Positions 1 through 64,000 of a stretch of 64,000 nt of DNA are shown one piece after another. A program made the translations under genes and the position numbers. A model generated the notes under the pieces. That model was not told where the DNA came from, did no database searches, and worked only from the letters and a program-made list of their open reading frames with translations. This DNA is from Octopus vulgaris (taxonomy: Eukaryota): the NCBI GenBank assembly GCA_951406725.2, contig OX597833.1, positions 53,196,001-53,260,000 of the forward strand, in the 5' to 3' direction. The stretch's first letter is position 1. Each line of letters begins with the position of its first letter.

Positions 1-99
1 GAGGTGTAATCAAATCCTATTTTATGGACTCAACCATGTTCTAAAATAAGTGGAAAAGTAAGCTACTATAAATCGGCACGAACTTTCCGGACAACCCAG
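1..99 (-). mobile_element. Left end (TIR + 5' UTR) of a mariner element, truncated by the window edge
   Basis: Reverse complement matches the left end of the mariner copy at 47876 (TGGGTTGTCCGGAAAGTTCG...GATTTATAGTAGCTTAC...TAGAACATGGTTGAGTCCATAAAATAGGATTTGA); followed by TA at 100-101. Confidence 0.85.
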
Positions 100-278
100 T
101 ACAACATATTTGTATGAATCGAGGTTTTCAACTATAACGAATTCAGAAAGCTAAGCTAAGAAACTGATTGTTGTTGGTATATGATTGAAAATGCGGCATG
201 GAAGATGAAGCTGGTTGGTTGGACTTCCTAAATCCGCGCCCAAAGTCGAATTTATTAAATTGAGTAAATGTCTATATA

Positions 279-440
279 GGTGGAGGTGTGACTGAGGGAT
301 TAAGAAGCTGATTTCCAACCACGTTTTCTCGAGTTCAATTCCACAGTGCAGCTTCTTCGGCAATCTACTTCTACTATAACTCCGGACCGCCCAATGCCTT
401 TGGAGTGAATTTACAACGCCGAAGCTATACATAAGCCTGT
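279..440 (+). mobile_element. Degenerate 5' half of SINE family A
   Basis: Diverged match to the family A head (GAGTTCAATTCCAC B box, CTTCTACTATA, GCCTTTGGAGTGAATTT). Confidence 0.6.
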
Positions 441-720
<280 letters not shown>

Positions 721-1214
721 CAAGCGTAGCTAGAGTGTGTTCTGCTCGGGAGCGGCCTTTCCGTTTGCCGCCCCCGGACCCTACAAAAACATATATTGCC
801 TACAGCAGACCCAAAAGTGTCATCCCTTTAAAAGTGCCACCCTGGGTGGACCGCACACTTGTGCATCTATCTATTTTTCAAATTTTGACCGATCACCTAC
901 TAAGTAGCAAGGTTGTTAAGGGAAGGGTCTTGTTTTGTTCATCATCCTTTAAAAGGTCTGGCAGATATTTATTGTCCCTGATATCGTGATCATCGCTTTG
1001 TATGTATGCATACATGTATGTATGTATGTATGTATGTATGTATGTATGTATGTATGTATGTATGTATGTAGGTAGGTAGGTAGGTAAGTAGGTAGGTATG
1101 TAGGTAGGTAGGTAGGTAGGTAGGTATGGCTGGATGGATGGATGTGTGCATGATTGCATATATGTATGTATATATGCCTGCGCGTGCATGTGTGTGTGCA
1201 CTTGTTCTCCCTTC

Positions 1215-1400
1215 CCTTCCAACTTGACAACCGGTGTTGGTTTGTTTATGCCCCAGTAACTTAGCAGTTCTGCAAAAGTAACCGATAAAATAAGTACCGA
1301 TTTATTATTTTTTAAAAAAAAACGCAAGTACTTGGTCGATTTCTTCTACTAAACCTTTCAAGGTGATGGCCAGGCTTGGCCGCAATCCAGTGAGTGAAAC
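1215..1400 (+). mobile_element. Degenerate 3' half of SINE family A
   Basis: CTTGACAACCGGTGTTGGTTTGTTTA...GTAACTTAGCAGTTC...ATAAGTAC...TGGCCGCAATCCAGTGAGTGAAAC matches the family A tail. Confidence 0.7.
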
Positions 1401-2332
1401 AAGAAACACATGAGAAGATAGCTTCCCGTAAGGTAAGTGGAGAGTTTCTGGAAAGTAGCCGAAAACGGAAAGAAAGTCGGAAGTGTACTAACAGCAATGC
1501 CAACCCCACGTCGCCACCATCAGAGAGAAACCACATTTCTACCATCGTCAACAAACACATCTCCATTATCGCCTCTAATACTTTCAACAATTGCCAACGC
1601 CACCATGCCACAACACTAGAAGAATCAGCCATTAGACAATCATACCGCCATCGCTACAACCACACATCGTCTTCTGTTTCTTTCTTTTTTTCTCTGTCTC
1701 TCTCACTCTCTCTCTTTCTTTTTGTATGAATCAGCCACCATTACTAACCGCCACACTACTACCACTAATCACCCAGTCAGAGATGCCATTACCTGCCACG
1801 GAGTGTCTGCAACAAAGTACGTCAAACATGAGGAATAACTTGTAGAGCCAGCTGTTAGCCAAGTGGCAGACGACACGTTTGACGGGCGCGGGAAAAAAAA
1901 GAAATACAAAAAAAACAAATGAACGCGTTGTGTATATGTATGCTTTGCGACATAGGCGTAAGTGTGTGTATGTTTATGTGTGTGTGTATATTCTTGCGTG
2001 TATGTGTTCTTGCGTGTGTATACGTGTGTGTGAGTGTCTGCGTGCGTGTCCATATGTGGGTATTTGTTTTGGTATGCGGTATGTGTACGTGTACATCTGT
2101 ACTTAGGTGTATTTATATGAGTGTATAGGTGTGTCCATTTATATTTATGTATGCTAGGGTGTGAGTATGTGTGCGTGCACGTGTACATGTGTGTGTGTGT
2201 ATTTATGTGTGTACTTGTCGATATGTGGTTATTTGTGTTGATGTGTGTTGAAGTACTGTATGTACGTGTACATCTGTGTTAGGTGTGTTTATGTGAATGT
2301 ATTTACGTGTCCATCTGTAGCTATGTGTATTG

Positions 2333-2379
<47 letters not shown>

Positions 2380-2867
2380 GTGTGTGTGTGCGTATTTGTG
2401 TAATTATTTGTGTAATTAAAAACGAAAGTCGTTAATTATATTTGTGTTAGTGTTTATATATATGTGTATATGTGCGTCTTACCATTTATGTGTTAATCTT
2501 CGGGCAGAGTGGTGTTTGCGTGCGTATGTATATTTGTGTGTATAAACGTGTATGTGTGTGTGTGTTTATGCGTGTGTATATTTGTGTTTGTGTTTGTGAG
2601 AGAGAGAGTCATGGTTGTGAGTAATCCGTAGGTAAGCGTGTGTGTATGCGTCTATATATATGACGAATATGTATGTATCTCTAACCATATGTTCATTCGT
2701 GTGTTTATGTACAGTTTCGTATGAGAATTTACATGTACATCGATGTAAATGTATGCTTGATAAGGGAATAAAAACGACGGTAGTCACATTAATCAGCCAG
2801 TGGGTGTGTTTATCTGTGAGTGTTTGTCATTGCATAAATAGGTGTGTATATGTACAAATGTGCATGC

Positions 2868-2943
<76 letters not shown>

Positions 2944-3139
2944 AATATACATATATATATATATATACATATATATACATGCATATATATATATACATAT
3001 ATATATACTTATATATACATACATATACATATATATATACATATATACATACATATATACATATATATACATACATATACATACATATATATATATACAT
3101 ACATATACATACATACATATATACATATATATTATTTTT

Positions 3140-3668
3140 ATTACTTACTAGGGATTGTACAAATAGAAATTTAGAATTGTATAAAAAGAAACTTTATAAT
3201 TTCTCTAAAAGATATGGTTTAAGTATTACTATTTATAATGAGAACAATAATGAAAATTATTTAGATGTTAATTTTAATTTAATAACGGGTAAAACCTAAC
3301 CATTCCATAAAATTAATGAAAATCCCAAATATATTAATGTTTATAGTAATCATCCACCTTCTGTTAAAAAATCGTTGATAAATAATGTAGGTAAAAGAAT
3401 GTCATTACTTTCTTATAATTTAGAGATTTTTAATAAACATGCACCTTATTATAATAAAGCCCTGCATGAGGCAGGATATAATAATAATATTAAATTCTTT
3501 GTACATGTAGGGGTAAGACAACATGTAAATTTAATAATAATTGTAATTTAGATAATGTAATCTATAAGTGTATGGTAACTTTCATAGATGATAAGGATTT
3601 GAATTATCATGATTTAAACACTATTTATATAGGGTCCACTTCGAATAAAATTAAATCAAGAGTAGCTA
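3140..3668 (+). pseudogene. Penelope-like element ORF remnant: RT C-terminus/thumb plus start of GIY-YIG endonuclease, with a stop codon and an apparent internal deletion
   Basis: Manual translation: [51 protein letters not shown]...PYYNKALHEAG (PLE YI..SNHPP thumb motif), then from about 3539 NCNLDNVIYKCMVT...IYIGSTSNKIKSR (VIY...YIG signature). Confidence 0.85.
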
Positions 3669-4140
3669 AGGCACGACAGATATGAAATAATCTACATATG
3701 GAAAACTCTAGAACGGCTAGTACCTAATTTCGACATTGAGTGTTTTAAAAATGCCAGAACTGGCCGCCATTGTATTGCACCGAAAGCACCACCCACTCCA
3801 TCTAAATTCAGGACCAGGTACTGCAACAGTCTAGGGTTCAATGGCCCACAGCTCTTCAATGCCCTGCCACAAAAATTTTAAAATCTGTATTGTCTTCAAA
3901 AAGGAGGTAGACATCCTCCTCCCCACAATACAGGATGAAACAATAGCCCGACTTGAGGTACAAACAAGGGCAGCGGAATCAAGCTCCCTTATGCACCAAA
4001 TGTGCCAACAGCTGGGACAAAGGCACACACAGAGTGGTAATGTGAAACACCTAAGACTGAGGAAATCAGAAAGAGGACGGTGATGCTCCAGCATGACCAC
4101 AACAGCATGACTGAAACGAGTAAAAGAGTATAAGAATAAA
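3669..4140 (+). mobile_element. 3' end of a CR1-group LINE (ORF2 C-terminus + 3' UTR)
   Basis: RHDRYEIIYIWKTLERLVPNF...RYCNSLGFNGPQLFNALP, then after a frameshift FKKEVDILLPTIQDE...RAAESSSLMHQ; typical CR1/L2-group ORF2 tail; homologous to 32935-34125. Confidence 0.8.
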
Positions 4141-4151
4141 TAAATAAATAC

Positions 4152-4330
4152 ACGCGTAGGAGTAGCTGTGTGGTAAGTAGCTTGCTTGCGAACCGCATGG
4201 TTCCGGGTTCAGTCCCACTGCGTAGCACCTTGGGCAAGTGTCTTTTACTATAGCCTCGGGCTGACCAGAACCTTGTGAGTGGATTTGGTAGACGGAAACT
4301 GAAAGAAGCCCGTCGTATATATATATGTGT

Positions 4331-4391
<61 letters not shown>

Positions 4392-4590
4392 TGTGTTTGT
4401 TCCCCCAACATCGCTTGACAACCGATGCTGGTGTGTTTACGTCCCCGTAACTTAGCGGTTGCGCAAAATGAGACCGGTAGAATAAGTACTAGGCTTACAA
4501 AGAATAAGTCCTGGGGTCGATTTGCTCGACTAAAAGCGTTGCTCCAGCATGGCCACAGTTAAATGACTGAAACAAGTAAAAGAGTAAAAA
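4152..4590 (+). mobile_element. Full-length tRNA-derived SINE, family A, with internal (TA)n(TG)n microsatellite
   Basis: A box-like TAGCTGTGTGGTAAG, B box GGTTCAGTCCC, CCTTGGGCAAGTG core, tail GCTCCAGCATGGCC...GACTGAAACAAGTAAAAGAG; near-identical copies at 6490, 22082, 35848, 46121. Confidence 0.9.
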
Positions 4591-4689
4591 TTTACATATA
4601 TATAAAATTACGTACATACATACTTATGCATATATATATATATATACATATATATATAGACACGCACACAATCCCACAGATATACACAC

Positions 4690-5096
4690 ACGTATGTATG
4701 TATGTATGTATGTATGTATGTATGTATGTATGTATGTATGTATGTGTGTATGTATGTATGTGTGTATGTATGTGTGTATGTGTATGTATGTATGTATGTG
4801 TGTATGTATGTGTGTATGTATGTATGTGTGTATGTATGTGTGTATGTATGTATGTGTGTATGTATGTGTGTACGTATGTGTGTATGTATGTGTGTATGTA
4901 TGTGTGTATGTTTGTGTGTACGTATGTATGTATATATGTATGTATGTGTGTATGTATGTGTGTATGTATGTGTGTATGTATGTGTGTATGTATGTGTGTA
5001 TGTATGTGTGTATGTATGTATGTATGTATGTGTGTATGTATGTGTGTGTATGTGTGTATGTGTGTATGTATGTGCGTCTGTGTGTGTGTGTTTGTC

Positions 5097-5129
<33 letters not shown>

Positions 5130-5151
5130 GTATGTGTGTGTGTATGTATGT

Positions 5152-5183
<32 letters not shown>

Positions 5184-5331
5184 TTGTCTGTGTGTGTGTG
5201 TTGTGTGTGTGTGTGTGTGTTTGTTTGTGTGTGTGTGTGTGTGTTTGTGTGTGTGTTTGTCTCTGTGTGTGTGTGTGTGAGTGTGTGTTTGTCTGTGTGT
5301 TTGTGTGTGTGTGTGTTTGTATGTATTTGTG

Positions 5332-5366
<35 letters not shown>

Positions 5367-5375
5367 GTGTATGTA

Positions 5376-5406
<31 letters not shown>
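4690..5406. repeat. Long (TATG)n/(TG)n microsatellite block
   Basis: Read directly. Confidence 0.95.
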
Positions 5407-5411
<5 letters not shown>

Positions 5412-5989
5412 GCTGATATCTGCTCCTGTGTTTGACATCTTGTATTGTTATATAGTTCGCATCAGTTTTTTTTTTTTTCTGTTTTTTGGTTTTTCTCTTT
5501 GTTTCATTTTCATTTTATCAAACTTCCTTGCTTCCACATCATTTTTTCCTTCCTTTCTTTTTTTTTGTTGTTATTTTTACTTTCTCTCTCTCCTCCTTTC
5601 TTTTCTCACCCCTCCTCTTCACACCCCACTCTTTCTCTCCCTTCATCTGTCATTCCTCTCCTTCTCTCTCTCTCTCCTTTACACTTCTGTCATTCCGTAT
5701 TTATCTTTCAATCGTCACTCTGTCTGAATTCACCTTGCTCTCTACATCTGTCGGACTGTCTGTCAGTCTCTCTCCCTCTCCCTCTCTCTCACCCTCTCTC
5801 TCTCTCTCTCCCTTTCTCTCTCCCTTTCTCTCTCCCTTTCCCCCTCTCTCTCCCACTCTTCCCCCACTGTTTTACTATGTAAGCATTTTAGTTTCCTACT
5901 TGCCTCTGTTTATTTACTCATAAACATACACGCAAAGACACACACACACACACACATATACAATCGCACACGCACACATGCACATACAT

Positions 5990-6068
<79 letters not shown>

Positions 6069-6186
6069 CATATATATGTGTGTGTATATATATATATATA
6101 TATATACACACACGCACGCATAGACAAATATTTAGATTGTTTGCCATACGTCTCTATATAAATATTTCTCAGTGAATAAATGTATG

Positions 6187-6228
<42 letters not shown>

Positions 6229-6489
6229 TGTGTGTGTGTGTGCGTGCGTGTGTATGTTTTAATTGCGTGTGATATCTGCGTGTCGATTGTGATTCATAAA
6301 CATGATACAAATGAAGGAATGTGTGTGAAATACATGATTGACACTGCAAAGGGCTCCCACCCACCCACGTACACACACACACACACACATACGCACACAC
6401 ATATACTTACATACATGCACACACACACACACGCGTACATTCATACACGTATATGCACACGCAGGCGCGTAAGCACACACAAACACGCA

Positions 6490-6658
6490 ACAGGCGTAGG
6501 AGTGGCTGTGTGGTAAGTAGCTTGCTTACCAACCACATGGTTCCGGGTTCAGTCCCACTGCGTGGCACCATGGGCAAGTGTCTTCTAATATGGCCTCGGG
6601 GCGACCAAAGCCTTGTGAGTGGATTTGGTAGACGGAAACTGAAAGAAGCCCGTATATA

Positions 6659-6741
<83 letters not shown>

Positions 6742-6932
6742 ATATGTTTGTGTGTCTGTGTTTGTCCCCCCAACATCGCTTGACAACCGATGCTGGTGTG
6801 TTTACGTCCCCGTAACTTAGCGGTTCGGCAGAAGGGACCGATTGAATAAGTACTAGGCTTACAAAGAATAAGTCTTGGGCTCGATTTGCTCCAGCATGGC
6901 CACAGTCAAATGACTGAAACAAGTAAAAGAGT
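6490..6932 (+). mobile_element. SINE family A, full length with a small 3' deletion
   Basis: Collinear with 4152-4590. Confidence 0.9.
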
Positions 6933-7940
6933 ATATGCACATTCATATACCCACTATCTTACACGTGCACACACACATACACGGGCAGATGCGTACGCAC
7001 ACACATACGAACACACACACACACATACATTCATACGCACACACTTCAAATAGAGTTAATTCTATTAAGAGATTCTTGCAAAGGGAGAAATATGTAAACA
7101 CACACATACACATACACACAGATATACACACACAGACACACACAAGTGCAAACAAGCACATATACATACACACACTCAAACACATTGACACATGCGCACA
7201 CACACAGATAAACATGCGCACATATACACTCACACGCACGCATTGACATGAACACATTCGTGCACACACACAAAGAGACACAGAAATACACATGCATACA
7301 CACACACTCAAACAGATAGACACATACATACATAAATACATACATATATACATACATACATACATACATACATACATACATACATACATACATACATACA
7401 TACATACATACATACATACATACATACATACATACATACATACATCAAGTGAAGTTAATTACATTAAGAGATTCTTGCGAGAAGTGAATACCTACACACA
7501 CATACACGTACCCACACAAACACATGCACACACGTACATACACATACACGTGCATACACGTACACACGCACAAAGACGCATACACGTAAACACACATACT
7601 CGTACACACACACACATGGGCACTCACGTACATACACAGATGGGCACCCACATATAACACATATATACACATGCACACACATATAAACCCTGACACAAAC
7701 ACACCACACACACATACACATGGGCACTCACATATAACACATATACACACATGTACACGCACATATATAAACCCTAACACAACCTGACACAAACACACAC
7801 ACATACACACACATATAGACCCTAACACAACCTGACACAAACACACACACACACACATGGGCATCCACATATAACATATATACACACATGCACACACTTA
7901 TATAAACCCTAACACAAACTGACACAAACACACACACACA

Positions 7941-7978
<38 letters not shown>

Positions 7979-8886
7979 CACGCAGAATGATAAACAAACA
8001 AAACTCGAGTCTGCAGTAGACTAGCTTCCTGTCCCGGAAGCGAGTATTTCTTTTCACTTGTTTAACGATATCAAATAAATAGGATTCTTCGTTCTCAAGT
8101 CTCCGGTTATATCAGTAAATAACATTGAAAGGACAAACAACAACAAAAAAAGAAAAGCAAATTAAGTGTGCATATGTGCATGTTTCAGTGTGCATTTATT
8201 CCTTTGATGCATTAGCTGCATCTCTGCTTGTGTGTGTGTGTGTGTGTTTTAGTGCATCGACTGCACTAAATGTTATGGTTCAGTATGAAAATTTGCAGCA
8301 ACAAGAAATTGCAAGCGATGTTTTCGTTGGTCCGTCAGTCTGTCTGTCTGTCAGTCTGTCTGTCTGTTCTGCGTTGCTGATTGGTGTGATGTCATGTGTG
8401 ACGTGTTTTACTCTCATTCTATAATATGTGTGTCTGTGTGTCTGTATATAATATATTTTGATACATACACACACGCGCACGCATGTACGCACACACATTC
8501 ACACAGACACACACTCACCCAAAAACAACTCTCTCACACATACATATAAATTGCTGTTTCGAATGGGATGGCATAACAGTTAACCAATGGTTAGAGCTCC
8601 ATGGAAATCCGTTTCAGTTCAAATTCCAATCAAGAATTATGATTGATTATATAAGTGATGGTCTTACAATAATAAGATAAACGAAATCTCCAGCCTTACA
8701 ACAGCCTGGTGTTGTATGGATACATACATACATTACATAAATACAAAGGTACATTACATAATTGCATACATGCATTGCTTCAAAAATTGTTATAAGATAT
8801 TTTTCTTAACATGAAAACAACGGTAGCCTCACCAATGCAGTGTAGAGCACTTATTCTCATCGTTCGACATTTATTTGTTTGTGTGC

Positions 8887-9016
<130 letters not shown>

Positions 9017-9177
9017 AGAAGGTTGAAAAGGAACACACGAGTTGATATATATGGAAAAAAAGGTCAAGATAGAAAATGCTAAAATAATTTTATAAAAAAC
9101 ATTTCAGTCATTTTGGAAAAATTAAAAGAAAAGTTTTTTAAAAGAATATTTTCTATTCTACCTTGACTTCTGTTTCC

Positions 9178-9384
9178 AGGGAGAGTTTACGAAAAAAAAC
9201 AAAAGACGAAGACAGGTGGTGTACAAAACAAACAGATGTATTAGTATAACGCTCAGGAATAGAAAAAGTCTTTTACGTTTCGAGCCTACGCTCTTCTACA
9301 GAAAGGGACACAGAAAAGAACAAGGAGAGAAACAAAGAGAGAAAAAAATGTGTGTAGTGGCTAACGATCTATCATAGCGACTGA

Positions 9385-9385
<1 letters not shown>
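9178..9385 (-). mobile_element. Short hammerhead-bearing element (Penelope pLTR-like family H1)
   Basis: Reverse complement is collinear with 15715-15905 and 60440-60602. Confidence 0.8.
9270..9305 (-). ncRNA. Minimal type I hammerhead-like motif, variant core CUGUAGA
   Basis: CTTT-CTGTAGA-A-GAGC(GTAG)GCTC-GAAAC-GTA-AAAG: stem I CTTT/AAAG, stem II GAGC/GCTC, palindromic ACGT stem III. Confidence 0.6.
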
Positions 9386-9421
<36 letters not shown>

Positions 9422-9650
9422 GTGATATAATATAAAATATATATGCATACATACAAACATATATGTACGTACCTACATCTACATGTATATATACATGCAT
9501 ATATAAATAATTATACGTGAGTACAGGACACCACAATAAGACGTAGAAACGGGAAAATCAAAAAAACAAAAAACAAGAAACCGAAAAAACAAAAAACAAG
9601 AAAACGAAAAAAACAGTTACAGGACGTGCTACACAAGGAAAAAAAACCCG

Positions 9651-9721
9651 TCATCAGCTGTCGCTAGTAGAGTCAAGCATGTTTCGAAGGCAGAGACAGA
9701 ACACTAATCTACTAGGCCTTC
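9651..9721 (-). ncRNA. Non-circularly permuted hammerhead ribozyme candidate, copy 1
   Basis: GAAGGC CTAGTAGA TTA GTGT T CTGTC TCT GCCTTC GAA ACAT GCTTGAC TCTACTAG C GACAG CTGATGA; four helices; same architecture as 50967-51039. Confidence 0.7.
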
Positions 9722-10079
9722 CTGCGAGAGAATTAAAATAAAATTCCAAGCAGCGGGGCAAAATGAGTACGAACACGAACAGGACGTAACAATAAAACTG
9801 CAAATATATATATATATATATTCGTTCTATTATTATTTGTTCGTTCCCCTCTGGGCTATGAAAGGTCTTTGTATACTTTTGTTGGTCGTAATTGTTCATA
9901 CCAATATGTAATTCCTGACGAAGAATCTAATTTTAATTTCAAGAAGAGCTTTTCGTTTTAGTCTTTTTGAATTAAATAGACTCCCAAACAATTTGTAGAA
10001 TTTATATTGGATTTGTACCAACTTGGATTATGAATTGAAGATCGTCTATACCTACATTGTTTTTCTTTCCTTATACTTC

Positions 10080-10146
<67 letters not shown>

Positions 10147-10679
10147 AATATAACTTTATTCCACCTTGTTATCAAAATTATGCCACTACCCACATTGAGT
10201 TAACTTTGCTATTTTAATTATGCAAATTAAATTAGGCTACAGATGTTCTGTCTTTTTGTACGTATCTTTGATGTCGGTTGGAGTCGAGACAGGACAACTG
10301 CAGTGCTGATGACGTCTATCGAGGCAGAAACAATCGTGAACGTCTATCCTAGCGCAAATTTCAACGGTCAGGTTATCAGATTTATCAACTTACCTAACAT
10401 TAATGAGAAAGAAAGCTTCCAAACATGACCTTCCTATTTTTCAGATATTTTTCAACACTTGGAATAAAGAAAGCATTCCAACCATGACCGTCCTTTATGT
10501 TTATATATTCCAATTCCGATTCAAATTGAGAAAATACAAATAAAAGATTAATACGATTTACAATAAAGAATTCACCGAATCATAGAACTATCTTCAATTC
10601 GGTTTTTGTGTCTATCGTAACTAATAGCCATAAATGCTAAGCAATGACCAAAGGAGTATGATCTCGAATATACTGACTG

Positions 10680-10735
10680 GCATTCCGTCGGTAACAACGA
10701 CGAGTGTTCCCGTCGATCCGATCAACGGAACATCC
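10680..10735 (-). mobile_element. 3' tip of SINE-like family D
   Basis: Reverse complement matches 23030-23083 (TGTTCCGTTGATCGGATC...CTCGTCGT...ACCGACGGA). Confidence 0.75.
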
Positions 10736-10814
10736 TATCACGATAGCTACTTCGGTGGCCGTGTGTTTTGGTCTTGCCAGTCCCTTTGTTCTCCGGGCTT
10801 TTGTTCTTTATATC

Positions 10815-11310
10815 CATGGAGAAGCAAAGGTGTAGGCCGTAAAATGAAGCTGAAGTTGTTCAAGACATTGGTCCGACCAGCACTACTCTACGGATATGAA
10901 AACTGGAAAATGACAAAAATGAAAGGAAAAAAAATCAATGGACAGCTTCCAATTTACATATATATATAAAATACTCAACATCAAGTGGCAGCAAAGAATC
11001 CGAAATGGCACGATTGAGACGACAACGGGCATTAACAAAAACTGACGAAATAAGACGTTGGTGCTGGAACTGGATCGGACGCGACTTCAGACGAGATCGA
11101 GAAAGCAATTGAATGGTGACACTTAACTGGCAACCTGAAGGAAAAATAGCAGTAGGGCGTCCCAAAACTATATGGTGAAGGATGATTGACGAGGAAAGGA
11201 GACGAGAAAGGTGAAACTGGAATGAGACCAGAACAGTAGCAGAGAACAGAAAACAGAGCTGATCGTAGAGGTCGTGTTGCGGCCTTATGTTCTTCATAGT
11301 ACAAAGAGAA
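10815..11310 (+). mobile_element. Decayed RTE-clade LINE 3' end
   Basis: KMKLKLFKTLVRPALLYGYENWKMT ... DEIRRWCWNWIGR ... LNWQPEGKIAVGRPKTIW; matches the RTE motifs LLYGxETW, RRWxWIGH and WxPxGxRxxGRP. Confidence 0.85.
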
Positions 11311-12890
11311 CTAATTAATCCATGGTTATAACGACATCTGCTTTCCTGAACTAATAAGATACAAATCAAATCCATCCAAGTACACACACGGTACACTATT
11401 TTATTTAGGTTGAATGAGTGTTTTTATACGACGAGTTTGAGTGAGTGTAGTTGAGTGAAAGTGATATAATAGGCTGAGTGAGTGTGGTATTGAGACAGGG
11501 TTGGATAAGTATGAAGTTCTAACAATGTTAACTATGCGTGCTATTGTTGTGTGCTGTCAGGGACAATGAGAGTAAAACACTCTGAGCCCCGATTTTTAGG
11601 CTAACTCGCAGTCCTAAAGGTTCTCAAGATTAGAGGTTACTGTGCAGTATTTGATTGTGCGTTGGGCAGCAGAGGTGAGGTAGTGGCCGAATGATCCGAT
11701 AGTCACGGTTTTGAGGCTTTTATGTGTCTGAGTATGAATCTAGAATGTGAGTTGATAATGGCACAGGATTCGGCTTCTATACTAGAAGCACTAGAATGGT
11801 CTGAACATAACATCCATGAGGATTTGTGGTCGCTGATAATGAATTGGGAGAAACGGAAGTGAGATATATGCTATCAATGCAAGAAAGAAGTGTCCGAGTA
11901 GAACTTTACAGCAACCATTCTAGAAAACAGCCGCAAATTACGACTTGAACACCACATTTTCATTTTTATCGATTCTGAGGTTTTCACCTCTGACATCACG
12001 GATCTCCTTATGAAACTATGCCTTATCAATACTATCGACTTCATTCCTACCTTAATTGATTAAAGAAACGGGAGGTAGATTCGACACTAGTCTTTATTCA
12101 GTACGACGATCGTTACGACTCATCCTGCAAATGCTCGTTATGGGTTGGGATTCTGTGCATCTAGTAGTGCTGCATCAAACTGTGAAGTTTGTGTCTCAAA
12201 GAAAGGAATGTCACGCACACATACACATACACATATATATATACATAAATACATACATTCATATGTACATACATATACATATTTCATAAAAACATATATA
12301 TACGTATGTGTGTTTATAATATATATATATATGTATGTGAATGTGGGTGTATGTATGCATTTGTGTATGTGCATGTATGATTATGTGTGTTTGTGTGTGC
12401 TTTTATATGTGTACATGTATGAGTGTGTGTCTTTGTGTGTGTGCGTGTGTGTATCTGACAGTCTGTGTCTGTGTCTGTTTTGGCGTGCCAGTGCGTGTGT
12501 GTGAGTATTTGTGAGTATATGTTTGTATGCATGGATATGAGAGGAGTAGAAAAATGTATCCTTACTATACACACGAAGACTAACACAGGCAAATAACACG
12601 CACACACACACACACACACACATACACACACACTCTCTCTGTCTCTCTCTCTCACACACACACACATACAAACACACACACACACACACACACACACATA
12701 AACGAAAGCGGTTATACAGTGTGCGTTCTCTAACTGGCACGATGTCACTTCTACTTGTGCAGACGTAATCATTTCCGGTGTATAACACTGTAACTTCCTG
12801 TTCAACAGGGCTATCAGCCAATCAATGGTCTTATCTGATTAAAAGACTCAATTTGAGCCTAAACATTTATAAAATAGTTAAATTATACAT

Positions 12891-12993
<103 letters not shown>

Positions 12994-13014
12994 TACATAT
13001 ATACATATATATGT

Positions 13015-13056
<42 letters not shown>

Positions 13057-13107
13057 TTGAATATATGTATATATATGGATGTATATGTGTGTATGTATAT
13101 ATGTGTA

Positions 13108-13344
<237 letters not shown>

Positions 13345-14294
13345 GTATTTAAGTATGCCTGTTTATAATTGTGTTTACATATTTATCTATCTATATGATT
13401 GTGTGCATACATGTTTATGTGTTTTTGTGTGCGTGGGCATGGATCTGTGTATCTACACGTATGTGAGTGAAATTGTTTTTGTACGTACGTACACATGTAT
13501 GTATGTATGTATGTATGTATGTATGTATGTATGTATGTATGTATGTATACATGCATGTATATTTTTATTCGTGCATCTCTCTGCATACATTAATGTATAA
13601 TTTATATATGTGAGTGTACAGAGTTGTTAGTTTATAAATTGATGTATAATATATATAGAGATAATAAATATACAAAATGGAACCTATCGTGAATGCGTCG
13701 TCGGCATCTACAGAGCACAGAGGTGTAATTAATGCGGTGTTTTAGATTTTGCTGTACACAATATGATATTAAAAGTCAACTGAGTGTGTTAAGTGCAAAA
13801 TAAATAGAAAGAAAGAACGAAGGGGGGAAGAAAAGATGAAGGAAGGAATGAAGAAAGGAAGGAGTGGAAGAAAATGGAAAGGAAGGAAGGAAGGAGGGAA
13901 GAATAATGAACTGTTGAGACGGGTGAACATCAAAGAGAAAGCAAGGGGTCGGAGCAAATTAATTATATACATGGGTATGTATGTATATATATATGAATAT
14001 ATATATATATATACGAACTGTATACTTATACATGCGTATACATGTATAAAACTTATATGTACATATACATAAATTAAGCACAAATTTATATATATATATA
14101 TATGTACATGTATATTTATACATATATGTGTAATTTATAGATATATATAAATAATATTTATTAATTGTTTGTGTGTGTACATTTATTTTAATACATATAT
14201 AGTCAGTAGTTCATATATCTGAAAAAAGTACACACTGAAGTATTAAAGCAGTTAAATATATATTTTTAGGAAGTTTAATGTTATGGCCGAAGTC

Positions 14295-14347
14295 GCATAA
14301 CCTCTCTACAACTGGAGGAATTTCCTCCAGTTGTAGAACAGTTATGC
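14295..14347. repeat. Palindrome/hairpin: 16-bp perfect arms plus 7-bp outer arms
   Basis: GCATAAC-ctc-TCTACAACTGGAGGAA-t-TTCCTCCAGTTGTAGA-aca-GTTATGC. Confidence 0.9.
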
Positions 14348-14826
14348 AGCATTTCCGTCTGACAAGCGCTTTGTTGGTGCTGAGCACTTTATGAGCGCTT
14401 TATAGTTGCGAAACCAATGGTCACTCTAAGACTAGCCATAGCATTTGACTTCCTAATACGTGTGTGCGTGTGTGATTGTGTGTGTGTGTGTCTGTGTGGT
14501 GTGTGTGTATGTGTGTATGTGTGTATGTGTGTATAATGTGTCTGAAATTTATACACATATGTTTCTTTTATTTCATTTATGCGCTTCAGCCATGCACTTG
14601 TGGTCATGCTGGAGCACAACCATTACTTTATACACTTTCCACAGGCCTCTAATTTGGTTGATTTCTTCTGCGTAGTGGAATTTTATGTCACTGCTTATGC
14701 ACGTGTTTTTTCCTCCTGGGTGTTGGCTCATTTAATATATGCAGAAGTTTGACACTGCCTGACATGTATGTTCTTCATGCTAGGACGTTGGTTCATCTAG
14801 TATAGTGGATATATAAATTAGATAAC

Positions 14827-15007
<181 letters not shown>

Positions 15008-15289
15008 TTACAGAGAAATTATTGAGAATTATTTATTGATGAACATCATGGTACATCACGCAAAAAAAAATGCTTTCATCAAGTATGATGCAACACGTCT
15101 GTTCATAAAAAAAAAACACGTCTGAAACAGCTGTCGGAAACCATTATCCATCTGTTATTGTTTGTTTATATATACAGTATATAAAAGTCGGCGGTGGAAT
15201 CAGCTCAGAAGTAAATCTAAGACATTTTAATTTAATAAAATATTTAATAAAATTATTTAGAAATTATGTAAAGAAAATGTAAAGCATTA

Positions 15290-15543
15290 CCGGTTTCTTA
15301 GTAATGATTGTTTGCCAACATAACATGGCAGTCTCGGTTTAGGACCAATGTTGCTGTAATTTATCCCCAGGAGACATCGTCTCCAGCTGGCTATACGACA
15401 CGATCTGTATCCTTACATTTTCGAACAAAGGGAACTCAGCTCAAAATAATATCTGTGTATCGCGATTTCTGGGTTATTTCCATGTTATGTTGCCATGTTA
15501 TTGCCATGTTATGTTGGCAAGCAATCTTTACTACAAAGTACTG
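15290..15543 (-). mobile_element. Fold-back element (family H3) with about 32-bp inverted ends
   Basis: 15299-15330 versus reverse complement of 15502-15533 match at 30/32; interior is homologous to 58024-58264. Confidence 0.75.
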
Positions 15544-15714
15544 TTGGTGAATATCTCACGTTGTGAGATAAAATAAAATAGTAATTTTCTAATCGCCGGT
15601 TTTGATGATGAATTTCATCTTGACAAATATAAAATTTTTTTTAAATAAATTTTGAAGTAAAAACAGTTTATCTTCTGTTTGGTGGTCTTAGATCTTTATT
15701 CTTTTTTTCAACTT

Positions 15715-15991
15715 CGCTATGATAGATCGCTAGCCACTACACATTCTTTATTTTCTCTCTTTGTTTCATTCTGTATTTCTTTCTGTGGAAGAGCGTAGGC
15801 TCGAAACGTTAAAGACTTTTTCACTTCCCGAGCGTTTTACTAATACATCTGTTTGTTGTCTACACCACCTGTCTTCGTCTTTTGTTTTTTTATGAATTCT
15901 CCCCTATATATGACAGGTAGTGTAGACAACAAACAGATGTATTAGTAAAACGCTCGGGAAGTGAAAAAGTCTTTAACGTTTCGAGCCTACG
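15715..15991 (+). mobile_element. Family H1 element followed by (TA)n and an inverted partial copy of itself
   Basis: 15715-15905 collinear with 9178-9385 (reverse complement); 15913-15991 is the reverse complement of about 15794-15872 with one mismatch. Confidence 0.85.
15779..15814 (+). ncRNA. Minimal type I hammerhead-like motif, variant core CUGUGGA
   Basis: CTTT-CTGTGGA-A-GAGC(GTAG)GCTC-GAAAC-GTT-AAAG. Confidence 0.6.
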
Positions 15992-16130
15992 TATGTATGT
16001 ATGTATGTATGTATGTTCGTATGTAAATACATGCATACAAAATAGTCTCTCTCTGTGTATTTATGAGCATGGTGTTCACGGCTATAAAAACAAAACACGC
16101 AACACCCGTCATCTCACTAAACAAACCAGC

Positions 16131-16163
16131 CTGATGATGGGACTATATGACCTTGAAACGTCG
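16131..16163 (+). ncRNA. Degraded minimal hammerhead motif
   Basis: CTGATGA-tgggactatatgacctt-GAAAC-GTC; canonical core but weak stems I and II. Confidence 0.4.
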
Positions 16164-18165
16164 ATAAAATAGACTTGGTAGGGGTAAGAAGGAAAACTAT
16201 AAACAAACTTCAAATAATAATGTTTAAAGGAGGAAATAGAAACAAATTAAATATATATGAGAAAACTTGGCTGCAAAGTGGTGTTTTATACTTAAATATA
16301 TTTGGAAGAAGGGCTTGTTCTCCCTACCGTACTGACAGACAGACAACAAATGCAGGGTGTACCAAAGGAAGACTGAATGATTCAACGACATTATTGCCAC
16401 GATATCTGCCAGACCTTACGATTCGAAGGCTGATGAACGAAACAAGATACTTTCATTCACAACCTTGCTATCAAGTTGGTGGCTGGTCAAAATTAAATCT
16501 AAATTACAAAGGAAGAATAAAACTCTCTCTCTCTCTCACACACATACATGCGCGCGCGCACGCACACACGCACACACGCGCCACGTATTCGTTCTTCACT
16601 CGTTTATTAATGGTCTTATTTTATCTTATGTCCATCGTCTGGAAATATTTCGTCACACATCTGTGACCTCTTCAGCAACCTTTTCGGTCCACATGTATCC
16701 ACCTGCTCCACTTAGTCCATTTTTGTCTTTCTGTGATGTGTATCCTTATCTGCTTGTTCGTATATCATTTAACTACGGTAGTAATTGAATAATATTCTTA
16801 AGGCCGCAATTTACTCACACGTAGCATCTTTCAGAGTTTGTCGCTAATTCAGTTCTTAATATTTTTGTAAAGGTCTTGTCCCTAACTATATTTTGGCATA
16901 AAAAATTGAGATTTTGTCGAGTAGAAAAAAGTTTTGTAGCAACGTTATAGGAAACTAAGTAACGCCCCCAATCAAATTTAGATCTGAATAACTTTTTTAT
17001 TTTAAAAGCAAAATATATTTATCGTGTCTTCAATGATAGAAGAAAACATGAAATAAAAAGGGGACAATAGATTTTTTTTAATGGTTGAGAACCACTGCTT
17101 TATATATTTCTTTTAACACTTTACGTTCTGAGTTCAGATCTCGTTGAAGTCAGCTTTGTCTTACATCTCTCAGCCTGGTCGATAAAATACGGAATTAATC
17201 AAATATTGGAATCCCATGCAACAAAAATGTGTATCAAAAAAATTGTGAGGTAAAATATGAAAAAATATAAGGCAAAATTTGGAATTAAATATAATTAACT
17301 TATTTATTTTAAAAACAAACTATATTCTAATTAAGCTTAAATGATAGAGCTCAATTTGAGGAATTTCATGGCATCAATCTCATGCAATGAAGTTTTAAAA
17401 AAAAGAAGATATGAGTGTTTGTTTCTCAAATTTGAGGGTGATAATATAGTTCTATACTGTTTTATGAATATAGTTCTATAAGGGGACTTTTAATATATGT
17501 CACGGGCATCATTGAGGTAAGGAAAAATTATCAATGACTGCTAATTTGCAATTAGTTTAATTATGTCATCTTAAATGATAGACAATTTTCAATAAAGTAA
17601 AATCTTAAATAATTAATTGACACATTATTAATTAGCATAATAGCATAGCCTGGAAAAAAAACGTGGATTACATGGGAAAATGTGAGCAAGAGAAATAATA
17701 TTCTTAAGATTATAAACCTGGAAAAGTACAGGGCAAGTTATTACACTTGGAAAAGTTCAGAACAGGTTATTACATCTATTAAAGTACAGAACAAGAAAAA
17801 TTTTAATTTAAATATTGCATCTAAGGATAAAATTTGAATATTAAAAATTATTTGATTTTAATTTTCAAAGAAACATTATAATTAGAAAAGGTACTATCAT
17901 TTTTTAACTAGTTTTAGTTATAATATTGACACGCTAGAATACTTTTTTATTTTTTATTTAAAAAAAATTTATTTATTTATTTTTTTTTTTTTTGCGTTTC
18001 GTCCTTTCAAGGTCGATGAAGTACCAACCTAGTATTAGTACAGTTCTCTCTCCTACTAGTTGTCACATGCAACTTTTTTCCACTGCACTAAAGCCCCATT
18101 CAATACACACTCACTCGGATACGCACACGCATGAACACATATATGTATAATATATTTTCAGTTAG

Positions 18166-18370
18166 AGGCACAAGGCCAGAAATTTGGGAGGGAAGGAAGC
18201 TCGTCGATAATATCAGCTCTAGTGCTTGAATGGTACTTAATTTATCGACCCCAAAAAGGATAAAAGGCAAAGTCGACCACGGTGGAATTTGAACCCAGAA
18301 CCTAAAGACGGACAAAATGTCGCTAAGGATTTTGCCCAGCGTGCTAACGAGTCTGCCAGATAGCCGCCTT
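18166..18370 (-). mobile_element. tRNA-derived SINE family B (older variant tail)
   Basis: Reverse complement: AAGGCGGC..TGGCAGA.TCGTTAGCAC (A box), GGGTTCAAATTCC (B box), GCCTTTTATCCTTTTGGGGTCGATAAATTAAGTACC central domain. Confidence 0.85.
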
Positions 18371-18384
18371 CATGCATACATCTA

Positions 18385-18521
18385 TCTACCAAATCCACTC
18401 ACAAGGCTTTGGTCGACCCGAGGCCATAGTAAGACACTTGTCAAAGGTACTACGCGGTGAGACTGAACCCGGAACCATGTGGTTGGAAAGCAAGCTACTT
18501 ACCACACAGCCACTCCTGTGC
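18385..18521 (-). mobile_element. SINE family A 5' half
   Basis: Reverse complement of the family A head. Confidence 0.85.
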
Positions 18522-18556
18522 CCTTATATCTGTATGTATGTATATGTTATTGTATG

Positions 18557-18598
<42 letters not shown>

Positions 18599-18757
18599 TA
18601 AAAAATGGAGTTAACGCAGGTTTAAACAAGTATTTTTACTTTCTACATATGTTTCGAACATTCCACTGATACTATTCAAAAGAATAAATGGTATAAACAA
18701 TTGCAATCTTCTCTTCGGGAAAGTGAAAAAACGAAACTCGTCAATACGACATTTTAG

Positions 18758-18905
<148 letters not shown>

Positions 18906-19279
18906 ATATATGTGTGTGCGTATGTGTGTGTATGTATATATGTATATATATATATATATGTATATGTATATGTGTGTGTATGTATGTGTGTATGTATGTA
19001 TGCATGCATGTATGTATGTATTTATGTATGTATGTATGTATACATGCATGTATGTATGTATGTATGTATGTATGTATGTATGTATGTATGCATGCATGTA
19101 TGTATGTATGTATGTATGTATGTATGTATGTATATATTTATGTATGTATGTATACACTCTCGAAAAACAAACAAATATACATATTCAAAATTGCACATAT
19201 TATTCCTCCGTACGGTATGTTTATGTTTTATGTGTATAGAAGTGTGCATTGCTGTTCTGTGCAATACGTGTGTGCGTGC

Positions 19280-19348
<69 letters not shown>

Positions 19349-19444
19349 CGTGTGTCTTGTTTTCTGTTTGCGGATCAAGTGTGTATGTGAGAGAGGAAAA
19401 TGTATGTCTATATGTGTGTGTATATATGTATATGTTTACATGTG

Positions 19445-19481
<37 letters not shown>

Positions 19482-19689
19482 TTGTGTGCACATGAGTGGG
19501 TGTGTTGTGAGTGAGTGGGTGTGCGATCGCAAATGCGCTCCCTGCTACTTGAGGGACCACTCCAGTTCGCTGTGTGGAAACTTCAAGAAGAAAAATAATT
19601 AAATTCTGTCGCAAAATTGTTTATCATAGATTTGTCATAGACAAAATAATTCCGTAAGATGAGATCTTAAATGTTGATGTAGGTCTGTG

Positions 19690-20156
19690 ATAGTGGTGGT
19701 GGCGGTGGAGGTAGTGGTGGTAGTAGCAACGGTAGTGGTGGTGGTGGTGATGATGGTGGTAGCAGTAGTAAAATTAGTGGTGGTGGGAGGATAGGGTAAT
19801 AATGGTAGTTGTAGTGGTGGTGGTGGTAGTGGCAACGGTAGTAGTGGCTGTGGTGGTGATTGTGGTAGTGGTGATGGTGGTGGTGGTGGTGGTGGTGATG
19901 ATGGTGGCGGTAGTAGTAGTAAAAGTAGTGGTGGTGGGAGGATAGGGTAATAATGATTGTTGTAGTGGTGGTGGTGTAGTAGTGCTCGTCGTGGACGTGA
20001 TGCAGATGGTGGTGGTAGTGGTGGTGGTGGTGGTGGTAGTGGTGGTACTGAAAGGGAGTGTACGTGTGGGGCGATGCGGCTATGAGAAGCTGATGGTATT
20101 GGTAGTGGTGGTAGTAATAGTAGTCGTAGTAGTAGTAGTAATCGCAGTAGTAGTAA

Positions 20157-20221
<65 letters not shown>

Positions 20222-20222
20222 A

Positions 20223-20296
<74 letters not shown>

Positions 20297-20640
20297 TTGG
20301 TGGTGGTGGTGATGATGTATCAGTAATTGTAGAGGTGGTAGTATGTGACAATGTTTGTGTGTATGATGTGAAGTCGGTGGTCGATAATATTGTGGGTGTG
20401 AATAGTGGTCGAAGGGATGTAAATGCATATGTAGTAGTGTGGATGATAGTGTAGTATGTGGTGGTGGTGGTAGTGGTGGTGGTGGTGGTGGTGGTGGTGG
20501 TGGTGGTGATGGTGGTGGTGGTTGTGGTGGTAGTGGTTGTAGTGGTGGTGGTGGTGGTGGTGGAGATGATGATAATGGTGGTGCTAGTTGTGCTGGGAGT
20601 GGAAATAGTTGTATGGGTGACGGTGATAGTGGTGCCCAAC
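19690..20640. repeat. Low-complexity (GGT)n/(AGT)n trinucleotide region
   Basis: Read directly; partly duplicated in inverted orientation at 20870-21217. Confidence 0.9.
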
Positions 20641-22081
20641 ATTGCATGTTGCTGTTGTTGTTTAGCTCCTTAGTTATTTGAGGGAATTTTAGCTGCTACT
20701 TTTAGCTGGTCGAGAGATCGCATAAAGGGTTTTGTCGCGTCACCAGATGTTAATGCAGCGAGAAAAAGAATGTTGGGGACATAACGGTACCTTGGGGCTA
20801 CACAAGAGAAAGGACCCCCAAATGAAACTTCGTGCGACGGAATCCTTTTAATTCTGAAAGGATGAATCCTATCCACTACCACCATCACCACCTCCACCAT
20901 GTCCACGACGAGCACTACTACCACCACCATCACCACCACTACAATGGTCATTATTACCCTATCCTCCCACCACCATCACCACCAAACCACCACCATCACC
21001 ACCAAACCACCACCACCAACACCACCAAACCACCACCATCGCCACCAAACCACCACCATCACCACCAAACCACCACCATCACCACCAAACCACCACCATC
21101 GCCACCAAACCACCACCATCACCACCAAACCACCACCACCACCACTACAGAATCTACTGTTACATATACATATATACACACACGTGTAGACATACATTGT
21201 CACATACTACCACCTCTCGCAATTAAAGGGTTTTCTTGAGAAGTGGGGCCTTTGGAGATGTTAGGACCCTGTCAAATATTCATGGTTCTCCCCTTGGCTA
21301 CTCACGCACGGGACCAACGTCCAAGCTGACTGCCATTTCTTATGGGCCCTGACTAGAGATAATAGAGTGTGAGTGACACAGGCTCATCAGTTCACGCAGC
21401 CGTGGTATTATCTGACCGGAAGTCTTAGTCCATGAAATAACAAACGAAAGAAGCCCATAGAGAACAAGTTGCACCACTTCTACTAATTTTGGACAGCCGT
21501 TGGTTTTATCTCTTCGGAGGAACATAAAATATATTTCAAAAACAACTTCACACTGATGGAGCTTATTTGTATCTGTGTGGATGTGTAGTCTCATAACTCT
21601 GTCACATTTCTAAGTAAAATCATGTGGGTCGCATTTGTGTTTTGTAAAAGGTCAGCAACGGATTGAGGCCGAAATATTTGGCGGGATTCTGGTTTAAACA
21701 CCCATATAACCCCACATAACTTTTTTTTTATTTTTTGGAATTTTCAGAAAATTTTTGCGTATTTATGTTCTACATACGAGAATTCGTGCAATTATGCAAA
21801 AACAAAAGAAAAAGATTTTTGTGTGTAATTTAAGGGCTATTTAGCTGTTATTTTTTTGCACATCTCACGACTACCTGATATCTTCCTCGGTTCTTTGTCA
21901 TTCTGACATATGGAAGTTTTTTCTGTATTTTTCTTCCTATAAACACGTTTAATGACCCATTACTGAGATTTAAGCAAAAACTTTGGACTCCGTATTTCAA
22001 ACGCTGATTTTATCATAATTATATGAAAATTTCATACTCCCGTGTGAAGAACACAGATTCGCAAAAATTTTCTGAATATTC

Positions 22082-22490
22082 ACAGGCGCAGGAGTGGCTG
22101 TGTGGTAAGTAGCTTGCTTACCAACCACATGGTTCCAGGTTCAGTCCCACTGCGTGGCACCTTGGGCAAGTGTCTTCTACTATAGCCTCGGGCCGACCAA
22201 AGCCTTGTGAGTGGATTTGGTAGACGGAAACTGAAAGAAGCCCGTTGTATATATGTATATATATGTAGATATGTGTGTGCGTGTATGTTTGTGTTTGTCC
22301 CCCTAGCATTGCTTGACAACTGATGCTGGTGTGTTTATGTCCCCGTCTCTTAGCGGTTCGGCAAAAGAAACCGATAGAATAAGCACTGGGCTCACAAAGA
22401 ATAAGTCCCGGGGTCGAGTTGCTCGATTAAACGCGGTGCTCCAGCATGGCCGCAGTCAAATGACTGAAACAAGTAAAAGAGTAAAAGAGT
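22082..22490 (+). mobile_element. SINE family A, full length
   Basis: Collinear with 4152-4590. Confidence 0.9.
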
Positions 22491-22772
22491 ACTCCAAAAA
22501 AATATTAAAAGCTATGAGGGGTTATATGGAGTGCTTACGCCAGAATTGCTCCAAATATTTCCCAGATTACAAAAAAACAAACAGCTTAAATTTCTAGGTG
22601 CAGTTCTAGAAATGTTAAAGGAGTGTGGTTGCCATGAAATATAATCAAAAACAATAGATTGGAACACTTGAAGCGCCTTTCGAGGGTTTCATCTGGTCGA
22701 GTTTGCTTAAATTTTCAAACTTTTCGTTGCTAATAACGTCCTTTGTCGCTGGCTTAGCAGTAAAATTTCCCA

Positions 22773-23086
22773 GACCGGGCGTTGTGAGTGTTTATTGAGC
22801 GAAAACACCTAAAGCTCCACGAGGCTCCGGCAGGGATGGTGGTGATCCCTGCTGTACTCTTTCACCACAACTTTCTCTCACTCTTACTTCCTGTTTCTGT
22901 TGTACCTGTATTTCAAAGGGCCGGCCTTGTCACTCTCTGTGTCACGCTGAATATCCCCGAGAACTGCGTTAAGGGTACACGTGTCTGTGGAGTGCTCAGC
23001 CACTTACACGTTAATTTCACGAGCAGGCTGTTCCGTTGATCGGATCAACCGGAACCCTCGTCGTCGTAACCGACGGAGTGCTTCCA
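22773..23086 (+). mobile_element. SINE-like family D body (5'-truncated)
   Basis: Dispersed homologs at 10680-10735, 51360-51410 and 56130-56250 (all minus strand). Confidence 0.7.
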
Positions 23087-23797
23087 GCAGTAAAACACTT
23101 TGAACACTTGTTGATCCTAACCATTGACTTCACAAAGGCTCCTCTATCAAGCATTGTGTGAACGTTGCTGTTGGTCAATGAGCTACTCTTTTGACCAAGG
23201 CTGCATATCTATTCTGATTCTGCCTAAGCCTGCCGAGTGCAGCGCTTTGACAAAGGTTAACCCGTGTTTGGTCCAGGACGACTCGTTTCCAAATTCGTTG
23301 CTACCCTTAGATTTTGATGTGGTTCCCATATCCTCTTCTTGGGGACCCACTCGGTAGAATTTCTCTTTCCCAATCATATTCAAGGTTTTACGTAGGTGTT
23401 TTTCAAGCGTAAGGCACGTATATTGTTACAATATTTCTTCCTTAATGTGCAAAGCCATTTTTTGGTGGGGTTTAAGGAGACTATGTGGTCATACCCCCCA
23501 CTTGTGGTCCTCGTTCAAAGAATCAGTGTAAGTCTGTAATGATGTATAACAGGTAATAGATGTAGAGAGTCTGTGCGCAAGAGGTGAAGGTGAAACGAAA
23601 TATAGAATCTTAAGGTGGGTATGTGTGTATGTGAGCGTGTGTGTGTGTGCGCGCGTGTACGTGTTATCATATGTGCGTGCGTGTTTCTGTGTGTGCGTAT
23701 GTGTGCGTGTTTGTGTGTGTGCGTATGATGTGCGTGTTTGTGTGTGTGCGTTTGTGTGCGTGTTTGTGTATGTGTGCGGTAGATAGATAGATAGAAT

Positions 23798-23861
<64 letters not shown>

Positions 23862-23990
23862 CAAAGAAAGAAAATCAGACAGACAGACAGACAGATAGAC
23901 AGACAGATAGACAGATAGACAGAGAGACAGACAGACAGACAGATAGATAGACAGATAGATAGACAGAGAGACAGAGAGATAGATAGATAA

Positions 23991-24067
<77 letters not shown>

Positions 24068-24092
24068 CAGATAGGTAGGTAGGTAGACAGAG

Positions 24093-24145
<53 letters not shown>

Positions 24146-24821
24146 GATATTACTCATGTACCAGTGATGCACTCGGGTCGGTCCAGTTGACTTCACCTCA
24201 GTAGTTTCACATATAAACACCGGCCTCATGTTTTGTCTCGCAATTGAGGCTGTGTGTGCAAACTTTAATAATGAAATTGTGTATATAAGTGTGTGGTAAT
24301 TTGTATGTGTGTGCGTGCGTGTGCAAGAGTGTGAGTGCGTGTATGTGTATGTATGTGTGCGTGAATGTTTATATATGTGTACTAATATATATCAATGTGT
24401 GCCAGAGTGTGTATATGTATAAGAATATAGTAAACGTTGGTGTGTGTGTGCTTGTGTTAATCTGTAGAAGAGTCGACGTATATGTGCGAGTATGTATATG
24501 CTTTAATGCTTTAATGTGTGTGTGTATGCATGTGTGTGTGTATGCATGTGTGTGTGTATGCGTGTGTGTGTGTCTGGTGTAAGAATAGTGGATGTGTGTA
24601 TGTACTTATGTATATGAGCGTGAAAGTGTGTATATGTGTGCGTGTGTGTGAAGGTGTTTGTGTATGCAAGTGTGTGTGTATGAGTGTGTGTACTTATGTG
24701 AGTGAGAAAGTGTATGTGTTTATGTGTGCGTGTGTGTGAAAGTGTTTGACTGTATGAGTGCGTATGTGTGCTGTGTGTGTGTTTGTGTATGCAAGTGTGT
24801 GTGTGTGCATGAGTGTGTGTG

Positions 24822-24854
<33 letters not shown>

Positions 24855-25249
24855 GTGTGTACTTATGTGAGTGAGAAAGTGTGTGTGTATATGTGTGCGT
24901 GTGTGTGAAAGTGTTTGACTGTATGAGTGCGTATGTGTGCTGTGTGTGTGTGTGTTTGTGTATGCAAGTGTGTGTGTGTTTGCTGTGCGTGTTAAGAGTC
25001 AAGCAGTGAAAGAAATGAAGCTTGTAATGAAGTCTTCACGACGGCGATGTGTGTGGTCTCGGGTAGCGGGGTGTGATACGGGTGTGATACGGGTGTCCCC
25101 TCAGTTGCTTAATGCTTCTGTTGCTGCTGATGCTACTGCTGCTGATGATGAACGACGAGAAGGAGGAAAAGGAGGGAAAAGAAGAGAGAGAAGAAGGGAG
25201 AAGAGAGAGAGAGAGAGAGAGGAGGAGGAGAGAGAAACGATGGCAATAT

Positions 25250-25680
<431 letters not shown>

Positions 25681-25929
25681 GTTGTCATTTGGCACAGATC
25701 AACTCAGATCAGGTCCGACCCATGACCAAAGACATTCCAACCGTGACAATCCCATATTTTTAAATTATGTTTTTTTTTGTCTTTTTCTTTTTTCTCTCTT
25801 AACTACTTTACTCAGATTACATTATCCAATGTGTGGATTTGAGGGTTGTGATTTGACTGTTATAACTAGCAAGTTCAACGACCACCTACAGTCTCTCTCT
25901 CTCTCTCTCTCTGTCTTTCTCACTTTCTC

Positions 25930-25964
<35 letters not shown>

Positions 25965-26209
25965 TTCACTCTCTCTCTCTCTCTTTCTCTCTATCCATCT
26001 CTTTCTCTCTCTTCCTTTCTCTCTTTCTATCTCTTTCTTTCTCTCTCTATCTTTCTCACTCTCTCTCTCTCTTTCACTCTCTCTCTCTCTTTCTTTCTAT
26101 CCATCTCTTTCTATCTCTTTCTTTCTCTCTCTATCTTTCTCTCTTTCTCTATCCATCTCTTTCTCTCTCTTCCTTTCTCTCTTTCTATCTCTTTCTTTCT
26201 CTCTCTTTT

Positions 26210-26240
<31 letters not shown>

Positions 26241-26307
26241 GTCTATTTCTCTCTCTCTCTTCCTTTCTCTCTTTCTATCTCTTTCTCTCTCTCTCTTTCT
26301 CTCTGTC

Positions 26308-26351
<44 letters not shown>

Positions 26352-26565
26352 TTAGTAAGGTGATTTAGTGAAAGCAACAATATCGCTGTCGTCATCGTCG
26401 TCAATATTTGTTGTTGTTGTTGTTGTTGTTGCTTAACCTCCAGGTTATCACTGACGATCATACATGTGATCAAAGGCCTTCTATTTATGACCATCCCGTC
26501 ATTCATTTTCTGTATTCTCATGTTCTACTGGCTACAGCGTCACACTTTAACCATACTGTATAGAA

Positions 26566-26850
26566 TAGTGGTTCCCAAAGCGAGCGTTACTGCCCCTTTG
26601 GGGACCCTGGAAAGATCCTAGTGGGTGTTGAAGAAAGGTGGGGGCGATAATTAGGTGCCCAATGGATATAAAAGCAACAAAATAATGGGTTAGTTAGGTT
26701 AAGTTATATTTGTGAAATAAATAGTTTTGAATCGGTTGCAAGAAGTGGTCTGTGTTTGTGATGGAGGTAAGTGGTGAGTCTGGGTGCACTTGGAATGTGG
26801 CCTCAGTGCCAAGCGGGGGCGGCAGTCTGAAATAGTTTGGAAGCCACCAG
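26566..26850. mobile_element. Old hAT (Charlie-like) MITE
   Basis: Ends TAGTGGTTCCCAAA ... TTTGGAAGCCACCA resemble the CAGTGGTTCCCAAAC TIR consensus; TAGA in both flanks; a similar right end GGTTGAGAACCACTG lies near 17083-17097. Confidence 0.6.
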
Positions 26851-26864
26851 TAGAAAGTAATGGC

Positions 26865-27047
26865 TTTTCCAAAAAATTTTTCAAACTTTTTCCCAAAAAT
26901 CTTTCAAAATTTTCCACAAAATTATTTGAAAATTTTTCCCCAAAATGTTTTGAAAATTTTTCTAAATTTTTCCTAAATTTTTTCAAAATTTTCCCCAAAG
27001 ATTTTTGAAACTTTTTCCCCAAAATTTTTCGAAATTTTTCCCCAAAA
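26865..27047. repeat. Degenerate minisatellite, unit about 21 bp (TTTTCCCCAAAATTTTTCGAAA-like)
   Basis: About 8 recurring units read directly. Confidence 0.75.
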
Positions 27048-27214
27048 TCGAACTCACTACCTCATGATTGTAAGCCCGACGTTCTAACCACTGAGACATG
27101 CGCCTCAACTACATTATGTAAAATTATACACGGTGCAGCGGCCCAGCCCAGTTGTGTTGTACAGGTTGCAGTGAAGCAACTTGCTTATATTGCATAAGGT
27201 ACACTAACGAAATT

Positions 27215-27435
27215 TAATGTCTTTTATCGGGGGGTTGCGAGACGTGGAAGAGCAGCGTGAAAATCGAAAGAAAACTAGATGTACTCTACTGATGATGCCT
27301 GAGAAAGGATTCTCAAAAAATACTGGTACGAACACATAATCAATTAAGATATCTTGAAGAGAACCAACACAAGGCCATTGAGCGAAATCATAATGAAACA
27401 GAAATTCAAACTTATAGGTCAGTAACTACAAGAAC
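27215..27435 (+). mobile_element. Decayed RTE-clade LINE fragment
   Basis: GCETWKSSVKIERKLDV...RILKKYWYEHIIN*DILKRTNTRPLSEIIMKQKFKLIG (with frameshifts). Confidence 0.75.
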
Positions 27436-28135
27436 AACACTATTCTAACACAGATCTTAAATAAGTTTCTTTATTAGCCACACGGGGCCGAACACAGGAG
27501 ACAAAATACAATGTAGAGCTTTTCTTTTCGAAAAAGGAAAAGGAGAAAAATAAAATTCCGAACAAAAGGGATCGTGTTAAAGAAAAAAAAAAAAAAGGAT
27601 CAAAAGGGATCGTGTATCACAGAAAATATCATAAATGCAAAAAAAAAAATAGGTTTATCCGTGGAAAGAAAAGCTTACGGAAAAGACCACGGTAACCTCA
27701 GGCACGGAGGGAAAAAACATATGAGAGCAAAGTGCTTTGTCTCTTTTCGATTTACAGTTTCATGCTCAAAGTTGTTTCATCATTCGCGCGTACCATCTTT
27801 AATATATTCACCCACCTTTTCTTGAATCTTTCACGAGACAAAACTTGCCTCTCTATTCTCACCTTCCTTTTCAAGTGGTACTTGAAAAAGTTGATGAGCA
27901 ATTGATGAGAGAGGAAAGTGTTTGTCTCTAAACCTTTCGCTCGAGTCTACCACACACATTCTTTCACCATGGCCTGGAGGGTACTAACTGTGTGTATGTG
28001 CATATGTGTGTGTATGTATGTATGTATGTATGTATGTATGTATGTATGTATGTATGTATGCATGAATGTATCCATGTATGTATGTATGTATGTATGTATA
28101 CTTACACATAGACACAAACATATACGTAGATAGAC

Positions 28136-28207
<72 letters not shown>

Positions 28208-28211
28208 GATT

Positions 28212-28243
<32 letters not shown>

Positions 28244-28388
28244 GGAAAACAATAAATGTATGATCACATGATTTTTGCTCATACAGACATATAAATTCAG
28301 ATTTACTTAGCACATACATATACACGCTAAATCAAGTACATATATACACACGTGCATATTCATATATGTGTATGTGTGCATACACCTT

Positions 28389-28434
<46 letters not shown>

Positions 28435-28545
28435 ATGTATGTATATACAGATACACATACACACATAGAAATACATATATACATAAATAAGCATACATAT
28501 ATATATATGTGTGTGGTTGCATATTTATCTATATGTATGCAATAT

Positions 28546-28594
<49 letters not shown>

Positions 28595-29004
28595 GTGCGT
28601 ATACGCGAAGATAAACACACTTATTTGCGAATGAATTCACTGGTTACATTTGTAATACTATATAGTACCGTCAACCAGTTATATCCACTGACTCACATAT
28701 TACCATCAACAATGTCAACAAGTTTGGTATCCCAACAATCTGTAAACACTTGCCAATCTCATTAACCCATATCTTGTCAAATACTAGACTCTCTATAATT
28801 GAACATTTTAATTCATTCACCCCCAGAGCTTCATGCGTCTATACACACACACGCGCGCATACACAGACGCACACACATGCACATACGCACACACATGCAC
28901 ATACGCACATACAAACATATACACATACACACACATACACATATATATTAACATACATACATATACACACATACATACACACATGACGTGTGTGTGTGTA
29001 TATA

Positions 29005-29092
<88 letters not shown>

Positions 29093-29351
29093 AATATATA
29101 TATGTTTATATATATGTGTGTGTGTGTGTGTGTGTATTGACAGATAAATTTATAAGTAAGCATATTTACAAATTGATATCCATACATGTGTATGTATGTA
29201 TGTATATGTATGTATATGTATGTATATGTATGTGTATGTATGTATATGTATGCATGTATGTATATATATATATATATGTATGCATGTATATATGAAAACA
29301 TTTCATATTTTCTTATATATGTGTGTTTGTATAAGTTTTACATATACGTAC

Positions 29352-29408
<57 letters not shown>

Positions 29409-29654
29409 CACAAGCATACACACAAAACAAATAATATCCTTGCCAACAATCTTCGCACGAAATAACACAATTTCCATTAATTTGTAACAAATTTCTTGGA
29501 ATTGTTTTATACCATTTATATTATTAATGTATATTATTCATATATTAATTATATTTATATTATATTATCTTTACATCTATTATTTATTATTATTGTTTAT
29601 GTATTTATAGATATTTATATTATTATTGATATATCTATGTTACACATGCGCCTA

Positions 29655-30960
29655 TCTGCCGGAATCGTTAGCGCGCCGGTTAAAATGCTTAGTGGCATTT
29701 TGTCCGTCACTCCGTTCTGGGTTCAATTACCTATTTCTTTATTACCCACAAGGGGCTAAACATAGAGGGGACAAACAAGGACAGACATAGGTAATTAAGT
29801 CAATTACATCGACCCCAGTGCGTAACTGGTACTTAATTTACCGATCCCGAAAGGATGAAAAGCAAAGTCGACCTCGGCGGAATTTGAACTCAGAACGTAA
29901 CGACAGACGAAATACGGCTGCGCATTTCGCCCAGCGTGCTAACGATTCTGCCAGCTCGCTCCGAGGTCGACTTTGCTTTTCGTCCTTTTGGGTTTTGGGG
30001 TCGATAAAAATAAGTACCAGTTGAAAACTGGGGTCAATGTCATCGACTCATCCTCTCCCACAAAATTATTGCCCTCGTGGCAAAATTTGAAGCCATTGTT
30101 TATTATTATTTATACATTTATAGATGTTTATATTATTACTTTCTGCTTTAAGCGCAAGCTCGAAATTTTGGGGGAAGCGGGCCAGTCGATTAGATGGATC
30201 CCAGTATGCAACTGGCACTTAATCTATCGATCCCGAAAGGATGAAAGACAAAGTTGACCTCAGAGGAATTTGAACTCAGAACGTAGCGACAGGCGAAATA
30301 CCTCTAAGCATTTCGTCCACTGTGCTAACGATTCTCATTTCTTTACTGCCCACAAGGGGCTAAACATAGAGGGGACAAACAAGGACAGACAAACGGATTA
30401 AGTTGATTACATCGATCCCAGTGCGTAACTGGTACTTATTTAATCGACCCCGAATGGATGAAAGGCTAAGTCGACCTCGGCGGAATTTGAACTCAGAACG
30501 TAGCGGCAGACGAAATACCTATTTCTTTACTACCCACAAGGGGCTAAGCACAGAGAGAACAAACAAGGACAGACAAACGGATTAAGTCGATTATATCGAC
30601 ACCAGTGCGTAACTGGTACTTAATTTATCGACCACGGCGGAATTTGAACTCAGAACGTAGCGGCAGACGAAATACCGCTAAGAATTTCGCCCGGCGTCTT
30701 AACATTTCTGCCAGCTCGCCGCCTTAGATATTTCTATTATTATTTACATGCTCATTTTAGAGATGCAGCAAGCTGTCGGAATCGTTAGCGCGCCGAGCAC
30801 AATGGTTAACGGTATTTCGCCCATCTGCACGTTCTGAGATCAAATAGCAACGAGGTCCACTTTACCTTTAATTTTTTTTTTTTTTTTCGAGGCCGAGGGT
30901 TCATATGATCGATTTACCACCTCCTTGAAATTGCTGGCCTTGTGTCAAAACTTTAAACCG
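29655..30960. mobile_element. Cluster of nested SINE family B copies in both orientations, including a head + two-body concatemer (30335-30725, minus)
   Basis: Repeated GAAAGGATGAAAGGCAAAGTCGACCTCGGCGGAATTTGAACTCAGAACG blocks. Confidence 0.9.
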
Positions 30961-31361
30961 TTGTTCACATATTTATAGGATGTTAAATAAAAACAACACC
31001 GGTCGTCAAACAATGGTGTGTTGGACTAGCACAATCACACACATGCACACGTGTATTCACACATACATTCATATGTGTGTATGTGTGTGAAAGTGTATTT
31101 GCGATGGGCTTCCATACAGTTTCCATCAGCCGAATTAGCTCCCAACCTAAGATATTGGTCGACCTGAGGCTATAATAGAAGACACTTGCACAAAGTGCCG
31201 TGTAGTGGGACTGAACCTATATAGGGCTCTTCAAACCACTTTTCTTAATTCTATATCTGTTACCAGCAGATGTAACTCGCGCTAAATGTGTTGAGTGCCT
31301 TTGTCTTTCATTTGTCCTCACAGATAGATGAGATAGACAGATAGGTATGTAGGTAGGTAAG

Positions 31362-31443
<82 letters not shown>

Positions 31444-31533
31444 CGTATTTATGTATATATATATATATGTGTGTGTGTATGTGTGTGTGTGAGTGTGTCT
31501 ATGTGTATACGCATACATACATATACAGATGCG

Positions 31534-31576
<43 letters not shown>

Positions 31577-32081
31577 TCACTCACTCACTCAAGGGAGTAT
31601 TCGAACTCATTGTTACAAGACTTACAAAACACTTGTCACTTAAAAAATAAGAAATTAGAAGCAATGTTATTTCAGATGTGAGAATGAATGGTGTCACACA
31701 CACACACACACACACGAACAAGGGAATCAGCATAAGGAAAGAAAGACAGTTCCCATTACTTTTGGTAAAAAAAAAAAAAATCTGCGAGACTGGCAGGGCT
31801 GGATGGATACAGTGAAAGAAACTGCTTTTTGGACGCTGCTGTCGAAGGGAACACGGTTGCACACGATGATTATTGAGCTATCTTCAGGCCCGAGACACAA
31901 TCTAAATATTGACAGTAGGATAGCTGTCCAATAGAGGCACAAGCAGAAAGGAAGTCTCTGCGTAGTCTGTCGATCTGCTAGAAACAGAAGCTAACTCTCC
32001 CTCAAGACATACCCTAATTTCGAAGAAGAAAAGCGTGTGTGTCAAGTGATAGTGATAGTGATGGTAATTGTGTCAAAAGAT

Positions 32082-32488
32082 AAGGCGGCGAGCTGGCAGA
32101 ATCGTTAGCATGCCGGGCGAAATTTTTAGAAGTATTTCGTCTGCCGCTACGTTCTGAGTTCAAATTCCGCCGAGGTCGACTCTGCCTTTCATCCTTTCGG
32201 GGTCGATAAATTAAGTACCAGTTACGCACTGGGGTCGATGTAATCGACTTAATCCGTTTGTCTGTCCTTGTTTCTCCTCTCTGTGTTTAGCTCCTTGTGG
32301 GTAGTAAAGAAATAGGTATTTTATCTGACGTTACGTTCTGAGTTCAAATTCCGCCGAGGTCGAATTTGCCTTTCATCCTTTCGGGGTCGATTAAATATGT
32401 ACCTGGGGTTGATATAATCGACTTAATCCGTTTGTCTGTCCTTGTTTGTCCTCTCTATGTTTAGCCCCTTGTGGGTAGTAAAGAAATA
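32082..32488 (+). mobile_element. SINE family B, head + two tandem bodies, with a 19-bp target-site duplication
   Basis: GGTAATTGTGTC(A/C)AAAGAT at 32063-32081 and 32489-32507. Confidence 0.9.
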
Positions 32489-32509
32489 GGTAATTGTGTC
32501 CAAAGATCA

Positions 32510-32930
32510 TGAGGGAGAAAGAAACTGCCTACAGGCGGAGTTGAGGCTGCGACTGGCCAGTACCATCCTCTTGATACCTCTGTTTCTGTCACTTTTCCAT
32601 CGCTGCAGGGCTTCTTTTTCTATCCCGCCAACACGTAGTGGTTTTAAGGTGAGAGCCAGTTCGCACAATCCGATTCCAATCTGTAAATTTTGAGGTCTAA
32701 CGACTGCAGTTTAAGGTAGTTCCGGTGGCTAGCAAGCTGCACGTTTTTCATTGGAGTTTCTGCCTTCTCAAAGATGAATCACTTAACAGAGCTGGAGGGC
32801 CCCACCAACCCTGAAGTTGCCGGAAGGGTGCCACAGAGGGTACCAGACCACCCGAGAAACTCCATTCCTTGATTTGCTGTCAAGTTACTCACACGGCAGT
32901 AAGGTTTTGGACTTAGCTAGGAGCTAAACC
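32510..32930 (-). mobile_element. Possible RTE LINE 5' UTR remnant
   Basis: Reverse complement contains GAGAAGGCAGAAACTCCAATGAAAAAC, resembling the GGAGAAGGAAAACTC...AAAC motif I recall from RTE 5' UTRs; no coding evidence. Confidence 0.35.
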
Positions 32931-33399
32931 AGAAAAATATGAAAATTAGTACATCAGAATTTCAGCTTCTTCATTACAAACGAATTCACCCAAATCGCAA
33001 TATTTGAGACAAGGTAACATAATGATTCAGAGCACTAATGACATACAGGACTTAGGTGTGATCATGTCAAATGATGCATTTTCCATCAACCATATTATCA
33101 AACTAACCTTTAAATGCAGCAAACTCATAGGCTGCATCCTACGAACATCCATGACAAGGGAACTGGTAGTTAGTTTTTTTTTTTAGGGAAAACCCTAGTT
33201 CTGAGCAGTTTATATTACTGCTTACAATTTTAATCTTCTAACTCATCCGGTCTCATAGAAGAAATTGAAGGGTTACAAAGAACGTTCACTGGTAAAATAC
33301 CTTCGGTTAAAAGTCTTATTTACCGAGAATGTCTGAAAGCGCTGAGTCTCTTGATGCCGAAGAGAGATATATACTATCACATTCGTATGGAAAATTGTT

Positions 33400-33644
33400 G
33401 GGGGACATATGGCGTAGTGGTTAAGAGCGTGGGCTACTAACCCCAAGATTCCGAGTTCGATTCCAAGCAGTGACCTTAACAACAACAACATCGAAAAATA
33501 TCTTAGGAATGAGAACCCAAGACACCTGAAGAAGGCTGGAGGGTATATCAGCCGAAACATTGTGCTAACAACAAACAAGATGAGGACAAATATCCATCGA
33601 ATGTAAATAGTGTATATAATTCCTCATCTCTTAAATATAGAACT
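33400..33644 (+). mobile_element. tRNA-headed SINE (family E) containing a hammerhead motif
   Basis: A box TGGCGTAGTGG (33410-33420), B box GAGTTCGATTCC (33453-33464); discrete insertion splitting the CR1 reading frame. Confidence 0.8.
33523..33564 (+). ncRNA. Minimal type I hammerhead motif inside the SINE
   Basis: CAC-CTGAAGA-A-GGCTG(gagggtatat)CAGCC-GAAAC-ATT-GTG. Confidence 0.6.
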
Positions 33645-34204
33645 GTGGAGGGACATGTTCCAAACTTCGGCACTGGAGAGAGTTTTAATGCACGAACATT
33701 TATATACTCTAAGCTTGCAAGTATACTACGTTCGAAATCATGGGCTAAAATACTCTATCGTAACAATCTGACATTTAGAGTTCCCTCAACTGTTCAACTA
33801 CCTATTTAAATTAAAAGAAATATAAAAGAGTCTTCTACTGAAACATTAAAAAACCCCTCCAAAAACACATTCGATGAACTCTTAACGATACCTATTTCTT
33901 TACTACCCAGAAGGGGATAAACACAGAGAGGACAAACAAGGACAGACAAACGGATTTAGTCGATTACATCGACCCCAGTGCGTAACAGGTACTTAATTTA
34001 TCGACCCCGAAAGGATGAAAGGCAAAGTCGACCTCGGCGGAATTTGAACTCGTACGAGTCAACCATTCAAGGATGATGCATTCAGAGGATAACAGCTGCT
34101 AGAAAACTCAATCATAGACCACGTTCCAGTCAAGTGGGTTGCATTGGGCCAAGGCCAAGAGCCTCACCTACTAAAAAAGCATAGTGATAAAAACATTATT
34201 TCAA

Positions 34205-34333
34205 AACCAACAAGACCTGGAAGATGAAGGCTCTCCCTGGGGGGTGAGTAGGCCACAAGAAGCCCAGAGTTAAGAACTGTTGAGAAAGGTCTTCGATGGC
34301 CTGTGCTCCACTGGCATCGAAGGGGTTAAGTAG
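34205..34333 (+). mobile_element. RTE-type LINE extreme 3' tail
   Basis: GATGGCCTGTGCTCCACTGGC...TTAAGTAGT resembles RTE 3' ends (GLCS motif followed by a short repeat tail). Confidence 0.5.
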
Positions 34334-34650
34334 TGATTTCGTTACTATTTCTTGCAGATCAACCGACCACTAGAAACTCTTCTGTTGTCTATGTTTTTGT
34401 TTGTTTGTACGTGGGTGGGTGTGTATGTGCGTGTGTATGAGAGAGTGTATGTGCGTATATTTGCGAGTGAGTTTGCATATTTGTGTATGTGTGTGGATGT
34501 GTGTATGTGTCGATGTGTGTAGATGTATCTATGGATGTGTGTGTGTGGATGTGTGCATGTGGATGTGTGTGTATTGTGTATGGCTGTGTGAATATGTGTG
34601 TGGATGTGTGTGTGTGGATGTGTGTGGACGTGTGTGTGGATGTGTGTGTG

Positions 34651-34684
<34 letters not shown>

Positions 34685-35847
34685 GATGTGTGTGTGGATG
34701 TGTGTGGGTGTGTGTGCAGGTGTGTATGTGTGGATGTGTGTGTGTGTGGATGTGTCTATGGATGTGTATGTGTGCATGTGGATGTGTGTGTATTGTGTAT
34801 GGCTGTGTGAATGTGTGTGGATGTGTGTGGATTGTGTGTGGATGTGTGTGTGTGGATGTGTGTGTGGATGTGTGTGTGTGGATGTGTGTGTGGATGTGTG
34901 TGTGGAAGTGTGTGTGGATGTGTGTGCGTGCGGATGTGTTGATATGTGTGGATGTGTGTGTAGATGTGTGTGCGTGGATGCGTGTAGATGTGTGTGTGTC
35001 TATGTAGGTGTATCCATGTGTGTGCCTACGTTTTTGCGTATTTGCATGTGCGTGTGTCTGTGTGCAAGTCTGTATGCACGCACAACTCTTTCCGCCCAAC
35101 TGCATGTTGCACAGTATACACACAAGCGCACATACACACACACGCACACACACAAACACACGTACACACACACACACACACACACAAGCACACACACAAG
35201 CACACACAAACACACACAAGCACATATACATATATACGCCCCACATACACGCCACGGAAAAAGTACATATATGCGCACACATACATACAAAAATACAAAC
35301 ACACACACACTCACACACACACACACAGAATATCTTACGACAGAAAAGAAACCCAAGAGAGAACTAACACAAAAAAACAGAAATAAAATATATTAATGAA
35401 TGAATGAAATCGTTTCGAACAGGGAGGGGCTAGAAGATGAATGAAGAGAGACGGATTGGTTGATTACTAGAAATGGGCGGGGTCAGAAAGAGGGGGAGGA
35501 TGATAAGTGGAGGAGGGGTATAAAGGAGAAGGAGACCTGTAGTAGGTGGGGGAAGAAGTAGAAGTGAAAAGACGGTGGGGGGTGAATATGAAGAAGGAGG
35601 AGGAGGTACAGAGGTGGAGCAGAAGTTATCTGTTTTGCATGAAAGTTAACAGGCTATTTTTGAATGGTGGAGGACCCTCCACGGAGATGAAAAGGAATGG
35701 TGGGCACTACGTGAGGGAATTCGCGGCCTTAAGTTGAGGGCATGAAGGTAACGAGAAAGAGACAGACAGACAGACAGACAGATCGACAAACAGACAGATA
35801 GATAGATTCATACATACACACACATGCATGCATGTATATATATATAT

Positions 35848-35998
35848 ACAGGCGCAGGAGTGGCTGTGTGGTAAGTAGCTTGCTAACCAACCAAATGGTT
35901 CCGGGTTCAGTCCCACTGCGTGGCATCTTGGGCAAGTGTCTTCTGCTATAGCCTTGTGAGTGGATTTGGTAGACGGAAACTGAAAGAAGCCTGTCGTA

Positions 35999-36067
<69 letters not shown>

Positions 36068-36290
36068 GTATGTTTGTATGTCTGTGTTTGTCCCTCTAGC
36101 ATTGCTTGACAACCGATGCTGGTGTGTTTAGGTCCCCGTCACTTAGCGGTTCGGCAAAAGAGACCGTACTGGGCTTACAAAGAATAAGTCCCGGGGTCGA
36201 TTTGCTCGACTAAAGGGCGGTGCTCCTCCAGCATGGCCGCAGTCAAAATGACTGAAACGAGTAAAAGAGTAAAAGAGAGAGTAAAGAGAG
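35848..36290 (+). mobile_element. SINE family A (a second 3' half lies at 36632-36780)
   Basis: Collinear with 4152-4590. Confidence 0.9.
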
Positions 36291-36295
36291 TATAC

Positions 36296-36334
<39 letters not shown>

Positions 36335-37924
36335 GTTGGAGAGACGTGAATAATTGGAAGAGAAAGACAGATGTTTGCGAGAGAGAGAGAGAGAGGGGGG
36401 AGGAGAGATGTTGTGAGTGAATGAGTGACTGAGTGAATGAATGAATGAGTGAGCGAGCGAGTGAATGAGTAATTGAAGGAATGAATGAGTGCGGGCGAGA
36501 GAGAGGGGGCAGTCACAAGTAAAGGATAAACTGTGTGGCGGTTTCAATTTCATAAGAAGGGAGCAGGTGAAAGGTTGTGATTTGAGGTGGTTAGTATAAA
36601 AGAAGGTGAAAAAGAAAGGAAACTCAGATATACTTAGCGGTTCGGCAAAAGAGACCGATGAATAAGTACTGGGTTTACAAAGAATAAGTCCCGGGGTCGA
36701 TTTGCTCGACTAAAGGTGGTGCTCCAGCATGGCCGCAGTCAAATGACTGAAACAAGTAAAAGGGTAAAGGGTAAGGGTATACGACGATAGAAAAAGAGGG
36801 GAACAAGAGGCTGCCCATAGGAGTAAATAAGAAAGAGCGCGAAGTTGACGCTATTGTCCCTTGTTTAGCCCAAGGTTAACTGATCCAGCAGACCTATGAC
36901 GATCAAAGTATTCCTGCAATGAATGACAACGCTTGGCGATCACCTTTTCTTCGAGCTTGACGATCACCCCTTTCTTGCTTTTAAGATAGCATGTCGTATG
37001 GGGACAAAGATTTGGCTGCTATGTCTAACATGTCGGGCGACCATATGATGGCCACTTCGTTCGTGTCGTTGTTCTTGTTGTTCTTGTTTTTATGTTGTCC
37101 TGGACATCAGCCTTGATCCAACGGTAGATTGACATAGGTAGTCAATCCATCAGCGAGGATCGAACTTCAGGATCTACTTTCCCTGTTATATCATGTTTAG
37201 ACAACAATCTTGCTCACGACGACAATCAGTGACGAATCGTTTGAGGTGCAGTATAACTGTCTGGATATCTTCTACTCTCTCTCTCTCTCTCCTTCTCTCT
37301 CTCTCTCTCTCTCCCAGCTTCTGTATCATGAATGGTTACGTGAACCACTCCTAACGAAAGCCAGAGCTTCCTACGACTACTACATAAAAAGTATTAAGGA
37401 AAATATGTTATTTAGAAATGCTTTTATTTTAGTTGTTTACACTATTTTTACGCTTGTTTATACTATTATACTTCAAAGTTCACAAATTTCCTTATTTAAA
37501 TTATGAATCATGTTCCTTTCGATAATATCAAAATGATTACAAAACATCTTTGTAGACGATATTTTCTGTTTGGTCGACACTAATTTTCAAATTACTGGAG
37601 TCCGTTGTTCTACTCATAGCGACGTATAACCGACCGTGTGTAAACATCGGAGTAGGTCAAAATACACCTACACGATCTGCCTTGTTTGCTGTGAATGCAC
37701 GAGCGGAATGTTTAGAGTTGCAAAAAAATCAAACTAAGACTAACCTTTCACTGTTCAATGTTCTGGTACCATGGGTTATTTTGATTGACAACACTGAGAT
37801 GTAAACAACAGCCGCTTCGATTAGCCATTTCGAATCCTGCTCGAGACTGACACACTTCAATAATCACTAAATAATCACACACTGTATATACTGACACACA
37901 CTTTTCCCATTTTATTTTCGTATT

Positions 37925-38216
37925 AACCGTGCTCGCGAACCCCTTCGTATCTACGATGGGGCCACGAACTATACGATGAAAATCCAGCGTTACTCGTGGT
38001 CGCTGAGTTTTTGATAAAAATGCGAAGGTTGTTTATCGATTCAAAAATTGATATCCACAAAATAATCGTACTTTCTGATCTTTTAATGCTGAACACCTTA
38101 CTGACGACCGTCTTTGTAATTCCGAAAAATATCGTACCCATTGGTCAAGCCGTCTGGCTGTGAAGAGGGAACAAAGAGACGGACAGACGGACAGAGAGAT
38201 GACCATTATAGTAAGA
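37925..38216 (-). mobile_element. Non-autonomous Helitron-like element, copy 1
   Basis: Reverse complement starts TCTTACTATAAT followed by a (CTGT/CCGT)n tract, as in microsatellite-bearing non-autonomous Helitrons; homologous to 38225-39094; 3' CTRR not clear. Confidence 0.6.
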
Positions 38217-38224
38217 AAGCAGAT

Positions 38225-39094
38225 CTGCCCATCTACGATGGGAAATAAAAGTGTAGTATTGCAGACCTAAACCCTCTAAATTCACAAACTACACGGGGAC
38301 GGGTGGAAATCCAGAGTTAATCCTCGTCGCCGGAGCTTTAACAAAAACTCAAAGGTGATTTATTAATACAAAACTCAATATCCACTAAATAATCATACTT
38401 TTTCATATTTTTCTCGCTAAAAACCTTCCTGATTACATCCTTCGTAATCTCGAAAAACATCGTGACCTTTGGTCCAGCCGTTTTGACCGCGAAGAGGGAA
38501 CAGAGAGACAGACAGACAGACAAACAGGTGGAGGCGCGTGGCTTAGTGGTTCGGGTGGCAGCATCATGATCGTAAGGTTGTGGTTTCGATTCCTGGACCG
38601 GGCGACGCGTTGTGTTCTTGAGCAAAACACTTCATTTCACGTTGCTCCAGTCCACTCAGCTGGCAAAAATGAGTAACACTGCGATTGACTGGCGTCCCGT
38701 CCAGCTGGGGAAAACACACGCCATAGAAACCGGGAAACCGGGCCCATGAGCCTGGCTAGGCTTTAAAAAGGGCATAAAGGCAGCGAGCTGGCAGAAACGT
38801 TATCACACCGGGCGAAATACTTAGCGGTATTTCGTCTGTCTTCACGTTCTGAGTTCAAATTCCGCCTAGGTCGACTTTGCCTTTCGTCCTTTCGGGGTCG
38901 ATAAATTAAGTACCAGTTACGTACTGGGGTCGATGTAATCGACTTAATCCCTTTGTCTCTCCTTGTTTGTCACCTCTATGTTTAGCTCCTTGTGAGCAAT
39001 ACAGATATAAAACAGACAAACAGACGGACAGACAAACAGACGGACAGACAAACAGACGGACAGACAGACAGACATAACGCCCATTATAGTAAGA
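38225..39094 (-). mobile_element. Non-autonomous Helitron-like element, copy 2, with SINE C (38527-38775, +) and SINE B (38777-39008, +) inserted in its (GACA)n tract
   Basis: Same CCATTATAGTAAGA terminus and collinear interior with copy 1; both SINEs have A/B boxes. Confidence 0.65.
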
Positions 39095-39325
39095 TTACAA
39101 CCATTTCTATATGTTTGTGGTTTGATTTGTTTTGTTTTTTTTCTTTTATGTTCGTTTGGGCTTAATGGGGGAGAAAATGGTTTTTAAGATGCTGTTGTGG
39201 TAATGTTTTGGGGGGCGTTGTCTATGTATGTACCAGGATGTCTGCGAGTGATTTTTTTCATGCCACGACAGAGACGATAGTTTGATAAAACTTGCTGCGG
39301 CAACAAAGTGTGCCTCTCTTTTATT

Positions 39326-39368
<43 letters not shown>

Positions 39369-39799
39369 TTTTCCTAATCTCCTTTTTTTAGTTGTTTGAA
39401 GTTGCATTTTATTTTACTTCTGTGCGATCTTGAGATACCGTGCTTGAAGTCGTCTTTGATTTCATGAGATTGTCTATTTCTGGTGCATAAAAATTTACGC
39501 TGAATTTTTTTTCTTTTTTTCTGTTTTTTTGTTTTTTTTTTTTTTCAAAATTGCTTTTCTGGAATACGTTTTTGATTGCGTCTGTAATTACTTTGTTGTA
39601 TAATGTCCACCTTGATTGCGATGCTATTTCTTGGAGAAATTCGTTCCTGTGGGCTTTTTTTTTTGTTTGTTTGTTAAGAAGCGGTGGTGCCCCAGCATGG
39701 CCGCGGCCTTCGGGCTAAAACATTTTTAAGGATTTAAGGAAATCTCTAAAACTACTTTTGTCTTCTTCATTGCTGTATAAAATGCGTTGTAATAATCTT

Positions 39800-40390
39800 T
39801 ATTTCTTTATTGCCCACAAGGGGCTAAGCATAGAGGAGACAAACAAGGACAGTCAAAGGGATTAAGTCGATTACATCGACCCCTGTGTGTAACTGGTACT
39901 TATTTAATCGACCCCGAAAGGATGAAAGGCAAAGTCGACCTCGGCGGAATTTGAACTCAGAACGTAACGGCAGACGAAATACCTATTTCTTTATTACCCA
40001 CAAGGGGATAAACACAGAGGGGACAATCAAGGACAGACAAAGGGATTAAGTCGATTACATCGACCCCAGTGTGTAACTGGTACTTAATATATCGACACCG
40101 AAAGGATGAAAGGCAAAGTCGACCTCGGCGGAATTTGAACTCAGAAAGTAGCGGCAAACCAAATACTTATTTCTTTACTACCAACAAGGGGCTAAACACA
40201 GAGAAGACAAACAAGGACAGATAAAGGGATTAAGTCGATTACATCGATCCCAGTGTGTAACTGGTACTTATTTAATCGTCCCCGAAAGGATGAAAGGCAA
40301 AGTCGACCTCGGCGGAATTTGAACTCTGAACGTAGCGGCAGACGAAATACTGCTAAGCATTTCGCCCGGCGTGCTAGCGATTCTGCCAGC
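39800..40390 (-). mobile_element. SINE family B concatemer: one head + three tandem bodies of about 183 bp
   Basis: Units at about 39800-39982, 39983-40166 and 40167-40350; head at 40351-40390. Confidence 0.9.
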
Positions 40391-40676
40391 CTGGTCGGTG
40401 GTCCGAGTAAAGTTAGTGATTGTCTCCCGAGCAGCTGCGGTTCGCAGCTATAGGAAAGGGAAAACAGAGATATCTGTTATTTCAGGAAAGCTTGGTGAGA
40501 TATATGTATGTTTGTTGCAATGAATTTTCTAGGATGTAAAGGGCGTTTGCTTGTTATGTTATAATGTTATCTCTTTGTTATCTGCACTGTTTGAACACCA
40601 GAAGCTACTGAGTGTATTAAAGTCACCTCGTATGATGACGGTTATGAGAACGTTAATGTATTATAGTTAGAATATG

Positions 40677-41108
40677 GGATCTTTTCGGTTTGAATGGCAG
40701 TTTTTTAACATAATTTCTAGGTAACTAAAAAATTTTAAACTTCGTATACTGGTAGAATGTGTTTATAAAACATCTTTTTCTCTTGGCTTTATTGAGAAAA
40801 TTCTATAGTTTGTAAGATATTTGTTGCTGTTTTTTTTTCAATTTCTACAATTTCAACCAATCACTGACGTCTATTGAGGTAAAAAAAAACATTCTGTGCC
40901 GTATGAATATGTCCCTCGTTTAAGAAACAGATTGGGTTTATTTACATTTTTGAAGAAAAAAAGATTCCCTTCCCCCCACCTCTAACCCTAACTAACCCTA
41001 ACCCTAAAACAGATTGAAATGCAATAGATCGATACTAGGGTCATAATTATGGGTGACAATTTCATATGACACCGCTAGAAAAAACTGCCGTTCAAACCGA
41101 AAAGATCC
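40677..41108. mobile_element. MITE with 29-bp TIRs and an 8-bp TSD (Merlin- or hAT-type)
   Basis: TIR GGATCTTTTCGGTTTGAAYGGCAGTTTTT (1 mismatch); AGAATATG at 40669-40676 and 41109-41116. Confidence 0.9.
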
Positions 41109-41236
41109 AGAATATGTAGTCTTGTAGGACGGTTGCCGAGGGTTTATTATATGAATAGGCTTCGTGCTGGAGTTTTTATTTCCTTTTGATTTGATTTTAA
41201 GTGCTTCTATGTATGTTGTTGTGTCGTTTTGTGTTA

Positions 41237-41299
<63 letters not shown>

Positions 41300-41399
41300 T
41301 TGTTTTAGTCATTTGACTGCGGCCATGCTGGAGCACCGCCTTTTGTCGAGAAAATCGACCCCAGGACTTATTCTTTGTAAGCCTAGTACTTATTCTAGG

Positions 41400-41834
41400 T
41401 GGGGGCCCAGTTAGAATTTTCTTCTGGTCGAGTAACCCATCTGGCTCAAAAGGTCCCTGAATAAGGGTTGTTTAAGGATGTTGAACGAAACACCCATGTT
41501 TCCCGAGATGAATTAATCAAACCCCAAAGAATCCCTCTCAACACATGGCTATAATGCTCCCCAACTACTTCTGCTCGTGATCAGATATGCACATATTGTT
41601 AGCCACTAAGGGACATGCTCAACTGGTTAAGGTCAAACAACTAACAAGCAACTCTGTGGTATTGAGCAGAATATTTGCTGTAGCCCATTTATACCAAGAC
41701 AAATAAATGTACATGATAACACTTTCAATCAGTTAAGATCAGAAGCCACGAGAGCCAATGCCTGGTACTGCATCAGGGCATTTATTATTATTATTATCAT
41801 TATTATTATTATCATTATTATTATTATTGTTATA

Positions 41835-41884
<50 letters not shown>

Positions 41885-42058
41885 CATTATTATGTTTGAC
41901 TTTTGCTTTACATTTGCACAAGCTGGCTCCAAGTCTCACCCAGAGACCTCAAGAGACAACAAGCTGGAAGTTCATGTTGGGGTTATGCCTAGGGTGCCAT
42001 ATATTTGGTTTTGTACTTAGTGTTGTACTAGTGAATGCCTAAAAAAAACCATACGAAA

Positions 42059-42137
<79 letters not shown>

Positions 42138-42290
42138 TATGTTTGACTTTTGCTTTATGTCTGTACAAGTTGGCTCCAAGTCTCACCCAGAGACCTTAAG
42201 AGACAAAAGGTTGGAAGTTCACGTTGTTGTTATGCCTAGTGTGCCATATATTTTGGGGTTTTTTTTTTGGTGTTGTACTAGTGAATGTCT
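41400..42290 (-). mobile_element. Element fragments stacked in an (AAT)n array: two homologous 3'-end fragments (41893-42060, 42139-42290) and a probable 5' fragment (41400-41780); R4/Dong-like
   Basis: Two copies of TGTTTGACTTTTGCTTTA...CCAAGTCTCACCCAGAGACC each directly abut (ATT)n; clade assignment is inferred from the target and tail only. Confidence 0.55.
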
Positions 42291-42291
42291 G

Positions 42292-42351
<60 letters not shown>

Positions 42352-42608
42352 TATTATTATCATGATTACTAGTAGTACTAGTTTTAATATGAGCATTAGT
42401 ATTAGTGTTAATATTAATGAAGGTATAAGTACTCCATATTTTTCTATGCCAGAATAAAGTCGTTATATTGAGACAACAACGAAATAATGATTCTTAAGAA
42501 CATAATAGGAAGTCAGCATATGTGGTTGGCTGTTCTGATGTTCTGCCATTAACAGATAAGTAAAATACTGATTCAACAACAGACAGAGGCAACACTATAT
42601 ATATATAC

Positions 42609-42737
<129 letters not shown>

Positions 42738-42888
42738 TACATATATATATTATATATATATACATATATATACATAAATATACATATATATATATATATA
42801 TATATACATATATATACATATATATATGTGTGTATATATATACATATATATATACCTGCATACATACACTACACACACACACACACAC

Positions 42889-42989
<101 letters not shown>

Positions 42990-43379
42990 CACATATATAC
43001 ATGTATGTATGTATGCATGTATGTGTATGTATGTATGTATGTATGTATGTGTACATAGGCACAGAGAGGGAGAGAGAAGGGATTGAGAGATAGGGACTGT
43101 GGAATTAAGATCTACAAAAACAAAAATGTCAATTAACAATAGTAATTACAAACATAACGAAGGAAATGGCACTGTCTTGATGTAAAGAAGACCACCCATA
43201 TCGCTTAGGAAGGGCGTCTTTATCAGTGGGAGGCCGCCCACCATCGCTATACAACACAAAATAGAATTAAAATGTAAGAAAATAGAAATAGAATTAGAAT
43301 AAAATAAAATAAAATAAAATAAAATAAAATAAACATGAATCATAACATTCGAAGAAGTGAAAGTCATACATGTTGGATG

Positions 43380-43449
<70 letters not shown>

Positions 43450-43584
43450 ATTTATGTGTGTGTGTGTATACATATATATATATATATACACACACACATG
43501 AATAATTATATATATACATAAGTATATATGTATGTATGGATGGATGGCTGTATGTCTAAATGAATATCTATATGCGTATTTATA

Positions 43585-43654
<70 letters not shown>

Positions 43655-43664
43655 CATATATATG

Positions 43665-43711
<47 letters not shown>

Positions 43712-43792
43712 TATTTATATATAATATATATGTATACATACATATGTATACCTGTGCATATATATTGTTTATTTGTATATATAAATAGCATG

Positions 43793-43838
<46 letters not shown>

Positions 43839-43866
43839 CATATATATATATGTATATGTATATATG

Positions 43867-43907
<41 letters not shown>

Positions 43908-44003
43908 GTATATATATATATATTTACACTTACGTACACATAAACGCACACACCCATATATATACATATACATACATACATGTATATATATATACATACA
44001 TAC

Positions 44004-44038
<35 letters not shown>

Positions 44039-44153
44039 ATGTACGCATTCATGTACACTGCGGCTATATGACAAAGTGAGATAGGTGCTGTAAGGAAAGG
44101 AAACGAAAGGATCGTTCAAAGATTATGATATATAAACTGCGAACTCTAAACTG

Positions 44154-44214
<61 letters not shown>

Positions 44215-44625
44215 TGTGTCTGTGTGTGTGTGTATGTGTTGTTCCGACACCTTATTCGTTTATCCAAAGAGGAAAAATTCTTTGCAAAATATATAACAAA
44301 CTTTCCATTATGTAGAAACGCAATCGGATAACATTTGTAGAAATTAATGTCAAACCATATGACGGATGTCAAAAGCCTATATTTGCAAAAAATATTGCAA
44401 CGTAAGCAAAAACAAAAAACAAAAAAAAAAAAGCCCCAAAAAAAAAGAAGAAAAAAAGAAGAAATATTTGGTTCCTTAGCATTTTACATCTCTAAAACAC
44501 AATCCGATATCTGAGACAAATCTCATGGTGTGATTCTCGGAGAGCTTTTTTTCCAAAATTCTATGAATTGACACGGAAAAATACAAAGGCATCATTCTTA
44601 ACATCGCGTGTCTCAAAGACAGGCT

Positions 44626-45228
44626 TTCCGTTTCCGTTGTTGCTTCGTTTTCTTTCTTATAAGTCTTTTTCAGTCTCAGATCGGCTATGTTTGTGTAAAT
44701 ATATGATCAAAAGCGTTTTTTCCAACCATGACCTTCCTGTAGAAATCAATCCCAAGATTACACCCTGCTATCTCAAAAATTAAAGAACACATTGGATTAT
44801 GTACTCCTAGATATATAACTTCTGTCCTTCCGTTTCCGTTGTTTTACCGTTTTTTTTTGTTTAGTAGTTTTGGGCCTCAGATCACTCCTGTTTGTGTAAA
44901 TGTGTGATCAAAAGCGTCGTTCTAGCCATGACCTTCCTGTAGAAATCAATCTCCAGATTACACCCTGCTATCTTAAAAATAAAAGAACACATTGGATTAT
45001 GTAGTCCTAGATATACTTCTTCTGTCCTTCCGTTTCCGTTTTTTTTTTACCGTTTTTTTTTTGTTTAGTAGTTTTTAGCCTCAGATCGCTCCTGTTTGCG
45101 TAAATGTGTGATCTTTTGCGTCGTTCTAGCCATGACTTTCCTGTCAAAATCACTATCGCCAGATTTCATTCCGTGCTATCTCAAAACAATGGAAGAACAC
45201 ATTGGGTAATGTAATCCTAGACATACTG
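44626..45228. repeat. Three diverged tandem copies of a unit of about 200 bp
   Basis: TTCCGTTTCCGTT...CTCAGATC...TGATC...CCATGAC...GCTATCT...GAACACATTGG...TCCTAGA occurs three times. Confidence 0.9.
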
Positions 45229-45396
45229 TGTCAAAAAATAAGACGATTAATATTTTGAGGCGGTGAAAGGTGGCGAAAGGCTGAGCTGGCAGAATCGTTT
45301 GCACGTCGGGCAAAATGCAAATCTGCATTTCGTCCGTCTTGACGTTCTGGAGTTCAAATTCCGCCCGAGTTCGACTTTGCCTTTCTACCGTTCGTA

Positions 45397-45865
45397 GAGG
45401 CGCTTGGCTTTGTGGTTATGGTGTTGAATTGATGATCGTAAGATTGTGGTTTCGATTGTGGTGTCTTTATATGCCATCAAATACTATAATTCGTTTACTA
45501 TTGAATAATACATCGATGTCTAAATTTAACAGTTCATTTGTTTTAGAGTATTGTAAGTCCGCTGTACAGATTGCAAGAAAAAATACAAAAATACGAAAAC
45601 AAAAGACAAAAATAAAAGAGAAAGAAACATCAAACTCCAAGCAAAAATTTTTGTGGAATCACGTATTGAAAACAACATCTTTGTTTTCTATCTCAAAATT
45701 AACAATTCCTGGACCGGGTGGTGTGTTGTTTTTCTTGAGCAAAACATTTCAATCCACGCAGCTGGTAAAAATGAGTAATTTTGCAATGGACCGACGTCCC
45801 GCCCAGGTGGAGAATTTATACGCCAAAGAAACCGGAAACCCGGCCCTTATGAGTCCGTATGGCTT
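45397..45865 (+). mobile_element. SINE family C nested in a SINE B variant (45283-46000) and interrupted by an insert of about 245 bp
   Basis: Homologous to 38527-38775; B box split at 45457/45705. Confidence 0.8.
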
Positions 45866-46120
45866 TACTTTTTACCTTTTTCTTCAGCATTTCGAGGCTG
45901 ATGAAATAAGTACCAGTTAAATACTGGGGTCGATGTAATCGACTAAACCTCTCCCTCGAAATTGCTACCCATGTGTCGAGATTTGAAACCAATATTTTAA
46001 ATCGGTGAGCTGATTGAATTGTTAGCACGCCGGGCAAAATGCTTAGCTGCTAACCCTAGCCAGGATCGAACTCACATATCAACTCACAAAGCCTTTCTGG
46101 TTTGTTTACAAAAAGCATAT

Positions 46121-46311
46121 AGGCGTAGGCGTGGCTGTGTACTAAGTAGCTTGCTTACCAGCCACATGGTTCCGGGTTCAATCCCACTGCGTAGCACCTT
46201 GAGCAAGTGTCTTCTACTATAGCTTCAGGTCGACCAAAGCCTTGTGAGTGGATTTGGTAGACGGAAACTGAAAGAAGCCTATCGTATATATGTATATATA
46301 TGTATGTGTGA

Positions 46312-46342
<31 letters not shown>

Positions 46343-46584
46343 TGTTTGCGTGTCTGTGTTTGTCCCCTGACCATTGCTTGACAACCGATGTTAGAGTGTT
46401 TACGTCCCCGTAACGTAGCGGTTCGGCCGAAGAGTCCGATAGAATAAGTACTAGGCTTACAAAGAATAAGTCCCGGGGTCGATTTACTCGAATAAAGGCG
46501 GTGCTCCAGCATGGACACAGTCGAATGACTGAAACTAGTAAAAGAAAAAAAATAAAAGAATATAAAAGAATATATATATATTCT

Positions 46585-46635
<51 letters not shown>

Positions 46636-46960
46636 TTTTATTCTTTTACTTGTTTCAGTCACTTTGATTGAAGCCATGCTGGAGCACCGCCTTTAGTCGA
46701 GCAAATCGACCCCAGGACTTATTCTTTGTAAGCCTAGTACTTATTCTATCGGTCTCTTTTGCCATGCTCCAGCATGGACACAGTCAAATGACTGAAACAA
46801 GTAAAAGAGTAAAAGAATATATATACAACAGGCTTCTTTCAGTTTCTGTCTGCCAAATCCACTCACAAGACTTTGGTCCAGTCGAGGTTATAGTAGAAGA
46901 CAATTGCCCAAGGTGCCACGCAGTGGAACTGAACCCAGAACTATGCAGTTGGGAAGCATC
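46121..46960. mobile_element. Two or more SINE family A copies, tail-to-tail around a (TA)n array
   Basis: 46121-46570 (+); rearranged pieces at 46630-46960, mostly minus. Confidence 0.85.
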
Positions 46961-47053
46961 GTGCATTGTGCGTGATATTTTCTCTCTTCTCATTGTCGTT
47001 CGCTATCTTTTCTCTCCTTTGCTTCTTCATCAAATAGTTAACTGTTACTCACA

Positions 47054-47103
<50 letters not shown>

Positions 47104-47875
47104 CGTATCATATATGGATATGCACGCCGTTACTCTATGCAGCATTAATTAAAGTGTTTTAAGGCACTAATTAACTAGATAATTATAATGTTTTTAAATC
47201 CTGAAACATCAAAGAAATCAAAGACAACACTGGGTGTAAATGTTTTAAATTCTTTGCGTACGGCTGATTCTATTTCGTCTTGGAGAGCTTGGTTGTGTTA
47301 GAAGTGAGTTATGACGCAATAGTTCTTAGCGGGATCTCGACAATATCAAAGTCGAGCACGCAATCCGTTCTTGGCAAAAGTTAATTTTGAGATAGGAAAC
47401 AAAGATGCTGTTTTCAATACGTGATTCCACAAAAATGTATGCTTGGGGTTTGTTGTTTCTTTCTCTTTTTTTGTCTTTTGTTTTTGTAATTTTGTATTTT
47501 TTCTTGCAAACTTACAATATTCTAAAATAAATTAACTATTAAATTTAGACATCAATGTATTATTCAAAAATAAACGAATTGTAGTATTTGATGGCATATA
47601 ATGACGCACATTTTTTTGCTTTTTTTTTCCAAATAATGCTTCAAAAAGATCGCCCCAGGTTCCGTATACGAAGCTGGGCCAATATTACATGCTTTAATGC
47701 ACTACAAACTCCTTTACGAACATACGCCGCAGAAATTTGACCAACGCAGATGACGAATTGGCCGATAATATGTAATGTGATGTCAATAAACGAAAAGAAA
47801 AAGAATAGTCGTTGTACTGCCTTACATAGACTGCTTATTGATCCAGTAATATTTCAGGGGAAAATACCCCTTTTA

Positions 47876-48436
47876 TTGGGTTGTCCGGAAAGTTCGACCG
47901 ATTTATAGTAGCTTACCTTTCGACTTATTTTAGAACATGGTTGAGTCCATAAAATAGGATTTGACTACACCTCCATTTAGAGTACAGTTTAAGCTATCTT
48001 TTCGTGGAAGAAGGTTTATGTTCCTATAACCTGTGTTAATCCTATAACCCTTTAAAATTGAAGATAAGAAAGTTCATTTTCGGCACTTGATGCTTTGGGA
48101 ACCAGACAAAAATTGCTGCAGCTTGGCTGGGATGTGTTCCCCCACCCTCCATATTCACCAGATATTGCTCTTTCGGTTTTCCACTTATTCAGGTCTCTGC
48201 AAAATAGTCTTAAAAATTTCAATTCCTTGGATGACATAAAAAAGATACTTTGATGAATTCTTTATCATGAAACACCCTCAATTCTGGGAAGAGGGTGTTT
48301 TCAAGTTAAAGGAAAGATGGAGACGCATTGTGCAACAAAATGGTTCGTATTTGGTTTGATTAAAAATGTAATGGCAAGTATTTATTGACCATTTTCTCTC
48401 AGTTAAAAATCGATACGAACTTTCCAGACAACCCAA
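47876..48436 (+). mobile_element. Internally deleted mariner element with both TIRs and TA duplication
   Basis: TA|TTGGGTTGTCCGGAAAGTTCG...CGAACTTTCCAGACAACCCAA|TA; residual EDKKVHFRHLML fused to TRQKLLQLGWDVFPHPPYSPDIALSVFHLFRSLQN (YSPDLAP-type motif). Confidence 0.92.
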
Positions 48437-49424
48437 TATATTCAAAATATTTTGTTATCATTTTCATAACATTGTTTAGTGTTTAGGAATGTGACATGCA
48501 AATGTTATTTGTGAATAATAATTAAGAATCATTCTGTCGGAATAATTTGGAGAATTTCTGATCTGTCCTTGAAGAGTACATCTTTAAGAAGACTCCCCAC
48601 TGCTCTGATGGTTGACTAGCTAGAAGTGACTTCAGTATGAAAGGGAGTGGGTGATGTGTTCAATGGAGGACACTCCACCCACTTCCTATCAGAGAAGAAC
48701 CAGAAACCGGAAGATAATCCGATTAATCAACCTCTTTAACGTGGACATTAACGTGAACGTAACCAGGAATATTCTAGTTCCAATAAGACAGCACTTCACA
48801 CCGGTACACAAATACAATAAACATTGCCATCGGAGGAGGTTTCTACTGGCTAGCTCCCAGACGTCTGATAACTCTAGGCTTACGTTGGAAAGTCTTAACC
48901 AAATTAAACAAGACATGCAGAGTAGCTGTCCTTGATAACCACAGGCCTGCTCATACTCTCTCACTGGGGTAGTCTAATCATCTTCTATGCACAGCAACCT
49001 GCCTAGATCAGTGAGAATCAACTTAAATAGTCCTTTGCATACATAGATTTATACACTATATTCCGTCTGACGGATTACATTTATACCGTATGTGGATGAA
49101 TGCGCGTACATGCTTGTGTGTGTATGTGTGAGTGTGTGTGTGCGTGTGTATGTGCATACGTGCATGTGAGCGTGCGTGTGTGTGTATGTCTGTGTGTGTG
49201 TGTGTGTGTCTGTATGTGTGTGTGTGTACTTAGATATATGCATCACACACATATATACATATAGACACACACGCATGCTCAAGATCCTGTTCAGATCATT
49301 ACCGCCGTCTCTTTAAAATCCGCTCATCTCTACAATTCAAAATTCTACTACAAACCATATTGATTCTTCTCCCTCATTCTCTCTCTGTTGAACTCCCATT
49401 GTCTATCACCCTATCACACACTCG

Positions 49425-49451
49425 CTGACGAAGAGATCCGCTCGAAACGTT
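49425..49451 (+). ncRNA. Minimal hammerhead core in an H1-related element ending at (TA)n (49558)
   Basis: CTGACGA-A-GAG(ATCCG)CTC-GAAAC-GTT; stem I not evident; downstream TTCCTGAGCGT is shared with family H1. Confidence 0.55.
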
Positions 49452-49554
49452 AAATCCTCCTTCTTTCTTTCCTTTCCTGAGCGTCCAATAACACTATACT
49501 TGTTCCACGTCCTCGCGTTGTGTTTTCTCTTTGTGTTTCCATGTTTGGATTAAC

Positions 49555-49622
<68 letters not shown>

Positions 49623-49749
49623 CATACATATATACATATACATACATACATATATACATATATATACATATATACACACATGATTAATTATATATATATA
49701 TATATATATAATATATATATAACGATAGGCGTGAAACAAGAGACGGTGT

Positions 49750-49823
<74 letters not shown>

Positions 49824-49976
49824 TTGTATATATATATGTATTTATATATATATGTATGTATGTATATGCATATATATCAATAAATATCTATATATGTATA
49901 TATATCTATATGTGTGTGAATGTGCGTATAAATATATATGTATATATATGTGTATGCGTGTGTGTGTGTATATATA

Positions 49977-50023
<47 letters not shown>

Positions 50024-50966
50024 ACACCGTCTCTTGTTTCACGCCTATCGTTATATCAACCAGCATCCATCCGTCACTTTAGACGTTAAGTATGTTACTA
50101 ATGTTACTACTACTAAGTCTCCTACAAGCCTATAACAAGCCTCTACTAATAACCAAGTTTTGACACTGTTATTTCACACGTTGACATCATCAATACCACT
50201 GTTTGCTGTTGTTTTTGTTCTTGCTGATGTTGTTGTTGCTGCTGCAGTTGTTGTTGTTTGTTTTTGTTTTTGTTGTTATGACAACTTGACTCGTCATCTC
50301 ATCCGTTGACCAACCGACGTCACATGCCATCACGGTTCCACTTTTTTTTTTGTTATTCTTGCTAATGATAGCAGCGTCAAGAAACTTAAATATTCTCGGC
50401 TGTTATGGTTATGCTAATGGTGCGATACTCGTGGAGGTGGTCGTGGAGGGTTGTCGTGGTGAAGCGGCGGCGGAGGCGGAGGCGGCGGCGGCACCGGAGG
50501 TTGCGCTTCTTTCAAGAGTCATTTGCTGTTGTCATACCACATCCTTTCCTTCTCGACACACACACACACACGAGTGTGTATGTGTTTTCTTTTTGTATGT
50601 ATTTATGTATGCATATGTGTGTGTGTATCTCTCTCTCTCTCTCTTTGTTTCCTTTGCCCCCTTTCTTTTTTCTCTCTCTTCTCTCACATGACCGCTGGTC
50701 AAAATCAGCCTTTTGGCCTCCGACCACTGCCGTGAGAACATCGTTGTCTTCGTCTGCCGATAAAGGCATTTTTTTTCCAAATACGCCAGCTAAACTTGTT
50801 GTACTGTTTATTAGTCGTAAGACACCCGCTGTTTTTGTCCTGTTTTACCATTATTGTTTTTTGTATTTTATATTCGTGTGGCATCGTCCGTTTTTCTGTC
50901 CCTGTTTCGTATACATTCGATCCTTCTTCCGAGAAATCTAATGCTCGTAGCTTAGTTTTTCCTTGG

Positions 50967-51039
50967 GGCTGGCCGGATCGGAGCGATCTCAAGATTAATC
51001 AGCCGAAATTGCTAGGATGATCCGGTTCTTGACTGAAGA
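50967..51039 (+). ncRNA. Non-circularly permuted hammerhead ribozyme candidate, copy 2
   Basis: GGCTGG CCGGATC GG AGCGAT C TCAAGA TTAA TCAGCC GAA ATTGCT AGGAT GATCCGG T TCTTGA CTGAAGA; AUC triplet at 50986-50988. Confidence 0.75.
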
Positions 51040-51122
51040 TTGAAGGCTTCGAATGTCCCGTCCGTGTTTTTTTTGTATCATCTTCTAAATGTTTTACGTT
51101 CTTGTCCCAGTTTGTATTTTTC

Positions 51123-51238
<116 letters not shown>

Positions 51239-51408
51239 ACCGTGACCGACCAGGCTATCAGATGTTGCTACACATCGCTGGTCACAATGCCCTTCGCATT
51301 GTTTTAGCCTTCAAATGACGCCACCCCGCTAGCTAAGCGAGCAGGCCAACAGAAGAAAGAATGAGAGAAAGTTGTGGCGGAAGAGTACAGCAGGGATCGC
51401 CACCCCCA

Positions 51409-51478
<70 letters not shown>

Positions 51479-51480
51479 AT

Positions 51481-51592
51481 AAAATGGGACAAGAACGCAA
51501 AAAATCCAGAAGACGATACAAAAAAACACAGACGTGTCATTCGAAGCCTTTAATCTTCAGTCAAGAACCGGATCATCCTCTCAATTTCGGCT
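51481..51592 (-). mobile_element. Inverted partial copy of the element at about 51001-51125
   Basis: Reverse complement AGCCGAAATTG..AGGATGATCCGGTTCTTGACTGAAGATT.AAGGCTTCGAATG...CGTTCTTGTCCCA. Confidence 0.85.
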
Positions 51593-51594
51593 TA

Positions 51595-51998
51595 CGGAGA
51601 AGAAGCGGCGAGTAAATTTCACATCTGCGCAATTTTCTGATTTTCGTTCAAATCGTGTGGTACTCATTTGTCGAGCTTTTTGATTTTCCAATCGCATGCA
51701 AATAGTTGCAGGCAGTTTTCTATTGTCAGTTTCGAGTGGTTTTACGTGGATCTTTCTCAATGACGGCCTATAATTGATCGTCGTCGATGACAGATAGGTG
51801 TCCACTACGCTCGCGATCTTCAAGGCTCAGGTCTCCACTGCGAAATCGTTTAAACCATTTTCTAGTTGATCACTCACTGGTCATTTCCCCACCAAACGTT
51901 TTGTTGGTGTCGCGAGCAGTTTCAGCTGCTTTACGTTTTTTTTTTTTTTTGAAGTTGAACAGCAAAATTGCACGAATATCGCGCTTTGACAGTTCCAA
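51595..51998 (-). pseudogene. Mariner transposase N-terminal half (Hsmar1/cecropia-like), disrupted
   Basis: ELSKRDIRAILLFNFK..RKAAETARDTNKTFG...KWFKRFRSGDLSLEDRERSG..VIDDDQL*AVIEKDPRKTT...*VPHDLNENQK (WVPHEL motif decayed). Confidence 0.9.
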
Positions 51999-52079
51999 TT
52001 CAGATGATTGTAACAACGGTGAAAAAAATATCAATACTAATTCATTGATACATTTGAGCAAGTCTATGTCTGCATAATG

Positions 52080-52360
52080 AGACGGCGAGCTGGCAGAAAC
52101 GTTAGCACGCCAGGCAAAATGCTCAGCGGTATTTCGTCCGCCGCTACGTTCTGAGTTCAAATTCCGTTGAGGTTGACTTTGCCTTTCATCCTTTCGGGGT
52201 CGATTAAATAAGTACCAGTTACGCACTGGGGTCGATATAATAGACTTAATCCGTTTTTCTGTCCTTGTTAGTCTTCTCTGTGTTTAACCCCTTGAGTGTA
52301 GTAAAGAAATAGAAATAGGTATTTCGTCTGCCGTTATATTCTGAGTTCAAATTCCGCCGA
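52080..52360 (+). mobile_element. SINE family B, head + body + start of a second body
   Basis: Collinear with 32082-32488. Confidence 0.9.
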
Positions 52361-52428
52361 ATTTGTTTACGTGACGGTTCGTTTACTAAACATTAGTAAG
52401 AACATTTGCAGTGTACTTTGTTAATATA

Positions 52429-53062
52429 ATGCCACTTACTCCGTTACCAATTCGTCAGCAGATTATTAAGCTTCGAAGGAAGGATAATTTAAATATTGGA
52501 TTTATTGCAAATATTGTTAATAAGTCAAAAAGTGTTGTACACGGTATTCTTAAGGTCTACGATGATTGTGGTTTGTGTGAAGCAAGAAAGTTTACATGTA
52601 GGCCAAGAAAAACGACCAAGATAGAAGATCGTGCTATGGTAAAGTTGGTTAAAAAGGACAGATTTAAAACTGCTGCTGCTGTTTCTCGAAAACTTTATCT
52701 CGAAAAACTGTGTCTCGTCGTTTAGTTGAACATGACCTACAAGTAAGACCACCCGCAGTGAAGCCACTGATCAGCTCCAAGAATAAAAAGTGTCGTCTCA
52801 CCTTTGCAACCGAACATGTGTTGTGGTCTCAAGAAAAATGGCAAACGGTGCATTTCAGTGATGAATCTAAGTTTATGCTATTTGGCTCAGATGGGAAAAG
52901 GTACAGTCGTAGAAAAGTAGGTGAATAATTGTTGCCTAAATACCTTAAGACTAGTGTTAAATTCGGTGGAGGAAGTGTCATGGTTTGGGGAATGATATCT
53001 GGAGATGGTGTGGACCCTTTGGTGCGATTACATGGAAAGTTAAATGCAGGAGTTTATAAACA
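52429..53062 (+). pseudogene. Tc1-like transposase remnant (HTH + first catalytic D), frameshifted, stopped and 3'-truncated
   Basis: RPRKTTKIEDRAMVKLVKKDRF ... KPLISSKNKKCRLTFA..H..W...WQTVHFSDESKF ... VKFGGGSVMVWGMIS. Confidence 0.92.
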
Positions 53063-54129
53063 TAAAATACCGGATAAACCACCTACACCTGGATACGTCT
53101 CAACCAACAACTCTCTACTTGAGTGGTCCATGGTGTCCTGAAATAATTAACTAAAGACTTTTCCAGGTGGCGCTATTGAATTAGTCATGGCCTGGGCCGA
53201 TAATGCGGTATGCCTGTATACATACATATATATATATGTGTGTGTGTGTATTTATTTATATATATTAATATATATACATATGCACATAAACATACATACA
53301 TGCATACACACACTCACACACCCATATATATGCATGGGTGTATGTTTGTATGTATGTGTATGTGCATGTATGTATATATGTATGTATATATGTATGTATG
53401 TGCGTGTATATGTATGTATGCATATACATAAATATAGATATTGATACTTGCAAAAATATTGAAAGAGAGAAAGTACCTAAGAACCAGAAGGAGGAGAAAA
53501 AGAAGAGAATGTGGGAAGAAGGGAAGGTAGGATGGAAGAGGAGGAAAAGAAGGAGGAGAGATGGAGGAAGAGGCAGAGAGGAAGGAGGTGAGGAGATGGA
53601 GGAGGAGGATAAGGAGGAGGGGAGGAGGAGGACTAGGAAGAGGAGGAGGAAGAAGGGGAGGAGGAAGAACAGGAGGAGGAAGAAGGGGAGGAGGAAGAAC
53701 AGGAGGAGGAAGGGGAGGAGGAGGGAGAAGAAGAAGAAGAAGAAGAAGAAGAAGAAGAAGAGGAGGAGGAGGAGAAGAAGGAGGAGGTGACGATGAGATA
53801 AACTGTTTGAAAGTTTGTTGTTTTTTTTCCTTGAACACAAAAATAATATTAAAAAAAAACAATTCAAAAACAAAAACAAAAAGCAAACTGAAATAAAAAC
53901 AAACAACAATAAGACACAATATGAAAGAGAAATAATAATAATAATAATAATAATAACACGGATACTATTCCCAATCCACCCTAAAACCAGATAATATCGG
54001 GGTGGCAACGGCGTGGTGGGTGGGGCGCTCGGTGGAGGTTTTTTCTGGGACTTAACTCAGAAGAAACACAAGGAAATATAGTTTGCTCTATGTTCTAATA
54101 ATCCACATGGGTGTTCTTCTGGAACAACA

Positions 54130-54314
54130 ACTTCTATACCAACAAGCACAACAGCAACAACAGCAGCAGCAGCAGTAGTAGCAGCAGCAGCAGCAACAAC
54201 AACAACAACAACAATAATCATAACAACAACAACGGCAACGACAACAATAATAATGATAACAATAATACTAACAATAACGGTTAATAACGATGGTGGTGGT
54301 GGTGGTGGTGGTGG

Positions 54315-54388
<74 letters not shown>

Positions 54389-54491
54389 GTGGTGGTGATG
54401 ATGGTGATAATGATGATGGTGATGATGATGATTATGATGATGATGATGATGATGATGATAGTAATGATGATGATGAGGATGATTATGATGG

Positions 54492-54543
<52 letters not shown>

Positions 54544-54565
54544 AGTAATGATGATGATGAGGATG

Positions 54566-54597
<32 letters not shown>

Positions 54598-54795
54598 GAT
54601 GATGGTGATGATAGTGATGATGATAATGATGATGGTGATGATGATGATGATGATCTTGACGAGGAGACAAAGAGGTGATGGTGAGGGTGGATGAGGTCGA
54701 TGATGGTGGTGATGAGGAGGAGGAGGGGCAGCAGCAGCAGCAGGAGGAGGAGGAGGACAACGACGACGACAACGACAACGACAACAACGATGACG
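54130..54795. repeat. (CAG)n/(AAC)n/(GAT)n/(GGT)n trinucleotide repeats
   Basis: Read directly. Confidence 0.95.
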
Positions 54796-56853
54796 GCTTC
54801 TAAATTTGTCACAAGAGCAACACAAATATAAAAAACATTTGACGTTTAAATACACCAGTGAAAATAATCATAAGGTATATATATGTGTGTGTGTGTGTGT
54901 GTATACATGCAAGCACACCCAACGTTATATATACACACCCAACACGTTAACATATATTTCTATGTTACGTGAATGTAATCAAAGCCCAAAGACTTCCTAC
55001 AAAACATGTATAAAGTTACTCAAGTCACATATATTTGTAGACATACATCAAACGTCGTGCATGCAAGAACATACATATCCTTGACTATATATATATATAT
55101 ATATATATATACAGAGAGACTTAATGGACAGATAGACAGACAGAGAAAGACATATAATATGTACATAAATGGCGGCGAGTTTTCATTGAATCGTTAGCAC
55201 GCCGGGCTAAATGCGTAGCGTATTTATATCTGTCTTTACGTATCTATAGTTAAAATTCCTGGGCAAGACGTCGAAACATTTTGAAGACGACCTTTCAGAA
55301 GCTTTCGGGGTCGATAAATCAAGAACCAGTTACGCACTGGGGTCGATATAATCGACTTATATCCGTTTGTCATGTCCTTGTTTGTCCCCTCAGGTGTTTA
55401 GCACGCTTGGAGACAGTCAAAACGAGTAAAGAAATATATATATGTACATATGCATATATACTTTTACCTGATTTTACGGTTATACCTATTTAGGCACAAA
55501 CCGGCTTTTATTAAATTCAGGTGTGTATGTGAGGTGTGTGACGAAATGCAACTAAGCATTTGTGTGTGCTAACGATGTGTGTGTGTGTGCCGCCTTCTTT
55601 TGGGTCAGAAACATTATTTAATCACTACGATCGTTTCGACCCGTCATGCATCGGTCCCGCACAATTGAGATCCTGTTCAGGAATTGAAAGCACCATCTTT
55701 CGATCGCGAGTGCAACTTCCTAACCACTAAGCCACGCGCTCAAGTAAATGATGCATATTTTCATTGTCCACTTCTTTCAAGCTAGAAACATTGGTTTCAA
55801 ATTTAGGCACAAGACCAGCAATTTCAGGAGGGGGAGGACGAAATGCGAACCATTTTACGTGTGCAAATGATTCAGCCAGCTCGCCGCCATATTTTGGATC
55901 AGAAATACTGGTTTCAGATTTTGACACAAGGCCATAAATTCCAGAGGGAGGGGACTAGTCGATTACATCAACCCCAGTGCTCCACTTGTACATATTTCAT
56001 CGACTTCAGTGAAATTTGAACTCAGAACGTAAAGACGAACGAAATGCCGCTAGGCATTTTGCCAGGCGTGCTGGCGATTCTACCAGCTCGCCACCTATCG
56101 GTGGATCACTGTCATTCGACGAGTTACCTGCTCTTGAATTAAAGTGTAACTGAGCATCCCAGAAACGTGTATTCGTGTACTCTTAACATAATTCTGAAGA
56201 ACTAGCGTGAGGCAATGTGTCAAGGCTGTACTTTTTGAATTACGGGTGCAATCCACCCGACAGACTTCTTACACAATTTCCAACTAACCAGTTTCTCTAG
56301 CAATTCTTGGATTACATTGAGAATATAAGGAAAAGTTACTTTTGTTCAAGATGGCACTTGGTGAGATCGAAACCGGGATCTCATTATAGCGAGGCAAGCT
56401 TTTGAACCATTCTTCTAAAGTGTACTTACAATGTACAATACAGGCAAATTAATTAGCTGTGAAGAATACACTCAGTAAACGTCTATCTGTTGTGCATGAA
56501 CGGTATTAATATATATACGCTATGTCATAACTACAGCGTTGGAATGAGGAATTTCTTGAAATAAATCTATTTTCTATGTCATCCAAATGGTCCATATCTC
56601 TCTCTCCTCTTTCGCTCCCTTTCTCCCCCGCTCTCTCTCTCTCTCTGTCTCTCTGTCTGTCTGTCTCTCTCTCTCTCTCCCTGTGCACGTATGTAAACTA
56701 TGTAAATATATTAGGAAAGAGGGAGCCAAAGAGAGAGAGAGACAGACTGACAAACAAACAAGCAGAAAAAAAAATTAGAGAAATTAAGGTACGTAAACAC
56801 ACATACACGTCTCAACCTCTCTTTTACACTCATTCTCTTCTGCTTCCCTCTTC

Positions 56854-56886
<33 letters not shown>

Positions 56887-56954
56887 CATTTTTCTATCTA
56901 TCTATCCATCTATTTTTCTATCTATCTTTCTATCTATCTATCTATCTCTCTCTC

Positions 56955-56999
<45 letters not shown>

Positions 57000-57018
57000 C
57001 TATCTATCTATTTTTTTG

Positions 57019-57171
<153 letters not shown>

Positions 57172-57395
57172 AAGGTGGACGCCGCTGCAAAGAACGAAAA
57201 GCCAAAACTTTCTGGAATGGTATCAAAACAAGTGTCGTATGTTTACCTTTCTTGTAGAAATGTGTGTTCGTTCATGTATTCATTTATATTGCATAGGGAT
57301 GGAACAGGGCGAAAATATGTGAATAGACTCACACACATGCATATCTATAAACATATATATGTAAATATATATAAACACATACACCTTCTCTCTCC

Positions 57396-57468
<73 letters not shown>

Positions 57469-57593
57469 AAGCATATGTGGCTTCAAACCTCACATACTCA
57501 AGAGTACCATTTTTTCCTCTAAATGTTTTCTGTATGGATATATATATATATATATAGAAAAAACAACAACACGTGGAACAATTACAGTATTAT

Positions 57594-57642
<49 letters not shown>

Positions 57643-57646
<4 letters not shown>

Positions 57647-57944
57647 CAGTATCGCCCGGCGTTGCTCGGGTTTGTAAGGGAAGTAACTATAAAGCATTTT
57701 TAGAGAGTTACTTCCCTTATATAATAGCGAAAGAATGCATTAAAATGGAAAAAAAATGATGGTAAATTATTTTTAAAATCGTAGACTCATCGTAGACGCG
57801 CGCTAATACCCAGAAGGGCTCGATATGAATCACGACTATAAGATACCCGGTTTTGGTTAAACTGCACCGCAAAATGTGGGAGTAGTTAGGAATCTAAATC
57901 GTAGGAGACAGACAGACACACAACCTTACTTTTATATATAAAGA
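57643..57944 (-). mobile_element. Intact non-autonomous Helitron
   Basis: Reverse complement: A|TCTTTATATATAAAAG ... CCCGAGCAACGCCGGG hairpin - CGATACTG - CTAA|T: 5' TC, subterminal GC hairpin, 3' CTRR, A/T target. Confidence 0.85.
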
Positions 57945-58023
57945 TATATATATATATGTATATATATATATATGACATTTCTAAATATCTCAGAGAGATA
58001 TATGCAGTAGTGGTACGATAGAG

Positions 58024-58259
58024 TAGTTGTATACTGTCAACTTAATGTGACAGTCCCATGAAGGGATGATGACGAGCAAAGACACAGAAACTAGTCTCTG
58101 GGTGCAGGCTTAGCTGGGTGGAGGTGCTTATCTCCCCCGTGTAAACATAAGAACACAGGAAATGTGTCAAGGCCGAAAGGAAGCGTTGCTGCTTCCTAGG
58201 GCTAAATAGCAGTAGTGTGATTCCCTTCATGGGACTGTCACATTAAGTTGACAGTATAC

Positions 58260-58264
<5 letters not shown>
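58024..58264 (+). mobile_element. Fold-back element (family H3) with perfect 43-bp inverted ends, abutting (TA)n
   Basis: 58024-58066 is the exact reverse complement of 58222-58264. Confidence 0.9.
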
Positions 58265-58343
<79 letters not shown>

Positions 58344-59219
58344 ATGTATACATATACATACATATATGTACATATAAATATATTTGTGTTGACAGACAGT
58401 ATAAATATATAAATGCAGTTTTCAATCACTCTTAGCTTAATCATGACTTTTTTCGTTCTTTAAATATACATACATACAAGCATACTCTCACGCACACACA
58501 CACACACATACACACATATAAAGATACACACACATGCATATACATACACATCTATACATGTACCTATGTGTCTATGTGTGTGTGTTTATATATGTGTATG
58601 CAAGCATATGTGTATGCATGCATATGTGTATGTGTGTATGTATGTGTGTGTGTATTATGTGTGTGTATGTACGTACCAGTGACATTTCGTCCATGGATGC
58701 AAGACATGCAGTGCGTGCGTAAGTTATATAAAAGAATGAAAGCAAATAACACTGGATTTTATAATAAATATTTTCATTTTCATGTGAAACAGCTGTAAAG
58801 AACACACATACATTTTCTATGTATCATTCTTCCGTTATATGGTTTTGACTTTTAAAACTGAGTAGCGTGGCTTAAATACTAAAAGTCTGGCCTAATATTT
58901 GTGTATATACGTGTATATATACATATACATATATAATGAGGGAGATAAATTGAATATTAATGTAATTGCGGACGAAGGATAACGTTAGTAATTTATTCGG
59001 TAATAGACGAAACCGGTATACGATTAATTCTTGATTTTTATATAATTTTAATCTGTCTTGCCCGCTTATGTTCTGGTGTTCGCTGAATTTTCTCTGGAGA
59101 ACATTTTTTTATTTTTAGTTAGATCGTATGTGATCTTCTTCTAGCGTATGGTTATCCACCCAGCGGTTAATCCCTAAATATACACATGTGTATATATATA
59201 TATATATATATATATCCCA

Positions 59220-59265
<46 letters not shown>

Positions 59266-59270
<5 letters not shown>

Positions 59271-59497
59271 CTCTATTACCCACAAGGGGCTAAACATAGA
59301 GGGGACAAACAAGGACAGACAAACGGATTAAGCCGATTACATAGACCCCAGTGCGAAACTGGTACTTTATTTATCGACCCCGGAAGGATGAAAGGCAAAG
59401 TCGACCTCGGCGGAATTTGAACTCAGAACGTAACGACAGACGAAATATCACAAAGCATTTCGCCCGGCGTGCTAACGTTTCTGCCAGCTCGCCGCCT

Positions 59498-59498
<1 letters not shown>
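59266..59498 (-). mobile_element. SINE family B monomer inside (TA)n
   Basis: Reverse complement of the family B head + body. Confidence 0.9.
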
Positions 59499-59592
<94 letters not shown>

Positions 59593-59619
59593 TATATGTA
59601 TATATATGTATGTATATAT

Positions 59620-59835
59620 ATGTTGGTGTGTCTTCGTTTGTCTCCCCACCATTGCTTGACAACCGGTGTTGGTCCGTTTACGGCCCCGTAATTTAGCGGT
59701 TCAGCAAAAGATCCAATAAAGTATGTAATAGGCTTTCAAAGTGTAAGTCCTGGGATGGATGTGTTCGAGAAAGGGCGGTGCTCCAGTGTGGCCGCAGTCA
59801 AATGACTGAAACAAGTAAAGGAATAAAAGAATAAA
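59620..59835 (+). mobile_element. SINE family A 3' half
   Basis: Collinear with the family A tail. Confidence 0.8.
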
Positions 59836-59852
59836 ATAATATATATATATGT

Positions 59853-59937
<85 letters not shown>

Positions 59938-60289
59938 GGCGCGTGTAGAGAATTTATATACAGTGTTGCAGAGTCAAAGTTTTTTATTTAAATTGTATAT
60001 AAATTCTCTACTGGGAATGACCAAGTTTTAAAATCTGCTGGATCTCACTCATAAGGGAATCTTACATTGTGTATAAACTCTATATTCCGAAGGACCCATT
60101 TTAAACTCTGTTGGACTTTTGGACTTTACTCATAGGATATTGGAATATTGCATATATACCATTATGCCTAAAAAACGGATTTACAACTTCAATACCCATA
60201 CATATCTCACATCTATTTTCTTTCCTCCACCTCACTCTCTATTTCGTATCACATCGAAACTAACTATGACTTAACTATCTTCTCACACC

Positions 60290-60341
60290 GTCTCCGATGA
60301 AGGGATATAATTAATAAATATCCCAGAAACAGCTGTAAGAC
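60290..60341 (+). ncRNA. Type I hammerhead motif with core variant CCGAUGA
   Basis: GTCT-CCGATGA-A-GGGATAT(9 nt)ATATCCC-A-GAA-AC(AGCT)GT-A-AGAC: all three stems present, palindromic stem III, GUA triplet. Confidence 0.7.
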
Positions 60342-60439
60342 CTTCTATCTATAAATGTTCTAATATCTACACAGCCTTGCTTTTTTATCTTATAACGCAA
60401 AAAATTCTTATATATATATCATTGACCGCAAGCTCCAAA

Positions 60440-60600
60440 AGCTTTTTTAATTCTCTCTCTGTTTATTTCCACGTGTTCTTTCCTGTTGAAGAGCATAGGC
60501 TCGAAACGTAAAAGATTTTCTCAGCTTCCCGAGCGTTAAACTAATACACCTGCTTGTTGTTTATACTCCTGTCTTCATGTTTTTTCTGTAAATTTCAACT

Positions 60601-60602
<2 letters not shown>
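60440..60602 (+). mobile_element. Family H1 element with hammerhead-like motif at 60478-60514 (core CUGUUGA), ending at (TA)n
   Basis: CTTTC-CTGTTGA-A-GAGC(ATAG)GCTC-GAAAC-GTA-AAAG; collinear with 15715-15905. Confidence 0.75.
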
Positions 60603-60644
<42 letters not shown>

Positions 60645-60651
60645 TTTTTTT

Positions 60652-60713
60652 TTATTAAAGCTGCAAAAACATCGCAAAAAAGTTTTTTGGCGATGTTTTT
60701 CCAGCTTTAATAA
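60652..60713. repeat. Imperfect palindrome with arms of about 30 bp
   Basis: TTATTAAAGCTGCAAAAACATCGCAAAAAA-G-TTTTTTGGCGATGTTTTTCCAGCTTTAATAA. Confidence 0.85.
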
Positions 60714-61749
60714 TGGAAAAAAAAGCATATCACCCTATCTAAGGTATTCGAGTACTATTTTTTTTCCACCTTGTTTCGCATTTACGTGCTTACTCGTGTG
60801 TGTATACACACACACATACATGTAAACACTCCTGCAAATATGAAAGGGTGACAGAGAGAAGAAGAAGAAGAAGAAGAAGAAGAAGAAGAAGAAGAAGAAG
60901 AAGAAGAAGAAGAAGAAGAAGGAAGAGGAGGAGGAGGAGGAGGAGGAGGAGGAGAAAGATGAGGAAGACGAGGAGGAGGGGAGGGAGGAGGAGGGGAGGG
61001 AGGAGGAGGAGGAGGAGGTGAAAGAGGCGGAGGAGGAGGAGGAGGACGAGAAAGAGGAGGAAGACGAGGACGAGGAGGGGGATGTGGAGGGGAAGGAGAA
61101 AGAGGAGGAAGACGAGGACGAGGAGGAGGAGGAGGATGAGAAAGAGGAGGAGGATGAGAAAGAGGAGGAGGAGGAGGAGGAAGCTCTATTTCTGTTGCTG
61201 GTGCTGATGGTTTTGGCGGAAGGCTTAGAACAAAGAAGAAGTAAATAAAGATCGAAAATAAGGAAGATAAAATTGGAAAAAGCAAAGCAATAATAGTGAG
61301 CAACGATGTGAAACACAATAAATTGGACAATAAAACACAAAGGGAAAAAGTAAATGCGGTTCGGAATGAGAGACACGGACAAAAACAAAAATAATAATAA
61401 TAATATTGCGAGGTAAAGGGAGATAACAAATATATCAAAACAACACTAAAAAAAAAAAGATACAAAGAGAGGAAGTTTGAAACAAACGGAACGAAGAAGA
61501 CATGTTGAAGATGGCGGCAAGAAAACAAAAAGTGATTCGTACGGAAGGAAAAACAAAGCGATAAAAAGGCACGGAAGGAAAAACAAGACGATAAAAGATA
61601 CAGAGAATGTGAGAATGTATAATGGCGGAAGATAAATAACGTGTAAAAATATTATGAGTCCTGATATGCCACCTTCGTTAATTGGACCTAAACGCTGAAT
61701 TATTTTCTTCCTGGAGACCCCTACACACACTATCTCTTATCTATGCCTT

Positions 61750-61790
<41 letters not shown>

Positions 61791-61969
61791 CTCTCTCTCT
61801 CTCTCTTTCCCTTTATCTATCTCTATTTCTCTCTATCTCTCATATACATTCACCTACATATTTGTGCATGTAATATGCATACACTAACATAAATACACAA
61901 ACGCATGCACACACACATAAATATATGGATATATATGTGTGTGTGTGTGTATGTTTGTATGTATGTATG

Positions 61970-62012
<43 letters not shown>

Positions 62013-63222
62013 GTACATACACACATAAATATATGGATATATATGTGTGTATGTATATATATATATATATATATACACATACACATATATATCCAAATAT
62101 TCATGTGTGTGTATGCGTGTATATATATGTATATATATACTCACATGCACATGCACACTCATCTATGCATTTTTATAGCGATGCTTACAAACACATATTC
62201 GCATATATATATATGCAAATATGTATGTGTATATGCATGTGTATATGTATATGCACACACACACAAACACACACACACATATTCAAAGAGAGAGGGAGAC
62301 GGGAAATGAAGAGAATATTAAGAGGAAATTAACGTAAAATAAAAGAAACAGATTCGGAGCTGAGAAAAAGTCACTATAAGTACAAGAGGAAGAGAAGATG
62401 TGAGAACATATAAACATACGAACGTAAATACATGCATATATGTATGTGTGTGTGTATGTATGTATGTGTTTGTGTGTATACATATATGTGAACATGCATA
62501 GAGAGGGAGAGCAATAGAGATACCGATGGAGGATAAAGAGCTGAGACACATAGAATAATAATAGTGAAATACAAATAATACAGAGAGAGAGAGTAGAACT
62601 ACGGGAATGATAAGGACGCAGAGAAGTATACAATACGCATACACACACACACAGAGACAGAAGCACACACACGCACACAGAAACACATACATGCACACAT
62701 ATTGACATAACAAAAAAAAATGAATAAGGCCACTTATGTACTTAAATATTGATCAACGACGAAAACCGTGGGTGGTTTGAAAATGGTTGTTTTCATTGTA
62801 GACTTGTGGGGGTTTTTTTGGAGGGTTTGTTTTTCTTTTATTTGTTTCATTTAGGGATCTGGAAACAACCGCATACTGGCCTACAGGTTTTGTAAACAGC
62901 TAAACGTAAGTATCGTCTGCGTGATGATGGTGGTGGTGGGAGTAAGGGAAGGAGGGAGGGAGTAAGTGCTGTTTTGTCCGTGGTTAGCCGACATGTTTTT
63001 TGTCGTCTGTTGTTGAATCAAACTATCGTGATGTCTATGGCCGGGTAAAGGAAACACGGCAAAGAATATCAGGTGCATCCATGTATGAGTATCTTGGTGT
63101 TATCGTTGCCGTGTTTGTTTTGCGTTTTGATTTCATTTGGTTTGCTCGCCTGAAGAAGGAGATGACTAAGTATTAAATGCATATACATATACGTACGTAC
63201 GTGTGTGTGTGTGTGTGTATAC

Positions 63223-63267
<45 letters not shown>

Positions 63268-63329
63268 CATACATACACACACATATATATACGTACATAT
63301 ATACATATATATACATACATATCTATATG

Positions 63330-63400
<71 letters not shown>

Positions 63401-63418
63401 GTATATATATGTATATAT

Positions 63419-63518
<100 letters not shown>

Positions 63519-63647
63519 CATATAAATGTATGTATGTATATATATATGTATATATATATGTATATATATTAGCTTAAAAGCCTTCATATCGGGCGACTTT
63601 TAAGCTAGTATATAGCTTTTAAGCAGCTGACCCTGAATGGGAAGATC

Positions 63648-63728
63648 TGCAAACAGATCTCTGACTTGTCTTGGAGAATTTGTTGCAGTTGCTTCCTTCA
63701 GAGTCATATCCCAATGTAGATCATATTC
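63648..63728 (-). pseudogene. Short Helitron Rep-helicase fragment
   Basis: EYDLHWDMTLKEATATNSPRQVRDLFA resembles the RepHel linker motif EDDxHWDxTLxEA....SPxQLRxLFA. Confidence 0.65.
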
Positions 63729-63880
63729 GTCGCAAAAAAAAATCATGTAAAAAAAATCGTCGAAAACAATCGTAGTAATGGAAACACAGGAATCCAAAAT
63801 TTCAAGATTTCAGGTCCGGATTTGGCCCTGAATGATTTTGATTTACTCACTGTCTCTATGCCTACAATTATTCTCACTCC

Positions 63881-64000
63881 ATTCATCTTTGGACTTTCTT
63901 GGTGAAGTTCACTAGTTACATGGGGGTGTTCTGATCCCCAGATTCTCACACTATGTGTGTTCAGTTTCCATGAAACATGTAAGGTTGCCTCTTCACTAAA
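63881..64000 (-). pseudogene. IS630-Tc1-mariner superfamily transposase fragment (first catalytic motif, D->E)
   Basis: FSEEATLHVSWKLNTHSVRIWGSEHPHVTSELHQESPKMN resembles FSDEATFHLSGKVNxHNVRIWGSENPH....DSPKxN; runs off the window end. Confidence 0.8.

Follow-up and report, generated by a model that had tools for sequence, protein, structure and literature searches.

A candidate hammerhead ribozyme opened inside its catalytic core in Naiad retroelements and retrozyme-like octopus repeats

The minus strand of a 64,000-nt stretch of the Octopus vulgaris genome (contig OX597833.1; hereafter the window) carries a hammerhead motif in which every part of the catalytic core is present but in permuted order: the 5' strand of stem II lies upstream of the cleavage site, which leaves an opening in the chain between A9 and G10.1. 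Judged from sequence, this is probably an active hammerhead that breaks the scheme of six block permutations, is opened by a four-way junction within the core, and would be the overlooked ribozyme of many Naiad retroelements as well as of tens of thousands of retrozyme-like copies in molluscs, cnidarians and crustaceans. The split motif likely cuts tandem transcripts of the Naiads and of the octopus host repeat.

Hammerheads have been divided into three blocks, C, G and S, whose permuted types SGC and CSG are described as cleaving in vitro (Eckert et al. 2023, PMC10085705). Type SGC typically has a 3-nt link between stems I and II, and a fourth helix joins its other strands; in the passages of that paper compared here the blocks are taken to be uninterruptible, the known alignments having no more than 1-2 nt inserted beside CUGAnGA. 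The ribozyme is thus a known one and the SGC/CSG cycle is published; what appears to be new is the split core with its opening at A9/G10.1.

Results

The motif was proposed in an earlier note on this DNA as a 71-nt scrambled hammerhead. We locate it at 9721-9651 on the minus strand, as claimed, but these bounds are too short: with two further helices, stems IV and V, the full motif runs from 9757 to 9647 (Table 1). Its 5'-to-3' order is stem II 5' strand, P, 3 nt, stem III strand and GUU; then stem I strand, 3-nt link, stem II 3' strand, GAAA and stem III strand; and finally 7 nt, P', 1 nt, stem I strand and CUGAUGA (9657-9651). This is the S-G-C block cycle with all parts present in the sequence, which bears out the proposed non-circular order. 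All of the proposed pairings hold as well (stem II, 6/6 Watson-Crick; P, 8/8 Watson-Crick; stem III, 4 bp with one G-U; stem I, 5/5 Watson-Crick), as do the canonical CUGAUGA and the GUU triplet, whose H17 is position 9700 and after which, by analogy with other hammerheads, the RNA is predicted to be cut. The 6-bp pairing that the note read as an outer helix is real, but it is stem II itself. Since stems IV and V are predicted to close the opening in the core, the fragment that the note had picked for a cleavage assay (9635-9730) misses the 5' strands of both.

Table 1. Features of the split motif and of its host repeats in the window.
Feature	Position	Strand	Basis or remark
Family A copy, 5'-truncated, 392 bp, fixed 3' end at (TA)n	9427..9817	-	97% to natural unit L003
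Stem IV 5' strand, CCCG (5-6 bp in most copies)	9754..9757	-	pair probability 0.74-0.79
Hairpin V, abutting stem IV and G10.1	9722..9753	-	9/10 pairs at p>=0.94
Stem II 5' strand, G10.1 = 9721	9716..9721	-	6 Watson-Crick pairs; covaries with 3' strand across families
P helix 5' strand (corresponds to the stem I-II interaction helix of type SGC)	9708..9715	-	8 bp
Stem III 5' strand and GUU; predicted cut 9700/9699	9700..9704	-	sequence; cut site by analogy
Stem I strand after the predicted cut (CUGUC) and 3-nt link to stem II	9692..9699	-	29/30 copies
Stem II 3' strand, GAAA, stem III 3' strand	9679..9691	-	sequence; C11.1-G10.1 pair in 9/9 families
P helix 3' strand	9664..9671	-	pairing
Stem I strand (GACAG) and core box CUGAUGA, A9 = 9651	9651..9662	-	core boxes intact in 28/30 copies
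Stem IV 3' strand, directly after A9	9647..9650	-	flank folding
Family B, split-core layout with other sequence, 832-bp unit, AUC triplet	50922..51046	+	alignment, flank folding
Family B copy, 5'-truncated; GAAA and core, without cleavage block	51520..51597	-	sequence

The Rfam hammerhead models gave no hammerhead match at E<=10 in 9560-9800, where two weak chance matches were returned; a miss is expected from the permuted order. Among the 150 of 354 matches listed from an Rfam scan of the whole window none was a hammerhead, and almost all were microsatellite-driven miRNA models. Apart from this motif, the closest hammerhead-like repeat, at about 9301 on the minus strand, is of the minimal type I and has a variant core.

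How often such motifs arise by chance was gauged by running a descriptor on 139 random 10-kb stretches (1.39 Mb), with 20 local dinucleotide shuffles as the control. Eight S-G-C cores were found, six with an upstream stem II and P and none with a downstream stem II. The shuffles averaged 1.1 cores and 0.4 upstream-type matches (maximum 2), and the motif thereby came through the shuffle check that the earlier note had set, although the six real matches are not independent, as all belong to one clade and two are tandem copies. A profile search at E<1e-5 returned about 21 full or partial matches in the same 1.39 Mb (~15 per Mb), which extrapolates roughly to tens of thousands of copies in the genome.

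Nine families were then compared, seven of them as column-majority sequences (10-30 copies each) and two as single copies; in one of the nine, stem II has only 3 bp and was placed by hand. The invariant parts of a hammerhead are all there: the CUGANGA and GAAA boxes, A15.1-U16.1, the G10.1-C11.1 pair (9/9 families) and a NUH triplet (9/9, as GUU, GUC, AUC, AUA or GUA), together with covarying stems I, II and III. All nine families also have the P helix in other sequences, keep an asymmetric internal loop, and space GAAA from the core by 27-30 nt. Selection on the fold, as the earlier note had argued, is supported by the retention of stems I, II, III and P with different sequences in the nine families. 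Pairing within families reached 45/45 cells for stem I, 43/45 for stem II and 27/27 for stem III, against cross-family fractions of 0.65, 0.62 and 0.51; the nine families are related (three lineages), so that these covariation tests overstate independence. Within family A, 28 of 30 copies have both core boxes intact, and full pairing is seen in 28/30 for stem II, 30/30 for stem III, 29/30 for stem I and 18/30 for P, which is imperfect in the other 12.

The 43/45 cells for stem II refer to its upstream strand. By contrast, the strand that begins one base after the core, where type SGC would have it, pairs with the same partner in 29/45 cells, no more than across families. We repeated the comparison as a matched test, with the same 26-nt search window on each side and natural representative copies. 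The upstream side scored 46 against a permuted mean of 30.2 for the nine families (reached in 0 of 50,000 permutations), and with the six distinct partners its pairing was the best of 720 orderings, whereas the downstream side scored 26.0 against 25.8 (p 0.50). These results bear on the reading of the motif as an ordinary type SGC hammerhead, in which the G run one base after CUGAUGA would be stem II and the upstream GAAGGC a decoy or switch. Five related families can indeed form a 4-bp helix (two G-U) there after a 1-nt insert, and such an insert is described as typical of Penelope hammerheads at that step (PMC4209133). However, the downstream strand does not covary, makes 0-2 bp in the other four families, has a duplex energy of -3.3 kcal/mol against -8.0 kcal/mol for the upstream strand, and was met in none of the descriptor matches, while the G run pairs better as part of stem IV (-8.2). 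We regard this reading as very improbable. The motif shares with type SGC the order of site, GAAA and CUGAnGA, the short I-II link and the interaction helix, but its stem II 5' strand does not follow within 1-2 nt of CUGAnGA.

If stem II is formed by the upstream strand, the flanks of the motif must enter the core between A9 and G10.1. Only the two flanks were co-folded, unconstrained, and a junction was scored as flush when stem IV lay within 2 nt of A9, hairpin V lay within 2 nt of G10.1, and the two helices were adjacent. Twelve of 15 related sequences gave a flush junction, compared with 0.37 expected from shuffled flanks; the Naiad majority sequence of the host genome (G000) was among the three failures, and when flanks were exchanged between sequences, 19 of 42 cross pairs still scored as flush. 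Sister families differ by compensatory changes in both helices, G-C to U-A in stem IV and U-A to C-G in hairpin V. In the window copy, stems IV, V and II form with probabilities of 0.74-1.0, except for one terminal G-U of V at 0.4; the first four pairs of stem IV are intact in 26 of 30 family A copies, as is hairpin V (26/30). Nested folding retains IV, V and II and puts a competing hairpin in the stem II loop, but it cannot show P, III and I, which cross stem II; the stretch 9620-9740 is no more stable than its shuffles (z 0.98). From this modelling, the flanks are predicted to enter through a flush four-helix junction made of stem II, the A9-G12 stack, stem IV and hairpin V.

Two other accounts of the opening were dropped. 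A local hairpin after A9 fits fewer families than does stem IV formed with the 5' flank. Rescue by splicing, with the CAG before G10.1 as the acceptor joining A9 to G10.1, was abandoned because A9 offers no donor, the AG is absent in other families and hairpin V explains the GCAG.

The window copy of family A was previously taken for an element of about 300 bp (9500-9800). It instead measures 392 bp and is the 3' half of a 797-bp unit, and a CTGACGA at 9915 that had been called a degraded core falls outside it and fits neither descriptor. The unit is non-coding (longest ATG ORF, 43 aa). A search of the 2.8-Gb host genome (G000) gave at least 41 matches of 92-100% identity from 40 scored of 1518 candidates. 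Their 5' ends vary but their 3' ends are fixed, with (TA)5+ directly following in 23 of 26 located ends and the next unit following in the other three; a unit junction is crossed in 7/30 loci. Family B, at 50.9 kb, keeps the same structure in other sequence: it aligns with family A at only 55 of 127 motif columns, and BLAST of the family A unit against the family B unit gave no match. Its search yielded 2821 candidates in the genome. A tandem of eight head-to-tail copies lies on C6 at ~85.539-85.546 Mb (L140), with one spacing of 655 bp. The 5' truncations show no clear clustering at the predicted cut site: those of 5 out of 15 family B matches start between -3 and +15 nt of it, and the others are spread.

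The host repeat is thus a non-coding tandem unit of ~800 bp that ends at (TA)n and resembles a retrozyme. Copies longer than a unit and tandem copies are both seen in the genome, and the overall copy pattern is what target-primed reverse copying of tandem or circular RNA should leave behind, on the model proposed for Penelope-like elements in PMC4209133. Like the non-LTR retrozymes (PMC4209133; bioRxiv 10.64898/2026.07.22.740005), which are described as Penelope-linked, it consists of tandem non-coding units with one ribozyme motif each, and the length of the family A unit lies within their reported range of 51-972 bp. Unlike them, it carries the split permuted topology in place of the type I hammerhead by which they are defined; the type I descriptors that the 2026 preprint is described as using, to the exclusion of others, would miss it.

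The Naiads are Penelope-like elements that are reported to target (TA)n and to form partial tandems (PMC8557442, Craig et al. 2021). In that study Naiads are reported to be without canonical hammerheads, although eight 'half cores' are flagged ('HHR_core'/'HHR_half_core'); their absence is taken there as an argument that hammerheads may be no more than parasites of Penelope-like elements, and the cephalopod Naiads are called long inactive. The supplement of PMC8557442 was searched for four core words, words broken across lines being missed, and the matches were parsed by eye at 60 of 62 places for CTGATGA, 30 of 43 for CTGAAGA, 23 of 23 for CTGACGA and 15 of 25 for CTGAGGA, the rest lying after the Naiad file. 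At these places the split layout was recognised in 10 of 54 Naiad consensus entries, with unrelated stem II sequences: Obim, Ovul, Amil, Aacu, Anas, EuTe and four unnamed entries (parts 8, 9, 12 and 12), in one of which stem I has only 2 bp. Octopus, coral and clam shrimp are among the hosts. Stems IV and V can be read by eye in the coral, EuTe and three unnamed entries. Six more Naiad entries (parts 13-16), at least two of them from nematodes, show an intact type CSG hammerhead by eye, a type so far described from two metagenomic sequences. A part-16 entry (CTGAAGA place 12) appears by eye to have another split layout, in which the stem II hairpin directly follows the stem I strand and CUGAAGA comes last.

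In the host genome (G000) the motif of the octopus Naiads is found 218 times as an exact match, and its reversed form not once. One copy lies ~1.35 kb downstream of the end of an ORF that matches the published Naiad C-terminus by eye; a Pfam search with this C-terminal remnant gave no match, and no full-length Naiad was retrieved from the host genome. Family A resembles the Naiads (PMC8557442) in its (TA)n target, partial tandems, 3' motif position and split layout, but it lacks an ORF, and BLAST gave no match to the host-genome Naiad 3' region or to Penelope-like loci. It has neither an ORF with N-terminal GIY-YIG and RT nor homology to one, and what is common to both is limited to the RNA layout and the (TA)n target; BLAST against the Naiad and Penelope-like loci revealed no autonomous relative. 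A GIY-YIG search for an autonomous partner returned Penelope-like elements with a C-terminal endonuclease at 29 of 30 loci; none of these 29 has a split motif on its sense strand, and two Penelope-like loci carry a sister-family copy in inverted orientation. One such family, with a 781-aa RT and C-terminal GIY-YIG, has many intact frames in the host genome.

Discussion

In sharing the S-G-C cycle, the short I-II link, a fourth helix and all core nucleotides, the window motif resembles the SGC and CSG types (PMC10085705). It differs from them in opening inside block C, at A9/G10.1, by way of two extra helices, in having both P-to-III links closed, and in being a high-copy animal repeat. The 9/10.1 step is described as tolerating one extra nucleotide in viroid and Penelope hammerheads (PMC3705267; PMC4209133), and the (+) hammerhead of CChMVd has an extra A10 at this same step (PMC3705267). 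The insert here, unlike that of CChMVd, is not one nucleotide but two helices carrying the rest of the RNA, and the order of the CChMVd hammerhead is canonical. In the part of Perreault 2011 compared, core insertions are given as 1-2 nt only. Our literature search found no helix insert at A9/G10.1 and no permuted hammerheads in Naiads, and for type SGC it found only Eckert et al.; the variants of Weinberg 2015, cited in a 2026 paper among those with 'additional helices', may overlap. The earlier note is supported on the order, the predicted cut site and selection on the fold, but had missed both the published SGC/CSG cycle (PMC10085705) and the occurrence in Naiads.

On how the motif works we lean, by analogy with known hammerheads, towards each copy folding back on itself, forming a normal hammerhead core and cutting after H17 to free unit-length RNA. 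The RNA would take up a dumbbell fold with P and stem III as its rod. Loop 1 would hold the cut site, a stem I strand, the link, a stem II strand and GAA; loop 2 would hold the other stem I strand, CUGAUGA, the IV/V insert and the stem II 5' strand; and stems I and II would form between the two loops. Where the insert enters, IV would stack on V and stem II would keep its usual stacking on the A9-G12 pair, and the 3/7-nt internal loop would be the hinge at which the RNA folds back in cis. The 27-30 nt between GAAA and the core in all nine families fits such a cis geometry; Naiad_EuTe, whose P and III make up a single 15-bp helix bulged by 1 nt, should be unable to fold back in cis. Cutting after the GUU at 9700 would process tandem retroelement transcripts, two cuts freeing a unit-length RNA that could then be circularised. 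The circle might be copied by a Penelope-like RT/endonuclease into (TA)n, yielding insertions of more than a unit, as in the model of PMC4209133.

The same split core could instead work between two copies, in a reciprocal dimer where loop 1 of one pairs with loop 2 of the other; this would limit cutting to tandem transcripts and spare monomeric circles. By geometric reasoning, a straight P+III rod of any length is compatible with an antiparallel dimer. Read by eye, P runs almost unbroken into III in Naiad_EuTe, and the coral Naiads have a long III. The families do occur as tandems, and the minimal hammerheads of Penelope elements are described as acting as dimers in tandems (PMC4209133). A straight rod, however, has no need of the asymmetric internal loop and near-constant spacing that all nine families keep, and single-motif SGC/CSG constructs are reported to cleave during transcription (PMC10085705). 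We consider the dimer possible, if somewhat unlikely.

It is improbable, in our view, that the motif is a conserved non-cleaving structure derived from an intact CSG hammerhead, whether a recognition signal for the RT or a ligase or an inactive fold. A break inside the core is indeed unreported in the hammerhead literature compared, most genomic copies continue through the predicted cut site, and Naiads have spread well though reported to be without canonical hammerheads (PMC8557442). Yet all catalytic nucleotides, G10.1-C11.1 and a non-G H17 persist from family to family and phylum to phylum although the helices change in sequence, and read-through is equally expected from a re-ligated circular template.

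An active split hammerhead would break the stated rule that CUGAnGA and stem II are inseparable, in the best-studied ribozyme, and would carry non-circular permutations from a few hundred metatranscriptome contigs into animal genomes, at high copy. It would also offer a direct answer to why Naiads seemed hammerhead-free. Related Naiads carry the intact CSG type, which suggests that retroelements preserve the steps by which ribozyme permutations arise; with split and intact CSG in one retroelement clade, the origin of RNA permutations could be tested on a phylogeny. If a junction is tolerated at A9/G10.1, the step would be a new insertion point for ribozyme engineering.

Several further observations concern Penelope-like elements and other repeats. 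The 3' ends of the 781-aa family (L267, L272, L277, L279) carry a minimal type I-like motif followed by (TA)n, with UUGAUAA in place of CUGAUGA (C3U with G8A). At L277:125-1140 a sister-family copy of 1.3 units is joined on its 5' side to part of a Penelope-like ORF in inverted orientation, possibly a template switch pointing to the mobilising element. The window also holds five minimal type I hammerhead repeats of the Penelope type, at 9301 (-), 15783 (+), 60483 (+), 33526 (+) and 49425 (+), all with a 1-nt insert after A9 and three with U for A6 (CUGUNGA). Positions 10950-11150 resemble what we take to be the 3' coding end of an RTE-type LINE. Finally, a 312-bp inverted repeat pair (32092-32403 and 40079-40390), 90% complementary, lies in the window with its arms 7.7 kb apart.
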